A program made the translations under genes and the position numbers. A stretch of DNA of 64,000 nt, from the NCBI GenBank assembly GCA_965223325.1, contig CBDCWI010000002.1, positions 1,440,001-1,504,000 on the forward strand. Reading direction: 5' to 3'. Below are positions 1 through 64,000 of this stretch, one piece after another (position 1 is the stretch's first letter; every line of letters begins with the position of its first letter). The stretch is from Candidatus Multivoradales bacterium (GTDB taxonomy: Bacteria > Acidobacteriota > Thermoanaerobaculia > Multivoradales > Multivoraceae). The notes beneath the pieces were generated by a model. The model had not been told where the DNA came from. It made no database searches and worked only from the letters and a program-made list of their open reading frames with translations.

Positions 1-1387
1 CATTGGTGAAGTCGAAGGCCCCCGTGCTGGTCGTGACCTTGGTCTGCACGGTTGAGCCAGCGCAGGTACCCGACTTCAGCCTTACCGTTACGCTGGCGAT
101 GCCCGCTTCGCTGTCATCGGTTCCGTTGCCGTTGGCATCGTTCCAAACGCGATCGCCGATGGTGCCGGGCGAAGGAGCGCCGCACGACTGACTCGAGAGA
201 CGAACACATACGTCGTCGAAGCTGAAGCCGTCGCCACCCGCCACGCTCGTATTGTCGTACTGCCCCCAGCGAATCTGGGTGGTCGAGCTGAAGTCCTCCG
301 AGAAGCCACTCAAGACGGTCGAGAGATTGAGCCCAGTCTTCTGGTGCCAGGTGTTCGACGTTTGACCCTGCCAGCTGTTGACTGCACGCCAGGTGCCGGT
401 GTTGTTGCCGCGCACCCAGACCGTGTCGTAGGTGGTGTGGGTCTCGTCGGCGTGGTCGACGAACCAATAGTCGAGAACGACCGTGTCACTGGCGACGGTG
501 AACGAAGAAAGGTTGAGGGTCAGAATGGTGTAGTTGTCGGCGAGGCCGCTTGAACTATCCATCGTCAGAACACCAGTAGACGAATTGTGTCCGGTGGTGG
601 CCCGGGTTCTGAGTCGACCTCCGTCTGCAACTCCGTCCTCGTAGGCGAAGTCGGTCGACCCAACCACCGCGCCATCGGCGGTGTAGGTCGCGTTGGTCGT
701 GTTCTCGAAGTCTTCGGAGAACGGAAGCACAGCGCAACTCGTTGAGCTGAGGCTCAGCGCAAGATCGTCGAAGGCCACACCGTCGGAGGCCCGCGGGAAG
801 TTGTCGTTCTGACCGAAGCGAATCTCAAAGGTCGAGCTGAAGCTCTGGCCCGCTCCCGTCAGGGCCAAGCTGACGTTCTGCCCGGTGATCTGCTGCCAGG
901 ACGTCGTCGCGGTCGCCGACCAATCGTAGAGTTGGACCCAGGAGCTGGAACTGCTACCGCGGACCCAGATGCGATCGCCGGTGTGCACCTCGTCGCCGGT
1001 CTCCGCGAACCAGAAGCTCAAATGGACGACATCGCAGGAGGCGTCATAGTTCGACATGTCGACCTGGACGATGCCGTAGTTCTGGGAGTAGTTGCCGTTC
1101 GACGAGTCGGACTCGTCAAACGACAACGACTTCGTCCCGGCATGGACGTATGGGGAGTCGGTCACCAACCGACCGTCGAGTGTCTTCTCGTAGCGCCAGG
1201 CGTGGTCGCTACCGGTCAAGCCCGGAATCGGTGATTGGTTCGCGGTGTAACCACCGGCACCCGATCCGGTCGCGCCTTCGAAGTCCTCGGTCCAGGGCAG
1301 ACTGACCTGTGCCGCGGCCGGGGACGTGAGCGTGAAGATGAGCGCAACAAGGGCGATGCTTACGACAAGAGCTTTGGGCTTGAACAT
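1..1387 (-). CDS. Secreted surface protein with MAM/adhesin-like domains and an SdrD B-like domain (3' end outside the window)
   Basis: Absent from the ORF track because it has no stop in the window. ATG at 1387 after GGAG. Signal peptide MFKPKALVVSIALVALIFTLTSPAAA-QVSLPWTEDFEG. The same frame near position 1 reads GTIGDRVWNDANGNG...EAGIASVTVRL...TTSTGAFDFTN (SdrD B-like). Confidence 0.85.
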   Translation of the reverse strand, partial: MFKPKALVVSIALVALIFTLTSPAAAQVSLPWTEDFEGATGSGAGGYTANQSPIPGLTGSDHAWRYEKTLDGRLVTDSPYVHAGTKSLSFDESDSSNGNYSQNYGIVQVDMSNYDASCDVVHLSFWFAETGDEVHTGDRIWVRGSSSSSWVQLYDWSATATTSWQQITGQNVSLALTGAGQSFSSTFEIRFGQNDNFPRASDGVAFDDLALSLSSTSCAVLPFSEDFENTTNATYTADGAVVGSTDFAYEDGVADGGRLRTRATTGHNSSTGVLTMDSSSGLADNYTILTLNLSSFTVASDTVVLDYWFVDHADETHTTYDTVWVRGNNTGTWRAVNSWQGQTSNTWHQKTGLNLSTVLSGFSEDFSSTTQIRWGQYDNTSVAGGDGFSFDDVCVRLSSQSCGAPSPGTIGDRVWNDANGNGTDDSEAGIASVTVRLKSGTCAGSTVQTKVTTSTGAFDFTN

Positions 1388-1655
1388 TTCATATCTCCGA
1401 GACCCTCCCGACGACTCGCGTCGGAGAACGGGCACTTCAGAACTTCCACGACCGGCAGTTGGTCGCTGGAATGAGAATCAGGGCGAGGCAAGAAAGAAGC
1501 TGACGAAACAAGAACGTGATCCTGGTTGAGAGAAAAGCGATGACGGCCCTGGGCGGATAGACAGTAGTTATGCGCATGATCCGATTTATCTGAGCCCGTC
1601 AAAACCGCACTCCACCTCGTCTTACACGAGTCTCGGGAGTTTTCGGCCAATTCAT

Positions 1656-1683
1656 AGAATATCATCTGATCCAAGAAAATCAA
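1656..1683 (-). promoter_or_regulatory. Putative sigma70-type promoter for the SdrD-B gene
   Basis: Minus strand TTGATT-N16-TATTCT with TG-N immediately before the -10, inside an AT-rich patch. Confidence 0.45.
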
Positions 1684-1860
1684 CCCTTGTCCTGTTTTGT
1701 CGACCTCTCGACGACCTACCGATCGGTGTCCGACGCCTCTGGCAAGTGACGACAAACCGCCTGTTTTGAGCGGTTTACGCCGATGGAGCCCTGGTCGAGA
1801 CGGCAACTGGTCGACCGATCGATTTCTCATCCATCCCTGGGATGAATCGCCTTCCAGGCT

Positions 1861-2784
1861 TCAGGTGGATCGGGGCTCAGGATCGGTGGCGGTGCTCTGG
1901 GAGACGCGTCGTGCGACACGCACCGTCTCCATATGAACAGCGACGGTCTCCTCGACCGGCCGGGCGTAGCCACCAGCCATCACAGTGACCACCGGGACGC
2001 CTCGTTCCCGGAGGGCGCGGACGACCAGATCATCGCGGGCTGACAGACCAGCCGCACTCAACGCAAGTCGACCGAGGGTGTCGCACCACAGTGGGTCGGC
2101 ACCGGCGAGATAGATCGCCAGATCGAACGGCTCACAGAGGATCGCCTCGAGGCTCGCTGCGAGAGCTGCCAGGTAGGGCTCGTCGCCCACCCCGTCAGCC
2201 AGCCCAACGTCTAAATCGGAACGTTGCTTGCGGAAGGGATAGTTCTTCTCGCCGTGGATCGAGAAGGTGAAAACGGTCGGATCTTCTTCGAAGATCTGTG
2301 CCGTCCCGTCGCCCTGGTGCACGTCGCAGTCGATCACCACCGCGCGCTCGATCAAACCCGTCGCCTGGAGGTCTCGGATGGCAACTGCCGCGTCATTCCA
2401 CACGCAGAAGCCACCTCCGCGATCGGAGAAAGCATGATGCGTACCGCCCGCCAGATTGGCCACCACTCCATGAGTCAACGCATCGCGCGCCGCCACCAAC
2501 GTCGCGCCAACCGAACGGCGACTGCGCTCGACGAGTTCGGGTGACCAAGGAAAGCCAATCGCGCGAGCTGCTTTCCGGTCAAGTCCGCCACTCTTGACGG
2601 CCTCGACATAGTCCCGCGTGTGAACGCGCAGTAGCTGCTCGTCGCTGGCGGCTGCGGGTACCAGAAGCTCGGAGGCGAGGCGTCTTGCGGCAACCCCGTC
2701 ACGGACTGCGCGGTACTTCGCCATCGGGAACCGATGTCCCGGCGGAAGAGGCAGTTCGAAGGTGTCCGAGTAGTAGGCGCGCAT
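1861..2784 (-). CDS. Histone deacetylase family (Zn-dependent) deacetylase
   Basis: HRFPMAKY, NLAGGTHHA, GGGFC, IDCDVHQGDGT, YLAGADP and MAGGY motifs. Confidence 0.92.
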   Translation of the reverse strand: MRAYYSDTFELPLPPGHRFPMAKYRAVRDGVAARRLASELLVPAAASDEQLLRVHTRDYVEAVKSGGLDRKAARAIGFPWSPELVERSRRSVGATLVAARDALTHGVVANLAGGTHHAFSDRGGGFCVWNDAAVAIRDLQATGLIERAVVIDCDVHQGDGTAQIFEEDPTVFTFSIHGEKNYPFRKQRSDLDVGLADGVGDEPYLAALAASLEAILCEPFDLAIYLAGADPLWCDTLGRLALSAAGLSARDDLVVRALRERGVPVVTVMAGGYARPVEETVAVHMETVRVARRVSQSTATDPEPRST

Positions 2785-2806
2785 CGCGCACCCACTTTAG
2801 CCAGAC

Positions 2807-4024
2807 TCAGCCGGCGTGCCCCAGGCGACTGGTGATGGCCAGGCGACGCGCCTGGCCGACCGCGTTGCGCCCACCCTTCTTGGCTTCGTAGAGCGCTTCG
2901 TCGGCCAACTTGAGCATCGTGTCGGCGTCGCGGCCGTTCTCGGGGAAGGTCGCGATGCCGCCCGACATCGACACGATTCCAAGTGGCTGCTTCTCGCGAT
3001 GGGGGAACGGATGCGCCGCAATGATGCTTCGCACCTTCTCGGCCACTACCCGAGCTCCCTCGGCGTCGGTCTCGGGCAAGACGAGCAGGAACTCCTCACC
3101 GCCGAAACGACCAAGGCGATCGTAGTCGCGGGTTGACGAGTCGACCAGCCGCGCCAGGTCACGCAGCAGATCGTCACCGGCCATGTGGCCGTTGGTGTCG
3201 TTGTAGTTCTTGAAGTTGTCGAGGTCGAAGAGGAGTACCGAGGAGCGGTGTCCCTTCTTACGGGCGCGATTGATCTCGCGCTCGAGGAAATCCCTGATCG
3301 AGGCTTTGTTGTCGACCTGTGTCAACTTGTCGAGCTGGGCTGAACGGCGGACCTCCTTGAACTGCGCGGCATTGTGGTACGTCAGGGCACCCATCTGAGC
3401 GATCAAGCCGAGCACCTCACGCGACGCCGAGGGCGTCCGCCGTGGGTTGCTCACGCACAAGACCCCATGGCACTCGTCGTTGAAGATCATCGGCGCCGCG
3501 ATGCTCATGACGAAGCCGGGAAGAGACTGGCGCTTGCCAACGATCGAGGTGCGTGACGTCGCCTGAAGGAGATCTTCGCGTGTCATGACCCGCTTGGCAC
3601 GCAGCAACAGACCGAGCTCGCCTTCGTGCGCCGGGAAGTCCATACCGACGATCTTCGAGGTTCCGGGGTGAACGGCGACGGCGCGCATGCGGCGCAGCCG
3701 GTCGCCCTCCTTGCGCAACAGAACGACAGCACCCGAAGGCTCGAAGGTCTTGACGATGACCGCCAACAGCACCTGCGGAATGTTTCGCGACGAAGACAGA
3801 CTGTCGAGCTGCTTCGAGAGGGTCAGGAACTCCTGAATGAACTGAGTCTGAACCTGGAGATCATGATGAGCGGTTGCCAGCTGGCGCTTCGCCTTACCGA
3901 AGTTCTCCTCCGAGATCACCAACGAACGCCGCGCATGCGACCGTGACTGCACGACAGCGAACAGGCAGGTCGCCAGAACGACGGCCAAGGCAACCGCCGC
4001 GATCAACAGAATCCATTGGGTCAT
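2807..4024 (-). CDS. Membrane-anchored GAF + GGDEF diguanylate cyclase
   Basis: N-terminal TM helix, coiled coil and GAF-like region; DKLTQ, DLDNFKNYNDTNGH and GGEEF active site, with an RxxD I-site (RDYD) five residues upstream. Confidence 0.92.
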   Translation of the reverse strand: MTQWILLIAAVALAVVLATCLFAVVQSRSHARRSLVISEENFGKAKRQLATAHHDLQVQTQFIQEFLTLSKQLDSLSSSRNIPQVLLAVIVKTFEPSGAVVLLRKEGDRLRRMRAVAVHPGTSKIVGMDFPAHEGELGLLLRAKRVMTREDLLQATSRTSIVGKRQSLPGFVMSIAAPMIFNDECHGVLCVSNPRRTPSASREVLGLIAQMGALTYHNAAQFKEVRRSAQLDKLTQVDNKASIRDFLEREINRARKKGHRSSVLLFDLDNFKNYNDTNGHMAGDDLLRDLARLVDSSTRDYDRLGRFGGEEFLLVLPETDAEGARVVAEKVRSIIAAHPFPHREKQPLGIVSMSGGIATFPENGRDADTMLKLADEALYEAKKGGRNAVGQARRLAITSRLGHAG

Positions 4025-4103
4025 GAGGGCTCAGGGGTAGCAAGGCAGGGGTGCCCGCCGTTTCCGAGGTAGAACAACCTCGGGGAAAACTCCAAAAACT
4101 ATT

Positions 4104-6326
4104 CTATATTGTATTTCGACCCTCACACAACCTTTCGCGCAGCCGCGACCAACGACGGCCCGAATCCCCGCCCTTGATGGCCTTTCCCAGCGCCCGGGCT
4201 TCGCCGACGATGACGACCAGCCGGCTTCCCCGCGTCACGCCGGTGTAGACCAGATTGGCCCTCAGCATCGGCCAGTGCTGCATGGCGAGCGTCATGACGA
4301 TTGCTGGATACTCGGAACCCTGCGCCTTGTGAATGGTGGTCGCATAGGCGAGGACCAACTGATCGAGCTCGCCGAATCGGTAGACCGTCTCAGAACCGGT
4401 GCCGGGTCGCGCAGCGGCCTCCTGGAAGACGACGCCGAGCTCTTCGGTTTCGGGGTCGATCCGTTGGACCACTCCTAGATCACCGTTCCAGACCTCTTTG
4501 TCGTAGTCGTTTTCGATCTGCATGACCTTGTCGCCCACTCGATAGGTCCAACCAAAACGCTCAACTTCAGATTGCTCGCCGCGCTTTGGGTTGAGGGCCG
4601 CTTGCATCACCAGGTTGAGCGCCCTGGCACCGAGCGTTCCGCGCTGCATCGGGCAGAGGACCTGAACGTCACGTTTGGGATCGAGACCGAAACGATCCGG
4701 AATTCGGTTGCGCACCAGCTGCAGGATCTTTCGGTGCGCGTCGTCGGCATCGGTTGCCGGCACAAAGTAGAAGTCGGAGAGCTCGGCGCCTCGGTTGCTG
4801 ACGTTCAGTTCGGGCATATGCCCCTGATTGATGCGATGCGCATTGACCACGATGCGGCTCGCTTCCGCCTGTCTGAAGATCTCGACCAGGCGCGCTACCG
4901 GCAGCGCTCCGGAGTCGATCACGTCGCGCAACACCTGGCCCGGACCGACCGACGGCAACTGGTCGACGTCACCCACCAGGAGGAGCGCACCATCGTCAGG
5001 CACCGCATCGACCAGGGCCGCCATCAAGTTGATGTCAACCATCGAGGTCTCATCGGCGACCAACAGACCGCAGTCGAGCGGAAGATCGGCACAGCGTTTG
5101 AACAGGCCGGTCCTGGGGTCGACCTCGAGCAATCGATGGATCGTCTTCGCCGGTAGACCGGTCGACTCCTGAAGGCGCTTTGCCGCACGGCCGGTCGGCG
5201 CACACAGAGCGACCTCGACACCCTTCGCAACAAGCACTTCGAGAATCGCGCGCACGAGAGTCGTCTTGCCGACACCGGGCCCACCGGTGATCACCAGCGC
5301 CTTCGACAAGAGCGACGCTTCGACGGCCCGCCGCTGACTGGCTGAGAGTTCGACGTCGAGCTTCTTCTCTACCCAACGTGTGGCGGCCTCCGCATCGATG
5401 TCCATCCACGGCGGCGCTCCCTGGCTCAGCTGCAACAACTTGCGCGCCGTTACAACCTCCGCCTCCCACAAACGGCGAGGAAAGATCGATGGGCGATCCT
5501 CGATCACATCTTCAATCAGAACGCCGCCATCGCCGAGTTCGAGGGTCAACGCCTGGCTCAGAATCTCGCCGTCGATCTCGAGGAGCTCGGTAGCGCGCAC
5601 CAGCAACTCGTCCTTGGGCAGAGCACAGTGCCCCTGCCCCACCGACTCCCAGAGTGTGTAGGCCAGCCCGGCGCGTGCACGGATCATCGAGTCGCGCGGC
5701 ACGCCGAGCCTTTCTGCCACCCCATCGGCAGTCACGAAACCGATCCCCCGAATGTCGCGCGCCAGACGGTAGGGATTCTCCTGGATCAGCGGCACCGCAT
5801 CGGCGCCGTAGGTCTTGTAGATGCGCACCGCCCGCGATGTCCCGACACCGTGCGACTGAAGAAACACCATGATCTCGCGCACCGCTCGTTGCTCGGCCCA
5901 GCCCTCGAGGATGTTGCGGATGCGTTTGGGGCCAACCCCGGGAACGGTGTTCAAACGTTCCGGGTGGTGATCGATCACGTCAAAGACCTGATCGCCAAAG
6001 GCGGCCACCAGGCGCCTTGCCATCTCCGGGCCGATGCCGCGAATCAACCCCGAACCCAGGTAGCGCTCCATCCCCTTGGCCGTCGACGGTGGCGCCGTCA
6101 CCAGATGCTTCGTTACGAACTGCACTCCATGCTCGACGGTGTTCTTCCACTCACCCGAAGCTTGAATGAACTCGCCCGCCGTCACGGCACCGGCCCGGCC
6201 AACGACTGTCACCAGCTCCCGTCTGCCGCGCACCTTGACGCGTAGAACAGCGAACCCGTTTTCGGGGTTGTGAAAGGTCACCCGCTCGACGGTGCCGGCA
6301 AGCGCCTCTCGTTCGTTAGAGGACAC
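4104..6326 (-). CDS. recD2: ATP-dependent RecD-like DNA helicase RecD2
   Basis: N-terminal GTVERVTFHN, HhH repeats (GIGP, GVGPKR, GIGF), Walker A GGPGVGKT, APTGRAAK, DETSM, LVGDVDQLPSVGPG, AYATTIHKAQGSE. Start trimmed to GTG 6326. Confidence 0.93.
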   Translation of the reverse strand: MSSNEREALAGTVERVTFHNPENGFAVLRVKVRGRRELVTVVGRAGAVTAGEFIQASGEWKNTVEHGVQFVTKHLVTAPPSTAKGMERYLGSGLIRGIGPEMARRLVAAFGDQVFDVIDHHPERLNTVPGVGPKRIRNILEGWAEQRAVREIMVFLQSHGVGTSRAVRIYKTYGADAVPLIQENPYRLARDIRGIGFVTADGVAERLGVPRDSMIRARAGLAYTLWESVGQGHCALPKDELLVRATELLEIDGEILSQALTLELGDGGVLIEDVIEDRPSIFPRRLWEAEVVTARKLLQLSQGAPPWMDIDAEAATRWVEKKLDVELSASQRRAVEASLLSKALVITGGPGVGKTTLVRAILEVLVAKGVEVALCAPTGRAAKRLQESTGLPAKTIHRLLEVDPRTGLFKRCADLPLDCGLLVADETSMVDINLMAALVDAVPDDGALLLVGDVDQLPSVGPGQVLRDVIDSGALPVARLVEIFRQAEASRIVVNAHRINQGHMPELNVSNRGAELSDFYFVPATDADDAHRKILQLVRNRIPDRFGLDPKRDVQVLCPMQRGTLGARALNLVMQAALNPKRGEQSEVERFGWTYRVGDKVMQIENDYDKEVWNGDLGVVQRIDPETEELGVVFQEAAARPGTGSETVYRFGELDQLVLAYATTIHKAQGSEYPAIVMTLAMQHWPMLRANLVYTGVTRGSRLVVIVGEARALGKAIKGGDSGRRWSRLRERLCEGRNTI

Positions 6327-6387
6327 GATCAGGATCTTGTCAGGTTGCCCACGGCGGACGCCGCCCTTGCACATAGGATCGCAAGCC

Positions 6388-8403
6388 ATGGACACGAAAC
6401 CCCTCGACCGACTGCTGCCACGACCGCGAAGCGCTACTGCGGGTGGGAGCACCTGTGATCTTCCGCCAACGCTGACCTGGGCGGCCACTGGAGCTTCAGA
6501 TTCCCGACTCGAGGCGCATCTCGAACGGGCGCTCGCAACCGTCGACCGTCGGCTCGAGCGCGCACCAGTCGAGGGAGATGGGCAGAGCGCTGGTGCAGAC
6601 GTTCTTCTGGTCCAGGAGGGCGGCGGCGCCGCAGGAGTCCCGCAGAAGGGCATACCCCCACAGGGCTACTCGCTCCACGTCCGTGAGCGCGCTCGCAGCG
6701 ACGACGTAAGACCGCGAATCGAGATCCGAGCAGCCGACGCCCGGGGCATCTACTACGGCATCAGGACTCTCGAGCAGTGGTTGACCCTGCACAGGGAATC
6801 GGTCGCTCGCGAGGCCCGGGTTGCCACTCTCGAGGTCCAGGACGCGCCAGACTTTTCCTATCGCGGGCTGATGCTCGACATCAGCCGCAACCGTGTTCCG
6901 ACAATGGAAACACTGCGCGCGCTCGTTGCGTGGTTGGCCTCCCTCAAGTTCAACCAGCTGCAGCTGTACGTCGAACACACCTTCGCGTACGACGGGCACG
7001 AAGTCGTGTGGAAAGACGCCAGCCCCCTCACTGCCGAAGAGATGCGATGGCTCGACCAGTTCTGCTACGACCACTTCATCGAGTTGGTGCCCAACCAGAA
7101 CAGTTTCGGTCACCTGCACCGATGGCTGATCCACGAACCCTATCGCCAGCTCGCCGAATGTCCCGACGGAATCGAGCACCCGTTCTCTCCTGATCGAGAG
7201 CCCTTCAGCCTCTGCCCTACCGACCCGCACGCTCTCGCCCTGCTCGAAGATCTCTACGGCCAGCTGTTGCCGAACTTCCGGTCGACGCTCTTCAACGTTG
7301 GTCTTGATGAAACCTTCGATCTCGGCCGCGGGCGCTCCGCCGACGAATGCCGCGAGAAGGGCCCCGGCCAGGTCTACCTCGAGTGGCTGCGCGCAGTCTG
7401 TGAACTGGTCGCGCGACACGATCGTCGAACGCTGTTCTGGGCCGACATGCTGCTCGAGAAGAACCTGCTCGGCAACGAGTTGTTCGCCGACCAGAAGGCA
7501 CGACAGAAAGCCATCGAGCAGGTCCCACGCGATGCCATCGCCTTGATCTGGGGGTACGAAGCCGGACACGACTTCGCCGGTCAGACCCGAACCGTCGCCG
7601 ACACCGGACTCGAACACTGGGTGTGCCCAGGAACCAGCTCCTGGAACTCTGCCACCGGTCGCACCGCCAACGCGCTGGCGAACATTCACAACGCGGCCAT
7701 CGCAGGCCAAGCAAGCGGTGCCACCGGAATCCTGCTGACCGATTGGGGCGACTTCGGTCACCTCCAGCCGGAAGCCATCTCCTGGCCGGGCCTGCTCGCT
7801 GCCGCCGAATTCGGCTGGTGCCTCGAGGGGGCCCGGGCTCCCGAACCGGACACCTTCCTGGACGCCCTCCTCACCTGGGCGATTCCCTTCGCGGAACCCG
7901 AGCCGCCTGCCAACGCCGCCGATCTGGCACGCGCCATCCTCGAGCTCGGTGCGCTTTCCCGGCGAACCGGGGCGCGCGAATGGAACGGCTCGGCACTCTT
8001 TTATCTCTTCGTCTTTCCAGACACCACACTCGACCATCGTCGCTTCGAGGGTCTCGACACCGCTTCGCTGGCCGGAGCCCGCGCGGCGATCGCTCTGGTT
8101 CGCCAGAAGTTGGGCCAGGGAACCTACGTCGAGCGATCACTCGACTGGGCCGCACGCCTGGCAGACCTCGGCGCACGACTCGGCCTCGCACGCCTGGCCA
8201 ACGCTCGCAAGGACCGCGAGCGCGCGCTCTCGGGAATCTCGGCGGGTGAACGAGGCGCTCTCCGGGAGAGTGCCCGCACCTTGCAGCGGGACCTTCCCGG
8301 TTTGTGGCGCGAACGTTCCCGGCCCGGCGGCCTGGATCTCTCGAGCGCCTGGTTCGATCGCTTCTGTCGCGCTCTCGACAGAGCGGCTGCTCCGGAGACC
8401 TAG
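6388..8403 (+). CDS. Glycoside hydrolase family 20 (beta-N-acetylhexosaminidase-like)
   Basis: GH20 domain 2 (QGYSL...GIYYG), RGLMLDISR, QLQLYVEH, NSFGH, catalytic GLDE, WGDFGH. ATG at 6388; no clear signal peptide. Confidence 0.88.
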   Translation: MDTKPLDRLLPRPRSATAGGSTCDLPPTLTWAATGASDSRLEAHLERALATVDRRLERAPVEGDGQSAGADVLLVQEGGGAAGVPQKGIPPQGYSLHVRERARSDDVRPRIEIRAADARGIYYGIRTLEQWLTLHRESVAREARVATLEVQDAPDFSYRGLMLDISRNRVPTMETLRALVAWLASLKFNQLQLYVEHTFAYDGHEVVWKDASPLTAEEMRWLDQFCYDHFIELVPNQNSFGHLHRWLIHEPYRQLAECPDGIEHPFSPDREPFSLCPTDPHALALLEDLYGQLLPNFRSTLFNVGLDETFDLGRGRSADECREKGPGQVYLEWLRAVCELVARHDRRTLFWADMLLEKNLLGNELFADQKARQKAIEQVPRDAIALIWGYEAGHDFAGQTRTVADTGLEHWVCPGTSSWNSATGRTANALANIHNAAIAGQASGATGILLTDWGDFGHLQPEAISWPGLLAAAEFGWCLEGARAPEPDTFLDALLTWAIPFAEPEPPANAADLARAILELGALSRRTGAREWNGSALFYLFVFPDTTLDHRRFEGLDTASLAGARAAIALVRQKLGQGTYVERSLDWAARLADLGARLGLARLANARKDRERALSGISAGERGALRESARTLQRDLPGLWRERSRPGGLDLSSAWFDRFCRALDRAAAPET

Positions 8404-8496
8404 AACCCGAGGAGCTCATGCGAGCCCGCGGGCTGCCAATCCGCGGTCGGTACTGGGGCAAACCATCTTCCACTTGTGCGAACGCAGTGTTCAGGG

Positions 8497-8518
8497 GGGC
8501 CTCTGTGCTAGTGTTTTC
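8497..8518 (+). promoter_or_regulatory. Extended -10-like motif, copy 1 (upstream of the amidase)
   Basis: GGGCCTCTGTGCTAGTGTTTTC; 18 of 22 positions identical to 11071-11092. Confidence 0.5.
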
Positions 8519-8650
8519 CTCTTGCCAGCGCTCAAGGCGCAACCCCTTCCCACCCGAGTTGTCCTAGACACCCGCGGAATCTGATCTTCTCCGCCAACCA
8601 ACCGTCTGACCTCTGCCCAACCTATCCGGCCGACCGCCCCTCCCACCTCC

Positions 8651-9781
8651 ATGGCGAACGTCAACCGACGCATGAAAGAGCGCCTCCTGCGCGAGGTGGT
8701 GCACGACAATGTCCAGACTCGAGAAGGCCGTCGGGGAACACCCCGGCGCATACGTACCCGGCTTCATCCGAGCCACTGGTTGGCTCTCGCACTGGCGATT
8801 CCCACTCTGGCGTTCGTTGGTGCCTGGCTGGCAGGGGGCGAGAGCGGACTCGGGGCCTTTGCGATGACTCTCGTACCCTCACGGCAAGCGCCGGTCGCGA
8901 TACCCGACCGGGTGATCGACAAAGAGGCTCCCGACGCCAGAGAACGTGAGCTGTTTCCCCTCGACGTGCGACGGGTGATGATCGACCCCGGGCATGGCGG
9001 GCACGACCCTGGAACGCGGGCGCCCGGCGGACTCGAAGAGAAAGAAATCGTGCTCGATGTCGCCTTGCGGCTGCGCGAGCTGTTGGAGGAGCGCGGCTAC
9101 GAAACCGTGATGACCCGCGAGACCGACGACTTCCTCGAGCTCGACGAGCGGGTCGCCGCCGCCAACGCGGCGTCCGCCGATGTCTTCGTTTCGATCCACG
9201 TCAACTGGCTCGAAACACGCAACGAACGGGGCATCGAGACCTACTATCTCGGTCCCACCGAAGATCCGGTCCTCGAGGCCCTGGCACGCTCAGAGAACCG
9301 CAACTCGGGCTACTCCCTGGCCGACTTTCGCCACTTACTGCAGGGGGTCTACGAGCAGGTTCGCGAAGACGAGTCGCGCGAGCTCGCCGAAACCGTCCAG
9401 ACCTCGATGGTGCGCTCACTGCGCCAGACCAATCCCGAGATCAGAAACCGTGGCGTCAAGACCGCGCCGTTCGTGGTGCTGATTGGAACCGAGATGCCAG
9501 CGGTGCTCGCCGAGGTGTCTTGCCTCTCGAACGCGAAGGAAGCCGAGCTGCTGGCCAAGCCGCTCTACCGCCAGTACATCGCCGAGGCTCTCGCCAAGGG
9601 TCTCGACGGCTTTGCCGCCGAACGTGGCACACCACCGGTTCCCGAACCCGATCCGGCGGCTTCGTCCATCGAGCTTCCCACCGATCGAACTGTGTCATCG
9701 CTGGTGCCACAAGCGGCACCTTTGCCTGCCCTTCCCGCCTTGGACTCGTCTTCACAGGCAGCGTCTAAGACACCTTCCTGA
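8651..9781 (+). CDS. N-acetylmuramoyl-L-alanine amidase (Amidase_3) with N-terminal membrane anchor
   Basis: IDPGHGGHDPG, EKE, MTRETD, VSIHVN, GIETY, APFVVL, MPAVLAEV. Basic N-terminus followed by a TM helix; Pro-rich C-terminal tail. Confidence 0.93.
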   Translation: MANVNRRMKERLLREVVHDNVQTREGRRGTPRRIRTRLHPSHWLALALAIPTLAFVGAWLAGGESGLGAFAMTLVPSRQAPVAIPDRVIDKEAPDARERELFPLDVRRVMIDPGHGGHDPGTRAPGGLEEKEIVLDVALRLRELLEERGYETVMTRETDDFLELDERVAAANAASADVFVSIHVNWLETRNERGIETYYLGPTEDPVLEALARSENRNSGYSLADFRHLLQGVYEQVREDESRELAETVQTSMVRSLRQTNPEIRNRGVKTAPFVVLIGTEMPAVLAEVSCLSNAKEAELLAKPLYRQYIAEALAKGLDGFAAERGTPPVPEPDPAASSIELPTDRTVSSLVPQAAPLPALPALDSSSQAASKTPS

Positions 9782-9857
9782 ACGTCTTCCAAAGCACCTT
9801 CCGAACCGTCTTCCAGAGCATCTTCCAGAGCATCTTCCAGAGCACTTTCAGAAAAAC
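9774..9857 (+). repeat. 12-bp tandem repeat (CTTCCAGAGCAT-like, 6-7 units)
   Basis: Units start at 9774, 9786, 9798, 9810, 9822 and 9834, plus a degenerate unit at 9846. Confidence 0.85.
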
Positions 9858-9923
9858 CACGCCAGGACCTGCCGTCGCCCTCACCGGCCGACGTCACAGC
9901 CCTCAGAAAGGGACACGAGAACA

Positions 9924-10973
9924 ATGACCCAGAAACTTCAAGTCGGAATCGACCTGGGAACCTCCCGCAGCTCGATCTCCGCATCCAACGGCAAGAAGCA
10001 CTACGTCGAGAGCTACGTTGGTTGGCCAGTCGACATGGTGGCGCGCAAGGTCCTCAAGAAGAAAGTCATGGTGGGCACCGAAGCACGCGAAAACCGGCCG
10101 ATGCTCGACCTCCACCGGCCGCTCGAGAGAGGCCTCATCAAAGAGGGCTCCGAGAAGGAAGACGAAGCGGTGCGCGAGCTCCTCAGTCACCTGATCGGTC
10201 TGGTGCACGAGAACGGTAGCGATACCAGGATCAACGCCGTCGTCGGCGTGCCCGCCGAAGCGATGCGGGTCAACAAACAGAACCTGCGGCGCTCGATGCA
10301 GGGGCTGGTCAACGGCCTGATGATTGTCTCCGAACCTTTCGCCGTCGCCTACGGGCTCGAAGCGCTTCTTCATACCCTGGTCATCGACATCGGAGCCGGC
10401 ACGACCGACTTCTGCGTCATGATGGGTCGCCTGCCGGGCGAGGACGATCAGCGCACGTTGACCGTCGCCGGTGACACCGTCGACGAGCAGCTTCTCCAGC
10501 TGGTGCGTGAGAAGCATCCCGATGCCCAGGTCACCATTCATATGGTGCGCGGCTGGAAGGAAGAACACTCTTTCGTCGGCAAGGCCAAGAACCCGATCAA
10601 GGTCGAGGTGCCCATCAACGGCAAACCCACCGAGATCGACATCACCGAAGAAATGCGCATCGCCTGCGAGAGTCTGGTCGATCCGATCAGCGAGACCCTG
10701 CTCGACCTGATCGCCAAGATCGAACCTGAGTTTCAAGAAAAGGTGCGACAGAACATCATCCTCACCGGTGGGACCGGGCTGATTGGTGGCCTGGCGATGG
10801 CCATTCAGGAAAACCTCGAGGACGTCGGTGGCGGGCGCGTTCGAGTGACCAAGGACCCGATCTACGTGGGTTCAGATGGCGGTCTTTCGATCGCCAGCGA
10901 CGCCAAAGCCGCCGACTGGGAGAAGCTCAAATCCGAACCGGATGCTGGGTCCGAAAAGGCGAGCAACAAGTAG
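9924..10973 (+). CDS. mamK: MamK-like actin-family ATPase (349 aa)
   Basis: GIDLGTS, AVVGVPA, VSEPFAVAYGL, VIDIGAGTTDFC, DQRTLTVAGDTVDEQL, KEEHSFVG, IACESL, QNIILTGG, KDPIY. These match MamK rather than MreB signatures as recalled. ATG at 9924. The symbol denotes family, not a demonstrated magnetosome role. Confidence 0.85.
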   Translation: MTQKLQVGIDLGTSRSSISASNGKKHYVESYVGWPVDMVARKVLKKKVMVGTEARENRPMLDLHRPLERGLIKEGSEKEDEAVRELLSHLIGLVHENGSDTRINAVVGVPAEAMRVNKQNLRRSMQGLVNGLMIVSEPFAVAYGLEALLHTLVIDIGAGTTDFCVMMGRLPGEDDQRTLTVAGDTVDEQLLQLVREKHPDAQVTIHMVRGWKEEHSFVGKAKNPIKVEVPINGKPTEIDITEEMRIACESLVDPISETLLDLIAKIEPEFQEKVRQNIILTGGTGLIGGLAMAIQENLEDVGGGRVRVTKDPIYVGSDGGLSIASDAKAADWEKLKSEPDAGSEKASNK

Positions 10974-11070
10974 CGAACGAGGTCAATCGCAGTAGGGGCA
11001 ACGGGAAGGCCAAAACAGGCGCCAGAACGGCGATCAGGTATTGACCAGTTGGTCGAATAGGCCCTCTAAC

Positions 11071-11092
11071 GGGCCAATGTGCTAACGTTTTC
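11071..11092 (+). promoter_or_regulatory. Extended -10-like motif, copy 2 (upstream of the RRM gene)
   Basis: GGGCCAATGTGCTAACGTTTTC, containing TG-C-TAACGT. Confidence 0.5.
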
Positions 11093-11213
11093 GGTTGTCC
11101 GAACCCCCTCTCAAGATTCCAAGTACACCTGTCGCTCGCGCGCTTCGATTCGGCTTTCGGACCTCGGCCAATCCAAGCGACCGTCGTCAGACCGTTCCGG
11201 GAGAATTCTCCAC

Positions 11214-11459
11214 ATGTCAGTACGTATCTACGTCGGCAACCTTCCATTCGAAACCACGGAAGATGCCGTCCGCGAGCTGTTCGCAGGCTATGGTTCTGTT
11301 TCCTCCGTCCGCCTCATCAACGACCGTGAGACAGGCCGCCCGCGCGGCTTCGGTTTCGTCGAGATGGCAGATGGCGGTCCGGAGGCCATCCAGTCCCTCG
11401 ATGGAAAGGACTTTGGGGGTCGCCCGCTGAGGGTGAACGAGGCGCGCCCGCGCACCTAG
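11214..11459 (+). CDS. Single-RRM RNA-binding protein (Rbp-like, 81 aa)
   Basis: RNP2 IYVGNL, RNP1 RGFGFVEM, GRPLRVNEARPR; GGAG upstream. Confidence 0.95.
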   Translation: MSVRIYVGNLPFETTEDAVRELFAGYGSVSSVRLINDRETGRPRGFGFVEMADGGPEAIQSLDGKDFGGRPLRVNEARPRT

Positions 11460-11502
11460 GTGGTGTGGAGCGTGACCTCCGGTCGCACTCCCGCTGAACC
11501 CG

Positions 11503-11527
11503 AGCCCGGCCTCTGGCCGGGCTTTTT
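11503..11527 (+). terminator. Rho-independent terminator
   Basis: AGCCCGGCC-TCT-GGCCGGGCT followed by TTTT. Confidence 0.85.
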
Positions 11528-11562
11528 GGTTGTGGCAATGGAAAAAGAAGCGGAGACGATTC

Positions 11563-12582
11563 ATGAAAATCGATAGTGGCCTCGGCACCCAGGGCCTCGA
11601 ACGGGCTGCACAGGCCGCAGAGGACCTCGAAGCGCTCGGATACGACGGGCTGATCTCGATCGAGACCTCGCACAACCCCTTTTTCCCACTCGTTCTGGCG
11701 GCCGGTGCGACCCGCCGCATCGAGCTCATGACCGGCATCGCCGTTGCCTTCGCCCGCTCGCCGATGACGCTGGCAGCCGAGGCTCACGACCTGCAGTCCT
11801 ATTCAGGGGGGCGTCTGGTGCTCGGGCTCGGCTCGCAGATCAAACCGCATATCACCAAGCGCTTCAGCATGCCGTGGTCGAAGCCGGCGGCGCGCATGCG
11901 GGAGTACATTCTCGCCATGCGGGCAATCTGGGATTGCTGGTACGAAGGAAAGCCGCTCGACTTTCGCGGCGACTTCTACACCCACACCCTGATGACACCG
12001 ATGTTCACTCCCACCGACATCGAACACCGGGCCCCGAAGGTCGTCCTCGCCGCCGTCGGCCCCCTGATGACGCGGGTTGCGGGTGAGGTCGCCGACGGTG
12101 TGCTGTGCCATGCCTTTACCACTCGTCGCTACCTCGAAGGGGTGACGATGCCGGCAATCGAAGAGGGTCTCCGAAGAGGCGGCCGCCAGCGCGATGACTT
12201 CCAGGTCGTCTACCCGGGATTCGTCGTCACCGGCGCCACTGAGGAGAGTATGGCCGAGCAGAAGATCGCAGTCTGCAAGCAGATCGCCTTTTACGGCTCG
12301 ACACCCGCGTACCGCCCGGTCCTCGAGATGCATGGCTGGGGAGAACTGCAAGATGAACTGAACGCGCTCTCGAAGCGCGGCCAATGGGACGCGATGGGAG
12401 ACCTGGTCACCGACGACATCCTGGCCGAGTTCGCAGTCGTCGCCGAACCCCGAGACGTGATCACCAAGATGGGTGAGCGCTACGGCGGTTTGATCGATCG
12501 CACCTCGGCGAGCTTCCCGTGGGCCACTGCGCACGAGCAGCAGCAGATGATCGCGCGCCTCAAACAGCTCGGTAGGACCTAG
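11563..12582 (+). CDS. LLM class (probable F420-dependent) oxidoreductase
   Basis: ETSHNPF, TGIAVAFARSPM, GRLVLGLGSQIKPHI, FYGSTPAY. Confidence 0.88.
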   Translation: MKIDSGLGTQGLERAAQAAEDLEALGYDGLISIETSHNPFFPLVLAAGATRRIELMTGIAVAFARSPMTLAAEAHDLQSYSGGRLVLGLGSQIKPHITKRFSMPWSKPAARMREYILAMRAIWDCWYEGKPLDFRGDFYTHTLMTPMFTPTDIEHRAPKVVLAAVGPLMTRVAGEVADGVLCHAFTTRRYLEGVTMPAIEEGLRRGGRQRDDFQVVYPGFVVTGATEESMAEQKIAVCKQIAFYGSTPAYRPVLEMHGWGELQDELNALSKRGQWDAMGDLVTDDILAEFAVVAEPRDVITKMGERYGGLIDRTSASFPWATAHEQQQMIARLKQLGRT

Positions 12583-12656
12583 CGTCCAGGAAACCGGCCA
12601 GAGTCTCAGCGGAGTGGAGCGGTACGATGGCGCCCGCGCACCAAAAAGGAACCCCC

Positions 12657-14339
12657 ATGCCGCGATCTAGATCGGAAGCCATCGCCCAGCTCACCGCGCC
12701 TGGAGCAGACTTCGAGCTCGAAACCGTCGAGCTCTACGGGCGCCCGTGCCGGGCTTTCGTGAACGCTCCGCCAACACTTCGCGACCTCTACGCCGACGCG
12801 CGAAGCGACGAGACCTTCATCGTCTACGAAGACGAGCGCTACAGCTTCGACGAAGCCCATCGAGAAGCCGCACGCATCGCGCGCCTTCTCGTCGACAGTT
12901 ACGGCATCGAGAAAGGCGATCGGGTCGCAATCTCGCTGCGCAACTATCCCGAATGGATCACCAGTTTCATGGCCGTGACCTCGATCGGAGCGATCGCTGT
13001 GGCGATGAACGCTCTCTGGCAGTCCGACGAGATGGAATACGGGCTCAAAGACAGCGGCGCAAAGGTGCTTTTCGCCGACCAGGAGCGCTTGGACCGACTG
13101 GCCGGTTGCAGCGCAGACCTCGAGGTCGAAGTGATTGCCGTTCGGCCGCGGGGCGATCTCCCACCTCCTGGTGCGCGCGAACTGCGCAGCCTGCTGGCCG
13201 GAATCGACGCGTCAGCCGCCATGCCCGACCGAGAGCTCCACCCGAACGAAGACGCCTTGATGCTCTACACCTCAGGTTCGACCGGTCGCCCCAAGGGCGC
13301 GGTGAGCTGCCATCGCAACGTCATCAGCGCGCTCCTTTCCTGGGAGCTCGACACTCAGGCCGCGCTGCTGGTCGCCGACGAAGAGGCACCCGAGCTCGAA
13401 CACCAGATTTCCACTCTCCTGGCGGTGCCGCTGTTCCACGCCACGGGGTCGCACGCCGTGTTTCTCAACTCCTTCAGGTCGGGGCGCAAGATCGTCTCGA
13501 TGTACAAGTGGGACCCCGCATTGGCCGCCGAACTGATCGAGCGCGAACACATCACCTCGTTTATTGCACCGGCCGCCATGACCGGTGACCTCGTCCTGAC
13601 GGCGCGCCAGACCAGGTGCGACCTGAGCTCGCTTCTCCAGGTCGGCGGCGGTGGCGCGCCGCGAGCGCCCGAGCAGGTCAAGAACATCGAGCAGGCGTTC
13701 GACAACGCCCTTCCCGGTACCGGTTGGGGCATGACCGAAACCAATGCCATCGGCACCGGCATCGGTGGCCAGGACTATCTCGACCGCCCCGAGAGCTCCG
13801 GGCGTTGTTCGGCGGTGCTCGACCTGCGCGTCGTCGACGAAGACGGCCAGGAGTTGCCGGCGGGTGAGCGCGGCGAGCTCCAGGTGCGCGGCACCTCGGT
13901 CATTCGTGGCTACTGGAACCGTCCCGACGCCAATGAGGCGGCATTCGCTCCAGGGGGCTGGCTACGCACGGGAGACGTTGCCTATCTCGACTCTCGAGGC
14001 TTCGTGTTCATCGTCGACCGCATCAAAGACCTGGTCATCCGCGGCGGGGAGAACATCGGCTGCGGTGAGGTGGAAGCGGCTCTCCTCGAGCACGACCTGG
14101 TCCTCGAAGCCTCGGTTTACGCGGTTCCCGACGAGCGCCTCGGCGAGGAGGTCGGCGCAACGCTCTACTGTCGCCCGGGCGCCAGCCCCGAGACGTTGCG
14201 CGAGTTCCTGGCCAAGAGCCTCGCCAGTTTCAAGATCCCGCGTCACATCACGATCCGCGACGAACCGTTGCCCCGCACCGCCTCGGGCAAGATCTTCAAG
14301 CGCGGCCTGCGTGCCGAGGCAGCGGAGCGACTCCAGTAG
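12657..14339 (+). CDS. Long-chain acyl-CoA synthetase (class I adenylate-forming enzyme)
   Basis: YTSGSTGRPKG, GWGMTET, TGD, DRIKDLVIRGGENI, PRTASGK; AAAGGA RBS. Confidence 0.92.
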   Translation: MPRSRSEAIAQLTAPGADFELETVELYGRPCRAFVNAPPTLRDLYADARSDETFIVYEDERYSFDEAHREAARIARLLVDSYGIEKGDRVAISLRNYPEWITSFMAVTSIGAIAVAMNALWQSDEMEYGLKDSGAKVLFADQERLDRLAGCSADLEVEVIAVRPRGDLPPPGARELRSLLAGIDASAAMPDRELHPNEDALMLYTSGSTGRPKGAVSCHRNVISALLSWELDTQAALLVADEEAPELEHQISTLLAVPLFHATGSHAVFLNSFRSGRKIVSMYKWDPALAAELIEREHITSFIAPAAMTGDLVLTARQTRCDLSSLLQVGGGGAPRAPEQVKNIEQAFDNALPGTGWGMTETNAIGTGIGGQDYLDRPESSGRCSAVLDLRVVDEDGQELPAGERGELQVRGTSVIRGYWNRPDANEAAFAPGGWLRTGDVAYLDSRGFVFIVDRIKDLVIRGGENIGCGEVEAALLEHDLVLEASVYAVPDERLGEEVGATLYCRPGASPETLREFLAKSLASFKIPRHITIRDEPLPRTASGKIFKRGLRAEAAERLQ

Positions 14340-14345
14340 CACGAG

Positions 14346-16211
14346 CTAGAGCGCGCTCCGTACCCAGATGGGCGACGACCAGGCGCGCTCCTTGATCGTC
14401 GTCGGAAGATCGAGGCGCGGGGCGGTCCCGGCGCGCACCGCATCCCAGGTCGACCAGCGGCAGGTCGGGTTCTCGAGCACCCGCAGGTAGTAGGTCGCAC
14501 GTTGACCTTGTACCCAGCTCTCGTCGCCCCAGACCACCCGCAGCTCGTCGGCGCCCGCGCCACTGATGGCGCAGGTCGAGGTATCGACCATCGCACCGTT
14601 GTCGGGACAACGGTGGGTTGAAGGATCGGGCGCGGCTCCGCCCGAACATGCGATATCGATGACCGCTTCCTGGGTGCGGCCGTCTTCGACCCACACCTTG
14701 ATCATCTGCAACCGATCGAGGTCGGTTCCCGCCGGGTCTTTGATCGCCCAGGCCAGAAAGCTCGGCGCTTCTCCATCGGCCACCACCAGGTCACCGCCCA
14801 TGGCGACACCCTGGGCGTAGGCCACATCGATTGCATCAGCGCGACCGGCGAGGTCGCGCGCAAGGTCGACGCCACCAAACAGCCTGATGCGGAGGCGCGG
14901 CCCACTGGTGCCAAACGTCTCCTTGCGGCGCAGGGCCTGGTAGATCGAGGCGCGCGTGTTCTCCTCGGCCCAGACCCCGGCCAAGCCTGAGGCACCCCAG
15001 AAGCGATAGTAGGTCTCGGAGTAGAAGTCGGCACCGTCAGGACCCTTGATCGGTACGGAACCCCGCAGAACGCCGGTTGAGTCCAAGGTCCCGACCTTGC
15101 TCCAGAACCGATCTTCCTCAACCGAACCGGCGCTGTTGTGACCATCGGTCGCTGCAACGACGCCAAAGCGGTAGGGGTTCCAACCCTGGGTTTCTTCGAG
15201 CGACAGGCCATTGCCCCACGCCTCGCGAACGTAGCTGCCCTGCGGCCGGCTCTTCTCCCAGCGCGCGATCTTGTAGGGAAAGATCTCGAAACTCGCCCAC
15301 TCGTCGTTCGGCGACAGGAAGGGGTGGGTCTCGGATGTTCCTTTGACCTGAGAGATCTCGACCAGCGGTTCATTGCGCATGCGCTGCTCGGCGTAGTCGG
15401 CGTCGAGGGGCTCGCCCTCGAAGGTGTCGAGGGCAAACATCAGACCGTTCGAGGCGTTGGAGTTGTGCGGAATGGCGAGCAGCTCGTAGCCGGCTTGCCG
15501 CTGGGTGTCCATCCAGTCCCAGAGATCTTCGGGGTTGAGCGAGTCGTTTCGGCTGAAGGGGATCGCCGGCGAGGCCTGGTCTTCAAAGACCACGTTGCGG
15601 TGCAGGTTGCCGCCGAAGCTCGAGGTGTACTCGAAGGCCGAAAAGGTCGTGAACACACCCGGATTGTTGTACTTCTCCGCCGCCGCGATCACCTTCTCCC
15701 AAGTCGATCGCAAGACCTCACGATCGAGATTCTCGGCCAGGTACTGGCCACCGCCGTAGAACACGGCCCGCTTCTCCGTCACCGTCTCGGCTGTTGTCAT
15801 CTCGGCCGCCCGCTCGAGCGACGCCAACCGATGGCCTGGAGTCGACATCGCCTCCATCATCCCGAGGAAGTTGGCGTGATCGGTCACCGCATAGAAGTCG
15901 AGTGGTCGATCCATCTGGATCCTGAAACCCGAGGCATGATCGATCGCCTCTCCGAGCGCAAACCGGTAGGCGTCTTCTGGAGACTCGCGGGTACCAAAGA
16001 TGAAGGCATCGAAGGAGTAGCGCGTGTGGACGTGCAGGTCACCAAAGAGCGCTCGCCTCGAGCTTGCGGTTTCGGCGGCCGGAAGCGAGGACAAAGGAGC
16101 GCTGGCGGCGGACGATGCCGGCACCGAGTCTTCGGTTTCAGGAGCGCCGCAGCCACCAAGCGAAACAACGAGCAGGGCGACTGCGATCGAACAAGCGTTG
16201 TTGGGAAACAT
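14346..16211 (-). CDS. DUF3604-like lipoprotein (PHP-like metal-binding protein)
   Basis: Lipobox LGGC; FGDLHVHTRYSFDA, AVTDHA, NLHRNV, IPHNSN, QVKGTSETHP, ERAWSSPIW. Confidence 0.85.
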   Translation of the reverse strand: MFPNNACSIAVALLVVSLGGCGAPETEDSVPASSAASAPLSSLPAAETASSRRALFGDLHVHTRYSFDAFIFGTRESPEDAYRFALGEAIDHASGFRIQMDRPLDFYAVTDHANFLGMMEAMSTPGHRLASLERAAEMTTAETVTEKRAVFYGGGQYLAENLDREVLRSTWEKVIAAAEKYNNPGVFTTFSAFEYTSSFGGNLHRNVVFEDQASPAIPFSRNDSLNPEDLWDWMDTQRQAGYELLAIPHNSNASNGLMFALDTFEGEPLDADYAEQRMRNEPLVEISQVKGTSETHPFLSPNDEWASFEIFPYKIARWEKSRPQGSYVREAWGNGLSLEETQGWNPYRFGVVAATDGHNSAGSVEEDRFWSKVGTLDSTGVLRGSVPIKGPDGADFYSETYYRFWGASGLAGVWAEENTRASIYQALRRKETFGTSGPRLRIRLFGGVDLARDLAGRADAIDVAYAQGVAMGGDLVVADGEAPSFLAWAIKDPAGTDLDRLQMIKVWVEDGRTQEAVIDIACSGGAAPDPSTHRCPDNGAMVDTSTCAISGAGADELRVVWGDESWVQGQRATYYLRVLENPTCRWSTWDAVRAGTAPRLDLPTTIKERAWSSPIWVRSAL

Positions 16212-16247
16212 CGCTCCAGTGTACGGCACCCGCAGGGACCCCAACCT

Positions 16248-17039
16248 TCAGTCGGCGTAACCCTCGCGCACCCGGTCCCAGGCGTCGGACTGGTCGCGGC
16301 ACCACGCCGCCAGCACTGCCAGGTCCCAACCCACGCAGAAGTGCCTGACGCCGAGATCGAGAAAGGGCCTGGTCTCTTCGACCGTCGCCACCTCGACGCG
16401 CGGATGAACTAGGGCCTTGGCGATCACCTCGCGCTCGACGGCCGACACGGCAGGCGTGCGCGCCGCTTCGGGCTTGCCGATCGAGATCGAGTAGTCCACC
16501 GGCCCGAACTGCACCATCTCGACACCGCCGACTTCGAGAATCTCGTCGAGGTTCGAAACGGCGGCACTCTTCTCGATCATCAAAGCGACAACAACCTCAT
16601 TCATCGCCTCGACCCACGAGACCGCATTGCCATACGTACCGTAGCCAACGTTGCGGCGCGAACCGTAGCCGTGCCGGCCGCCCGCCTCTGGAGTCTCGGG
16701 CCGTACCAGGGCCACACACTCGCGCGCATCGTCTGCCGTGCGAACGTCGGTGAACAAGACGTTCTGAATCCCGGCATCGACCGCCCGCGTGGCAATGAAG
16801 CCGCGCGTCTGCTCCTCGACTTTCATCATGCCGGCGAGGTCGGGGAAGAGCTCGATCGCCCGTCCGATGTTGTCGAGTGTTTCGAGGCTGAACGACGAGT
16901 ACTCGCCAACGTACTCGACGTAGTCGAAACGTCCACTGCGACCGATGACCTCGACCATTCCCGGCCAGGGCGTGAGGATGTGCGTGCCGAGGGTTGGCGC
17001 GCCACGGTCGAGCCGCTCGCGAAGAGGATTGCGACGCAT
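16248..17039 (-). CDS. HpcH/HpaI aldolase family protein
   Basis: FDYVEYVGEY, MIEK, LDEILEV, QFGPVDYS; AAGGAG RBS. Confidence 0.8.
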   Translation of the reverse strand: MRRNPLRERLDRGAPTLGTHILTPWPGMVEVIGRSGRFDYVEYVGEYSSFSLETLDNIGRAIELFPDLAGMMKVEEQTRGFIATRAVDAGIQNVLFTDVRTADDARECVALVRPETPEAGGRHGYGSRRNVGYGTYGNAVSWVEAMNEVVVALMIEKSAAVSNLDEILEVGGVEMVQFGPVDYSISIGKPEAARTPAVSAVEREVIAKALVHPRVEVATVEETRPFLDLGVRHFCVGWDLAVLAAWCRDQSDAWDRVREGYAD

Positions 17040-17150
17040 CGAGACAGACTCCTTGTTGAGAATCGGAACCGGCGGCACTGTACATTGAAACATCGAAGAC
17101 CCGGCTCGCGAGCTCAATCCACCAACTCAGAGTGTGTTCGAGGGGACTCC

Positions 17151-17639
17151 ATGCAAGACCTGCAAGATCTCGACATCCGTATCCGAAGACTCGAGCGGCG
17201 GCTTGCCGCCTGGCAAAGAGCCGCCGCGCTCGGCCTTGCCATCGTTTCGCTGGTTCTGATCGCCAGCTGCGCCAACCATGAGCCCAACCCGGGCCAGGGC
17301 ATTGAGACCCTGCGGGTCGGCAAGTTGGAACTCGTCGACGGTGACCGGGTGCTCGCCGAACTAGCGGTCGAAGAGGGAAGTCCGCAGCTCAGGCTCTACG
17401 ATCAGGACGGCGTCGTGCGCGCCCGCCTCTGGCACGATCAGGACCAAACCGCCCTCTTCCTCAGTGACGCCGAGGGCCACACCCGGGTGGGTGTCGCTCA
17501 GTTCGCGCACGGCGGCGGCGGCGTCGCCCTGCATGGGGAGGAATCGAGAGGCGCCGCGGTGCTCTACCTGAAAGATGAGAGTGGCAGCCTGAGCTTCATC
17601 GATGAGGAAGGGAAGGTCACCAAGCGCGTCGCGCCCTGA
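17151..17639 (+). CDS. Hypothetical membrane-anchored beta-strand-rich protein
   Basis: GAGGGG RBS, ATG 17151; coiled coil, TM helix, then repeated hairpins (LRLYDQDG, LFLSDAEG, LSFIDEEG). Confidence 0.7.
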   Translation: MQDLQDLDIRIRRLERRLAAWQRAAALGLAIVSLVLIASCANHEPNPGQGIETLRVGKLELVDGDRVLAELAVEEGSPQLRLYDQDGVVRARLWHDQDQTALFLSDAEGHTRVGVAQFAHGGGGVALHGEESRGAAVLYLKDESGSLSFIDEEGKVTKRVAP

Positions 17640-17806
17640 CCGCGATCGGAGGCGAGGTGTGGTTTGCCGAAGGTAGGCCTCGCACTCTCCACGGGTTGCT
17701 CCTTGGTCGTGTTGCACTACGGTCGGAGGAATCACTCCCAGCCGTTCGGCGATCAGATCCACGCGTTTCCCCGCAGCGAGCGGGCAACGAACGAAAGGAC
17801 GATCTC

Positions 17807-18400
17807 ATGATGGACTTCCTACAGACCGTCGAGTCGAGCGGTTTCTCCATGTTCGTGAAGGAGTCCTCGACGGCATACGTCGCCGTTCTCGCCTTTCACA
17901 CCATTGGACTGGCGTTCCTGGTCGGCATTAGCGTCGGAACCTCGCTCCGCATCCTGGGAGCTGCCAAACAGGTTCCTCTGGCACCCCTGGCAGACTTCTT
18001 CCCGCTCATGTATGCCGGGTTCTGGATCAACCTGTTCACCGGTGGCGTTCTTCTCTTGCTCTACCCGACGAAGTACGTCGTCGACCCGATCATCTACATC
18101 AAGCTCGGAGCAGTCGTCCTGGCGATGCTCGCGTTGCGCAACCTACGCGCCCACGTCTTTGGTGACGGACCCGGAATGAGCACTCTCGAGGGCGCCCGCA
18201 GAGCGAAGATGTTGGCGATCGCGATGACCCTGTTCTGGCTCATCGCAACGGTTGCCGGCCGCATCACCGCGTACGACGTGTCGACCAAGATCCAGACCAC
18301 GATCGCGGTCGTCATCACCCTGGCGGCGATGCTCGGAGTCGGCTTGCTCCTCGGGCGCAGTCTGGGCTGGATCGAGCCATCAGAAGAGGGCGCAGGCTAG
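17807..18400 (+). CDS. DUF6644-like polytopic membrane protein A
   Basis: AAAGGA RBS; FHTIGLAFLVG, LRILG, NLFTG, YIKL, AGRITAY; about 5 TM helices. Confidence 0.75.
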   Translation: MMDFLQTVESSGFSMFVKESSTAYVAVLAFHTIGLAFLVGISVGTSLRILGAAKQVPLAPLADFFPLMYAGFWINLFTGGVLLLLYPTKYVVDPIIYIKLGAVVLAMLALRNLRAHVFGDGPGMSTLEGARRAKMLAIAMTLFWLIATVAGRITAYDVSTKIQTTIAVVITLAAMLGVGLLLGRSLGWIEPSEEGAG

Positions 18401-18442
18401 CCAGGATCGGTTGCGGTCAACACATCATCGAAAGCAGGTTCC

Positions 18443-18952
18443 ATGGACTTTCTCCCCGAAACGTTTCTCCAGATCCCGTTCGTCGAGTACCTGATCGGCA
18501 AGTACCGTTGGTTCTGGTCCTTGAACGAGGTGCTGCACTTCGTAGGGCTCATCCTGTTGGTGGGAATCGTCACCATGTTCGATCTCCGGCTCCTCGGGGT
18601 TGCCAAACGCCTGGCGATCGCACCGCTTCAAAAGCTTCTCCCCTGGGCGGTGTTCGGCTTCGTCCTCTGTACCCTGAGCGGCCTGATCTTCGTGACCGGC
18701 ATCTGGGCCAATGTGGCCGTTCATCCGATCGAAGCGGTTCAGATCGACCTCTATCTGCAGCTGAAGCTGCTCTTCATCGCGCTTGCTGGAATCAACATCC
18801 TGGTGTTTTACAAGGGCGGAGTCTCGAAGGCCGTCGAAGCCGTCGGCCCGGGCGAAGACGCCCCGCCGATGGCCAAGTTCATTGCCGCCTCATCGTTGTT
18901 CCTGTGGGTAGGAATCGTGTACTGGGGACGCCTGATTCCCTGGGGCTTGTAA
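18443..18952 (+). CDS. DUF6644-like polytopic membrane protein B
   Basis: LHFVGLILLVG, FDLRLLG, LSGLIF, LQLKL, WGRLIPW; paralog of the upstream gene. Confidence 0.78.
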   Translation: MDFLPETFLQIPFVEYLIGKYRWFWSLNEVLHFVGLILLVGIVTMFDLRLLGVAKRLAIAPLQKLLPWAVFGFVLCTLSGLIFVTGIWANVAVHPIEAVQIDLYLQLKLLFIALAGINILVFYKGGVSKAVEAVGPGEDAPPMAKFIAASSLFLWVGIVYWGRLIPWGL

Positions 18953-18997
18953 GGCGCCCGCCAGTGCCCCCCTTCACTCCATAGAAAGGAGACCTGA

Positions 18998-19087
18998 ATG
19001 TCGAAAGCCTGGCGCAGCGTCGTGATCGTATTGGGCGCTTCCTTCTTCTTCTGCCTTCTGATCACCTACCTGACAATGTACTCCTAG
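18998..19087 (+). CDS. Small single-pass membrane protein, 29 aa (MSKAWRSVVIVLGASFFFCLLITYLTMYS)
   Basis: Strong SD AAAGGAG 6 nt before the ATG; one hydrophobic helix after a basic N-terminus; fills the gap after the DUF6644 pair; below the ORF-track length cutoff. Confidence 0.72.
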   Translation: MSKAWRSVVIVLGASFFFCLLITYLTMYS

Positions 19088-19119
19088 GAGCCCGTGGTGC
19101 ACGGTCCTGCGAGGCTGAG

Positions 19120-20010
19120 CTAGGTGCCGATGTCCTCGCTGGTCTCGACCGCTTCCGGCGGGCGGCGGGCGGACACGTAGGCGATCCAACTGCCTTCGTT
19201 GTCGAATTCGTCGACCGGCTGGAAATCGCCGTCGCCCTCCTCGTCCTCTTCGTCCCAGCCTTCCGTATAGACCACCGGGGCTTCGAAACCGACCTCGGTG
19301 AGGATCTCCCGCAACTCGGGCAACGTCCAGTAGCGCCAGTCGTAGCGGAAGGCGTGGCGCAGCTTCTTCTTCACGCCCGCGCCGGCGTTCCTCTTGACGC
19401 GCAGGTGAATCGAACACTGCAGGCTGTGATCGACCGGGTTGAACGAGACCTGTTCCCAGGTGTACGTCAGAGCGGGCACGCGGCGCCCGTCGGGGTCGAC
19501 CTTCTCGTCACGATCGGTGTCCTCCTCCAGACTCTGGAGCGACTCGGTGCCACCAAAGGTGTCGAGAAAGAACATGCCGCCCGGCACCAGGTTGTCGAAC
19601 GCTGCCTGAAAGTAGTCCCGCAAGCCGGCGCGGCCATGAAAGACGAAGAACGAGAAGTTGAAGGCACACACCACTTCGACCGGCTGGGTTGCAGGCTCGC
19701 GCACGTCGCCAAGGACGAGCTCGACCCGGTCGGCCGACGGGCCCAGCGGCGCGACCCGATGTTCGCGGCCCCAGGCGAGAGTTTCTTCATGCAGGTCGAC
19801 ACCCCAGGCTCGGTTGGTCGGCCGTCGGCCGACGAACTCCGCACAGAGAGACGCGCTCCCACAGAAGTCTTCGCGAAGGAGCTCGGGCGGCCGTCCCCAT
19901 GCGGCGGTGAAGGTCTCGTCGAGAAAGTCGACATCGGCGTCGACGTTCTGCACTGCTGACTCATAGAGCGCGTGTAGATCGACGGTGTAGGGGCCTTTGG
20001 GTTCTGTCAC
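19120..20010 (-). CDS. Class I SAM-dependent methyltransferase
   Basis: LYESAVQ, LREDFCGSA, GVDL, GDV, AFNFS, YDWRYWTLPE. Confidence 0.8.
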   Translation of the reverse strand: MTEPKGPYTVDLHALYESAVQNVDADVDFLDETFTAAWGRPPELLREDFCGSASLCAEFVGRRPTNRAWGVDLHEETLAWGREHRVAPLGPSADRVELVLGDVREPATQPVEVVCAFNFSFFVFHGRAGLRDYFQAAFDNLVPGGMFFLDTFGGTESLQSLEEDTDRDEKVDPDGRRVPALTYTWEQVSFNPVDHSLQCSIHLRVKRNAGAGVKKKLRHAFRYDWRYWTLPELREILTEVGFEAPVVYTEGWDEEDEEGDGDFQPVDEFDNEGSWIAYVSARRPPEAVETSEDIGT

Positions 20011-20265
20011 GGTCGACTCCTGGCGGAGGGCGGCAGCGGCCGCCGGTCGTTCAAGGCGTGAGGCAATGGTCCGAGAAGCGGCCGCATCCTACCGTCCCTT
20101 CTCGTGCTCGGAAAGAAACGCAGGGGTCTTCCTGCCGAAGGCCCCCTAAGCGCCTCGCGCTATACTGCTTTCGATCCCCAAACAAGGTAAGACCTACGGA
20201 CACGTTTTGACGCACGAGCACTCGAAAACTACTCCAAACGAGCCTTGCGCTCGAGAAGGCACATC

Positions 20266-21978
20266 ATGAAGAACTCCCCCCTGCGCCATGCATCGCTCGC
20301 CGCGCTGCTCCTCTCCCTGGCAGTCTTCACCATAGCTGCCGGTGCGCCTCCGGCGAACAACGCCGCTGACGTTGCCGAAGTCACCTACGCGGGCACGGTC
20401 GTCGACGCCGAAGGAGCTGCCGTCCGCGGCGCCACGGTCTCGATCTTTGCCAACGAACGCAACCGCAGCGTGAGCGTCTATTCCGACGAGACGGGTGCCT
20501 TCGAGCTGCCGCCGCTGCCAGGTGGTTCGGGCTACGAGCTCCGCGCCCGTCTGGTTGGCTATGAAGACGCCTGGGCAGACGCCTCGCCTGACGGCGGCAA
20601 GACCACGTTCACGATGAAGCCCGCGACTGGCTGGGATCTGCAACTGCAACGTCGCGCCCACGAGCTCATCTCGTTCCTCGAGTTTCCAAACGAAGCCGAT
20701 CGTTTGAACTTCAAGATGATGTGCACCTACTGCCATCAGGTCGGAACCCTCGGTTTCCGCTCGCCGGAAGAGCCGGTCGATTGGGAAGTCATGCTGACCC
20801 GCATGGACGGTTTCCAGGGGCTCTACAAGCACACCCAGGAAAACCTGGTCGACCTCGTCGTGGGTTCCTTCGGCCGTGACGCCGAGAAGAACTGGCCCGA
20901 GTTCGTCCCGCCCGAAGCACCCAAGGGCGACGCTCTGAACGCCGTCGTGCGCGAGTGGACGATGGGCCTGCTCAACGACGCCGTCATTCACGATCTCGAA
21001 CTCGGTAACGATGGCCTCATCTACACCGTTGACATGACGGCAGACGCAATCCAGACGCTCGATCCGCGAACCCATGAGCGCCAGGTCTACAGCATCCCCG
21101 GGGGCAAGGTCTACGGCTCGGAAGACCCACCGATCAAGGGCCCACACTCGATCGAAATGGCGGCCGACGGCAACATGTGGTTGACGCTCGCGCTGTCAGG
21201 CGAGATGGCGGAGTTCGACACCAAGTCCAAGGAATGGAAGATCGGCTCGGGTCATGTGGCGCCGCGGCCGAGAGCGGGCTACCCGCACACCCTGCGCTTC
21301 GCCGCCAACGGCCAGCTGTGGTGGACGGACGCGGCGCTCGGCGTCTTCGAACTCGATCCCAAGAGCTGGGATGGCGAGCGTTGGGACGTCACCTACTACA
21401 AACTGCCGTCGGCCGACCAGGTCCGAGGCGGCGGAGCGCGCGGCGAGTCGCGTGGGGTGACCCCCTACGGCATCGACGTGGCGCCGAATGGTCACATCTT
21501 CTACTCCAAGCTCAACGGGCAGCGTGTCGGCCGCATCATTCCTGACCTCGCCGACGACGATCCCGAGAAGATCGTCGAGTGGAAGCCACCGGTCCACGGT
21601 CCGCGCCGTCTGCACGTCGCGCCGAACGGCATCGTGTGGGTTCCCGGTTGGGCGAGTGGCGATCTGGCGTCGTTCGACCCCAACACCGAGGAGTGGGCGG
21701 TCTTCGATCTACCGCACGGCCCCGACTCACTCCCCTACGCGCTCAACATCAATCCGGTCTCGGGCGACGTCTGGATCACCGGCACTGGGACCGACTCGAT
21801 GTTGCGGTTCGATGTCGAGAAGGAAACGTTCGTCGAGTACCGCATGCCGACCCGGGTGACCTATACGCGTGAAATCGAGTTCGACGCCGAAGGCAACGCT
21901 TGGACGGTCAACTCGAACGCCCCCGTTCGGCACGTCGAGAACGGCATGGGGTCGATCATTCAGATCAGCCTCCGCTGA
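20266..21978 (+). CDS. Secreted protein: carboxypeptidase-regulatory-like domain, c-type heme domain and Vgb-like beta-propeller
   Basis: Signal peptide; GTVVDAEGAAVRGATV; CTYCH; repeated blades (GPHSI, YPHTL, TPYGI, GPRRL, LPYAL). Confidence 0.8.
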   Translation: MKNSPLRHASLAALLLSLAVFTIAAGAPPANNAADVAEVTYAGTVVDAEGAAVRGATVSIFANERNRSVSVYSDETGAFELPPLPGGSGYELRARLVGYEDAWADASPDGGKTTFTMKPATGWDLQLQRRAHELISFLEFPNEADRLNFKMMCTYCHQVGTLGFRSPEEPVDWEVMLTRMDGFQGLYKHTQENLVDLVVGSFGRDAEKNWPEFVPPEAPKGDALNAVVREWTMGLLNDAVIHDLELGNDGLIYTVDMTADAIQTLDPRTHERQVYSIPGGKVYGSEDPPIKGPHSIEMAADGNMWLTLALSGEMAEFDTKSKEWKIGSGHVAPRPRAGYPHTLRFAANGQLWWTDAALGVFELDPKSWDGERWDVTYYKLPSADQVRGGGARGESRGVTPYGIDVAPNGHIFYSKLNGQRVGRIIPDLADDDPEKIVEWKPPVHGPRRLHVAPNGIVWVPGWASGDLASFDPNTEEWAVFDLPHGPDSLPYALNINPVSGDVWITGTGTDSMLRFDVEKETFVEYRMPTRVTYTREIEFDAEGNAWTVNSNAPVRHVENGMGSIIQISLR

Positions 21979-22011
21979 TCCAACCGGCTTCGCCCGCTGC
22001 GATCGGCGAAC

Positions 22012-22046
22012 GAGAAAGGCCCGAGCTTCGGCTCGGGCCTTTTCTC
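22012..22046 (+). terminator. Rho-independent terminator with C(UUCG)G tetraloop
   Basis: AAAGGCCCGAGC-TTCG-GCTCGGGCCTTT followed by TCTC. Confidence 0.8.
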
Positions 22047-22141
22047 ATGGCTCACTGTTGGCGCTCTCGCGCACTCGCTATCATTGCCATCTCGATTCCC
22101 CATTAGAGAACCCCCGAAGAACTGACTGAAGGCTTGATGAG

Positions 22142-23497
22142 ATGAAACTCTCTCCGGCGACACCCGTCGTCCTCGCCGCGCTCCTCTCCTCGATCGGCAG
22201 CGTTTCTCCTATGGCGGCAAACCCCAGTGCTGCTAGCCAGGAGAGCGAAGAAGGAGACGCGCTTGCTGACGCACGCGCCGAGCTGGGCGATCTCTTGTTC
22301 CGTGAGCAACTGTTTACCAACCCGGCCTCCGACTTCCAGGCCAGCTGCGCGAGCTGTCACCAGACCGCCGGCACCCAGGCGGGAAGAGCAAAGCGGGTGT
22401 GGGCCGACTACACGAGCTTCAGCATGACCGCGCAGACCGAAACCACCGCCCGCAACACGCCGACCATCAACGGTCCCTGGACGGAAGGCACCCCGCTTGG
22501 CTGGGCCGGTGGCTGGACCTCGATGGAGGAACTGGTGCGCGAGAAGCTGCTCGGTCCGATCAACGGCTGGAAGCCAGAAGATCTAGAGCGCGCGAAGTCG
22601 TCGATTCACTTCACCCTGGTCGAAGAGGGAAGCGGCGGCGGAGCTGGGCCAGACTACGTCGAACGTTTCAAGACGGCTTGGAACATCGACATCAGCAAGC
22701 TCAGCATCCCCGACACCATCGACAGCGCGGTGCGTGCACTCGCCGCCTACACCAGAGAGATCGAGTCGACCACTTCACGCTGGGACGCGTTTGCCACCCA
22801 GAACCGCCTACGCCCGGCGCCCAACCCAGGCGAAACACCGGACAACTACGCGTTCGCACTCGAAAGCAGAATCGGCAACCAGGAGGGCCGCCGGCTGATC
22901 CGACGTCCCGAAGGGATGAGCCAGGAAGCCTATGAAGGCTTCAAGACCTTCTTCCGCGTCTACGGAGAGGAGGACCAGCCGATCGGCAACTGCGTCGCCT
23001 GTCATGTCCCGCCCCGTTTTACCGACGACAGTTTCCATGTCATCGGCACCGCGGCCCTTCAGTACGAGCGCGTTCACGGCGAAGGTTCGTGGGCTGAGTA
23101 CGACGTTCCAGCCACTCCGAGTAGTGCAACGGCCCTACCCGCGACTGCGGGAGAACCGTCGCGAGCTGACCTCGGCTACTGGAACCATGCACCAGAGGCT
23201 GAGCGTGACCAGTGGCTCGGCGCCTTCAAGACACCACCGCTGCGCAATTTGAGTGGTACCGACCCCTACTTCCACGACGGCAGTCTGGAGTCGCTCGAAG
23301 AGGTAGTGAGAACCAAGATCGCCATGGCAGAGTTCGCCCGGTCTGAGGACGAGAGCGCTCAGGGCCTCGACCCTGAACTCCGCAAGATCAATCTCAGCGA
23401 CGAAGACATCGCACCGCTGGTGGCGTTCCTGCGCACGCTCGACGATGTTGGCAAAGACAACTTTCGCCACTACCTGATCCACTTCGAAGACAACTGA
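22142..23497 (+). CDS. Diheme cytochrome c peroxidase / MauG family protein
   Basis: Signal peptide; LGDLLF, CASCH, RNTPT, GNCVACH, FTD, FKTPPLRN, PYFHDG. Confidence 0.88.
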   Translation: MKLSPATPVVLAALLSSIGSVSPMAANPSAASQESEEGDALADARAELGDLLFREQLFTNPASDFQASCASCHQTAGTQAGRAKRVWADYTSFSMTAQTETTARNTPTINGPWTEGTPLGWAGGWTSMEELVREKLLGPINGWKPEDLERAKSSIHFTLVEEGSGGGAGPDYVERFKTAWNIDISKLSIPDTIDSAVRALAAYTREIESTTSRWDAFATQNRLRPAPNPGETPDNYAFALESRIGNQEGRRLIRRPEGMSQEAYEGFKTFFRVYGEEDQPIGNCVACHVPPRFTDDSFHVIGTAALQYERVHGEGSWAEYDVPATPSSATALPATAGEPSRADLGYWNHAPEAERDQWLGAFKTPPLRNLSGTDPYFHDGSLESLEEVVRTKIAMAEFARSEDESAQGLDPELRKINLSDEDIAPLVAFLRTLDDVGKDNFRHYLIHFEDN

Positions 23498-23519
23498 CTT
23501 CGGTGTCGAGGGCGCCGCT

Positions 23520-24743
23520 TTGACTCTTAGTCGGCCGCTTCGCTTCATCGTCGTCGCGGCTCTTGCGGCCGTGCTCTGGGGCTGCGCGACGGCCACGCCT
23601 CTCCGGGTTGGCACGAGCGGTGACTATCCGCCCTTCTCGGTCAGCGTTCCTACCGAGCGCCACGAGGAGCGTGGGCAGGCGGCCCCAACCAGGACCGGCA
23701 TCGAGATCGAGCTCGCGGAACGGGTCGCCGAGGAACTCGGCTTTCGCATCGTATGGGTGCCCTTTCGCTGGCCTGAACTCAGTGCCGACGTCGCTGCCAG
23801 CCGATTCGATGTCGCCATGAGCGGCGTGACCTGGCGACCGGAGCGCGCGGCCCGTGGCCAGATGACGAGAGCCTGGGCAGTGGGTGGACCGTGCACCGTC
23901 GGCAACCCGGAGCGCGGCTCGCCGGAGCGCCCCTCCCGCATCGCCGTCAACCGAGGTGGCGTTCTCGAACACTTCGCGCGCACCCGGTTTCCCGAAGCGC
24001 CGGGCTCGGGCTGGCGGGTCATAGCGGTCGACGACAACCGCAGTCTGCCGCGGCTTCTCGCGACCGGCGAAGTCGACGCCTTCGTCACCGACAGTTTCGA
24101 GATCGAGAGCTTTCGCTCCGAGGAGATGCCCTTTGCCTGCGAGCCGCGAACCGACCGCAAGGTCTGGTGGACGACGCCGGGAGCGCCCGACGGACTCGCC
24201 GAGCGGCTCGATCGGTTCCTGGCGCAGCACGAAGGAGAGATTCGAGTCCTAAGGCGCGCATCTTTTGGCCAGGCCCAGGCACGCAGCGAGCTCGACCACC
24301 TGGTCGACCTGCTCGACCGCCGCCTCGCCTTCATGCCGCACGTCGCGCGCATCAAACAGGCACGAGGTCTGGCGATCGAAGTGCCCGAACGTGAGGCGGT
24401 GGTGGCCGAGAGCGCCGCCCGGGCGGCACGAGCCGCGGGGCTCGACCCAACGGCGGTGCGAGACCTTTTCGCACTCCAGATCGAGCTGGCGAAGAAGATC
24501 CAACGCCAGACGCTCGCCGACCTCGAGAGCGGAGAGATCGAAAGTGACAGCCCGCTGACCCTCGAAGAGATCCGGCCCGTCCTCCTTCGACTCGGCGAAC
24601 AGATCGTCGAAGCACTCTCCAACCTCCCTCCGCTCGACGGGCCGGAAGCTGGTGCGCAGGAGTTCTCCCTCCTCGAGAGCCGGCTCCCCGCCGCCGAGAT
24701 CAACCAGCTACGCCGTGCGGTCCTCCAGGCAGCGTCTCCGTGA
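23520..24743 (+). CDS. Exported lipoprotein fusing a cyclohexadienyl dehydratase-like (SBP family 3 fold) domain to an AroQ-gamma-type chorismate mutase
   Basis: Lipobox LWGC; LRVGTSGDYPPFS, FDVAMSGV, VNRGG, VTD; C-terminal LLDRRLAFMPHVARIK...PERE...FALQIELAKKIQ...IRPVL. Confidence 0.75.
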   Translation: MTLSRPLRFIVVAALAAVLWGCATATPLRVGTSGDYPPFSVSVPTERHEERGQAAPTRTGIEIELAERVAEELGFRIVWVPFRWPELSADVAASRFDVAMSGVTWRPERAARGQMTRAWAVGGPCTVGNPERGSPERPSRIAVNRGGVLEHFARTRFPEAPGSGWRVIAVDDNRSLPRLLATGEVDAFVTDSFEIESFRSEEMPFACEPRTDRKVWWTTPGAPDGLAERLDRFLAQHEGEIRVLRRASFGQAQARSELDHLVDLLDRRLAFMPHVARIKQARGLAIEVPEREAVVAESAARAARAAGLDPTAVRDLFALQIELAKKIQRQTLADLESGEIESDSPLTLEEIRPVLLRLGEQIVEALSNLPPLDGPEAGAQEFSLLESRLPAAEINQLRRAVLQAASP

Positions 24744-24991
24744 CGACCGCAGGATTCCACCACCGGGCCCTCGAGACGCCGGCGAACCCCCAACCAGCCC
24801 GAACGCCTTCCAACGGCAATCATGGGGGAATTGTAGAATTTTGCCTTATCGTTTAGTGGCGATCATCTCCGGTCATCTGTATATTCTGTAAACGAGAGAT
24901 TTCTCTACTGGTCGTGCTCTCGCCAGCCTCCCCGTTCTGTCGTTCCGATGCGACAGACGCTTCCCTCCCTCCTTCCTCCAGGTATCCCGCC

Positions 24992-27900
24992 ATGCTTCGA
25001 CCTACGTTCGCTTCCCTGTTCCTCGCTTCTCTCTTTGCCACGGCCGCAATGGCCAACATCACCGGCCAGGTCTTCATCGATCACGGCGACGACGGCACGC
25101 GCAACGCCAACGACGCGGGCCTCGCCGGAATCCAGGTGCAGGTTTTCGATGCCACCGGAGCAGCGGCGGGCAGCGCAACGACCGTCTACTGCACCGGGGC
25201 CGGTGCCCCGGTCGCCGACTGCGCGTCGGCAACCGACGCCGGGCACTACAACGTCGCAGTCGCCGGAACGGCTCCTTTCCGGGTCGAGTTCATTCTGCCG
25301 GCGGGGGTCGAGCCGAGCCAGTTCGGCGCTGAGTCTGGGACCACCGTCCAGTTCGTCGCCACGGCCAACGAATCAGGGGTCGACCTCGGTGTCTTGTCGC
25401 CATCGCTGTTTTGCGAAGACGATCCGCGCGTCGCGGTGTCGTGCTACGAAGAGGGTAGCGCCACTGGCAATGCAAACAGCGCCTACGTCTCCTGGCCCTG
25501 GACCCAGGCAGGCGACGCCGTTCCTCCACGCAGCGACGCGACGATCGGAGAACTCGGCACCGTCTGGGGCGCCGCTTATCAACGCGCTACGCAACGCATC
25601 TTCACCACCGCCGTTGTCCGCCGCCACTCCGGGCTCGGGGACCAGGGGACCGGCGGGGTCTACGTTCTCGACTACGCGACCGCCGGCGTTCCGCTGGCGA
25701 CCAAGTTCGACCTCGCCGGCGTCGTACCGGACAACGGCGGCGCAGCGCTCGACTTCGGCAACGTCTGCCGGGCGGCAGGCGCCTGCGTGACTGCCGGAAC
25801 CGGCATCGTGGCGGACTACACCCTGGCCGCCGGCGGAATGCCGTCGATCGACCTCGACGCCTACAACAAGGTCGGGCGCGCCGGAATCGGCGACGCCGAC
25901 ATGGCGGGCGATGACAAGACGCTCTGGTTGGTCAATCTCAACGACGCCGAGCTGATCTCTGTCGATGTCAGCGGTGACGCCGGTTCCCTACCCGGCGCAG
26001 TCAACCGTTTCGCGGTCTCGGGGTCAGGGGACTGGCCTGTCTGTGCCGATGCCAGCCCTTTCGTCCCCTGGGGCCTGGCCTTCCGCCTCGGCCGCGGCTT
26101 CCTGGGTGGTGTGTGCACAGCCGAGTCGAGTTCAGACCCCGCGAACCTGGCGGCCTTCGTTCTCGAATTCGACCCGGCTGATCCGGTCGGAACTCTCACC
26201 GAGGTCCTCACCTTCAGCCTCGCTTTCAACCGCGAGGAGTCGGTGGTTGGAGACAAACCCGGTGAGTGGCAGGACTGGACCACCGTCTGGCCGCACGGCA
26301 ACAACAACGCCTTCTTTCAGTTCTTCGTCGGGCGACCATCGCCGATTCTGAGCGACATCGACTTCGCCAGCGACGGCTCGATGATCCTCGGTTTCATCGA
26401 CCGTCACGGTATGCAGCTGGCCTCCTATCAGGCCCCCGCTGTTTCAGGTGGTGGCACCAACAACTACTCCGCCACCATGGCCGGCGACATCATGCGAGTC
26501 TGCGACGTCGATGGTGTCTGGCGCCCGGCAGGGCATGCCGACTGCCCCTCTGGCGACGCTGGCGCGGCGCCCAACGAACTTGACGACGGCCCGTTTGGAG
26601 GCGGTGAGTTCTTCAACGAAGATCGACTGCTCAGCGGCGCCTCGCACATGGAAGTCGCTACTGGCTCGGTGTCGGTGCTGCCAGGCTCGACCGAGGTCAT
26701 GAGCACGGTCATCGACCCGTTCGTCATCGATACCAGCGGTGTACATCGCTACAGCACCGTCGATGGGTCGAAGAACGCCGGTTACCTCGTGTACTCGGGC
26801 GGTGGTAGCGGCGCCAACCCGATCGTCAACAAGGCTCAGGCGCTCGGCGACCTCGAGCTGGCCTGCTCGCCGGCCCCGGTCCAGGTCGGCAACTACATCT
26901 GGTCCGACACCGACGAGAACGGCGTGATGGACCCTGGTGAGCCTGCGCTCGGCGGTGTTGGAGTATCGGTCTACGACGACAGCGGCAACCTCATCGGGAT
27001 GACGACTACCGACGGCAGCGGCCGCTACCTGTTCGACTTCGCACAGTCCGCAATCGTCGACCCGGACCCGATGGACAACCAGATCCTGCTTGCCGACCCC
27101 TTCGACGCCAACTACTACATCGAAGTCAAAGCCTCCAACTTCAACGCTGGGCAGCCGCTCGACGGTTTGACCGCTGCAACGCCTGACAACGACGGTTCGG
27201 CCGGCGGTGACAAGCGCGACTCAGACGGCGTAGCCATCAACATCCCGGGGGTCGGCGCCGGCCTCGGCGTTCAGTTCACCCTTGGCAGCCACGGCCAGAA
27301 CAACCACAGCTACGACTTCGGCTTCGTTGGCGCGGTTGCTGTGCCCGACCTTTCGCTCGGCAATCGCGTTTGGCTCGACATGGGAGTCGGCGTAGGTGAG
27401 CTCAACAACGGCCAGCTCGACGCTGGCGAGTCAGGCATTGCTTCGGTACAGGTCGAGCTCCTCAACGCCGCGGGTGCGCCGGTCGACCTCGGCAGTGGGC
27501 CGGTGACCACCACCACCGATGCCCAGGGCCACTACCTGTTCGACAACCTGCCGGCCGGCACCTATCGGGTGCGCCTTTCGGCCTCCAACTTCGGAACTGG
27601 CCAGCCGCTCGCCGGCCTGGTGAGTTCAACTCCCACCGAGCTCACTCCCGACAGCGACATCGATAGCAACGACAACGGCATCGATGCGGCCACTCCCACC
27701 ACCACCGGAATCACCAGCGGCCCGGTGACCTTGGCGCTCAACCTCGAGCCCATCGGCGAAACCGACCTCGGTGCGCTGGGGCCGGGCGGGGCCGAGAACG
27801 ACGACTCCAACCTGACGGTGGACTTCGGTCTCTTCCAACCTCTTTCGCTTGGCAACCTGGTGTGGTCCGATGCCGACAACAGCGGTGACGTGAACGCCGG

Positions 27901-28417
27901 CGAGCTCGGCATTCCTGGCGTGACGCTCAACCTCCTCGATGGAGCCGGCGTTCCCGTGCTGGGCGGCGACGGTCTTCCGCGAACGACGACCACCGACGCC
28001 TCCGGGCACTACCTCTTCGACCTTCTGGCACCAGGTGTCTATATGGTCGAGATTCCGGCGACGGAGTTCCAGCCCGGGGGCGTCCTCAGCGGAGGCACCA
28101 GCTCGAACGGTCCCGCCGAGGAGGGTGACCCCAACCTCGATGGCGACGACAACGACAATGGCGTCGACCCGGCAGATGCGGCGGTCGACGGCGTGCGCAG
28201 CAACCCGGTCACCATCACCTACACTGCCGAGCCACTCGCCGAGGGAGACCCCTCCGGCAACGCCACCGATTCGAACTCGAACCTGACGGTCGACTTCGGC
28301 ATCTTCGGCGTCGTCATCGAGATCTACACCGTGCCAACGCTCGGTGGCGCAGGCCTGATGACACTCCTGGCCCTGATCTCGCTCTTGGCTATGCGTCGTT
28401 TGCGGAGGATCAGCTAG
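24992..28417 (+). CDS. Large secreted SdrD B-like domain protein with IPTL-CTERM-like sorting tail
   Basis: Signal peptide; SdrD-B starts ITGQVFID, VGNYIWSD, LGNRVWLD, LGNLVWSD; NLTVDFG ends; C-terminus VPTL + TM + RRLRR. Confidence 0.88.
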   Translation: MLRPTFASLFLASLFATAAMANITGQVFIDHGDDGTRNANDAGLAGIQVQVFDATGAAAGSATTVYCTGAGAPVADCASATDAGHYNVAVAGTAPFRVEFILPAGVEPSQFGAESGTTVQFVATANESGVDLGVLSPSLFCEDDPRVAVSCYEEGSATGNANSAYVSWPWTQAGDAVPPRSDATIGELGTVWGAAYQRATQRIFTTAVVRRHSGLGDQGTGGVYVLDYATAGVPLATKFDLAGVVPDNGGAALDFGNVCRAAGACVTAGTGIVADYTLAAGGMPSIDLDAYNKVGRAGIGDADMAGDDKTLWLVNLNDAELISVDVSGDAGSLPGAVNRFAVSGSGDWPVCADASPFVPWGLAFRLGRGFLGGVCTAESSSDPANLAAFVLEFDPADPVGTLTEVLTFSLAFNREESVVGDKPGEWQDWTTVWPHGNNNAFFQFFVGRPSPILSDIDFASDGSMILGFIDRHGMQLASYQAPAVSGGGTNNYSATMAGDIMRVCDVDGVWRPAGHADCPSGDAGAAPNELDDGPFGGGEFFNEDRLLSGASHMEVATGSVSVLPGSTEVMSTVIDPFVIDTSGVHRYSTVDGSKNAGYLVYSGGGSGANPIVNKAQALGDLELACSPAPVQVGNYIWSDTDENGVMDPGEPALGGVGVSVYDDSGNLIGMTTTDGSGRYLFDFAQSAIVDPDPMDNQILLADPFDANYYIEVKASNFNAGQPLDGLTAATPDNDGSAGGDKRDSDGVAINIPGVGAGLGVQFTLGSHGQNNHSYDFGFVGAVAVPDLSLGNRVWLDMGVGVGELNNGQLDAGESGIASVQVELLNAAGAPVDLGSGPVTTTTDAQGHYLFDNLPAGTYRVRLSASNFGTGQPLAGLVSSTPTELTPDSDIDSNDNGIDAATPTTTGITSGPVTLALNLEPIGETDLGALGPGGAENDDSNLTVDFGLFQPLSLGNLVWSDADNSGDVNAGELGIPGVTLNLLDGAGVPVLGGDGLPRTTTTDASGHYLFDLLAPGVYMVEIPATEFQPGGVLSGGTSSNGPAEEGDPNLDGDDNDNGVDPADAAVDGVRSNPVTITYTAEPLAEGDPSGNATDSNSNLTVDFGIFGVVIEIYTVPTLGGAGLMTLLALISLLAMRRLRRIS

Positions 28418-28446
28418 AGCTACGTCGGCCTGACCGCAGCGGGCGG

Positions 28447-29628
28447 TCAGGCAACTTCGAAGAGTCCCGCGGCTCCCATGCCGCCACCGATGCACATCGT
28501 CACCACGACGTACTTTGCCTTGCGACGGCTGCCTTCGATGAGCGCGTGACCGACCATGCGCGCGCCGCTCATTCCATAGGGATGTCCGATCGAAATGGCA
28601 CCGCCGTTGACATTGAGGAGTTCATCGGGGATGCCCAGCTTGTCGCGACAGTAGATGACCTGGACGGCGAAGGCTTCGTTGAGCTCCCACAGACCGATGT
28701 CGCCGACCTCGAGGCCGAAACGTTCGAGAAGCTTGGGAACCGCAAACACCGGACCGATGCCCATCTCGTCGGGCTCGGTGCCGGCAACCGCCATGCCGCG
28801 GTAGATACCAAGGGGTGCGAGACCGCGCTTCTCCGCTTCTTTGGCCTCCATCAAGACGGAAGCCGAAGCGCCATCCGAGAGCTGGCTGGCGTTGCCGGCG
28901 GTAATCGTGCCGCCTTCGCGCACCGACTTCAAGCCTGCGAGACCTTCGAGGGTGGTGCCTGGACGATTGCCCTCGTCTTGTTCGAGAAGGGTTTCCTTGA
29001 AGGTGATCTCTCCAGTCTCCTTGTTCATCACCCCCATGGTGGCTGGAGTCGGCACGATCTCGTCATCGAAACGGCCGGCCTCCTGGGCGGCGGCGGTGCG
29101 CATCTGGCTCTGGTAGCCGTACTCGTCCTGGGCCTCGCGCGAAATGTCGTAACGCTTGGCAACCACCTCAGCGGTGTCGATCATCGGCATGTGCAGCGCC
29201 GGAATGTTCTCTTTGATCCAGGGATCGGGGGTGCGGTAGCCGTTCATGTGTTCGTTCTGCACCAGGCTGATCGAATCGATGCCGCCAGCGACGACCACTG
29301 GTGCACGGTCGATGACGATCTGTTTGGCGGCGGTCGCGATCGACATCAGACCCGACGAACACTGGCGGTCCATTGTCATACCCGAAACATTGACCGGCAG
29401 CTCCGCCCGCAGCGCGATCTGGCGCGCAACGTTGAAGCCCTGCGAACCCTGCTGCATCGCCGCACCGAAGATCACGTCGTCGATCTCGGCCGGGTCGACC
29501 CCGGAGCGCTCGACCGCCGCCTTGACCGCGTGCGATCCCAGGGTCGGGGATTCCGTATTGTTGAACGAGCCTCGGTAGGCCTTGCCGATCGGTGTCCGGG
29601 CAGTGGAAACAATGACCGCTTCTCTCAT
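28447..29628 (-). CDS. Acetyl-CoA C-acyltransferase (thiolase) 1
   Basis: [42 protein letters not shown]. Confidence 0.95.
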
Positions 29629-29737
29629 GGCGCTCTACTCTCCTCGACGTGTTCGAAACACGCTCGGTTCACTCAGATGGATGGTTGCGCGGGCGAGCGT
29701 ATCCCAAGGAGCTGGTGGGAAACCCCTGCCGGAAGCC

Positions 29738-30586
29738 TCAGTCGTCGAGCCAGCGGTTGAAGCGTGGCTCGCGACGATCACGAAAGGCGGCGACACCTTC
29801 CTTGGCGTCGGGGTGGTGGTCGGCCAGCGGGGTCTTCGACGCGATGTCGTCGAGGGCCTGATCCCAGGTCTGATCGACGGCGTTCTGCAGCGACCGTTTC
29901 AGGAGCCGCATCGCCACCTGCGGACCATTGGCCAATTCAGTGGCAAGATCGAGCGCGCGCTCGGTGAGCTGATCGTCGGGAACCACTTCGTGCACCAGGC
30001 CGAGCTCGAGCGCCTCGTCGGCGTCGACGATGCGCCGGCGCATCAAGAAGTCCATCGCCCGAGGCAGGCCGAGGGTCCGTTCCAACAGCCAGTGACCGCC
30101 CTCGTCAGGCAAGAGGCCAAAGCGCAGCGTGGCGCTGCCCATACGGGCGGACCGGGCGGCGATGCGGAAGTCGCAACACAGGGCGAGTGAAAAGCCGGTT
30201 TGAATGGCCACGCCGTTGATCGCCGCGATGGTCAGTTTGTCGAGCGCGCGCACCGCCGAGTTGAGTGGCTGCGAGATCTTGCGCAGGCCGTTGATGGTGC
30301 CGAGGGCATTGTGATGCCCCGGATGGATGTCGGGCATGACCGCGTTCTCGGAATCCGCCTCCTTGCCTGAGATGTCGTCACCGGCAGAGAACGCGCGACC
30401 CGAGCCTGTAAACACCAGCACCCGAAGGCGGTCGTCCATCGCCACCTGGGTCAGGACCTCCACTAGATCGCGCTTCATCGGCGCCAGCATTCCGTTTAAA
30501 CGGTCGGGCTCATTGAAGGTGACGATGGCGATGCCGGGGTCTTCGACATCAACGGCGAAGCTTTGGTAGGGACCGGGCTCGAGCAT
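29738..30586 (-). CDS. Enoyl-CoA hydratase/isomerase family protein
   Basis: FSAGDDI, IAAINGVA, CDFRIA, GLLPDEGG, KEGVAAF; start 30586 after AGAGGA. Confidence 0.88.
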   Translation of the reverse strand: MLEPGPYQSFAVDVEDPGIAIVTFNEPDRLNGMLAPMKRDLVEVLTQVAMDDRLRVLVFTGSGRAFSAGDDISGKEADSENAVMPDIHPGHHNALGTINGLRKISQPLNSAVRALDKLTIAAINGVAIQTGFSLALCCDFRIAARSARMGSATLRFGLLPDEGGHWLLERTLGLPRAMDFLMRRRIVDADEALELGLVHEVVPDDQLTERALDLATELANGPQVAMRLLKRSLQNAVDQTWDQALDDIASKTPLADHHPDAKEGVAAFRDRREPRFNRWLDD

Positions 30587-30778
30587 GGAAAGTATTCCTC
30601 TGCGGGCCGAAGGTGGCCGCATCAAACTGTCATCGGTGAGGTGAACCTCAGCAAGAGGAGACGCCGAAGCATAGCGCGCCCTACCCCTCGACCAGCTCGT
30701 TGAGAGAGCACGAAACGCGGTACTCTGACTCCCACCTGCTTTCCAGGTCAGCAACTTGCACCAAGCGGAGGTTTCGTC

Positions 30779-31576
30779 ATGCGACTTCGTCAGGTGGCGC
30801 TCGTCGCGCGTGATCTCGAGTCCGCGACCCAGCGCCTCGGTCAACTTCTGGGCATCGACTACGGGTACCACGACCCCGGGATCATCAAGTTCGGGCTCGA
30901 CAACTGGGTGGCAGCAATCGGCGACACCTTTCTCGAGGTGGTTTCACCAGTGCAGGACGAAACGACCGCTGGGCGCTTCCTCGAACGGCGCGGCGGCGAC
31001 GGTGGCTACATGGTGATCCTGCAAACCGACAGCCTGGCGGCGGCGCGGCAACGCATCGAAGGTGCCGGGGCGCGCATCGTGTGGGAGGCGCAGGGTGACG
31101 GCCCGGCAGGTGAGAAGACTCTGGGCCTCCACGTCCACCCCAGAGACTGCGGCGGCGCGATCCTGTCAGTCGACGAGTCCACGCCAACCGAGGCCTGGGT
31201 GTGGGCAGGACCGGAGTGGCAGTCGCATGACGCGGCCGCGGCGTCCATGATCATGGCGACCGAGCTCGCTGCCGCCGACCCGGCCACCATGGCCGAGCGG
31301 TGGAGCGAGCTCCTCGGCGGTGAGGTTCGAGAGGGCAAAGCTCCCGGTGATCGCCCGGCCTGGATTCTCGAGCTCGACCGCAGCAGCGTGCGTTTCGTTC
31401 ACGATGCCGAGGGTCGGGGCGATGCAGTGATCGGTTTCGACGTCGCCACCAGAGACGAGACGGCCCTCGAGCAGCGGCTCGCGGAGGTCGGCATTCCACT
31501 TGGCGGCGAAACCGGTGGAGTGCGCTGGGCAGACGAGGTCGGGGTCAGGGTCTACTTCCAGCCGCACCAGGTCTAG
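30779..31576 (+). CDS. VOC/glyoxalase-like family protein
   Basis: MRLRQVALVARDL, FLEVVSP, GDGGYMVILQ, HPRD; GGAGG RBS. Confidence 0.82.
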   Translation: MRLRQVALVARDLESATQRLGQLLGIDYGYHDPGIIKFGLDNWVAAIGDTFLEVVSPVQDETTAGRFLERRGGDGGYMVILQTDSLAAARQRIEGAGARIVWEAQGDGPAGEKTLGLHVHPRDCGGAILSVDESTPTEAWVWAGPEWQSHDAAAASMIMATELAAADPATMAERWSELLGGEVREGKAPGDRPAWILELDRSSVRFVHDAEGRGDAVIGFDVATRDETALEQRLAEVGIPLGGETGGVRWADEVGVRVYFQPHQV

Positions 31577-31587
31577 GAGAAAGGTCT

Positions 31588-32832
31588 ATGGACTTCGAAT
31601 ACAACCAGAGAACCCGCGAGCTGCAGGCACGGCTCAACGCCTTCGTGGACGAACACGTCTACCCCAACGAGAAGGCCGTCCATGAGCTCAGCCAGACCGA
31701 CCCGATGGCCATCCCGGCCTTCATCGAGCCTCTTAAACAGCAGGCGAAGTCCCATGGGCTGTGGAACTGGTTTCTGCCGCACGAGTACGGTGAGTTCAGC
31801 CCGGGCCTCAGCAATCTCGAGTACGCGCCGCTCGCCGAAGAAATGGGCAAGGTCTCGTGGGCATCGGAGCTCTTCAACTGCAGCGCGCCCGACACCGGCA
31901 ACATGGAGGTCCTGGCGCGCTTTGGCGACCGGGAGCAGCAGAAGCGCTGGCTACAGCCCTTGCTCGAAGGTGAAATCCGCTCAGCATTCTTGATGACCGA
32001 ACCGCAGGTTGCCTCGTCCGACGCCACCAACATCGAGACCTCGATCGTGCGCGACGGCGACAGCTACGTCATCAATGGTCGCAAGTGGTGGTCTTCGAAC
32101 ATCTACCACCCGGACTGTGAGCTGATGATCGTGATGGGAAAGACCGATCCCGACGGGCCACGCCACGCGCAACAGAGCATGATCATTGTCGAGCGCTCGA
32201 CACCCGGTGTCGAGCTGGTGCGACCATTGCCGGTCTTCAACGCCCTTCACTACCCGGCTGGCCACGGTGAGGTGCAGCTCACCGACGTTCGGGTGCCAGT
32301 GGGGAATCTCCTGCTCGGCGAAGGCCGCGGCTTCGAGATCGCCCAGGGGCGCCTGGGCCCCGGTCGCATTCACCATTGCATGCGCCTGGTTGGCCAGGCA
32401 CAGCGGGCACTCGACTACATGTGTCGCCGGGTCACTGAGCGACAGACCTTCGGCAAACAGCTCTCTGAATACAGCAGCATCCGGCAGGACATCGCCCGCT
32501 CACGCTGCGAGATCGAGCAGGCCCGACTGCTCGTCCTCTCGACCGCCGACAAGGTCGACCGTGAAGGTGCGAAGGCGGCGAAAGATCTGGTTGCGATGAT
32601 CAAGATCGTCGTGCCGGCGATGGCAGCCAAAGTCGCTGACCGTGCGATCCAGGCCTTTGGCGGCAAGGGAGTCTCCAACGACACACCGCTCGTCGACTAC
32701 TACATCGGAGGACGGTTCCTGCAGATCGGCGATGGGCCGGACGAAGTGCACATGTACCAACTCGGTCGCAACACCGTCCGGCAGACGATGGCCCGAGGGC
32801 GCCTGCACGTGCCGTACTTCGACGAACTCTGA
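31588..32832 (+). CDS. Acyl-CoA dehydrogenase
   Basis: NCSAPDTGNMEVL, MTEPQVASSDATN, GRKWWSS, QGRLGPGRIHHCMR, DGPDEVH. Confidence 0.95.
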   Translation: MDFEYNQRTRELQARLNAFVDEHVYPNEKAVHELSQTDPMAIPAFIEPLKQQAKSHGLWNWFLPHEYGEFSPGLSNLEYAPLAEEMGKVSWASELFNCSAPDTGNMEVLARFGDREQQKRWLQPLLEGEIRSAFLMTEPQVASSDATNIETSIVRDGDSYVINGRKWWSSNIYHPDCELMIVMGKTDPDGPRHAQQSMIIVERSTPGVELVRPLPVFNALHYPAGHGEVQLTDVRVPVGNLLLGEGRGFEIAQGRLGPGRIHHCMRLVGQAQRALDYMCRRVTERQTFGKQLSEYSSIRQDIARSRCEIEQARLLVLSTADKVDREGAKAAKDLVAMIKIVVPAMAAKVADRAIQAFGGKGVSNDTPLVDYYIGGRFLQIGDGPDEVHMYQLGRNTVRQTMARGRLHVPYFDEL

Positions 32833-32956
32833 GGCTCGAGTCGGTGCAGACCCCTTTATTCATGGGCTTCCGCAGCCCATGAATAAATACTAGTTTTTGT
32901 TGCTAAAATAGCTTGGTCCGGCGCCGCATGACGCGGCGTTCTCAGGAGACCAAGCC

Positions 32957-33388
32957 ATGAAGCACATCGACTCGCGCGCGATCATCCACACCGGCCTCAC
33001 CTTTGGAGGGCACCTCATGGTGCTGGCGATGGCTGGATACATGGTTCTCCAGCGCCTCGAGGAAGCACCCGCACCCTCCCTCGGGCGGGCTCAACTCGAG
33101 TTCTTCGTCATCGCCATCGGCATCGTCATCTCGCAGATCGGCGTGTTCAAGACCGCCAACCGCGTGTTGCCCGAACGACGGGTCTACCAGCTGCTGCGCG
33201 ACGAGACCGACCGCTTCATCGACATGGTGCGACGACTCAACCGGGCCAAGATCTCCGGCAAGACCGAGAAGCTCGCTGCGGTCGAAAGCGAGATGCGCGC
33301 CCACGTCGACGTCCTCGTCGCCGCCGCCGGAGTCGAGAACCCCGAAGCCCTCGCCGAAGCGCAGGAAGAAGCCCAGTCCGCCGCGTAG
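32957..33388 (+). CDS. Hypothetical two-TM membrane protein
   Basis: AGGAG RBS; two hydrophobic helices then a helical tail; AT-rich upstream region with TG-C-TAAAAT. Confidence 0.72.
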   Translation: MKHIDSRAIIHTGLTFGGHLMVLAMAGYMVLQRLEEAPAPSLGRAQLEFFVIAIGIVISQIGVFKTANRVLPERRVYQLLRDETDRFIDMVRRLNRAKISGKTEKLAAVESEMRAHVDVLVAAAGVENPEALAEAQEEAQSAA

Positions 33389-33403
33389 CCGGGTCAGGCC
33401 AGC

Positions 33404-34594
<1,191 letters not shown>

Positions 34595-34728
34595 GATGCT
34601 TCTCTCATAGACGGGTTTGGGTGGAGGCAATCAAAGTAGCAGCGCCCCCCACCGTGGTCAAACCGCGATCGGCAGAGGGAGCCGCTATCAACGTAGACTG
34701 CACTCCCCCACCTCAGGAGGCTCCCCCG

Positions 34729-36531
34729 ATGCGCCAAACCGCCCTCTCCGCAGTGCTCGTCTCCCTAGCCCTTCTTGTCGGCGCCTGTGACAGTACCGAG
34801 CCGCCAGACAGTGCGACAGCCGTCCATCAGGCGGCGGAGCTCAACGCCTTCTTGGACGCCGTCTTCGAGCGCGAAGTCAGCGAAAGCCCGATCCGCCAAT
34901 CGCGCCTCGGCCGCCTCACCGATCGCCTGGATGAGTGGGACGACTTCTCGGACGCCTACGCCGAGGAGCAGATCGAACAACGGCGGGAAGACCTCGAGAA
35001 GCTCCGGAGCTTCGACCGCGAGGCCCTTCCAGAGGCAGACCAGATCAGCTACGACCTCTTCGAGCTCAACGCGCAGCAGGCGATCGACACCCACGCATTC
35101 AGAAAGCAGTTCTACGTTGTTGATCAGTTCAACGGCCAGGTCTCCGACCTCTTGACCGTCCTCCAGAACAACCACCCCATCAAAACAACCCAGGACGCCG
35201 AGAACTACATCGCCCGAATCGCTGGTCTCGAGAACGTGCTTGGAGAACTCACCACGCAACTGCGTGACCGCGCCGATCTCGGAATCATCCCGCCGGCCTT
35301 CTCCTTCCCAGCGATGCTCGCCGACGCCCGTTCCATGGCCGACGGCGCGGCTCTGGCAACCGACTTCTCCCTGAAGATCGAAGAGCTCGAAGTCGCCGAC
35401 GCGGTTCGCGAAGGTCTGAGGGCGAGGGCCGCCCAAGCTCTCGAGGGCGCGTACAAGAGCGGTTTCAGGGGTCTCATCGCCGAGCTCGAACGCCTCGAAC
35501 CGCTCGCCAGGGACAACGGAAACAAGGGTGTCTGGTCCCTGCCCGACGGTGAAGCTTTCTACCGCAACCGAGTCCGGGCACACACCACCCTCGACCTGAG
35601 CGCCGACGAAATCCACGCCATTGGGCTGGTCGATGTCGAGCGCATTCACGAAGAAATGCGCGCCATCCAGGAACAGGTCGGTTTCGATGGATCGCTGCAG
35701 GACTTTTTCGAGTTCATCCGCAACGATCCGAACAACTACTTCGAAGACTCGGATGCCGGGCGTCAGGCGTTCCTCGAGGAAGCTCGTGGCCTGGTAGCTG
35801 AGATCTATGCCGTCGTCGGCGACTGGTTTCATCGCCTTCCCAAAGCCGAGCTCGAGGTGCGACGAGTCGAGCCGTGGCGCGAGAACTCAACCAGCATCGC
35901 CTTCTACAACCGCCCCTCCGAAGACGGCTCCCGCCCCGGCATCTACTACGCCAACCTGGCGGACATGAAGAGCGTGCAGAAGTACGTCTTCACCGCGATT
36001 ACGTACCACGAGTCGGTGCCGGGGCATCACTTCCAGATCGCGCTCGCACAGGAGCTGCCGGGGCTACCGAAGTTTCGCAAGTTCGGCGGCTACAACGCGT
36101 ACACCGAAGGCTGGGCACTGTACGGCGAACGACTCGCCAAGGAGATGGGCTTCTACCAGGAGCCGTTGCGCGATTTCGGCCGCTTGCAAGACGAGATCTG
36201 GCGTTCGGTGCGTCTGGTCGTCGACACCGGGATTCACGAGAAACGGTGGACCCGACAGCAGGCGATCGACTACTTCACCGAGAACACGCCGATCTCCGAA
36301 GGCGACATCATCACCGAGGTCGAGCGCTACTTCGTCAACCCGGGGCAGGCGCTCGGCTACAAGATGGGAATGATCAAGATTCTCGAGTTGCGCGACCGCG
36401 CCGAAGCGGCCCTCGGCGACGCCTTCGACATCCGAGACTTTCACGACGTCGTCATCGGCTCGGGAAGCCTCTCGCTGCCGGTGCTCGAACGGCAGGTCGA
36501 GCGCTACATCGAAGCGGAGAAGAACGCCTAG
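34729..36531 (+). CDS. DUF885 family lipoprotein (putative metallopeptidase)
   Basis: AGGAGG RBS; lipobox VGAC; YHESVPGHHFQ, EGWALYGE, RLVVDTGIH, PGQALGYK, FHDVV. Confidence 0.9.
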   Translation: MRQTALSAVLVSLALLVGACDSTEPPDSATAVHQAAELNAFLDAVFEREVSESPIRQSRLGRLTDRLDEWDDFSDAYAEEQIEQRREDLEKLRSFDREALPEADQISYDLFELNAQQAIDTHAFRKQFYVVDQFNGQVSDLLTVLQNNHPIKTTQDAENYIARIAGLENVLGELTTQLRDRADLGIIPPAFSFPAMLADARSMADGAALATDFSLKIEELEVADAVREGLRARAAQALEGAYKSGFRGLIAELERLEPLARDNGNKGVWSLPDGEAFYRNRVRAHTTLDLSADEIHAIGLVDVERIHEEMRAIQEQVGFDGSLQDFFEFIRNDPNNYFEDSDAGRQAFLEEARGLVAEIYAVVGDWFHRLPKAELEVRRVEPWRENSTSIAFYNRPSEDGSRPGIYYANLADMKSVQKYVFTAITYHESVPGHHFQIALAQELPGLPKFRKFGGYNAYTEGWALYGERLAKEMGFYQEPLRDFGRLQDEIWRSVRLVVDTGIHEKRWTRQQAIDYFTENTPISEGDIITEVERYFVNPGQALGYKMGMIKILELRDRAEAALGDAFDIRDFHDVVIGSGSLSLPVLERQVERYIEAEKNA

Positions 36532-36538
36532 GGACGAA

Positions 36539-37816
36539 CTAGCGGTGGACGACAACCGGCAGGTCTGAGAAGCCCTGTACGAACGACGAGCGCACCCGCA
36601 CCGGGTTGCCCGTGACCTCGATGTTGCTGAAGCGCTGCATGATCTCCTCCCAGAGAATGCGCAGCTGCATCTCCGCCAGGCGGTTGCCCATGCAGCGGTG
36701 AATGCCGAAGCCGAACGACATGTGGCGGCGAGCGTTCTTACGGTCAATGACCAGCTGGTCGCCGTTCTCGAACACCTCTTCGTCACGGTTACCGCTGGCG
36801 TACCACATGAGCACCTTCTCGCCGGCCTTGATCGTCTCGCCGCGAATCTCGGTGTCTTCGGTGGCCGTGCGACGCATGTAGGCGAGCGGCGTCTGCCAGC
36901 GGATGACTTCTGAGACCATGTTGGGAATAAGGCCCGGGTCGGCGCGCAACTTGTCGTACTCGGCCGGGAACTGATTGAGACCGAGCACCCCGGCGCTGAT
37001 CGAGTTGCGGGTCGTGTCGTTGCCGCCGACAATCAAGAGCACCAGGTTGCCGAGGAACTCCATCGGTGGCATGTCTTTCGTCGACTCGCCGTGGGCGAGC
37101 ATCGAGATCATGTCGTTGCCGGGCGGCTTGTTGATGCGCTCGTTCCAGAGGTTGGTGAAGTAGGCCAGGCACTCTCGGAGAATGTCCTGACGTTCCTCGT
37201 CGGTTTCGACCAGACCGCCAGGCTCGACGCGGGCGGTGGCGATATCCGACCAGTAGGTGAGCTTGCGACGTTCTTCGAACGGAAAGTCGAAGAGTGTTGC
37301 GAGCATCTGGGTCGTGAGTTCGATTGAGACCCGGTCGACCCAGTTGAACTCGTCCCCGATCGGCAACGAGTCGAGAATGTTGCAGACCCGCTCCCGGATG
37401 GTCTCCGACAGGGCGTTCAGGTTGCGCGGCCCAACCACCGAGCTCACCGCGTTGCGCTGCTCGTCGTGCTTGGGCGGATCCATGGCGATGAACATCGGCA
37501 TGCGAAAGTCGGGCAGCGGATCCGGAAGCGTGATCACCGGTTCCGATGAGAACAGATGGTGATGGGTGTCGACATACTGGATGTCGGCAAACCTGGTGAC
37601 CGACCAGTAGGGTCCGAACTCGTCGCCGCGGCTGTAGTGCACCGGTGCTTCTTCACGGAGGCGCTTGAAGTACGGGTACTGCAGGTGGTGCTCGAAGAGA
37701 TCCGGCACCGCGATGTCGATGTCTTCGAGGGGGATGCTGTAGGGATCACTGACCGGCATGATGCTGCCAGCATTGGGCTCCTGACCGCCCGAACTCTGAA
37801 CGACGGGTTCAGTCAT
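36539..37816 (-). CDS. Cytochrome P450, CYP153-like
   Basis: FIAMDPPKHDEQR, LIVGGNDTTRNS, EVIRWQTPLAYMRR and heme motif FGFGIHRCMG. Confidence 0.92.
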   Translation of the reverse strand: MTEPVVQSSGGQEPNAGSIMPVSDPYSIPLEDIDIAVPDLFEHHLQYPYFKRLREEAPVHYSRGDEFGPYWSVTRFADIQYVDTHHHLFSSEPVITLPDPLPDFRMPMFIAMDPPKHDEQRNAVSSVVGPRNLNALSETIRERVCNILDSLPIGDEFNWVDRVSIELTTQMLATLFDFPFEERRKLTYWSDIATARVEPGGLVETDEERQDILRECLAYFTNLWNERINKPPGNDMISMLAHGESTKDMPPMEFLGNLVLLIVGGNDTTRNSISAGVLGLNQFPAEYDKLRADPGLIPNMVSEVIRWQTPLAYMRRTATEDTEIRGETIKAGEKVLMWYASGNRDEEVFENGDQLVIDRKNARRHMSFGFGIHRCMGNRLAEMQLRILWEEIMQRFSNIEVTGNPVRVRSSFVQGFSDLPVVVHR

Positions 37817-37897
37817 CTTTCACCTTCCTTCTGAACGCCCTATCTATAGAAGGGCTGTCACTGTTGCTTGCAAGCTCCGAAGCCGCGGCGGGCCTAC

Positions 37898-38221
37898 CTA
37901 CATCTGGAATTCGGGAATCCGCACGACCAGGCCGTCGAGTTCCTCTTTGACCTCGATCTGGCAGCAGAGCCGCGAGGTCTCCTGACGATCTTCGTTCAGG
38001 CCCAGCATGTCTTCTTCCATGCCCTCGGCCCGGCCGCCAACCTTCTCGATCCACTCGCCATCGACGTACACGTGGCAGGTTGCGCACGAGCAGCCGCCGC
38101 CGCAGTCGGCATCGATTCCGGGAACCTCGTGGGCCATAGCGGTCTCCATGACCGAGTCACCGGGCTCCCCTTCGACGTCAAACTCCTCGCCGGCGTGGGT
38201 AATGAACTTGATCTTGGGCAC
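37898..38221 (-). CDS. 2Fe-2S ferredoxin (putidaredoxin/adrenodoxin type)
   Basis: DCGGGCSCATCHV...SRLCCQ; GTG start with AAGGA RBS; directly upstream of the P450. Confidence 0.93.
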   Translation of the reverse strand: MPKIKFITHAGEEFDVEGEPGDSVMETAMAHEVPGIDADCGGGCSCATCHVYVDGEWIEKVGGRAEGMEEDMLGLNEDRQETSRLCCQIEVKEELDGLVVRIPEFQM

Positions 38222-38286
38222 TGCTGCGCTTCCTTCTATGCCGTTAGCGGGACGCTGATTCTAGCGCAAACTGGCCGGTCGACCAG

Positions 38287-39594
38287 TTACTCCATGACGG
38301 CTTGATAGGTCGCGGTGACCAGATCTTGCCGGATGTTGAGGTGGGTATAGGGACGCACCTGGGTCATCATGATGCCGATCAGCTCTTCGGCCGGATCGAC
38401 CCAGAAGACCGTGCACAGCGCCCCGCCCCAGGCGTAGCTGCCGACCTGGGCAGGCATGCCGGAGCGCCCCTTGTCGGTCACCACGCTGTAGCCGAGGCCG
38501 AAACCGTACCCCGGCCCACGCAGCCAGACGTCGAGGTCGCCGATGTGGTTCGTGGTCATGAGCTCAACCGTTCGCGGCGCGAGAATGCGCTGGCCGTCGA
38601 GCGCGCCGCCGTCGAGCATCATCTGGTGGAATCGAAAGTAGTCGCGGGCCGTCGACGCAAGGCCGCCACCGCCGCTGAAGTAGGTCACTGGTGACGTCGG
38701 CACCTGGGGCTTCGCCACCCGCTCGATGGTGTTGTCCTCGCCGGGTCGGTAGTAGGAGGCAACGCGGGCGACGTTGTCTTTGGTGATGTGGAACGTCGTA
38801 TCGCGCATGTCGAGTGGGTCGAAAATGCGCTCCTGGAGGAACACATCGAACGACTGGCCCGAGATCACCTCGACCAGCCGTCCTACGAGGTCGGTCGCCG
38901 GACCGTACTCCCAGCGATCGCCGGGATCGAAGTTGAGCGGCAGCTTGGCGAGCTGCTCTGACATCTCAGCAATCGTTTCGGGGCGCTCCTGGCGCGACTC
39001 GAGATACGCCTCTCGGGTCAAACCGCGGTACGAGTTCGCAAGACCGGCCGTGTGCGTCAGGAGATGCTGCACGGTGATCGGCCGTGCCGCCGGGCGCGAC
39101 TTGTACGGCGTCGCGACATACTCCGCGTCGCCGGGAGGAACTGCAACCTCAGGGTCCGCCCATTCGGGCAGGAACTTCGCGATCGGGTCGCGAAGCTGGA
39201 AGCGGCCCTCCTCCCAGAGCGTCATCAGCGCGACTGATGCGATCGGCTTGGTCATCGACGCGATGCGAAAGATCGTGTCGCTGGTCATCGGCACCTGTTC
39301 TTCGACGTGCTTGTACCCCTGACTCTCGAAGTGCACGACCTTGCCGCGCCGCGCGATCAGGGTCACCGTGCCGGCGACCAACTCGTCGTCGATGTAGCGC
39401 TGCATCACATCGCGAACGCGTTCCAGGCGCTCAGAAGACATGCCGACGGCCTCGGGGCTCGCCATCGGCAGGTCGAAGGTGTCCGCGCCAGCATCACGGC
39501 CGCCATCTTCGCCCGCCACCGCGACCGGCAACAGAGCAAAGGCCACCGCCAGCAGCAGTCCCTGCAGAAACGAACGAACAACGTCAGATGCCAT
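38287..39594 (-). CDS. Secreted serine hydrolase, beta-lactamase family
   Basis: Signal peptide; IFRIASMTK (SxxK), LLTHTAG, WEYG, GGGGLAST, WGGA. Confidence 0.9.
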   Translation of the reverse strand: MASDVVRSFLQGLLLAVAFALLPVAVAGEDGGRDAGADTFDLPMASPEAVGMSSERLERVRDVMQRYIDDELVAGTVTLIARRGKVVHFESQGYKHVEEQVPMTSDTIFRIASMTKPIASVALMTLWEEGRFQLRDPIAKFLPEWADPEVAVPPGDAEYVATPYKSRPAARPITVQHLLTHTAGLANSYRGLTREAYLESRQERPETIAEMSEQLAKLPLNFDPGDRWEYGPATDLVGRLVEVISGQSFDVFLQERIFDPLDMRDTTFHITKDNVARVASYYRPGEDNTIERVAKPQVPTSPVTYFSGGGGLASTARDYFRFHQMMLDGGALDGQRILAPRTVELMTTNHIGDLDVWLRGPGYGFGLGYSVVTDKGRSGMPAQVGSYAWGGALCTVFWVDPAEELIGIMMTQVRPYTHLNIRQDLVTATYQAVME

Positions 39595-39834
39595 GGCAAA
39601 GTCCTCACGAATAGGGCCTCGGCAAGCCGAGGCAAAGTCTTGCGTCGATGAGAGTGAAACCCCAGTCTAGCCCCGCCCCACGACCCCACCACAGTCGGGG
39701 GGGCTTTCTTGCCTCCTCCGACCGGCAGTGGGGGCTTTCGGGCGTGCCGTACGGATTGCGGTGGGAAAGTCGGGTCGACGGTGTGGAGGACTGTGTGGGG
39801 GCGGCCGGCGGCGCTTCGACCGAAGCGTGGTTCG

Positions 39835-40332
39835 CTAGTCCTTGGCGGTCAGCTCCGCCCCGAGCCCCTGGAGCTGAAAGAGGGTGACGGGGCCGGTGAC
39901 CGTCGCGGGGTCGAACTCCTCGCCTTTCTCTTCCGCCAGGTGCTCGTAGTAGCCGACCGCCTGCTCCCTGGTGAGCTCGCGCTTCTCCAAGATGCCCTCG
40001 GCAACGACTTCTTGACCGCGTACCTCAGTCGGGAATTCGATGACTCCGTCATCGACCTTGAACCGGATCTGCTGCGCGGTCTGCTGGTCGATCACGTCGA
40101 TCCAGCAACCCTTCATCGGGCACACGTCTTCGACCAGACCGACGACGGTGACTTTCTCTCCCAGATAGGGTTCGGGGTCGGCGAGGAGCTCACCGATGCG
40201 CAAGGTCACAGCACCCGACAGCTCTTCGCCGTAATGGATGGAATCTCCAGAGTCGTCGGCAACTGCCGGTGCGAACGATATGAGAATGAGCGATGCGGCG
40301 GCAAGCAGGGTAGGAACTGTGTGAATGCGCAT
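39835..40332 (-). CDS. DUF4920-like secreted OB-fold protein
   Basis: AAGGAG RBS; signal peptide; VEDVCPMKGCW, FKVDDG, AEG, HLAEE. Confidence 0.75.
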   Translation of the reverse strand: MRIHTVPTLLAAASLILISFAPAVADDSGDSIHYGEELSGAVTLRIGELLADPEPYLGEKVTVVGLVEDVCPMKGCWIDVIDQQTAQQIRFKVDDGVIEFPTEVRGQEVVAEGILEKRELTREQAVGYYEHLAEEKGEEFDPATVTGPVTLFQLQGLGAELTAKD

Positions 40333-40497
40333 GCGCGGTCTCCTTGGAGGTGGGTTCGGCGAACTCGATTCGGGCCTGGATCGACGCGAGGGCCTCTCCA
40401 TCGCGCCCGCGAGCCCGTGTTTCCAGAGAGTCTAGCCAAGGCAGCGAGCGCTCTTCCACTGGGCCAACTACCTACTTCGAGCGAGCAGCAGGACCGA

Positions 40498-41964
40498 CTA
40501 CTCCGGCAAGACCTCGGCCCACGCCTCGGCAGCCCCTTCGAGTCGCGGGGCATCCTCAGGCAGGACGAATCCCTGGTCGACCGCCCCGGCAAGCGCCCGG
40601 CGATACTTCTCGAGGTAGCTCCCGCGGTTCGGATATAGCGCCCTGAGCTCGTCGCCCGTGAAGTCGCGCGCGTAACCGTAGAGGAACGCAAAGCGATTGC
40701 CTCCCGCCACACGCTCCCCGGCACCGCGGTGCTCTGCGGTGGGTACAACCATTTCGGGAAGTCGGATGCCCCCAAGGGCGTTACCATGCGCATCGCGTGC
40801 GATTTCCATTCCGGTGCCTGCCGTCGCAAGTGGGTTGGCACTCGCAGCGGCCTTCTTGACTTCGATCAGGGGAAAACGTGGCGGAAGCTTGCCTTCGCTC
40901 AACCAACGGTGCATATGACGGAGAGCGGCGTCGTAGACCGGTTTGTAGGCCAGCCAGTTCGGTGAACTCATGCCTTCGGTGGTCGCCGCAGCATCCCGCG
41001 TCACGCTGACGTGCGAAGTGCCCGCAACTTCCCAGAAGCGGTAGGTGTCGGTGTCGGGCTGGCGCGCGTTGTAGTAGGCCATGGTCTCAGTTTCGGAGTT
41101 GACCACAAGGACCGGTACGCCGAGATCGGAACGCACCATGTGCGATCGGCGCACGCCGCGCGGGGCGCCACTCCTGTCGCGCGCGAAGGGCACGCCGCCA
41201 GCGAAGTCGATGTACGGAATGAAGCCGTCGAAGAACTGCTCCTTCGGATGCACTCCGTTCATGTAGGTGCGCAATCGCGAGGCCGACTGCGAGGCGCCCG
41301 CGGCAACCACGTACCGCACATCCAGGCCACCCATCGGATCGACCGGCGTTGTCGCGCGCCGAGGACCGACGGCACGCGCCGCCTGGGTGAAGATGTCGTA
41401 CGAGTAAGCGTCGCCGGGATGCTCGAGCGAGCCGTAGCGCTCCTTGTCCCACTGCTTGAGCCCCGCGGCATCCGGGCCCGGGAAGCCATCGATGCCGATC
41501 TTCTGCGCCGAGATTCCTACCCAGGCGAAACCACGCAAGTACTCATCGTCGCTGACCGTTCCCAGCTCGTACCCCGCGGTGACGTTCTGCCAGTGCGCGA
41601 TGACCGTCCCATTGAAGCGCGCAGCGTCACTTGGCCGCACCACCAACAGGCGCGTCTTCCAGGGAACCGTGGAAGCTTCCTTCTCGGTCTTCCACATGCC
41701 GTCGCTTTTGTGTTCGGTACCCTCCCGCAGTCTGTAGGCCGACGCCTCGCCTTCGAGAAAGAACTCCTCCATGACGTAGCCGAAGTCGGCCAGGTCAAGG
41801 GCCGGCGCCGAGAAGGGAGCGCCCTTTTCGCCACCGGTGACCGGACCCGACAGGCGCGCTGTCTGTGCCGCCGAATCGGAGCCCTCAGTCGCCGCGGCAG
41901 CGAGAACCGCTGGAACCAGGACAGACAAGAAGCCAACCACTCCGGTGCGTCGCCCTGATCTCAT
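40498..41964 (-). CDS. Secreted alpha/beta hydrolase domain protein
   Basis: AAAGGA RBS; signal peptide; GYVMEEFF, FNGTV, HPGDAYSYDIF, nucleophile GASQSA, WEVAGTSH, GNALGGIRLP. Confidence 0.82.
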   Translation of the reverse strand: MRSGRRTGVVGFLSVLVPAVLAAAATEGSDSAAQTARLSGPVTGGEKGAPFSAPALDLADFGYVMEEFFLEGEASAYRLREGTEHKSDGMWKTEKEASTVPWKTRLLVVRPSDAARFNGTVIAHWQNVTAGYELGTVSDDEYLRGFAWVGISAQKIGIDGFPGPDAAGLKQWDKERYGSLEHPGDAYSYDIFTQAARAVGPRRATTPVDPMGGLDVRYVVAAGASQSASRLRTYMNGVHPKEQFFDGFIPYIDFAGGVPFARDRSGAPRGVRRSHMVRSDLGVPVLVVNSETETMAYYNARQPDTDTYRFWEVAGTSHVSVTRDAAATTEGMSSPNWLAYKPVYDAALRHMHRWLSEGKLPPRFPLIEVKKAAASANPLATAGTGMEIARDAHGNALGGIRLPEMVVPTAEHRGAGERVAGGNRFAFLYGYARDFTGDELRALYPNRGSYLEKYRRALAGAVDQGFVLPEDAPRLEGAAEAWAEVLPE

Positions 41965-42027
41965 CGCGCATTCCTTTCTTCCCGCGAGTCGCGAGAGTCT
42001 GCCTATTTCGGTTCTCGACACACAGGA

Positions 42028-42054
42028 TACAGCGCACTCCGCTACAGCGCACTC
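42028..42054. repeat. 12-bp direct repeat TACAGCGCACTC x2
   Basis: Copies at 42028-42039 and 42043-42054, upstream of the hydrolase gene. Confidence 0.75.
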
Positions 42055-42122
42055 TGTTGACTGACGGCGCTACCTGAACTGCCGCGCGCCTCAACCGCCA
42101 CTACGGGTCCACACCGCCGGGG

Positions 42123-43010
42123 TCACTGGTCGCCGGAGGGCCGCCCTTCGACCGTCGTGCGCAGCGGCACCTGGCACACGTCGAGAACCGCGGGAGGCTC
42201 ATGATGGAAGAACGCATCGCTGCGATTGCGGCGCTCATCGAGCATCTGCTTGAACTCGGCGCTCGCCGTGTCGGGCACGTGAATCTTCATGCGCTCGGAC
42301 GGCGGCAGGTCGGCTGCCAGGCGCGCCCGGTCGATCGGCGTACGTTCGTTGGGGTCTTCAATCATGCCGTCTTCGTCCGGTCCATCGCGACGAATGCGCT
42401 GCACGATTTCCATGCCTCTGATCACGCGACCGAAGATGGTCAGGTTACGGTCGAGATAACGCGGCGCCTGACCGATCACGATGTAGAAATCGGTACTGGC
42501 AGTATCGCGCCCGTTGTTGCGCGCCATCGCGACGACACCGGGACAGTGTGTCAGCCAGGCCGCGCCGGTCGCCGGATCGCGGCCGACGGCAAACCCGTCG
42601 ATGAACCCGGTCTCGGGAGCGAAGAGGTCGCCTGACTGCACCAGGGTGAAGGTCCCCAATCCCTCGAGCGGGCGCTCGAACTCTCCCTTGACCTGCGGGT
42701 TCGAAAACTCGCCCGCCATGTCGGAACCGTCGCCAGCCTGGGCGACAAAACCATCGATCACCCGGTAGAACGTCGCGTCGTCGTAAAAGCCAGAGCGCAC
42801 GAACTTGATGAACTGCTCCACCTGCAGCGGTGCGAAGTCAGGGTTGAGCTCGATCACGATGCGGCCATCCGGCACATCGAGATAGACCTGCCGCAGAGCG
42901 TCTACCGGCCGCTGTCCGTGGGCAGCCGCGGGCGAAGTCGCCGCAGCGAGAGCGGCAGCCAGACAGGCGAGAAGGAGCAACGCGGTCGGGGGAAGCTGTC
43001 TCTGGTTCAT
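42123..43010 (-). CDS. Secreted cyclophilin-type peptidyl-prolyl isomerase
   Basis: Signal peptide; FYRVIDGFVAQAG, VAMAR, FYIVIG, LDRNLTIFGRV. Confidence 0.9.
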   Translation of the reverse strand: MNQRQLPPTALLLLACLAAALAAATSPAAAHGQRPVDALRQVYLDVPDGRIVIELNPDFAPLQVEQFIKFVRSGFYDDATFYRVIDGFVAQAGDGSDMAGEFSNPQVKGEFERPLEGLGTFTLVQSGDLFAPETGFIDGFAVGRDPATGAAWLTHCPGVVAMARNNGRDTASTDFYIVIGQAPRYLDRNLTIFGRVIRGMEIVQRIRRDGPDEDGMIEDPNERTPIDRARLAADLPPSERMKIHVPDTASAEFKQMLDERRNRSDAFFHHEPPAVLDVCQVPLRTTVEGRPSGDQ

Positions 43011-43180
43011 GAGCTCCGCCGAGGGTAGCAGGACTCCCGGGCCCGCAGCAGTGGTACTCAGTAGCCTGGGGCTTTCGCACCGGCTGGGATAGGGTTGAAT
43101 ACCCGGCGCCTGGTCGCCGTCCTCTCTCCCCTCCTTTCCTGAAAAAGGCCCATCACCTCCCTGGGCTCTCGAACCTCACC

Positions 43181-44488
43181 TTGAACATCTTCGAATTCGT
43201 TCTCGAACGACGCGGATACCCCCTTGCTCGCGCCAGCAAGATGTTGCGCGACATCCAGGCGCTTCCGCGAGCCGAATTTCTGGCCTGGCAGCAGCGCACC
43301 GCCTGGGAAATCGTCGACTACCAGCGCGCCAACAACCCTTTCTTCCGCGCCCGCGTACCCAAGCGACCGCGCGAATGGCAGGACCTCCCGACGCTCGGCA
43401 AGTCGGACCTGCAGGAACCCATCGAGACGCTGCTCGCCGAACCCTTTCGCGAAGGCGGGCCCGAGCACGCTCACATCGACAACACCTCGGGCTCGTCGGG
43501 CCACCCATTCTGGTACGCCAAAGACCGTTTCTGCCATGCCATGTCATGGGCGCTGGTCAAAGAGCGCTATGGACGCTGGAACCTCGGCACGCGCTCTCGC
43601 CAGGCGCGCTTCTACGGCATTCCACGCGATCGCAGAGGGTCGCGACGCGAACGTGCCAAAGACCTCTTGATGAACCGGGTGCGGTTCCCGGTCTTTGATC
43701 TCTCTGATGCGACGCTGGCGAAGTTTCACCACCGATTCGCGCGCGACCGCTTCCAGTTCGTCTACGGTTACACCCACTCCCTGGTGCTCTTCGCCCGCTA
43801 CCTCGAACGCCAGGGACTCATCCTGCGCGACGCGTGTCCGAGCCTCGAGGTCTGCATGGTGACCAGTGAAGTGTGCCGCAACGAGGATCGCGAATTTCTG
43901 ACGCGGACCTTCGGCGTTCCGGTTGTCAATGAGTACGGTGCCTCCGAGTGCAGCATCATCGCCTTCGAGTATCCCGACGGCTCGTGGCGCCTGTCGGAAG
44001 AAACTCTGCTGGTCGAGACCACCGACGACGGTGAAGTTCTGATCACATCGCTTTTCAACCGCGCCTATCCACTGATTCGCTATCGCATCGGCGATATCGC
44101 ACAAATCGGCCCGCGCTCTGACGACCGGATCCATCGCTCGCTCGAAGCGCTCGAAGGCCGAACCAACGACGTGATCCATCTCCCCAGCGGCCGCACGGCC
44201 GCGGGCCTGACCTTCTACTACGTCCTGCGGGCGGTGCTCGAACAAACCGACGCCGTACGCGAGTTCCTGGTGCGCCAGACCGCGCTCGACCGTTTCGAGC
44301 TCGAGATCATCGCCCGTCGCGACATGCGCCCCGACGAAGTCGCCACGATCGAGAAGGAAGTCCTGCGCTACCTCGAGCCGGGCCTCACGGTCGAGATCCA
44401 GCGCGTCGATGAGATCGAGCGCCCACCCTCGGGCAAGATCAAGCAGTTCGTCTCCGACCTGCCCCGCGAAGCCTCGCCGATTGATTGA
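43181..44488 (+). CDS. Phenylacetate-CoA ligase family (CapK-like) adenylate-forming protein
   Basis: TSGSSG, NEYGASE, PLIRYRIGD, EGRTND, SGK; TTG start uncertain. Confidence 0.85.
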   Translation: MNIFEFVLERRGYPLARASKMLRDIQALPRAEFLAWQQRTAWEIVDYQRANNPFFRARVPKRPREWQDLPTLGKSDLQEPIETLLAEPFREGGPEHAHIDNTSGSSGHPFWYAKDRFCHAMSWALVKERYGRWNLGTRSRQARFYGIPRDRRGSRRERAKDLLMNRVRFPVFDLSDATLAKFHHRFARDRFQFVYGYTHSLVLFARYLERQGLILRDACPSLEVCMVTSEVCRNEDREFLTRTFGVPVVNEYGASECSIIAFEYPDGSWRLSEETLLVETTDDGEVLITSLFNRAYPLIRYRIGDIAQIGPRSDDRIHRSLEALEGRTNDVIHLPSGRTAAGLTFYYVLRAVLEQTDAVREFLVRQTALDRFELEIIARRDMRPDEVATIEKEVLRYLEPGLTVEIQRVDEIERPPSGKIKQFVSDLPREASPID

Positions 44489-44500
44489 CCTGAAGTCCGC

Positions 44501-44556
44501 GTCGAGTCTCCCCCGGTCGAGTCTCCCGTTTTGCGGTTCCGTGTTGCGGTTCCGTG
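44501..44556. repeat. Two adjacent short tandem duplications
   Basis: GTCGAGTCTCCC at 44501 and 44516; TTGCGGTTCCGTG at 44531 and 44544. Confidence 0.8.
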
Positions 44557-44579
44557 TCGAGGTTTGATTTGGCGTCGCG

Positions 44580-45386
44580 TCAGTCGACAGGCGACATGAC
44601 CGAGGCTGCCAGGGCCACTGGAAAGGCGAGGAGGGTCAGGTTGAAGAGACCATCGTAGCCAGCGGTAACGGGTCCCAGCGCTGACGCGACAGCATGTGGC
44701 AGGAAACCGGCGAGCAGTGCCAAGGCAACAGCCCGCAGGTGGAACGGATCGCGGAAACTGCCGCCCTCGTCGTGCTGCACTCTAATCGCCACCTTGATCG
44801 CCCGGTAGAGCCAGATGATCCCAGCCACCACTCCAAAGACCTCGGCAACAAGAAAGAGAGCCATGAGGACTTTCTCGGGAACCGCAGCGCCCGGTCCTCC
44901 GAACGATTCACCGGGAGTAAACATGAAGGGGAGGGCGATCGAGGCGACCAGCCCAACCAGGAATGGCAGGTAAAGGACCACTAGCCCCAAGCGTCCCAGA
45001 AGGCGGTCTCCGAGCGGAGTGGGATGGGCGAGGGCGAGATGCAGGAACAAAACCTGCGCTGCGACCGTACTCAGGACCACATAGAGCCCCAGCAGCCCGG
45101 CATCCCAGCGTGGGGAGCCAAAGCCAAGCGGACCGCCCCAGTGCAAGGCGGTCGCCAGAGCCCAGGCAACATAGAGCCATACGACCCGCTTCGAACGAAA
45201 GCCATCGCCCCAATTCCTAACCATTACCCAGAGACCACAGGACAGGTACCAGAGGCCCAGGACGGCCAACACATTTCGAACCGCCGGCGGGTCCGTGGAC
45301 ATCGCATGCGGCCATCGGATCGCCAGTAGCCGCCAAACGAGCACACCCAGAGCCCCCACCATGAGCCAACGTCTCGCCATCGTCAT
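44580..45386 (-). CDS. Hypothetical polytopic membrane protein (about 8 TM)
   Basis: AAAGGAG RBS before ATG 45386; many hydrophobic helices with intramembrane His residues (ALHWGG, FLHLA, LPHA). Confidence 0.78.
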   Translation of the reverse strand: MTMARRWLMVGALGVLVWRLLAIRWPHAMSTDPPAVRNVLAVLGLWYLSCGLWVMVRNWGDGFRSKRVVWLYVAWALATALHWGGPLGFGSPRWDAGLLGLYVVLSTVAAQVLFLHLALAHPTPLGDRLLGRLGLVVLYLPFLVGLVASIALPFMFTPGESFGGPGAAVPEKVLMALFLVAEVFGVVAGIIWLYRAIKVAIRVQHDEGGSFRDPFHLRAVALALLAGFLPHAVASALGPVTAGYDGLFNLTLLAFPVALAASVMSPVD

Positions 45387-45452
45387 TGTGTGTCTCCTTT
45401 CATCTGCAGTGTCTGAGGGTGACCCTCGGCTACAGTCCGTACGTCGCTTTGG

Positions 45453-45485
45453 CTGATGCGTTTCTGACGTTTCTCTGATGCGACG
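45453..45485. promoter_or_regulatory. Three 11-bp-periodic direct repeats (candidate winged-helix operator)
   Basis: CTGATGCGTTT / CTGACGTTTCT / CTGATGCGACG in the divergent intergenic region. Confidence 0.6.
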
Positions 45486-45509
45486 GTTGAAGAGCCAAAG
45501 GAGAACCTG

Positions 45510-45980
45510 ATGAGGTCCCGAGAAGACGAACTGCTCTTTGGCGACTTCCGATTCATGTCGGAAACCGCCGAGCTCTGGCGCGGAGACCAGATCGTTGCGT
45601 TGCGCCCGCAGGCGACGATCGTGCTCCGCGCCCTGCTCGAGAACCGCACCCGCCTTACCACCCGTGAACAACTGCGACGCGAGCTCTGGGGGGAGACGGC
45701 CGTCGACTGGGAGAGCGGGCTCCATCAGGTCGTGCGGCAGCTACGACGTGCACTCGGCGACGACTCACGTCACCCCGTGTTTATCGAAACAGTCAGCGGT
45801 CGCGGCTACCGCTTCATCGCTCCGATCGTCAGCCCGTCTCCAGCTCCAACGGTGGCTGCCATCCCTCTGCCGGCGCCACAACCCTCCCGATCACCGTGGC
45901 GAGACGCGGCGCTATGGCTGGCCGGTATGCTGACTTTGCCGACTGCAGTTCTGCTCCTTTGCGCCTTCATGGCGCTCTAG
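45510..45980 (+). CDS. CadC/ToxR-like winged-helix regulator with C-terminal TM helix
   Basis: AAAGGAG RBS; FGDFRF, LRRELWG, QLRRALGD, FIETVSGRGYRF; Pro-rich linker; terminal TM helix. Confidence 0.88.
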   Translation: MRSREDELLFGDFRFMSETAELWRGDQIVALRPQATIVLRALLENRTRLTTREQLRRELWGETAVDWESGLHQVVRQLRRALGDDSRHPVFIETVSGRGYRFIAPIVSPSPAPTVAAIPLPAPQPSRSPWRDAALWLAGMLTLPTAVLLLCAFMAL

Positions 45981-46031
45981 ATCTCGCCCCTGGAGAACCG
46001 TAGCTCCCCGTGCAACCGATATAGTTCGCGA

Positions 46032-46724
46032 ATGGCTAAGAATCGATTCATCTTACCGATCCTCGTGTCCATCGCCTGTTTCGCCACCTTCGCGGAGGCG
46101 CAAACTTCCGTCGGCGGGCGTGCCGGCACGACCGGCCTCGGGCTCGAGGTCGGCTTCGGTTGGAGCGAACAAGTCGACGCGCGCCTTGTTGCCTCGGGCT
46201 TCGACTACGACGACGACTTCTCCTCCAGCAGGGTGCGCTACGACGGTGAGGCGGAACTGCGCTTTCTATCGGCGCTCATCGACTGGCATCCAGGAGGCAG
46301 CGGCTTTCGATTCTCCGCCGGCCTGGTGTGGAACGACTCGACGATCCGCGGATCGGCTCGGGTGCGTGACATCATCGAGGACCAGGCGCCCGAGATCCTC
46401 GACCTGGGATTCACCATCCCGGGCGACCTGGGGACCGTAAACGCTGAAGCTCGCGGCGACGACCTGGCGCCCTACGTGGGCATCGGATGGGGAAAGGTCG
46501 CCGGACGCACAGGTCTCGGCTTCTCCTTCGACCTGGGAGCCTTCGTCTTTGGGGACCCCGAGGTTGACCTTACTCTCGACACACCGCTTCCCGTCGATGC
46601 GATCCCCAACGGCCGAGCGCTGATCGACGAAGCCCTGGCCAGCGAACGTGCCGAGCTCGAAGAAGAGCTCGAGGACTACGACGTCTACCCGGTGGTTTCG
46701 TTCGGCGTTTTCTACCGCTTCTAA
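46032..46724 (+). CDS. Outer-membrane beta-barrel protein
   Basis: Signal peptide; GTTGLGLE, DWHP, APYVGIGW; C-terminal YRF. Confidence 0.82.
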   Translation: MAKNRFILPILVSIACFATFAEAQTSVGGRAGTTGLGLEVGFGWSEQVDARLVASGFDYDDDFSSSRVRYDGEAELRFLSALIDWHPGGSGFRFSAGLVWNDSTIRGSARVRDIIEDQAPEILDLGFTIPGDLGTVNAEARGDDLAPYVGIGWGKVAGRTGLGFSFDLGAFVFGDPEVDLTLDTPLPVDAIPNGRALIDEALASERAELEEELEDYDVYPVVSFGVFYRF

Positions 46725-46727
46725 CCG

Positions 46728-47609
46728 ATGCCCCCGCGCACCTACTCCCTCGCGTCCCTTCTGCCGTGGCTTCTGATCCTTTTTGCAATCGCCTTCTTCA
46801 CCACGCCGACGGCGCGCAACTGGCTAATGAGCGAGGAAGCGAGAGAGGAGCAACGCAAGGCTCACGAGCGCGAAGAACGCCTGAAGAACAGGCCGCGGGC
46901 GAGCGCCGCCGAGCTCGACCGGCGCTACGAGAAACGTCAAGAGAGATATCGCCAGAACCGCGCCGCCCGCGAAGCGGAAGAACGGGCGCGCAACGCGGCA
47001 CTCGAAGACGGACTCGTCGAAGCGGTCGACCCGGTGCTACCCGCCGAAGCCCCGCCCGAGCGCGACGTCGTCACCAGCGCAACCGCCGAGGTCGACCCCA
47101 CAACGGTCGCCGCCGAACGCCAGCTGTTGCGCCGCGCGATCACACCGATCTTTCGCGACCAGATGCCGCGTGACCTCTTGCAGGTCATGATCTTCTACGA
47201 CGGCGACAAGTCAGACACCAGAGTCGAAATCGAACTCGATGAAGGCGCACCGTTCCTGGTCAACGACATCGAACCGTTCAGAGAGACCATCAACGTGCGC
47301 GAGTTCGATCTTCGGGGCAGCGAGCCCACCGGCAGAATCACGATCCGCGGCATCAAGCCCAACGGGGTCGTCGACGGGGTTGCGGTGGGGCTCTTGTGGC
47401 TCGCGAGCGACGGCGAATACCACAAGCTGCAAACCCATCGGGAGAAACCGTCAAAACGGCCGCTCTGGGTCTGCGGTTGGCCCTTGGGTCTGGACCCGGC
47501 GAAATACAGAACGAAACTCAGCGAGCGCCCGGGCGATCCCTGGGACAACGTCGAGATCGCCCTCTGCGGCGCCGAGCTGGTCAAGGATGGGACCCACCAG
47601 CTCCAGTAG
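46728..47609 (+). CDS. Hypothetical membrane-anchored coiled-coil protein
   Basis: N-terminal TM helix, E/R-rich coiled coil, globular C-terminal domain; starts 3 bp after the OMP gene. Confidence 0.68.
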   Translation: MPPRTYSLASLLPWLLILFAIAFFTTPTARNWLMSEEAREEQRKAHEREERLKNRPRASAAELDRRYEKRQERYRQNRAAREAEERARNAALEDGLVEAVDPVLPAEAPPERDVVTSATAEVDPTTVAAERQLLRRAITPIFRDQMPRDLLQVMIFYDGDKSDTRVEIELDEGAPFLVNDIEPFRETINVREFDLRGSEPTGRITIRGIKPNGVVDGVAVGLLWLASDGEYHKLQTHREKPSKRPLWVCGWPLGLDPAKYRTKLSERPGDPWDNVEIALCGAELVKDGTHQLQ

Positions 47610-47667
47610 TCGAACCGTGCGGTAGGGTCTCCATCTTGCCCCCCTCAACCGCCCACCGGAGCACAGC

Positions 47668-49845
47668 ATGAGACGGCTTGGCACGATCCCATTCATCGTC
47701 GGCGCGTTGCTTTTGACCGCCGGGGCGGGCGCCCAGGAGCCGACGCTCGATCGTCTCCTCGGCTCACCCTTCCCGAGCGACATGGAGGCCTCGAGCGACG
47801 GTCAGCGTGTCGCCTGGGTCTTCAACCACCGAGGCGTTCGCAACATCTGGCTCGCCGAGGCCCCGGACTGGCGCGGCCGTGCGCTGACCGACTGGCAGGA
47901 CGACGACGGCCAGGAGATCGCGCAGCTGAGGTTCTCGCCTGACGGAACCTCGCTGGCTTTCGTCCGCGGCGGACCGCCGAACCGTGCGGGAGAACACCCC
48001 TCGCCGCGCTCGAGCGCCGCCGCAGCGGAACGCAAGATCTGGCTGCTGGGGCTCAATGGCGACGAGCCTGCAAAGGCACTCACCCTGGGCACCGGCCCTG
48101 TCTGGCATCCAAGAGATGGCTCCCTCTTGTTTCTTCGCCAGGGAAAGGTCTGGAAGGTCACCGCCGCAGGAGAGGGGCCACGCGATCAGGCAGCCGATCC
48201 CGAGGCCGAAGCCGATCAACTCCTCGCGGTACGCGGGTCGCTTGCAGACCTCAGCGTTTCCCCCAACGGAGAGGCGCTCGCCTTCACCAGTCAGCGCGGC
48301 ACACACGCGTTCGTCGGTGTGTTCGATTTCGCAACCGGGAACGTACGCTGGATCGACCCCGGGGTCGATCGTGACAGTTCCCCTATCTGGTCGCCAGACA
48401 GCCGTTCCATCGTCTTCCTGCGCCTTCCGGCACGGGAGCGGCAGGAGATCTTCGCCCCCCGTCGTGAAGGGCAACCGTGGTCGATCAGGCGCGTCGATCT
48501 CGGCGACACCCCACGCACCGACCGGGCCATTGAGCTCTTTCGGGCAACGCCCGGACCGGGCAGCGTCTTCGCCGGGCTCGAAGCCGACCAGCAGATCTTC
48601 TGGGTTGGCGACAGGGTCGTCTTCCCGTGGGAGAAGACGGGCTGGCGGCACCTGTACTCGATCCCCCTGACCGGCGGCGAACCTCGCCAACTCACCGCCG
48701 GCGACGGCGAGGTCGAATACGTCGCCCAGGGTGTTGATGGTCGCCTGGTTTTCTCTTCGAACATCGGCGACATGGAGCGCCGTCACCTGTCGGTTCTGCG
48801 CGTCAACCCCGAGGGGCGCCTGGCGGCGACGACGCTCACCGAAGGGCGCGGCGTCGAGAACGTGCCCGTTCCGCTCGCCGGTGAGGCGGTCGCCTTTGTT
48901 GGCGCCACCGGCCGCCGACCGATGCAGCCACGGATCGTCACCGAGCGCGGCATCGTTCGCGACCTCGCACCTGAAGCTCTTTCGGTCGACTTTCCGCTCG
49001 ATCGCCTGGTCGAGCCCGAAGCGGTGCAGTGGAAGGCCACCGACGGCGCGGTCGTCCATGGGCAGCTCTTCCTGCCCGCGACCGACGCGGGCGACCTGAA
49101 ACGACCGGCGGTGGTCTTCTTCCACGGCGGGTCGAGGCGCCACATGATGCTGGGTTGGCACTACAGCTCCTACTACCACCGCTGCTACGCCTTTCACCAG
49201 TACCTCGCCTCGCGCGGCTACGTCGTGCTGTCGGTCAACTATCGGAGTGGCACAGGGTATGGGCGCGACTTTCGCGAGGCCCCCGACTATGGCGCCACCG
49301 GCGGAGCAGAAGTTCGCGACGCCATCGGGGCCGGCCTGTGGCTCGCAGGCCGCAGCGACGTCGACCCGGGCCGCATTGGGCTCTGGGGAGGCTCGTACGG
49401 CGGTTACATGACCGCGATGGCCCTAACCCGAGCGCCCACCTTGTTTGCCGCTGGGGTCGACATTCACGGCGTGCACGACTGGAACACGACGATCAAGAAC
49501 TTCATTCCTTCCTATGAACCGCTGCGCGATCCGGAACGGGCGCGCATTGCCTTCGAGGCCTCGCCGCTGGCCGAAGTCGAACGCTGGAAGGCGCCGGTTC
49601 TACTCATTCATGGCGACGACGACCGCAACGTGCCGTTCGCCGAGACTGTGCGACTGGTCGAGAAGCTGCGCGAAGTGGGGGTCGAGCACGAACTGCTGGT
49701 CTTCCCGGACGAGGTGCATGGCTTTCTGCTGCACGAGAGTTGGATGCGCCTGTTCGACGCTGCAAGTGGCTTCTTCAATCGTCACCTGGGGCAAGACGCC
49801 GCAGCCAGTCAGGACCGTGAAAAGGAGACGGCGGCGGTCCACTGA
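47668..49845 (+). CDS. S9 family (prolyl oligopeptidase/DPP IV-like) peptidase
   Basis: Signal peptide; propeller (SPDG/SPNG); HGG, GGSYGG, HGDDDRNV, DEVH. Confidence 0.93.
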   Translation: MRRLGTIPFIVGALLLTAGAGAQEPTLDRLLGSPFPSDMEASSDGQRVAWVFNHRGVRNIWLAEAPDWRGRALTDWQDDDGQEIAQLRFSPDGTSLAFVRGGPPNRAGEHPSPRSSAAAAERKIWLLGLNGDEPAKALTLGTGPVWHPRDGSLLFLRQGKVWKVTAAGEGPRDQAADPEAEADQLLAVRGSLADLSVSPNGEALAFTSQRGTHAFVGVFDFATGNVRWIDPGVDRDSSPIWSPDSRSIVFLRLPARERQEIFAPRREGQPWSIRRVDLGDTPRTDRAIELFRATPGPGSVFAGLEADQQIFWVGDRVVFPWEKTGWRHLYSIPLTGGEPRQLTAGDGEVEYVAQGVDGRLVFSSNIGDMERRHLSVLRVNPEGRLAATTLTEGRGVENVPVPLAGEAVAFVGATGRRPMQPRIVTERGIVRDLAPEALSVDFPLDRLVEPEAVQWKATDGAVVHGQLFLPATDAGDLKRPAVVFFHGGSRRHMMLGWHYSSYYHRCYAFHQYLASRGYVVLSVNYRSGTGYGRDFREAPDYGATGGAEVRDAIGAGLWLAGRSDVDPGRIGLWGGSYGGYMTAMALTRAPTLFAAGVDIHGVHDWNTTIKNFIPSYEPLRDPERARIAFEASPLAEVERWKAPVLLIHGDDDRNVPFAETVRLVEKLREVGVEHELLVFPDEVHGFLLHESWMRLFDAASGFFNRHLGQDAAASQDREKETAAVH

Positions 49846-49891
49846 CCGCGTGCCCTGCCAGGCACATCAGCGCCTCGGCCTTCTTCTTGCC

Positions 49892-51760
49892 ATGAGTCTC
49901 ATCCGCGCCAAGGACCTGTCGCTCTCCTATGGCGGGCCGGTACTCCTGGTTTCGATCGACCTGCGCCTCGACGCCGGCGAGCGCGTTGCGTTGGTCGGCC
50001 GCAATGGAACCGGCAAGTCGAGCCTGCTCAAGGTACTGGCCGGCGACCTGCGCCCTGACAGCGGCACCGTCGATCGCCAAAGGGGGCTCAAGATGACGCG
50101 CCTCAAACAAGAGGTACCCAACGACCTCAGTGGCCCTGTCTTCGACATCGTCGCCAGCGGCGAGCCCGAGTTGGGCGGCCTGGTCGCGGAGTATCACCGC
50201 CTGAGCCTGGACCTCGACGAAAGCACCATGGCACGTTTCGAGACGGTCCAGGGCAAGATCGAGGCGGCACAGGGTTGGGCCTTGCACAACCGCGTCGAAA
50301 CCGCGTTGACCCGCCTGCAGCTGGAGGAGGTCGGACCCTTCGAGACCCTCTCGGGAGGCTTGAAGCGACGAGTCCTGATGGCGCAGGCACTGGTCGCCGA
50401 GCCCGACCTTTTGATGCTTGATGAACCCACCAACCACCTCGACATCGAGGCCATCGAATGGCTCGAAGAGCTGCTCGTGACCCTGCGCTCGGCGCTTCTC
50501 TTCGTCACCCACGACCGCACCTTCCTAACTCGCATCGCAACCCGCATCATCGAGCTGGACCGGGGCCAGCTGCGCAGCTACCCCGGCAACTACCATCGCT
50601 ACCTCAAACGCCGCGAGGCCGAACTCGAGGTCCTGGAGCGCCACGCCAAACTCGAAGACAAGAAGCTGGCGCAGGAAGAAGCCTGGATCCGCCAGGGCAT
50701 CAAGGCGCGCCGCACGCGCAACGAAGGACGCGTCCGTGCCTTGGAACGTCTGCGCGAAGAAGTCCGGATGCGGCCGCAGCGCATGGGCTCCGCCGAGCTG
50801 CGGTTCGACACAAGAGAACGCAGCGGCAAGATGGTCGTCGAGGCGCATGGCCTGACCTTCGGGCACGACGAGCGCGAGGCGATCGTTCGCGACCTCGACT
50901 TGCGTGTTCTTCGCGGCGACAAGATCGGCCTCTTGGGTCCCAACGGTTCGGGGAAAACAACTCTCATCAAACTACTCCTCGGCGAGCTCGAACCGCAAGC
51001 CGGCAGCGTTCGCTTCGGCAGTCGCCTGGACGTCGCCTACTTCGACCAGCTGCGCGAGCAACTCGACCCACGAAAGACCCTCGCTCTGAGCATCGAGACC
51101 AGCGATGACTACGTCGACATCGGCGGCGGCCGCAAACACATCATCGGCTACCTCGGCGGCTTCCTGTTCAGCCCCGAACAGATCCGCGGCCAGGTCGGTT
51201 CGCTTTCGGGCGGCGAACGCAACCGCCTCCTGTTGGCACGTCTGTTCAGTCGCAGCTTCAACGTGCTGGTGATGGATGAACCAACCAACGACCTCGATAT
51301 CGAAACCCTCGAGCTCCTCGAGGCACGCCTGGTCGACTTCAAGGGCACCCTCCTCCTGGTCAGCCATGACCGCGCCTTCCTCGACAACGTAGTCACCAGC
51401 ACCCTGGTCATGGAGGGCGACGGCCGCGTCGGCAGCTACGCCGGCGGCTATAGCGACTGGCTCATCCAGCGACCAGAACCCGCACCGCCACCCGAGCACA
51501 AACCTCCGAAGACAACCAGAAAACAGAAGTCCCCCGCAAAGAAGAGACTCTCCTACAAGGACAAGCGCGACCTCGAGCAACTCCCCGACCAGATCGAAGC
51601 CCTCGAAGAGCAGCAGGCGGACCTACTGGCCAAGATCGGTGACCCCGAGTTCTACAAAACCAACGACAGCGAGAAGATCAAAGAAGCGCAAGACGCAATC
51701 GCCAAGGTAGAAAAGGACCTGGAAGCCACCTACGAGCGCTGGGCCGAACTGGCGGACTGA
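49892..51760 (+). CDS. uup: ABC-F family ATPase Uup
   Basis: Two ABC cassettes (GRNGTGKS, GPNGSGKT, LSGG, DEPTN), WIRQGIKARRTRNEGRVRAL linker, C-terminal coiled coil ending ERWAEL. Confidence 0.92.
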   Translation: MSLIRAKDLSLSYGGPVLLVSIDLRLDAGERVALVGRNGTGKSSLLKVLAGDLRPDSGTVDRQRGLKMTRLKQEVPNDLSGPVFDIVASGEPELGGLVAEYHRLSLDLDESTMARFETVQGKIEAAQGWALHNRVETALTRLQLEEVGPFETLSGGLKRRVLMAQALVAEPDLLMLDEPTNHLDIEAIEWLEELLVTLRSALLFVTHDRTFLTRIATRIIELDRGQLRSYPGNYHRYLKRREAELEVLERHAKLEDKKLAQEEAWIRQGIKARRTRNEGRVRALERLREEVRMRPQRMGSAELRFDTRERSGKMVVEAHGLTFGHDEREAIVRDLDLRVLRGDKIGLLGPNGSGKTTLIKLLLGELEPQAGSVRFGSRLDVAYFDQLREQLDPRKTLALSIETSDDYVDIGGGRKHIIGYLGGFLFSPEQIRGQVGSLSGGERNRLLLARLFSRSFNVLVMDEPTNDLDIETLELLEARLVDFKGTLLLVSHDRAFLDNVVTSTLVMEGDGRVGSYAGGYSDWLIQRPEPAPPPEHKPPKTTRKQKSPAKKRLSYKDKRDLEQLPDQIEALEEQQADLLAKIGDPEFYKTNDSEKIKEAQDAIAKVEKDLEATYERWAELAD

Positions 51761-51791
51761 GGGACCACGCATTCCCCCTCTCTAATGATCA

Positions 51792-51978
51792 GTAGGAGGG
51801 GCCGGTGGTAATTGCGACGTTGGACTTGCCACAGCACTCGGGGGCCGAAACCCCTGCTTCTCACCCCGCCCACCACCTCGACTGGAATGCGCGCGACAGA
51901 TCACCGCAGGCCAAAACCACCCAGAACCCTAGCCTCGAAACGCGGTACGAACCGCGAAATCACCACGGCCCCTCCTAC
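51792..51978. mobile_element. Putative MITE/REPIN-like element bounded by inverted repeats
   Basis: Perfect 13-bp IR GTAGGAGGGGCCG (51792-51804) / CGGCCCCTCCTAC (51966-51978), extending imperfectly inward; TA at both ends; no coding capacity. Confidence 0.45.
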
Positions 51979-54900
51979 CACTGCTGCCGATAACCAAAGC
52001 TGAAGGTCGTTTCCTGAAAGTCGTCACGCGCAAAGTCGCGCTCGGCCATCAGGTACAGGTTCCGCGTACCACGAAACATGATCTGCAGGCCCAACCCGCC
52101 GCGCATGTAGTCGCGATCTGGCCGCTCGGTGCGCAATCGGAACTGGTCTCCGGAGACATCGAACGAGAAGCCACCGTTGAGTCGACGGGCGTCGTCTTCG
52201 ATCTCGTGGAGCACAGAGAACCTGGCGACCGGATGGAGAACGCCCCACGAGACACTGACCGGCAGGCCGAACTCGAAGCCCGCCTCGAGCAGACCCGAAT
52301 CGATGGTCTGCGCGTCGAGGTCGAGTCCGAAGGCGCCGGCACCAGTCTCGCGGTAGGCGTCGATCTCGGCGCGCGTCCACAGGCCCCGAACGGAGCCGGA
52401 GACGTCGAGGCGGCCGAGAGTGAAATCGTAGCCACTGGCCAGGTTCACCAGGGACTGGGTCGAATCGTTCTCGCTCCTGGCGACGAGAACGCTGGTGCCC
52501 TGGAAAGCCACTGGCAGATGGATCTCGCGCACCACATCGAAGTCGAGCCAGCCGTAGCTCAAGGCTCCGTCGACCCAGAATGGTCCACGCTGGTGGCCGC
52601 CGTAGAGGGACAGCGAGTAGCCGGACGTATCGAGACCGCCATCACGCCCCTGGACATCGGTAGTGGCGTCCACCAGGCCGGCGGCAAGACCAACCCAGGA
52701 TCGACTTCCGATTCGGTAGTCGACACCAGCCGTAACGCCACGGGTCTCTACGTCGTAGCCAGGTTCGAGCGCCGTGTTTTTGTGTTCGCCGATCGTCACC
52801 CGACCGTTGACGAAGAATCCGACCGGCCGATCGAGCTTCTCCTCGAGCACGATCGATTCTTTCCGGGGCGTCTCGTCAAACCCGTCGTCCGAGCTTCCTG
52901 CCGGTACCGCCTGCTGGCGCATCTTGGCCAGCTGGTCATCGACACGACCGTTGAGAATCTGCTTGACGTCCTTGCCAGTGCCGATCGAACTCAACTGGCC
53001 CACTGTCACCGCTTGACCTCTGACATCGAAGGCCAGACTGCCGAAGGCAGCGCCCTTGGCGCCACTGCGCAGGCGGGCCAACCGACCCGCGACGTTGCGC
53101 ATCTGGGTCTGCTGCGAGCGCATGGCAACGTCGCCACGCATTGCGATGTCACGCGGAATGAGGGCGCCAACAGCCTGGCGCTGATCGCCGGGTTCGAGGC
53201 CGTAGATGTAGTCGCACATCGCTGCCATTTCGCCACGCGGGTCGACGCAGGCGTTGTCGAGCACATCGGCCAGCGAGTCCTCGTTGGGGTTGGCGTCCTC
53301 GTCGAAGAGATCGGCCAGTGCACCCTGAACTGTGACCTCGAAGATCACTCGAGCGTTCTCGTCGTCGGCGCTCGCACCTTCGAGGCGTGCGGTAACCGAG
53401 AGCGTGCCGGGGCGTTCGTCGAGCTGGAAACGCTTGCGCGCCATTCCGTCGGCGTCGCTCAGCGTCTTCGCCTTCTCGACACCCAGCCGCTGGGCGCTCC
53501 ACATGACCGCTGCACCTTCCACCGGGCGGTTGCCGTCATCGAGGGCGCGCACGACTGGCACCAGGGACTCGCCACTCTTACCGACGAGCGCCGTCTCTTC
53601 GGCTACCAGGCGCAGAGCACGGTCGTCGTCGAGAATGGTGACCTGCTTCGAGCTCTGCATGACACCAGCGACCGCCGGGTCGAGGGATTCGAGGATCACC
53701 CGCAGGGTCTCGGCTCCTTCGACCCGCTGGTCTTCGAGTACCTCGATGCGCACCGTGCGTTCTTTGGTCTGGCCGGCACTCCACTCGAGAGTCTCGGTAC
53801 GCTCGGTGAAGTCCAGGCCAGCGGTCGCCGTTTGCCCCACTACGCGCACGCGCGCGCGGACGCGCGCTGTGGCCGCCTGATCAAGCGCCACTCGTACCGC
53901 AATGCGGCGACTCGACTCACGCACGCTCTCGGGTACCGCAAGCGAGAGCATCGGCTGTCCGGTCGGCTGGTCGTCGTTTCTGATCACCACGGCCGCGCGC
54001 GATCTCTCGAGCGTCGCGCCCTGGGCGTTGGAGAACTCGACGTAGAAGGTCTCGTCGGCCTCGACGACCTCATCGCCCTCGACCGAAACGCCGAATGTCA
54101 CCCGCGTCACACCTTCGGGGAACGTCAGGGTTTCGCGGCGTTCGTTGTAGTCGCCATCGGCAAGCGTGGCGGTGCCGTCTGCGGTCGCATAGTCGACCGA
54201 GACTTCGCCAACCGCGGGCGCACCGATGAGCTCGGCCGTCAACACCGCGTTCTGGCCGCCAGAGTCACCTTCCACCACACTCACGTCGAGAACCCGCAAC
54301 GTCGTCACTCCAGGATCACTTGGGTCGCCAGGATCGCCGGGGTCACCCGGGTCGCCGGGGTCGGTTGGGTCGGTTGGAGTGTTCGGTTCGGGCGCCGGCT
54401 CATCGTCGTCGACAATCGCGACGGTGACCGAGCTGACATCGAGATCGGCGTTGGTCGGTGGCACCAGGAGAACCCGGAAGTCTTCATCGGGCTCTTCCAG
54501 GTCATCGCCGAGGATGGTGACCTCCAGGTAGGCCGGATCGGCGGTCGAGAGCGTGATCTCATCGGTAGCGTCCAGGTAGTCAACGCCCGCCTCGGCCGTC
54601 CCGCTCGCCGTCGACCATTGAACGGTGACCGGTGCATCCGGTGCTTTGCTCAACGAGATAGGAACACGCACGACGGAGTCGCCGTCGCCCTCGGTCACAC
54701 TCACGTCTTCGATCAGGACCTTCGGAGGAATCGCCGGATCGTCGTCGTCGATGAGCCGCAGCAGAATGTCGGTCGGAGTTCCGGGATCGGCGCCCTGGAA
54801 CGGCCCCAGTCGAACGCGGACCGTTTCGTCGCCCTCGGCTTCGGTGTCACCGAGAATCGAGACCGGAATCGCGTGCTCGATCTCTCCCGGCATGAAGGCC

Positions 54901-57281
54901 AGCTCGGTACTGAGCACCTCGACGAAATCCACTCCGGCGCTCGCCGAACCCGCACGAACCTCGTAGCGGACCGTGATCGGATCGCCGGGTGGCGCCGCGT
55001 CGCTCAAAACCACCTTGTAGAGCAGCTGGTGCTCACCGTCCTGCTCTGGAGCGACGCTCGGCCCGACGAGCTTGACGCTCGGGGTCGGCGGCGGCACATC
55101 CGTATCGACGATCACACCCAGACCGGTGGCGTTGCCAATCGTGATTCCTACTGGATCGATCAGATCGAAGTACACCGTTTCGTCCTCTTCGACCAGCAGG
55201 TCGCCGGTGACCGCTACGTCGATCCAGAATTCCGTCTCGGTGGGTGAGAAGGTCACTCTGCCCTCGGTGTCGCCGTAGTCGGCCTCCGGTCCAGCCCCGT
55301 GTGGCGTCGCCGTACCAGCCCTGGTCTGGTAGCCAACGGACGGCGAAGCACTCAGGTCGCCATCCGCGACGATACGGAAGCGCTTGATGTCGATGCCCGA
55401 GTCGCCCTCTGTCCACTCGGCACCTTCCACCGACACGACCGGCGGCGCGCTCGCATCGTCGTTGTCGTAGATCGTGCCCACGACCGAGCCGCCGTCGGCG
55501 TAGCCAGGCCCCGGAACGATCTCGAAAAGGAACGTCTCGTGGTCTTCGTCGTCGTTGTCGCCGTTGATCGTGATCGCGACGGAGGCCGTCTGCTGATCCA
55601 TCGAGATCGTGTCCACAGTCGGTGCGAAGTCTTCGTTGTTCGTGCTGATGTGGTCGGTTCGGTACTTGACCGGCACCGCAGTGCTCGGTGGCGTCGGCAA
55701 CGAGAGCTCGAAGATCACCGTGCTCGAGCCGCCTTCGTTGGCCTCGAGCGTTCCCGCCCCGCTCTGCACCTGGACGTAGGGCTGATCATCATTGATGATC
55801 GAGACCTGGCCAACCGTCTGGGTCCCCAGCTGGGCATCTCCCGACACGTCGACCATCTCGACGAAGAAGATCTCGTCGGGCTCCCAGTCATCGTCGCCGT
55901 ACACCACAACCGGAAGGATCCCGATTCCACCGGGGCTCGTCAGCTGCTGCGTGAACGTCGGCGCAGATTCCACGATGTCGGCGCTATCGGCCGCTCCCAT
56001 ACCGGCGGTAAAGAGGGTGCGATAGGTGATCGTGATCGTGCCGGTAGCCGGCGGGCTGAACTGGACGGGGACGTCGATCACCGTGTTCTGCCCAGACGGT
56101 CCCTCCTGAAGCATCGTATTGCCGATCTCGGCCGTCGGCGTCTGGGTGGGAGGCGCAGGCGCATCGAAGATCCTGATGGGTGCCCGGTCAACAGCAACTG
56201 GTGTGGCTGCCGATTGAATCAGCAAGTCGAACCCCTCGGTGCTCTCGACCGCGCCATCCTCGAGCAGGTCGAGGAGAATGAAGGTCTGCTGTTGGTTGGG
56301 GGCAAAGGAATAGTTCCACTGCAGCACCGTGTAGTCGACATTCTGTATCGCCGGCGGATCACCGTTGTCTTCAATGACGGAGATGTTGAAGAACACCTCG
56401 TAGGGGACAGGGTCGTTCAGCGTCACCGGTACCATCAAGACATCGCCTTCGACTCCCTCTGCGGGGTGAAGGGTGATCTCGGTCGTCGCCGGCAGGTCGT
56501 TGTCATCAATCAAGACGTTGACGTTGGGTTGTTGGACCGCCACGTCTGGCTCTGACGTCCAGAAAGAGACCCTGAAGACCTCGCTTGGTTCGTAGATCGA
56601 ATCGTCGACGACGGGAATCGTCACCATCGCTGAGCTGTCGCCTACCTGAACTGCTACCGGAAAGTTGTTACTGCCGTCGAAGTCCTCCGGCTCGCTGGCA
56701 CTGTCTTCGGTTGTCGCCCAGTGCAGGTCGAAGGCTAGAGGAGAGAACTGCGGCTCGAAGCCCAGGGTGATGGTCGCCTGTCCACTCGCTTCCGACGCAT
56801 CCACCGATTGCAGGTGAACTTCGACCGATGTTCCCGGGAAGTCATCGTTCTCGATGGTGTGATAGCCGTCCGGATTGGTGGTGAATCCGCCGCTGATCAC
56901 TTCGATGTGGAGTCCGACCTTCTCGTCAGGTTCGGGAATGTTGTCGCCCAGGATGGTGATCGTGAACGGCCGCTTGGTCTCGCCGGGCTCGAACTGCACC
57001 TGCCCTGAAGAAAACTCGTAGTCCTCACCCTCAACCGCCTCGCCAGGGATGTCGTAGGTGTTCCACTGCACGACGATCGGTTCCTGCTGCGTCTCGGCAC
57101 CACTCCAGTCGGCATGGAGATCCGAGGTCGACGTATTGAGGGTGTCGAGCTCCGGGTAGCTGGCGACGAGGGGCAGGCTCACCTTCTGGGCACCAGCCGG
57201 TACCGCGAAGAGGAGGACCATGAGCGCTACAACCAGGCGCGGACTCCTCACGAGCGAGAGCGAAACAAGAGAGCAAGACAT
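51975..57281 (-). CDS. Autotransporter adhesin with about ten Calx-beta domains (1768 aa)
   Basis: Signal peptide; repeated I(L)GD..E.DE.F...IxDDD units; Ig-like domain; Cys pair; C-terminal barrel (GVTAGVDYR, ERPDRDY) ending in W. Confidence 0.9.
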   Translation of the reverse strand: MSCSLVSLSLVRSPRLVVALMVLLFAVPAGAQKVSLPLVASYPELDTLNTSTSDLHADWSGAETQQEPIVVQWNTYDIPGEAVEGEDYEFSSGQVQFEPGETKRPFTITILGDNIPEPDEKVGLHIEVISGGFTTNPDGYHTIENDDFPGTSVEVHLQSVDASEASGQATITLGFEPQFSPLAFDLHWATTEDSASEPEDFDGSNNFPVAVQVGDSSAMVTIPVVDDSIYEPSEVFRVSFWTSEPDVAVQQPNVNVLIDDNDLPATTEITLHPAEGVEGDVLMVPVTLNDPVPYEVFFNISVIEDNGDPPAIQNVDYTVLQWNYSFAPNQQQTFILLDLLEDGAVESTEGFDLLIQSAATPVAVDRAPIRIFDAPAPPTQTPTAEIGNTMLQEGPSGQNTVIDVPVQFSPPATGTITITYRTLFTAGMGAADSADIVESAPTFTQQLTSPGGIGILPVVVYGDDDWEPDEIFFVEMVDVSGDAQLGTQTVGQVSIINDDQPYVQVQSGAGTLEANEGGSSTVIFELSLPTPPSTAVPVKYRTDHISTNNEDFAPTVDTISMDQQTASVAITINGDNDDEDHETFLFEIVPGPGYADGGSVVGTIYDNDDASAPPVVSVEGAEWTEGDSGIDIKRFRIVADGDLSASPSVGYQTRAGTATPHGAGPEADYGDTEGRVTFSPTETEFWIDVAVTGDLLVEEDETVYFDLIDPVGITIGNATGLGVIVDTDVPPPTPSVKLVGPSVAPEQDGEHQLLYKVVLSDAAPPGDPITVRYEVRAGSASAGVDFVEVLSTELAFMPGEIEHAIPVSILGDTEAEGDETVRVRLGPFQGADPGTPTDILLRLIDDDDPAIPPKVLIEDVSVTEGDGDSVVRVPISLSKAPDAPVTVQWSTASGTAEAGVDYLDATDEITLSTADPAYLEVTILGDDLEEPDEDFRVLLVPPTNADLDVSSVTVAIVDDDEPAPEPNTPTDPTDPGDPGDPGDPGDPSDPGVTTLRVLDVSVVEGDSGGQNAVLTAELIGAPAVGEVSVDYATADGTATLADGDYNERRETLTFPEGVTRVTFGVSVEGDEVVEADETFYVEFSNAQGATLERSRAAVVIRNDDQPTGQPMLSLAVPESVRESSRRIAVRVALDQAATARVRARVRVVGQTATAGLDFTERTETLEWSAGQTKERTVRIEVLEDQRVEGAETLRVILESLDPAVAGVMQSSKQVTILDDDRALRLVAEETALVGKSGESLVPVVRALDDGNRPVEGAAVMWSAQRLGVEKAKTLSDADGMARKRFQLDERPGTLSVTARLEGASADDENARVIFEVTVQGALADLFDEDANPNEDSLADVLDNACVDPRGEMAAMCDYIYGLEPGDQRQAVGALIPRDIAMRGDVAMRSQQTQMRNVAGRLARLRSGAKGAAFGSLAFDVRGQAVTVGQLSSIGTGKDVKQILNGRVDDQLAKMRQQAVPAGSSDDGFDETPRKESIVLEEKLDRPVGFFVNGRVTIGEHKNTALEPGYDVETRGVTAGVDYRIGSRSWVGLAAGLVDATTDVQGRDGGLDTSGYSLSLYGGHQRGPFWVDGALSYGWLDFDVVREIHLPVAFQGTSVLVARSENDSTQSLVNLASGYDFTLGRLDVSGSVRGLWTRAEIDAYRETGAGAFGLDLDAQTIDSGLLEAGFEFGLPVSVSWGVLHPVARFSVLHEIEDDARRLNGGFSFDVSGDQFRLRTERPDRDYMRGGLGLQIMFRGTRNLYLMAERDFARDDFQETTFSFGYRQQW
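54309..54378 (-). repeat. Coding 9-bp repeat for a PTD/PGD linker
   Basis: PTDPTDPGDPGDPGDPSDPG between Calx-beta domains. Confidence 0.8.
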
Positions 57282-57469
57282 GACAAGGTCCCCACAGTCA
57301 GAATGACTGCAATTACAAGGAATCCGAGTATATTCGAATTATCCGCTTCTGGCTATCTTTCCTTCGCTTGTGGGCTCCCTGGTGGCGCCCGATGCGGGCC
57401 CGGCAGCGACGCAACCCTGTTGCCAGCGCATGGATCGAGGCCAAATCGCCCGGGGCCCCCGCCGGCGCA

Positions 57470-57502
57470 TCGATCGCTCGTTGATTCGATCGCTTCGTTG
57501 AT
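57470..57502. repeat. 16/17-bp tandem duplication
   Basis: TCGATCGCTCGTTGAT followed by TCGATCGCTTCGTTGAT. Confidence 0.75.
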
Positions 57503-57592
57503 ACTGTGCGTCGGCTTCTTCACCGGCCCCTCTGGGCCACAAACCTGGAAGACCCTCCATCGCGAGGTCTGGAATCACCCCTGGTTCGCCGC

Positions 57593-58726
57593 ATGAGGAC
57601 TCCATCGCGTCTGTTCCAAAGCCTCGCGCCCTACCCGAAGAAGGGCCACGAGAAGGGCCAGACGAAGAGACTGCGCGACCGTGCCGGCGAGCGCCCTGGC
57701 CCGTGCAGGGAGAACGCGCGACGCCAGGTTCTCGCACTGCTGGCGGCGGCGATGGTCTGCCACGCCACCTCCGCGCAGGTCGACGCTGCCGACCGCGAAC
57801 CCCTGTCGTCCTTCCGGTCCCAGACCACCTTCGCGCTCGTCGGCGGCGCCCAGACGGTCCTCTCGTCACGCAGCGAAGAAGCGAACTGGGAGTTCGTCGC
57901 CTCGGCACAACTCTCCAACTTCTGGGGCGAGTTCGAGCGCGGCGGTGACCCCGAAGCGATGGTCGACTTCGAAGCACTCACCAGCGACCTACGTTTGATC
58001 GGCTCGCCACATCCCCACCTGCAACTTGGTCTGGCGTACTCGCAACGCGACCATCTCGGCGGCTTTCTCGACGGCTTGATCCTCGGCTTTCACCGCATCG
58101 CCGGGCTCGACCTCGACGGGCGCGAACTCGTCCAGCGCGACCAGATTCGCCTGGCCTTCAACCCCGACGACGATCGACCGCATCAGGATCGCACGGCAGA
58201 CGCGCGCGGCAACTTCGAGCGCTCCCTCACCGGCTCCGCGGTCTATGTGCTGAACCCAACAGCCGACACCCGGGTCGCCTTCTCGATCAGCCTGGCGAAC
58301 CATTGGGGCGACGGACCGTTGGTGGAGCGCGACTCGATCGATGGCACGGCCGGCTTCTTCCTCGGCACCGCCTTCGGTGACACCCGTCTAGATTTTCTGG
58401 CCGAAGTCGCCCGCACTGGTGCGACGTCGATCGGTCCGATCGCCGTGCGCCGTTGGCAACCGCGTTTGACCCTGGCGATGGCACGGCCGGGTCCAGAGGC
58501 CCTCGGTCGGGAGACGGACTGGCTCGTCACCTACCGCGGCGCTCGCGGACCTCTCGACTCCTTTGCCGCCTGGTCTGAGCCGTCTCATGAAGTCCTTCTC
58601 GGCATGCGTTTCCACGGCCCTCGCCTCGACGTCGAGGTGGGACTGATCGAGACCGTCTTGAACTTCTCGAACGCCGCCGACCTGGGCTTCCACATTGCGT
58701 GGCGCCGCAAGCTCGGCGGGCGTTGA
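57593..58726 (+). CDS. DUF3187-like outer-membrane beta-barrel protein
   Basis: SNFWG, VDFE, GGFLDGLILGFHRIAGL, ET..NFSNAADLGFH; amphipathic strands. Start uncertain. Confidence 0.65.
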   Translation: MRTPSRLFQSLAPYPKKGHEKGQTKRLRDRAGERPGPCRENARRQVLALLAAAMVCHATSAQVDAADREPLSSFRSQTTFALVGGAQTVLSSRSEEANWEFVASAQLSNFWGEFERGGDPEAMVDFEALTSDLRLIGSPHPHLQLGLAYSQRDHLGGFLDGLILGFHRIAGLDLDGRELVQRDQIRLAFNPDDDRPHQDRTADARGNFERSLTGSAVYVLNPTADTRVAFSISLANHWGDGPLVERDSIDGTAGFFLGTAFGDTRLDFLAEVARTGATSIGPIAVRRWQPRLTLAMARPGPEALGRETDWLVTYRGARGPLDSFAAWSEPSHEVLLGMRFHGPRLDVEVGLIETVLNFSNAADLGFHIAWRRKLGGR

Positions 58727-58795
58727 GTCACAGCGACCCCGCAGAGCCCCCGTCGGAAGGAGCGCGAGGCTCAAGGGACTGCGGCTGCCGAGTGG

Positions 58796-59020
58796 TCAGC
58801 CCGATGGGGAGATGATCTCGTCGGTGCCCAGTACCTGCGGGTCGTGAAAGGCGATCGACCTCGAGAGCACTTCATCGGCCGTCAACGATGCCTGTGCAAG
58901 AGGCGCATCCGCGGCGGTTTGGCTGGCGGCGGGCACCGCCGCTGTGGCGTTGGGGGCCTCACCGCACCCTGAGACCAAGAATGCAGAGGCGGCGAGAATC
59001 GTACTGAGAGTTGTCTTCAT
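58796..59020 (-). pseudogene. Truncated lipoprotein, probable remnant of a DUF6503-like gene
   Basis: Lipobox VSGC, Ala-rich linker, LTADEVLSRSIAFHDP, then a stop after about 14 unrelated-looking codons. Confidence 0.5.
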
Positions 59021-59097
59021 CTGCTCACGATAGACGCGGCCCTGCCTACAGCTCGAACTACGACCCGTCGACCGACCCCCGCTATATTGAACGCGAC

Positions 59098-59868
59098 ATG
59101 TCTACCCCACCTGACCCCCACCCCGCCGCCGAATCCGAGCACCAAAGAGGTGCCGCACGGTCGGTGCTGGGCTTTCTGACTTATCTCCTCCTGCTTCCGC
59201 TCGTGCTCTTCGGCACGGCAGGAACCATCCACTGGTGGCAGGGCTGGGCATGGATCGCCCTGGCGATCACTGCTGGGCTCGGCAGCCGCATTCTCGTCGG
59301 GCGCCGACATCCCGACCTGTTGCACGAGCGCGCCCGCCATCGAGAACATCAGAACGTCGCACCGGGAGACCGGTGGTTCGTGGCGGTCATCGCCCTGTTC
59401 GGCCCGTTGGCGACGCTCATCTTTGCGGCTCTCGATCAGCGCTACTTCTGGACGGCATCATTCCTGGCGAACAACTCAGCACGCGGCCTGCCCTCGACCT
59501 GGCCGGCCTGGTGGTCGGTCGCAGGGCTTTTGATCGCTGGAGGGGGCGTTGCGCTGGGCACGCGGGCAATGCTCGAGAATCGCAACTTCTCGGCCGTCGT
59601 GCGAATCCAGGACGACCGCGGCCACGAGGTTTGTGACACAGGGCCCTACCGTTTCATTCGCCATCCGGGGTACACAGGCGGCCTTCTCTCGACCGCCGCT
59701 TCTCCGTTTGCTCTCGGTAGCCTGGCCGCGTTTCTCCCGGCCGCGATCGTGCTTTTTGCCCTGGTCTGGCGCACCGCTCGGGAGGACCGCTACCTTTCGA
59801 AGAACCTGGCCGGCTATGAGGCCTTCACCAGCCGCACGCGCTCACGGCTCATCCCCGGGATCTGGTAG
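59098..59868 (+). CDS. Isoprenylcysteine carboxyl methyltransferase (ICMT/PEMT) family membrane protein
   Basis: Multiple TM helices; FSAVVRIQ, GPYRFIRHPGY, EDRYL, LAGY, RLIPGIW. Confidence 0.88.
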   Translation: MSTPPDPHPAAESEHQRGAARSVLGFLTYLLLLPLVLFGTAGTIHWWQGWAWIALAITAGLGSRILVGRRHPDLLHERARHREHQNVAPGDRWFVAVIALFGPLATLIFAALDQRYFWTASFLANNSARGLPSTWPAWWSVAGLLIAGGGVALGTRAMLENRNFSAVVRIQDDRGHEVCDTGPYRFIRHPGYTGGLLSTAASPFALGSLAAFLPAAIVLFALVWRTAREDRYLSKNLAGYEAFTSRTRSRLIPGIW

Positions 59869-60007
59869 CAGCGGTAACCGACGAGCATCTCCACCAGCTT
59901 CGAACCCCTCTCCAGTACCATCGAAGAAGCACCGCAAACCCTCGAGAAGAATTCGCTTCGGTCGGCTGCGCCCACGTGACACCTTCGCCACCCTCAAAAG
60001 AGAGCCC

Positions 60008-61945
60008 ATGACCGCGGCACTGCGGATGATCTCACCAACCAGACCGACCGTACTCGGTACGCTTCTCGCCGCCATGATCGGAGCGCATCTCGCCGAGGCG
60101 GCGGCCGGCCAGGTAGAGCGACCGTCGGCGACACCCGAGACAAGGGAGCCGACTGTGCACTCGAGCAGCGACCTGGTGCTCGAAGAACTCGTCGAGGTTT
60201 CGCTCATCCAGTTCGACGCGGTCATCACGGACCCCGGCGGCGAAGCAATTCGCGACCTCGATCCGAAAGACTTCGCCCTGCGCGTCGACGGCAAGAAGGT
60301 TGCGGTCGACGGCGTGAGCACCGGTGAAGAGCTTCGCGAAACCGTCGCAGGTCGACAGAGCATCGTTCTCCTGATCGACAACCGTCATCTCGAGAAAAGC
60401 CAGCGCGACGAAGCACTCGGCGACATCGAAGAAGTCCTTCTCGAAGAAATGCGAACCCAACCAACCTGGGTGGCGGTGGTTTCCTACGGCGACAAGCTGA
60501 ACCCGCTGCTGGCGCCAACCCAGGATCGAGGCGCGGTACGCGAGGCCATCGCCCGCATCCGAGCGACAGAACCGCCCCCTAACCTGCTGCAGAGTCAACA
60601 GCGCGCCTCGGTCGAAGACGTCAACAACTTGCTGACACTGCTGAGTCAACGCGGCAGTCGCTACCGCATGGGACTGGCGTCGCTGTCGGGGGTCGAGTTT
60701 CGGCTCCGTGAGTACGGGCGCGCGCTCAGCAACGACACGCTCGAGACTCTGCGTGCGATTGAGGAACTGGTCGAGGGTTTGTCCTATGTGCCCGGGCGCA
60801 AGGCGGTGCTCTACGTCACCGACGGCATTCCGCGCAATCCGCTCGACAGCGTCGCCGAGACAATGTTCGATCACCTCGCCGGAGGAAGCCGTTCGCGGGT
60901 TGCCGACGACACGATCACCCAGACTTCGGGATCGGGCATCAACGATACGAACTCGCGCCCACGAGGCAGCGAGATCGCCGACAACTCGAGCGTCATCGAA
61001 GACATCAATCAGCAGGATGACGGTGGCGCGTTCGAGTTCCAGCGCGCGATCAACGAGTTCTCGCGCGACCGCGACTTCGAAGCGGTGACCGCGCGCGCCA
61101 ATACTTATGGCGTTTCGTTCTATCCTCTTCGCCCGCCGATTGCCGACGCATCGAAGAGCGGCATGTCTGACGCGCGAACCAAGCGCGGAGCGATCTCGTC
61201 ACTTTCGGATCTGTCGATCGGTCTCCAGATCCTGGCCGAGGACACCGGCGGCCTGTTCTACGACGGCGAGGCGGGGGTTCGTGACTTTCTGGTACGCGCC
61301 CGCCTGGACCTCGCCGCCTACTACTCGCTGAGCTTCAAACCTCCGAAGCCCAACAAGCGAACCAGCGGGATTCGCAGCATTCACCTGAAGATTCGCAAGC
61401 GGCGGGCCGACCTGCGCTATCAGCGCAGTTTCGTGCCGCAGAGTCTCGAACAGCGCCTGGCGAGCCGCGCCTGGGGCACCCTCCTGTTCGGCTGGCAGGA
61501 GAACCAACACGGGGCTCTCTTCGAGAGCACCGTCGCCAAGACCCCGGGACCGGACGGGGAGCTGCATGCCGTCGAGTTGACGGTCAGCCTCCCCATCGGC
61601 GAGCTCGAGCTCCTCCCGGCAGGCGACGAGGTGAGCGGCCTCTTGAAACTCGTCCTGCAGACGAGGCGCGCCAACGGCGAGCGCCTGACGCCACACCACA
61701 TGGCGTTTGCGGTAACCATTCCCGCCGACGAGATCGAAGAGGCACGCACGCAGTATTTCGCGGTACGCACCGAGTTGCAGTTGCCGGCCGGCAGCTATGA
61801 CCTGGCGGTGGGCCTGTGGGAGGAGAACACGGGGTCGTCGTCGTTCATCACGCGTAGGGTCGAAGTCGGAGACTCCGATCCCACTTTCGCGCGACGACGG
61901 TTCGGCTCGCCACAACCCAGTCGACTCCAGGTGGTCGCCAAATGA
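60008..61945 (+). CDS. VWA domain protein (Acidobacterial VWFA-related type)
   Basis: Signal region; VEVSLIQFDAVITD...IRDL...DF..VDGK; PGRKAVLYVTDG; LAEDTGG; YYSLSF. Confidence 0.82.
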   Translation: MTAALRMISPTRPTVLGTLLAAMIGAHLAEAAAGQVERPSATPETREPTVHSSSDLVLEELVEVSLIQFDAVITDPGGEAIRDLDPKDFALRVDGKKVAVDGVSTGEELRETVAGRQSIVLLIDNRHLEKSQRDEALGDIEEVLLEEMRTQPTWVAVVSYGDKLNPLLAPTQDRGAVREAIARIRATEPPPNLLQSQQRASVEDVNNLLTLLSQRGSRYRMGLASLSGVEFRLREYGRALSNDTLETLRAIEELVEGLSYVPGRKAVLYVTDGIPRNPLDSVAETMFDHLAGGSRSRVADDTITQTSGSGINDTNSRPRGSEIADNSSVIEDINQQDDGGAFEFQRAINEFSRDRDFEAVTARANTYGVSFYPLRPPIADASKSGMSDARTKRGAISSLSDLSIGLQILAEDTGGLFYDGEAGVRDFLVRARLDLAAYYSLSFKPPKPNKRTSGIRSIHLKIRKRRADLRYQRSFVPQSLEQRLASRAWGTLLFGWQENQHGALFESTVAKTPGPDGELHAVELTVSLPIGELELLPAGDEVSGLLKLVLQTRRANGERLTPHHMAFAVTIPADEIEEARTQYFAVRTELQLPAGSYDLAVGLWEENTGSSSFITRRVEVGDSDPTFARRRFGSPQPSRLQVVAK

Positions 61946-61984
61946 CTCCTCGCGACCTTCTCGTGGGAGGCGTCTGAGCCCGCG

Positions 61985-63595
61985 ATGCGACCGATCGAAT
62001 TCCTCATCCTTCTGGTGCTGCTAGTCGCGGGCATCTCTCTCCTCATCGGCCGACGCCTACGGAGCCGCACCCTGCTGCTCTCGGGCGGTGCCCTGGCGTC
62101 GGTCCTCGTGATGCACCTTCTTCGCGAGGGCGGGCGCTGGCAGATGCTCCCGGCATACCTTCTTCTGGTCTCGATGTTCGTCGTGCAATGGAAACGACAG
62201 GCGCTTCCTGGTGGCCGAGAGCATCCGCTCGTCGAGCATTCGCTGGCGCGCAAGTTGACGGGCTTTGGTTTGCGCTTCTTGGCGCTGCCGCTCGCTCTTG
62301 CTCTGGCGCTTCTTCTTCCTTCGGCAATGGCAGTGCCCCACTTTCCAGCGCCCGGCGGGGACTTTGCCGTCGGCACACTCGACTTCGCGTTACGTTGGAA
62401 CGACCGACCGGAGGTCTTTACCGCCGAGCCCAACGATAGGCGCGAGATTCAGGTGCGCGTCTGGTACCCGGCTGCAGTCGGCACCGGTTCTGAGCCTGCC
62501 CCTTACCTCTCGAAAGAGGAGGCAGAGGGTCTGCGAGAGCTGCTGGGGAGCCTGACGCCGGGGGCCGACTTCTTGACTTCGCAGGCGCGCTTTGCCACCT
62601 CGAATGCCCACCGAGACGCGCCGTTGGTCAGCACCCCGACTCGGTTTCCGGTTCTGGTCTACTCGCACGGCTATTCGAGCTACGTTTCGCAGAACACGCC
62701 GCTCATGGAGGCGCTCGCGAGTGCCGGCTATGTGGTCTTCGCTCTCGGGCATACCTACGACGGTCTGGTGACGCTGCCCGGTGAGCGCGTCCTGGGCGTC
62801 GGACCACACGTAGCGGAGATGAACGAGGCAGGCCGGGCGCGGCAGGAACAGACGCTGGCCGATTTCGAGGTCCTGATATCGGGCACCGACCAGACTGCCC
62901 GTGCCGAGCGGACCCTGGCGATGGTCGAAGAAACGGCACGCGAGTTTGCCGCCGGTCGTGGCATCGGACGAAGCTGGCAGGAATGGATCGAGGATCGTGT
63001 GCGCTTCTTCGACACCCTGGAGGAGCTTCAGTCGGGCGTCCGGCCGTCGCCGTTTGTCGGCCGGCTCGACCTCGGTCGGATTGGTCTCCTCGGAATGTCT
63101 TTTGGTGGTGCAACGGCGGCCGAGGTATGCCATCGCGATGGGCGCTGTGTTGCTTCGATCAACCTCGACGGCGCCCAAATGCCATCCGTCGACTCGCAGC
63201 TCTTCGACACCCTGACGACCAAACCGCTCCTGATGCTCTATTCGTCTGATCCGACAACCGCCGCTACGCCAAGCCGTGACAATCCGAATGACTTTCAGGC
63301 CTTCAACGACTTCTACTACGAGCCCATCAGAACGCGCGGCACCCACGACCGCGTGGTTCGCATTCGGGTCGACGGAACTTCGCACCTTCACCTCTCCGAC
63401 TTCAGCCTGATGGTGCGCTGGATCCCGGGCGTCGCCAGTGAAACCCCGGGACCTCGCGTGACCGAGATCTTGAACCGCTACACCCTTGCCTTCTTCGACC
63501 GTCATCTACGCGGCGAGCCCGCACCGCTGCTCGACGGTCCGAGCGAAGAGTTCCCGGAGGTCACCTTCCAGACGTTCGGCCATCCCGTTCGTTAG
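61985..63595 (+). CDS. Membrane-anchored PAF-acetylhydrolase-like alpha/beta hydrolase
   Basis: N-terminal TM helices with RWQMLPAY; VWYPA, YSHG, LASAGYVV, GMSFGGA, NLDG, HLHLSD. Confidence 0.87.
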   Translation: MRPIEFLILLVLLVAGISLLIGRRLRSRTLLLSGGALASVLVMHLLREGGRWQMLPAYLLLVSMFVVQWKRQALPGGREHPLVEHSLARKLTGFGLRFLALPLALALALLLPSAMAVPHFPAPGGDFAVGTLDFALRWNDRPEVFTAEPNDRREIQVRVWYPAAVGTGSEPAPYLSKEEAEGLRELLGSLTPGADFLTSQARFATSNAHRDAPLVSTPTRFPVLVYSHGYSSYVSQNTPLMEALASAGYVVFALGHTYDGLVTLPGERVLGVGPHVAEMNEAGRARQEQTLADFEVLISGTDQTARAERTLAMVEETAREFAAGRGIGRSWQEWIEDRVRFFDTLEELQSGVRPSPFVGRLDLGRIGLLGMSFGGATAAEVCHRDGRCVASINLDGAQMPSVDSQLFDTLTTKPLLMLYSSDPTTAATPSRDNPNDFQAFNDFYYEPIRTRGTHDRVVRIRVDGTSHLHLSDFSLMVRWIPGVASETPGPRVTEILNRYTLAFFDRHLRGEPAPLLDGPSEEFPEVTFQTFGHPVR

Positions 63596-63607
63596 GTGCC
63601 GGCAGCA

Positions 63608-64000
63608 ATGATCGGTCTGGAGCGCGAGAACTACATCAGCCTGGTGACCTTCCGGAAGGACGGGCGCAAGGTGGCAACGCCCGTGTGGTTCGCCTCGACC
63701 GGCGGAGAGCTCTACGTGTTCACCATGGCCAACAGCGGCAAGGTGAAACGACTGCGCAACTCGAGCCGTTCACAGTTTGCCGCCTGCGACATTCGCGGAA
63801 CGGTCCATGCGGCGTGGTCCGACGCCGAAACGCACATCCTCGAAGATCCGGCGGAAGAGGAGTCCGCGCGGCTCGCGCTGCGCCGGAAGTACCGCGTCCA
63901 GATGGCGGTTGCCGACCTCTTCGGTCGACTGACCGGGCGGTCCCGGCATCGTGCCTATCTCAGAGTCACACCGCTCCGGAAAGAATCAGAAGGCGCGTCG
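63608..64000 (+). CDS. PPOX class probable F420-dependent oxidoreductase (3' end outside the window)
   Basis: Not in the ORF track. YISLVTFRKDG..VATPVWF...SGKVKRLRN...CDIRG...RKY. Confidence 0.87.
   Translation, partial: MIGLERENYISLVTFRKDGRKVATPVWFASTGGELYVFTMANSGKVKRLRNSSRSQFAACDIRGTVHAAWSDAETHILEDPAEEESARLALRRKYRVQMAVADLFGRLTGRSRHRAYLRVTPLRKESEGAS

Follow-up and report, generated by a model that had tools for sequence, protein, structure and literature searches.

What is the role of an actin gene that resembles mamK in a bacterium of the Acidobacteriota, and does it work alone? The gene lies in a window of 64,000 nucleotides, the whole stretch of DNA analysed here, which belongs to a genome (G000) that is 98.2% complete in 2 contigs.

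9924..10973, + strand: gene of a MamK-family actin-like ATPase (P0001), 349 aa, identified by reading frame, HMM, structure and tree.

Positions 9924-10970 of the window translate without a stop into a 349-aa actin-fold ATPase. The list of open reading frames also contains a longer, TTG-started frame from 9483. The alignments of relatives begin at residue 2-5 of the actin, which makes the ATG at 9924 the probable start codon. A frameshifted or fused actin gene was considered and rejected, as the frame that begins at 9483 shares sequence with the upstream amidase gene and has no support from relatives.

The preliminary description of this DNA took the protein to be MamK-like, and not MreB, from its motifs. 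All of those motifs are present in the translation (GIDLGTS, GVPA, VSEPFAVAYGL, DIGAGTTD, DQRTLTVAG, KEEHSFVG, IACESL, QNIIL, and KDP), and the C-terminal W-x-x-L occurs as DWEKL. The nucleotide-site residues D10, G12, E137, D155, G157, G159, and G282 are kept in 11-12 of the 12 clade rows. E137 and D155 align with E143 and D161 of MamK (offset +6), which we take to be ATPase residues. As judged from the sequence, the nucleotide-binding and hydrolysis motifs of the actin fold are intact in this MamK-like protein.

The best NCBIfam match of the actin is to the MamK model NF040964 (377 bits, E 7e-113, cut-off 400). The BeeR model gives 223.5 bits (cut-off 530), and the MreB models PRK13927 and TIGR00904 give 76.5 bits (cut-off 293) and 66 bits (cut-off 366), respectively. 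The sole fitting model in Pfam is MreB_Mbl, with 87.5 bits. Among PDB matches, E is ~3e-80 for MamK (5ljw, 5jyg, and 5ljv), 2e-42 for BeeR (8r2n), and 7e-14 for MreB (4czl). The structural modelling, which covered the monomer fold of the actin, gives the best fit to the MamK filament subunit 5ljv (TM 0.87/0.93, rmsd 2.1 Å, 41% identity).

In a quick IQ-TREE search (LG+G4), the actin falls into a clade of 13 rows (SH-aLRT 100). This clade is one of four MamK-like subclades, and the forks among the four are open in the tree, so that a bearing on the origin of MamK, as proposed in the preliminary description, is no more than possible. A separate clade, also of 13 rows (SH-aLRT 99), holds P0138 and P0207, the representatives nearest the PDB MamK. 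For convenience, it is called the clade nearest solved MamK, a label based on nearness to the PDB MamK alone. The MamK-like superclade comprises 74 rows (SH-aLRT 92), BeeR-like proteins form a separate sister clade, and MreB is a distant outgroup.

By model, structure, and superclade, the actin is a member of the broad MamK-like family, sister to BeeR, and is neither MreB nor BeeR. The reading of the motifs is thereby borne out by NCBIfam, PDB matches, tree, and fold fit, including the HMM comparison and the phylogeny that had been proposed as checks: MamK is the best model and the protein lies outside MreB. The actin is not a magnetosome MamK in the strict sense, as its score is under the NF040964 cut-off and it falls outside the clade of the characterised MamK's relatives in the tree. 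It is not a BeeR, as it is below the cut-off of that model and is devoid of the 30-50 aa N-terminal extension, the first strand of the modelled actin beginning at residue 4. It is not an MreB either, as it is under both model cut-offs and neither mreC nor mreD is found beside the gene among the 21 ORFs of window 1-24000 (Pfam). MamK homologues outside magnetotactic bacteria have been published before, as stated in passages of bioRxiv 10.1101/682252 (citing Lefevre 2013) and PMC11929497.

The constant neighbour of the actin gene is an amidase gene, from which it is separated by a gap containing a tandem repeat.

8651..9781, + strand: gene of an N-acetylmuramoyl-L-alanine amidase (Amidase_3), 376 aa, directly upstream of the actin gene.
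9771..9853, + strand: tandem repeat with the 12-nt unit CTTCCAGAGCAT in 6.7 copies, which runs across the stop codon of the amidase gene into the gap.

In 62 of 67 related loci, the amidase gene directly precedes the actin gene on the same strand. The loci without the pairing are L026 (contig edge), L039, L065, L066, and L068. Of 201 genomes of the class Thermoanaerobaculia, 132 have the actin and 131 the amidase ortholog (130 and 129 of 199, respectively, when the unpublished genomes G104 and G175 are set aside). By family, the presence of the actin and that of the amidase are the same (f14, 0/27; f13, 0/4; f15, 10/28; f18, 12/20). The actin gene is single-copy, with the amidase directly upstream, in 128 of the 132 actin genomes (126 of 130 without the two unpublished ones); the hit-to-hit gaps are 2-290 nt, with a median of 40. 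In a 129th genome, G131, the two matches overlap by 2 nt. The amidase ortholog is found in none of the 69 genomes that are devoid of the actin, and, given the relatedness of the genomes, fewer independent events underlie the co-occurrence than these counts suggest. The actin had been described as stand-alone, which does not hold: the amidase is its constant upstream neighbour, and the two are jointly present or absent. The assignment to a probable Acidobacteriota cell stands, as most of the 67 related loci are from Thermoanaerobaculia, Acidobacteria, or Acidobacteriota. A literature search, which covered sources other than subscription journals, found no prior description of a pair of MamK-like actin and amidase.

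The gap between the two genes is 142 nt here, with the tandem repeat, compared with a median of ~40 nt elsewhere. No promoter-like or terminator-like site is found in the gap, and a scan of 8300-11300 gives nothing above shuffles. The local neighbours of the actin gene are the amidase, an RRM protein, and a GH20 hydrolase. No third gene is conserved with the pair: the best family upstream is present in 16 of 59 loci, the best family downstream in 17 loci, and the best real candidate, a PilZ-domain protein gene right after the actin gene, in 16 loci. No sigma-factor gene is conserved in either flank.

The amidase is composed of a basic tail, a hydrophobic segment, a linker, and a catalytic domain.

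8651..8761, + strand: net-basic N-terminal tail of the amidase, residues 1-37, probably cytoplasmic.
8663-8722, + strand: tail helix motif R-[LI]-K-[RKQ]-x-[LIM]-[LV]-x-x-[LAV]-[VA]-x-[ED]-N-[VLI], residues 5-24.
8762..8839, + strand: uncharged hydrophobic segment of the amidase, residues 38-63, a stretch of 26 aa.
8975..9604, + strand: Amidase_3 catalytic domain with an insert at ~201-244, AmiA/AmiB/AmiC-like.

The Amidase_3 match (173.9 bits, residues 109-318) is the sole Pfam domain of the protein; neither AMIN nor another Pfam targeting domain is found. AmiB (3ne8), AmiA (8c2o), and AmiC (4bin) each give one contiguous alignment over residues 108-325, and the short amidase 5emi gives a two-piece alignment that skips residues 201-244. 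All of 35 sequences have H115, E130, and H183, and at least 90% of them have E288. On sequence grounds, the metal ligands and the extra insert, which the protein has in common with AmiA/B/C, are intact, and the insert may be auto-inhibitory, as the family likeness suggests. The scores on the AmiA/B/C equivalog models are far under the cut-offs (107/400, 92/700, and 86/532 bits, respectively). Unlike AmiA/B/C, the protein has no AMIN domain and has the 37-aa basic tail and membrane segment instead. Two further Amidase_3 proteins are encoded in the genome, each with 300-370 aa of additional sequence at the N-terminus. The amidase of the pair has only the tail, the membrane segment, and a variable linker, and so itself lacks any recognised targeting domain.

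The n-region of the amidase contains 12 lysine and arginine residues against 4 aspartate and glutamate residues. The tail motif is present in 55 of 62 amidase loci (regex); all of 35 sequences have N20, and at least 90% of them have R7. The conservation of the tail motif equals that of the catalytic residues, and the linker past the membrane segment is hypervariable. The uncharged stretch of 35 orthologs has a median length of 21 aa (range 15-48) and is at most 17 aa in 5 of them. The segment is probably a signal-anchor transmembrane helix; that it is the h-region of a long cleavable signal peptide is less likely.

To what could such a conserved tail bind? A complex prediction places it on the actin, between two walls of a cleft.

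10317..10370, + strand: actin residues 132-149 (strand and SEPFAVAYGL helix), one predicted cleft wall, including the clade-specific L149.
10890..10928, + strand: actin residues 323-335 (C-terminal helices with D331, W332, and L335), the other predicted cleft wall.

The median score of the amidase tail with the actin is 0.74 (0.77, 0.73, and 0.74), and the best of three controls scores 0.00. The runs share at least 89% of their contacts, with a pLDDT of 61-62 for the partner. The complex score expresses how confident a model is; its mark is reached by 116 of 157 solved complexes and by 2 of 215 mismatched pairs, counts that hold only roughly here because self-built alignments were used. Tail residues 5, 8-9, 11-13, 15-17, 19-21, and 23-24 are predicted to contact actin residues 132-149, 168-170, and 323-335, which form the cleft between subdomains IA and IIA. 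The amphipathic tail helix is therefore predicted to sit in the IA/IIA cleft of the actin. Partner helices have been solved in the same cleft (subdomains 1 and 3 in actin), in actin with WH2 domains and in ParM with ParR, to which the predicted contacts correspond by fold position, so the pass of the complex prediction may partly reflect memory of those structures. In contrast to ParM-ParR, the cargo here would be a membrane wall hydrolase, not DNA. The IA/IIA cleft is also part of the longitudinal subunit contact in actin-like polymers, so the tail might reach only filament ends or monomers.

The conservation of the actin points to the same cleft. W332 never varies, and the conservation of D331 and L335 is 90% or more. 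Of 332 actin positions, 20 have a residue that is invariant in the window's clade and seldom seen in the rest of the MamK-like proteins. Seven of these, R115, R122, L149, R169, A327, D331, and K334, are among the 22 predicted interface residues, compared with 13 among the 310 other positions (one-sided Fisher p = 9e-5, in a test that uses the predicted interface and related sequences). In the clade nearest solved MamK, the positions of A327, D331, R122, and R169 are occupied by L/I/M, Y/H, L/I, and R/S, respectively.

On balance, we lean towards a two-gene module of Thermoanaerobaculia, a filament plus an amidase, that controls where the wall is cut. We infer its polymerisation, membrane topology, and cellular role as follows. 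The MamK-like protein would polymerise on the cytoplasmic side, driven by ATP. The amidase would run from its basic tail through the hydrophobic membrane segment to a catalytic domain that acts outside the cytoplasmic membrane. The hydrophobic IA/IIA cleft of the actin would grip the conserved amphipathic helix of the tail, and the binding would set the place, and perhaps the time, at which peptide stems are cut from glycan strands by the amidase. The purpose may be daughter-cell separation or local wall remodelling. A more dynamic version is rather doubtful: the actin would be cytomotive and, gripping the amidase tail with the barbed-end cleft of a growing or treadmilling filament end in the way that ParM grips ParR, would drag or push the enzyme through the plane of the membrane. 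If it were true, MamK-like actins would be general positioners of membrane cargo with an adaptor helix for each clade, and magnetosome MamK would be just one specialisation.

The two genes could also be co-inherited and co-expressed without their proteins ever touching, the filament being a scaffold or carrying other cargo and the tail binding, for example, an anti-sigma-like partner or the divisome. Operon neighbours can exist without binding one another. In addition, 9 of 35 amidases have weak matches to CU044_5270, a family of unknown role (best E 4.5e-4), 1 of 35 matches an anti-sigma family, and the PilZ-domain protein in 16 loci points to other partners in part of the clade. We nevertheless consider this unlikely in view of the strictly joint presence and absence of the two genes, the complex score compared with its controls, the enrichment of clade-specific residues at the predicted cleft, and the lack of a sigma-factor or other gene conserved in the flanks of the pair.

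It is improbable as well that the amidase begins with a long export signal that is cleaved off, of the Sec or Tat type as known from E. coli AmiA and AmiC, to whose n-region the actin binds only before export, so as to retain, escort, or localise the precursor. With its median length, the uncharged stretch can span a membrane, no consistent small-x-small site is seen across the clade, and none of the 35 orthologs has a listed match to a Tat-signal family (E up to 0.1), in a search from which short signal models may be filtered out. On the other side, the basic run of the tail is directly before the hydrophobic segment, several tails have R-R at that place, and the predicted tail binding is equally compatible with a precursor. 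Moreover, the segments of 15-17 aa in 5 of 35 orthologs are often followed by G-S-S-R, which makes a cleavable signal peptide possible, and a tail that is cleaved off could not tether the mature enzyme.

The genome has its own mreB, sought as the preliminary description had suggested. An mreB-mreC-mreD-PBP2-rodA operon is found at G000:C2:3551360-3556850, ~2.1 Mb from the window, with an MreB that reaches 485 bits on the MreB_Mbl model of Pfam. It is thus very improbable that the window encodes a further elongasome actin of the MreB type, guiding wall synthesis: relatives of the window actin are named 'rod shape-determining protein MreB' in public sources and MreB_Mbl is its sole fitting Pfam model, but it reaches just 66-76 bits on MreB models with cut-offs of 293-366, the true MreB sits elsewhere with mreC, mreD, PBP2, and rodA, and MreB is distant in the tree.

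Whole-genome profile searches for magnetosome genes covered MamI, MamP, and MamQ. MamI has no match in a search without positive control, MamP reaches 23 bits (cut-off 300), and MamQ reaches 114 bits (cut-off 250), a generic LemA-level match on the other contig. NF040962, NF040967, and NF040968, tried as Mam models, proved to be other than Mam families. The claim that neither a mam nor an mreCD context is nearby agrees with the Pfam scan of the 21 ORFs in window 1-24000 and with the whole-genome searches, on which the absence of mam genes from window 24001-64000 is based. With MamI, MamP, and MamQ below the cut-offs and mreBCD encoded separately, the proposed non-magnetosome role of the actin is very likely.

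A metagenome scan with P0138 gave 5 loci, and L082 was annotated as the only long one. L082:6965-8017 scores 490 bits on the MamK model, above the cut-off, and no Mam family is found in the 7 kb that flank it on each side; its neighbours are hemL, ATP synthase, rimO, and two-component genes. L082 failed as a positive control for the Mam models, as no Mam family is found at the locus, and the 400-bit cut-off of NF040964 is itself not specific to magnetosome loci. MamK is indeed the best HMM match of the window actin, just under the cut-off. It is hardly tenable, however, that the gene is a regular mamK that has left its magnetosome cluster, or that its host is an unrecognised magnetotactic bacterium, since the MamI, MamP, and MamQ searches find nothing above the cut-offs in this nearly complete genome, the gene is single-copy and amidase-syntenic across its class, and its well-supported clade is outside the clade nearest solved MamK.

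Several known systems are similar to the pair in part. MamK of Magnetospirillum magneticum (5ljv, 5ljw, and 5jyg) is of the same family and fold as the window actin, which differs in having no magnetosome context, in belonging to another subclade, and in scoring below the MamK cut-off. Its constant partner is the amidase, compared with MamJ or MamY, presumably the partners of MamK. Magnetosome MamK forms a two-stranded, non-staggered filament that depends on ATP. BeeR of Opitutus terrae (8r2n) is presented in passages of PMC11929497 as a MamK-related actin of non-magnetotactic bacteria, conserved inside one phylum and of unknown function, with a disordered N-terminal extension of 30-50 aa as its hallmark. 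The window actin is likewise MamK-related, outside magnetotactic bacteria, and conserved within one phylum, but it is without the extension and far from the score of a BeeR.

The closest parallel in working is a bactofilin. According to passages of PMC10945521, BacA binds LmdC, a bitopic M23 peptidase encoded next to it, at the cytoplasmic tail that forms the N-terminus of the peptidase; this tail is short and conserved, and the pair is conserved across many genomes. Here, too, the gene of a putative polymer adjoins a hydrolase gene, the two are co-conserved, and the tail is conserved and predicted to bind. BacA-LmdC consists of a nucleotide-independent bactofilin and an M23 endopeptidase with a beta-hairpin tail, whereas the pair here consists of an actin-family ATPase and an Amidase_3 protein with a helical tail. 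The two pairs would therefore work alike, if the predicted contact is real, and are unrelated by homology.

Bacterial actins are used for wall synthesis (MreB), division (FtsA), plasmids (ParM), and magnetosomes (MamK). If the favoured reading is true, the link of a MamK-family actin to a peptidoglycan amidase would be a new job for the family, and the actin would be the second independent polymer, after the bactofilin of LmdC, to position a wall hydrolase via a cytoplasmic tail. The pair also offers a testable partner and a candidate binding site for a large protein group publicly called 'MreB', with at least 6581 proteins at E up to 1e-10 among 8000 candidates scored in a word-based search. 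Finally, MamK-type sequences occur outside magnetosome clusters, some of them above the HMM cut-off, which matters for the use of mamK as a marker gene of magnetotactic bacteria.

The MamK-family actin gene of the window was taken in the preliminary description to stand alone. It does not: an amidase gene lies directly upstream, and this order is kept in most related loci and genomes.

Features of the amidase–actin pair in the window
8651–9781, + strand: Amidase_3 N-acetylmuramoyl-L-alanine amidase (Pfam), 376 aa, directly upstream of the actin gene
9771–9853: tandem repeat, 12-nt unit CTTCCAGAGCAT in 6.7 copies, alternatively a 24-nt unit in 3.5 copies
9924–10973, + strand: actin gene, open frame of 349 codons

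In 62 of 67 loci (from contigs, one genome per species), the actin gene is directly preceded by the amidase gene. The other five are a contig edge (L026), two broken matches (L039 and L065), and two distant loci, L066 (43% identity) and L068 (46%), which are members of another subclade. Among 201 genomes sampled evenly from the class of the window, the actin is present in 132 and is essentially single-copy (the two matches each in G155 and G171 are part-length pieces on small contigs), and the amidase ortholog is present in 131 (35-sequence profile, E ≤ 1e-70). The amidase gene is directly upstream on the same strand in 128 of the 132 actin genomes. In a 129th the genes overlap by 2 nt, in two they lie at the ends of separate small contigs, and in one (G139) there is no amidase match. 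The amidase ortholog is missing from all 69 genomes that lack the actin. The family-level pattern is identical for the two genes (for example 28/28, 0/27, 0/4, 10/28, 12/20, and 17/19), and within the several mixed families they share their presence and absence genome by genome. When the unpublished genomes G104 and G175 are set aside, the counts are 130/199 for the actin, 129/199 for the amidase, and 126/130 for the upstream pairing; because the genomes are related, such counts are not equivalent to 200 independent trials. No other flanking gene is conserved, the best upstream gene recurring in 16 of 59 loci. In the window, a gap of 142 nt separates the two genes, whereas hit-to-hit gaps elsewhere have a median of 40 nt. 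The tandem repeat reaches across the stop codon of the amidase gene and into this gap, in which a scan finds no promoter-like or terminator-like site.

Several neighbours are confined to part of the loci. A gene for a PilZ-domain protein of ~514 aa starts ~18 nt past the actin stop in 16 loci (checked in L028, 9021–10565, + strand, where the PilZ domain is N-terminal and scores 51 bits), a hint that some members of the clade receive a c-di-GMP input. Such a gene is absent after the actin gene in the window, and the genome holding the window (G000) has domain-level PilZ similarity only, elsewhere. Just upstream of the amidase gene, a GH20 beta-N-acetylhexosaminidase-like gene (6292–8403, + strand) places two wall- or amino-sugar-related enzymes ahead of the actin, an arrangement seen in 1 of 67 loci (L007). 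A few kb upstream are genes for a GGDEF diguanylate cyclase (2807–4024, − strand) and a histone-deacetylase family protein (1861–2784, − strand). They are probably coincidental; among the 67 loci, 5 have a GGDEF gene in their flanks, at varying positions, and 1 has the deacetylase gene. The amidase–actin pair is also found, at 60–63% identity, in loci labelled delta proteobacterium (L042), Rokubacteria (L049), Binatia (L055), and Methylomirabilota (L060). The last three were placed in the tree and nest within the Acidobacteriota clade; mislabelled bins or a transfer of the pair would explain this.

The amidase is composed of a tail, a hydrophobic stretch, a hypervariable linker, and a catalytic domain, in that order. 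The tail is 33–48 residues long and strongly basic (K+R 9–16, D+E 2–7), and it is followed by an uncharged hydrophobic stretch with a median of 21 aa. According to the positive-inside rule, the tail is therefore expected on the cytoplasmic side, where the actin is. The tail carries a helix motif, R-[LI]-K-[RKQ]-x-[LIM]-[LV]-x-x-[LAV]-[VA]-x-[ED]-N-[VLI], which a regular expression finds in 55 of the 62 amidase loci, with variants visible by eye in several others. Asn20 of the motif is invariant among 35 sequences, level with the metal ligands H115, E130, and H183. The catalytic domain aligns in a single piece with AmiB, AmiA, and AmiC and in two pieces with short Amidase_3 (residues 201–244 skipped), indicating that the amidase carries the insert typical of regulated cell-separation amidases, for which we infer an auto-inhibitory role. 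The amidase has neither an AMIN domain nor any other recognised targeting domain. The two other Amidase_3 proteins of G000 have N-terminal extra regions of 300–370 aa.

Complex prediction for the actin with amidase residues 1–42 (alignments of 40 and 35 sequences, respectively) places the tail on the actin. The median score is 0.74 (0.77, 0.73, and 0.74), the best of three controls is 0.00, partner pLDDT is 61–62, and contacts agree by at least 89% between runs. Of 157 solved complexes, 116 attain the score mark, as do 2 of 215 mismatched pairs; these counts hold only roughly here because custom alignments were used. Tail residues 5–24 are predicted to contact actin residues 115–122, 132–149, 168–170, and 323–335, with the lowest-error pairs between Asn20 and actin residues 132–134. 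By its position in the fold, the predicted site corresponds to the subdomain IA/IIA cleft, which receives WH2-type helices in eukaryotic actin and ParR in ParM. Because complexes of the WH2 and ParR type have already been solved, the high score may partly echo those known structures.

The sequences of the clade point to the same surface. Signature positions (invariant in the amidase-linked clade, at most 15% in the other 62 MamK-like rows) number 20 among 332. Seven of them (R115, R122, L149, R169, A327, D331, and K334) fall in the 22 predicted interface residues and 13 in the other 310 (odds ratio 10.7, one-sided Fisher p = 9e-5), a result that supports rather than proves the model because the interface is predicted and the sequences are related. 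Further signature positions, 112, 116, 147, and 150, directly adjoin the predicted interface. The clade has a small A327 in place of L/M/I and an acidic D331 in place of Y/F/H, substitutions that would suit a basic helix held in a pocket particular to this clade.

A filament-plus-amidase module is, in our judgement, a fairly probable reading of the pair. An ATP-dependent polymer on the inner membrane face would grip the amidase by its tail, and would thereby set the site of amidase cutting, for septum splitting or local remodelling. The cleft may be accessible along the polymer or just at filament ends and in monomers. It is rather unlikely that the hydrophobic segment is instead a cleavable signal and not a stable anchor, although the segment is just 15–17 aa in 5 of 35 orthologs and is often followed by G-S-S-R; if it were cleaved, the actin could bind the tail solely before export.

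The actin on which the module would be built is an ATPase with the actin fold and belongs to the MamK family. The motifs listed in the preliminary description are all found in the translation of 9924–10973, and its choice of MamK over MreB holds for NCBIfam models, solved structures, and structural fit. The protein scores 377 bits on the MamK model NF040964 (cut-off 400), 223.5 bits on the BeeR model (cut-off 530; BeeR is the MamK-related actin of Opitutus terrae), and 66–76 bits on the MreB models (cut-offs 293–366). Its only Pfam match is MreB_Mbl (87.5 bits); the MamK model is absent from Pfam. Among solved structures, three MamK entries (E ~3e-80) rank ahead of BeeR (2e-42) and MreB (7e-14). 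An AlphaFold model built with 40 relatives (pLDDT 85.7) fits the MamK filament subunit 5ljv with TM 0.87/0.93 and rmsd 2.1 Å at 41% identity, versus TM 0.84/0.83 for BeeR and ~0.74 for MreB. The nucleotide-site residues are conserved. In the structure-search alignment, E137 and D155 pair with E143 and D161 of MamK, which we take to be its ATPase residues.

G000 (6.69 Mb, 2 contigs, 98.2% complete) contains two MamK-model matches only, the window actin and a true MreB (Pfam MreB_Mbl, 485 bits). The latter's gene lies ~2.1 Mb away on the same contig and is followed by mreC, mreD, and PBP2-type transpeptidase, RodA-family, and RNase E/G-family genes. The separate mreBCD that the preliminary description proposed to look for is thus present. 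A whole-genome search for mam genes, likewise proposed, covered the three families MamI, MamP, and MamQ and gives nothing above cut-off. MamI has no match, in a search that is silent in control genomes too and hence has no positive control; the best scores are 23 bits for MamP (cut-off 300) and 114 bits for MamQ (cut-off 250, on the other contig), the latter read as generic LemA-level similarity because the model also matches six control genomes below cut-off. The lack of a MamI match and the sub-threshold MamP and MamQ scores argue against a displaced mamK, and the separate mreB-mreC-mreD-PBP2-type-RodA-family cluster against the cell's own MreB.

Relatives of the actin among 1.84 billion cluster representatives number 1183 at E ≤ 1e-3 and 175 at E ≤ 1e-30. 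An 84-row tree (IQ-TREE quick search, LG+G4, SH-aLRT support only) was built from 70 full-length or long representatives of 150 listed, 12 translated loci, the window protein, and the G000 MreB as outgroup, fragments below ~300 aa being excluded. The 8 rows of BeeR-like proteins (support 95) form the sister group of a superclade of 74 MamK-like rows (support 92), which divides into four groups whose branching order has no resolution. One group (13 rows, support 99) contains P0138 and P0207, which of all representatives come closest to the solved MamK of Magnetospirillum (463 and 416 bits, versus 273 for the window protein), and is labelled solely by that closeness. The window protein is in another group, within a 13-row clade (support 100) that contains all Acidobacteriota loci and has P0124 as its sister (support 96). 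MamK-model scores form a continuum of 212–508 bits across the four groups. By descent, the window protein belongs to the MamK-like family in the broad sense and is neither MreB nor BeeR; from magnetosome MamK in the strict sense it differs in score, context, and clade, the three criteria tested.

Other parts of the superclade differ in architecture and surroundings. P0192 (768 aa), which clusters with the representatives nearest solved MamK, fuses FtsZ (TIGR00065, 351 bits, residues 4–315) to a MamK-model domain (446 bits, residues 434–765). A clade of 14 long proteins (P0134–P0136, P0139–P0142, P0144, P0145, P0148, P0150, P0153, P0156, and P0159; SH-aLRT 99; 523–1232 aa) has the MamK-like domain C-terminal, and the N-terminal parts (190–900 aa) show no Pfam domain in the 7 members scanned. 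In L066 (5941–9029), from another MamK-like subclade, a gene for a 271-aa protein with no Pfam family and a coiled-coil look by eye is upstream of the actin, preceded on the opposite strand by a MinD/ParA-type P-loop ATPase gene; neighbours thus seem to differ between subclades. The metagenome contig L082, the sole long locus obtained for a P0138 relative (57% identical), carries at 6965–8017 a gene whose product reaches 490 bits on the MamK model (cut-off 400). Around this gene lie hemL, rimO, and genes for ATP synthase subunits a and c, a pseudouridine synthase, a response regulator, and histidine kinases, with no Mam family within ~7 kb on either side. Above-cut-off MamK proteins therefore also occur outside magnetosome clusters, and the curated cut-off is no guarantee of magnetosome context.

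MamK homologues in non-magnetotactic bacteria are already in print, as indicated in a preprint (bioRxiv 10.1101/682252, citing Lefevre 2013) and in the BeeR paper (PMC11929497). The closest described system by mechanism is bactofilin BacA with LmdC, which has no sequence kinship to the actin–amidase pair. In that system, bacA adjoins the gene of the bitopic M23 peptidase LmdC, the N-terminal cytoplasmic tail of LmdC (aa 1–38) binds the BacA polymer with a KD of ~15 uM, and 226 species keep the two genes as a pair (PMC10945521). In a search outside subscription journals, we find no published account of an amidase as partner of a MamK-type actin. What appears to be new is the well-conserved partnership of an already known protein family, whose predicted interface is specific and testable. 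A MamK homologue standing alone would have been of modest interest; the strict amidase pairing together with the predicted tail-in-cleft contact is the part that deserves follow-up.
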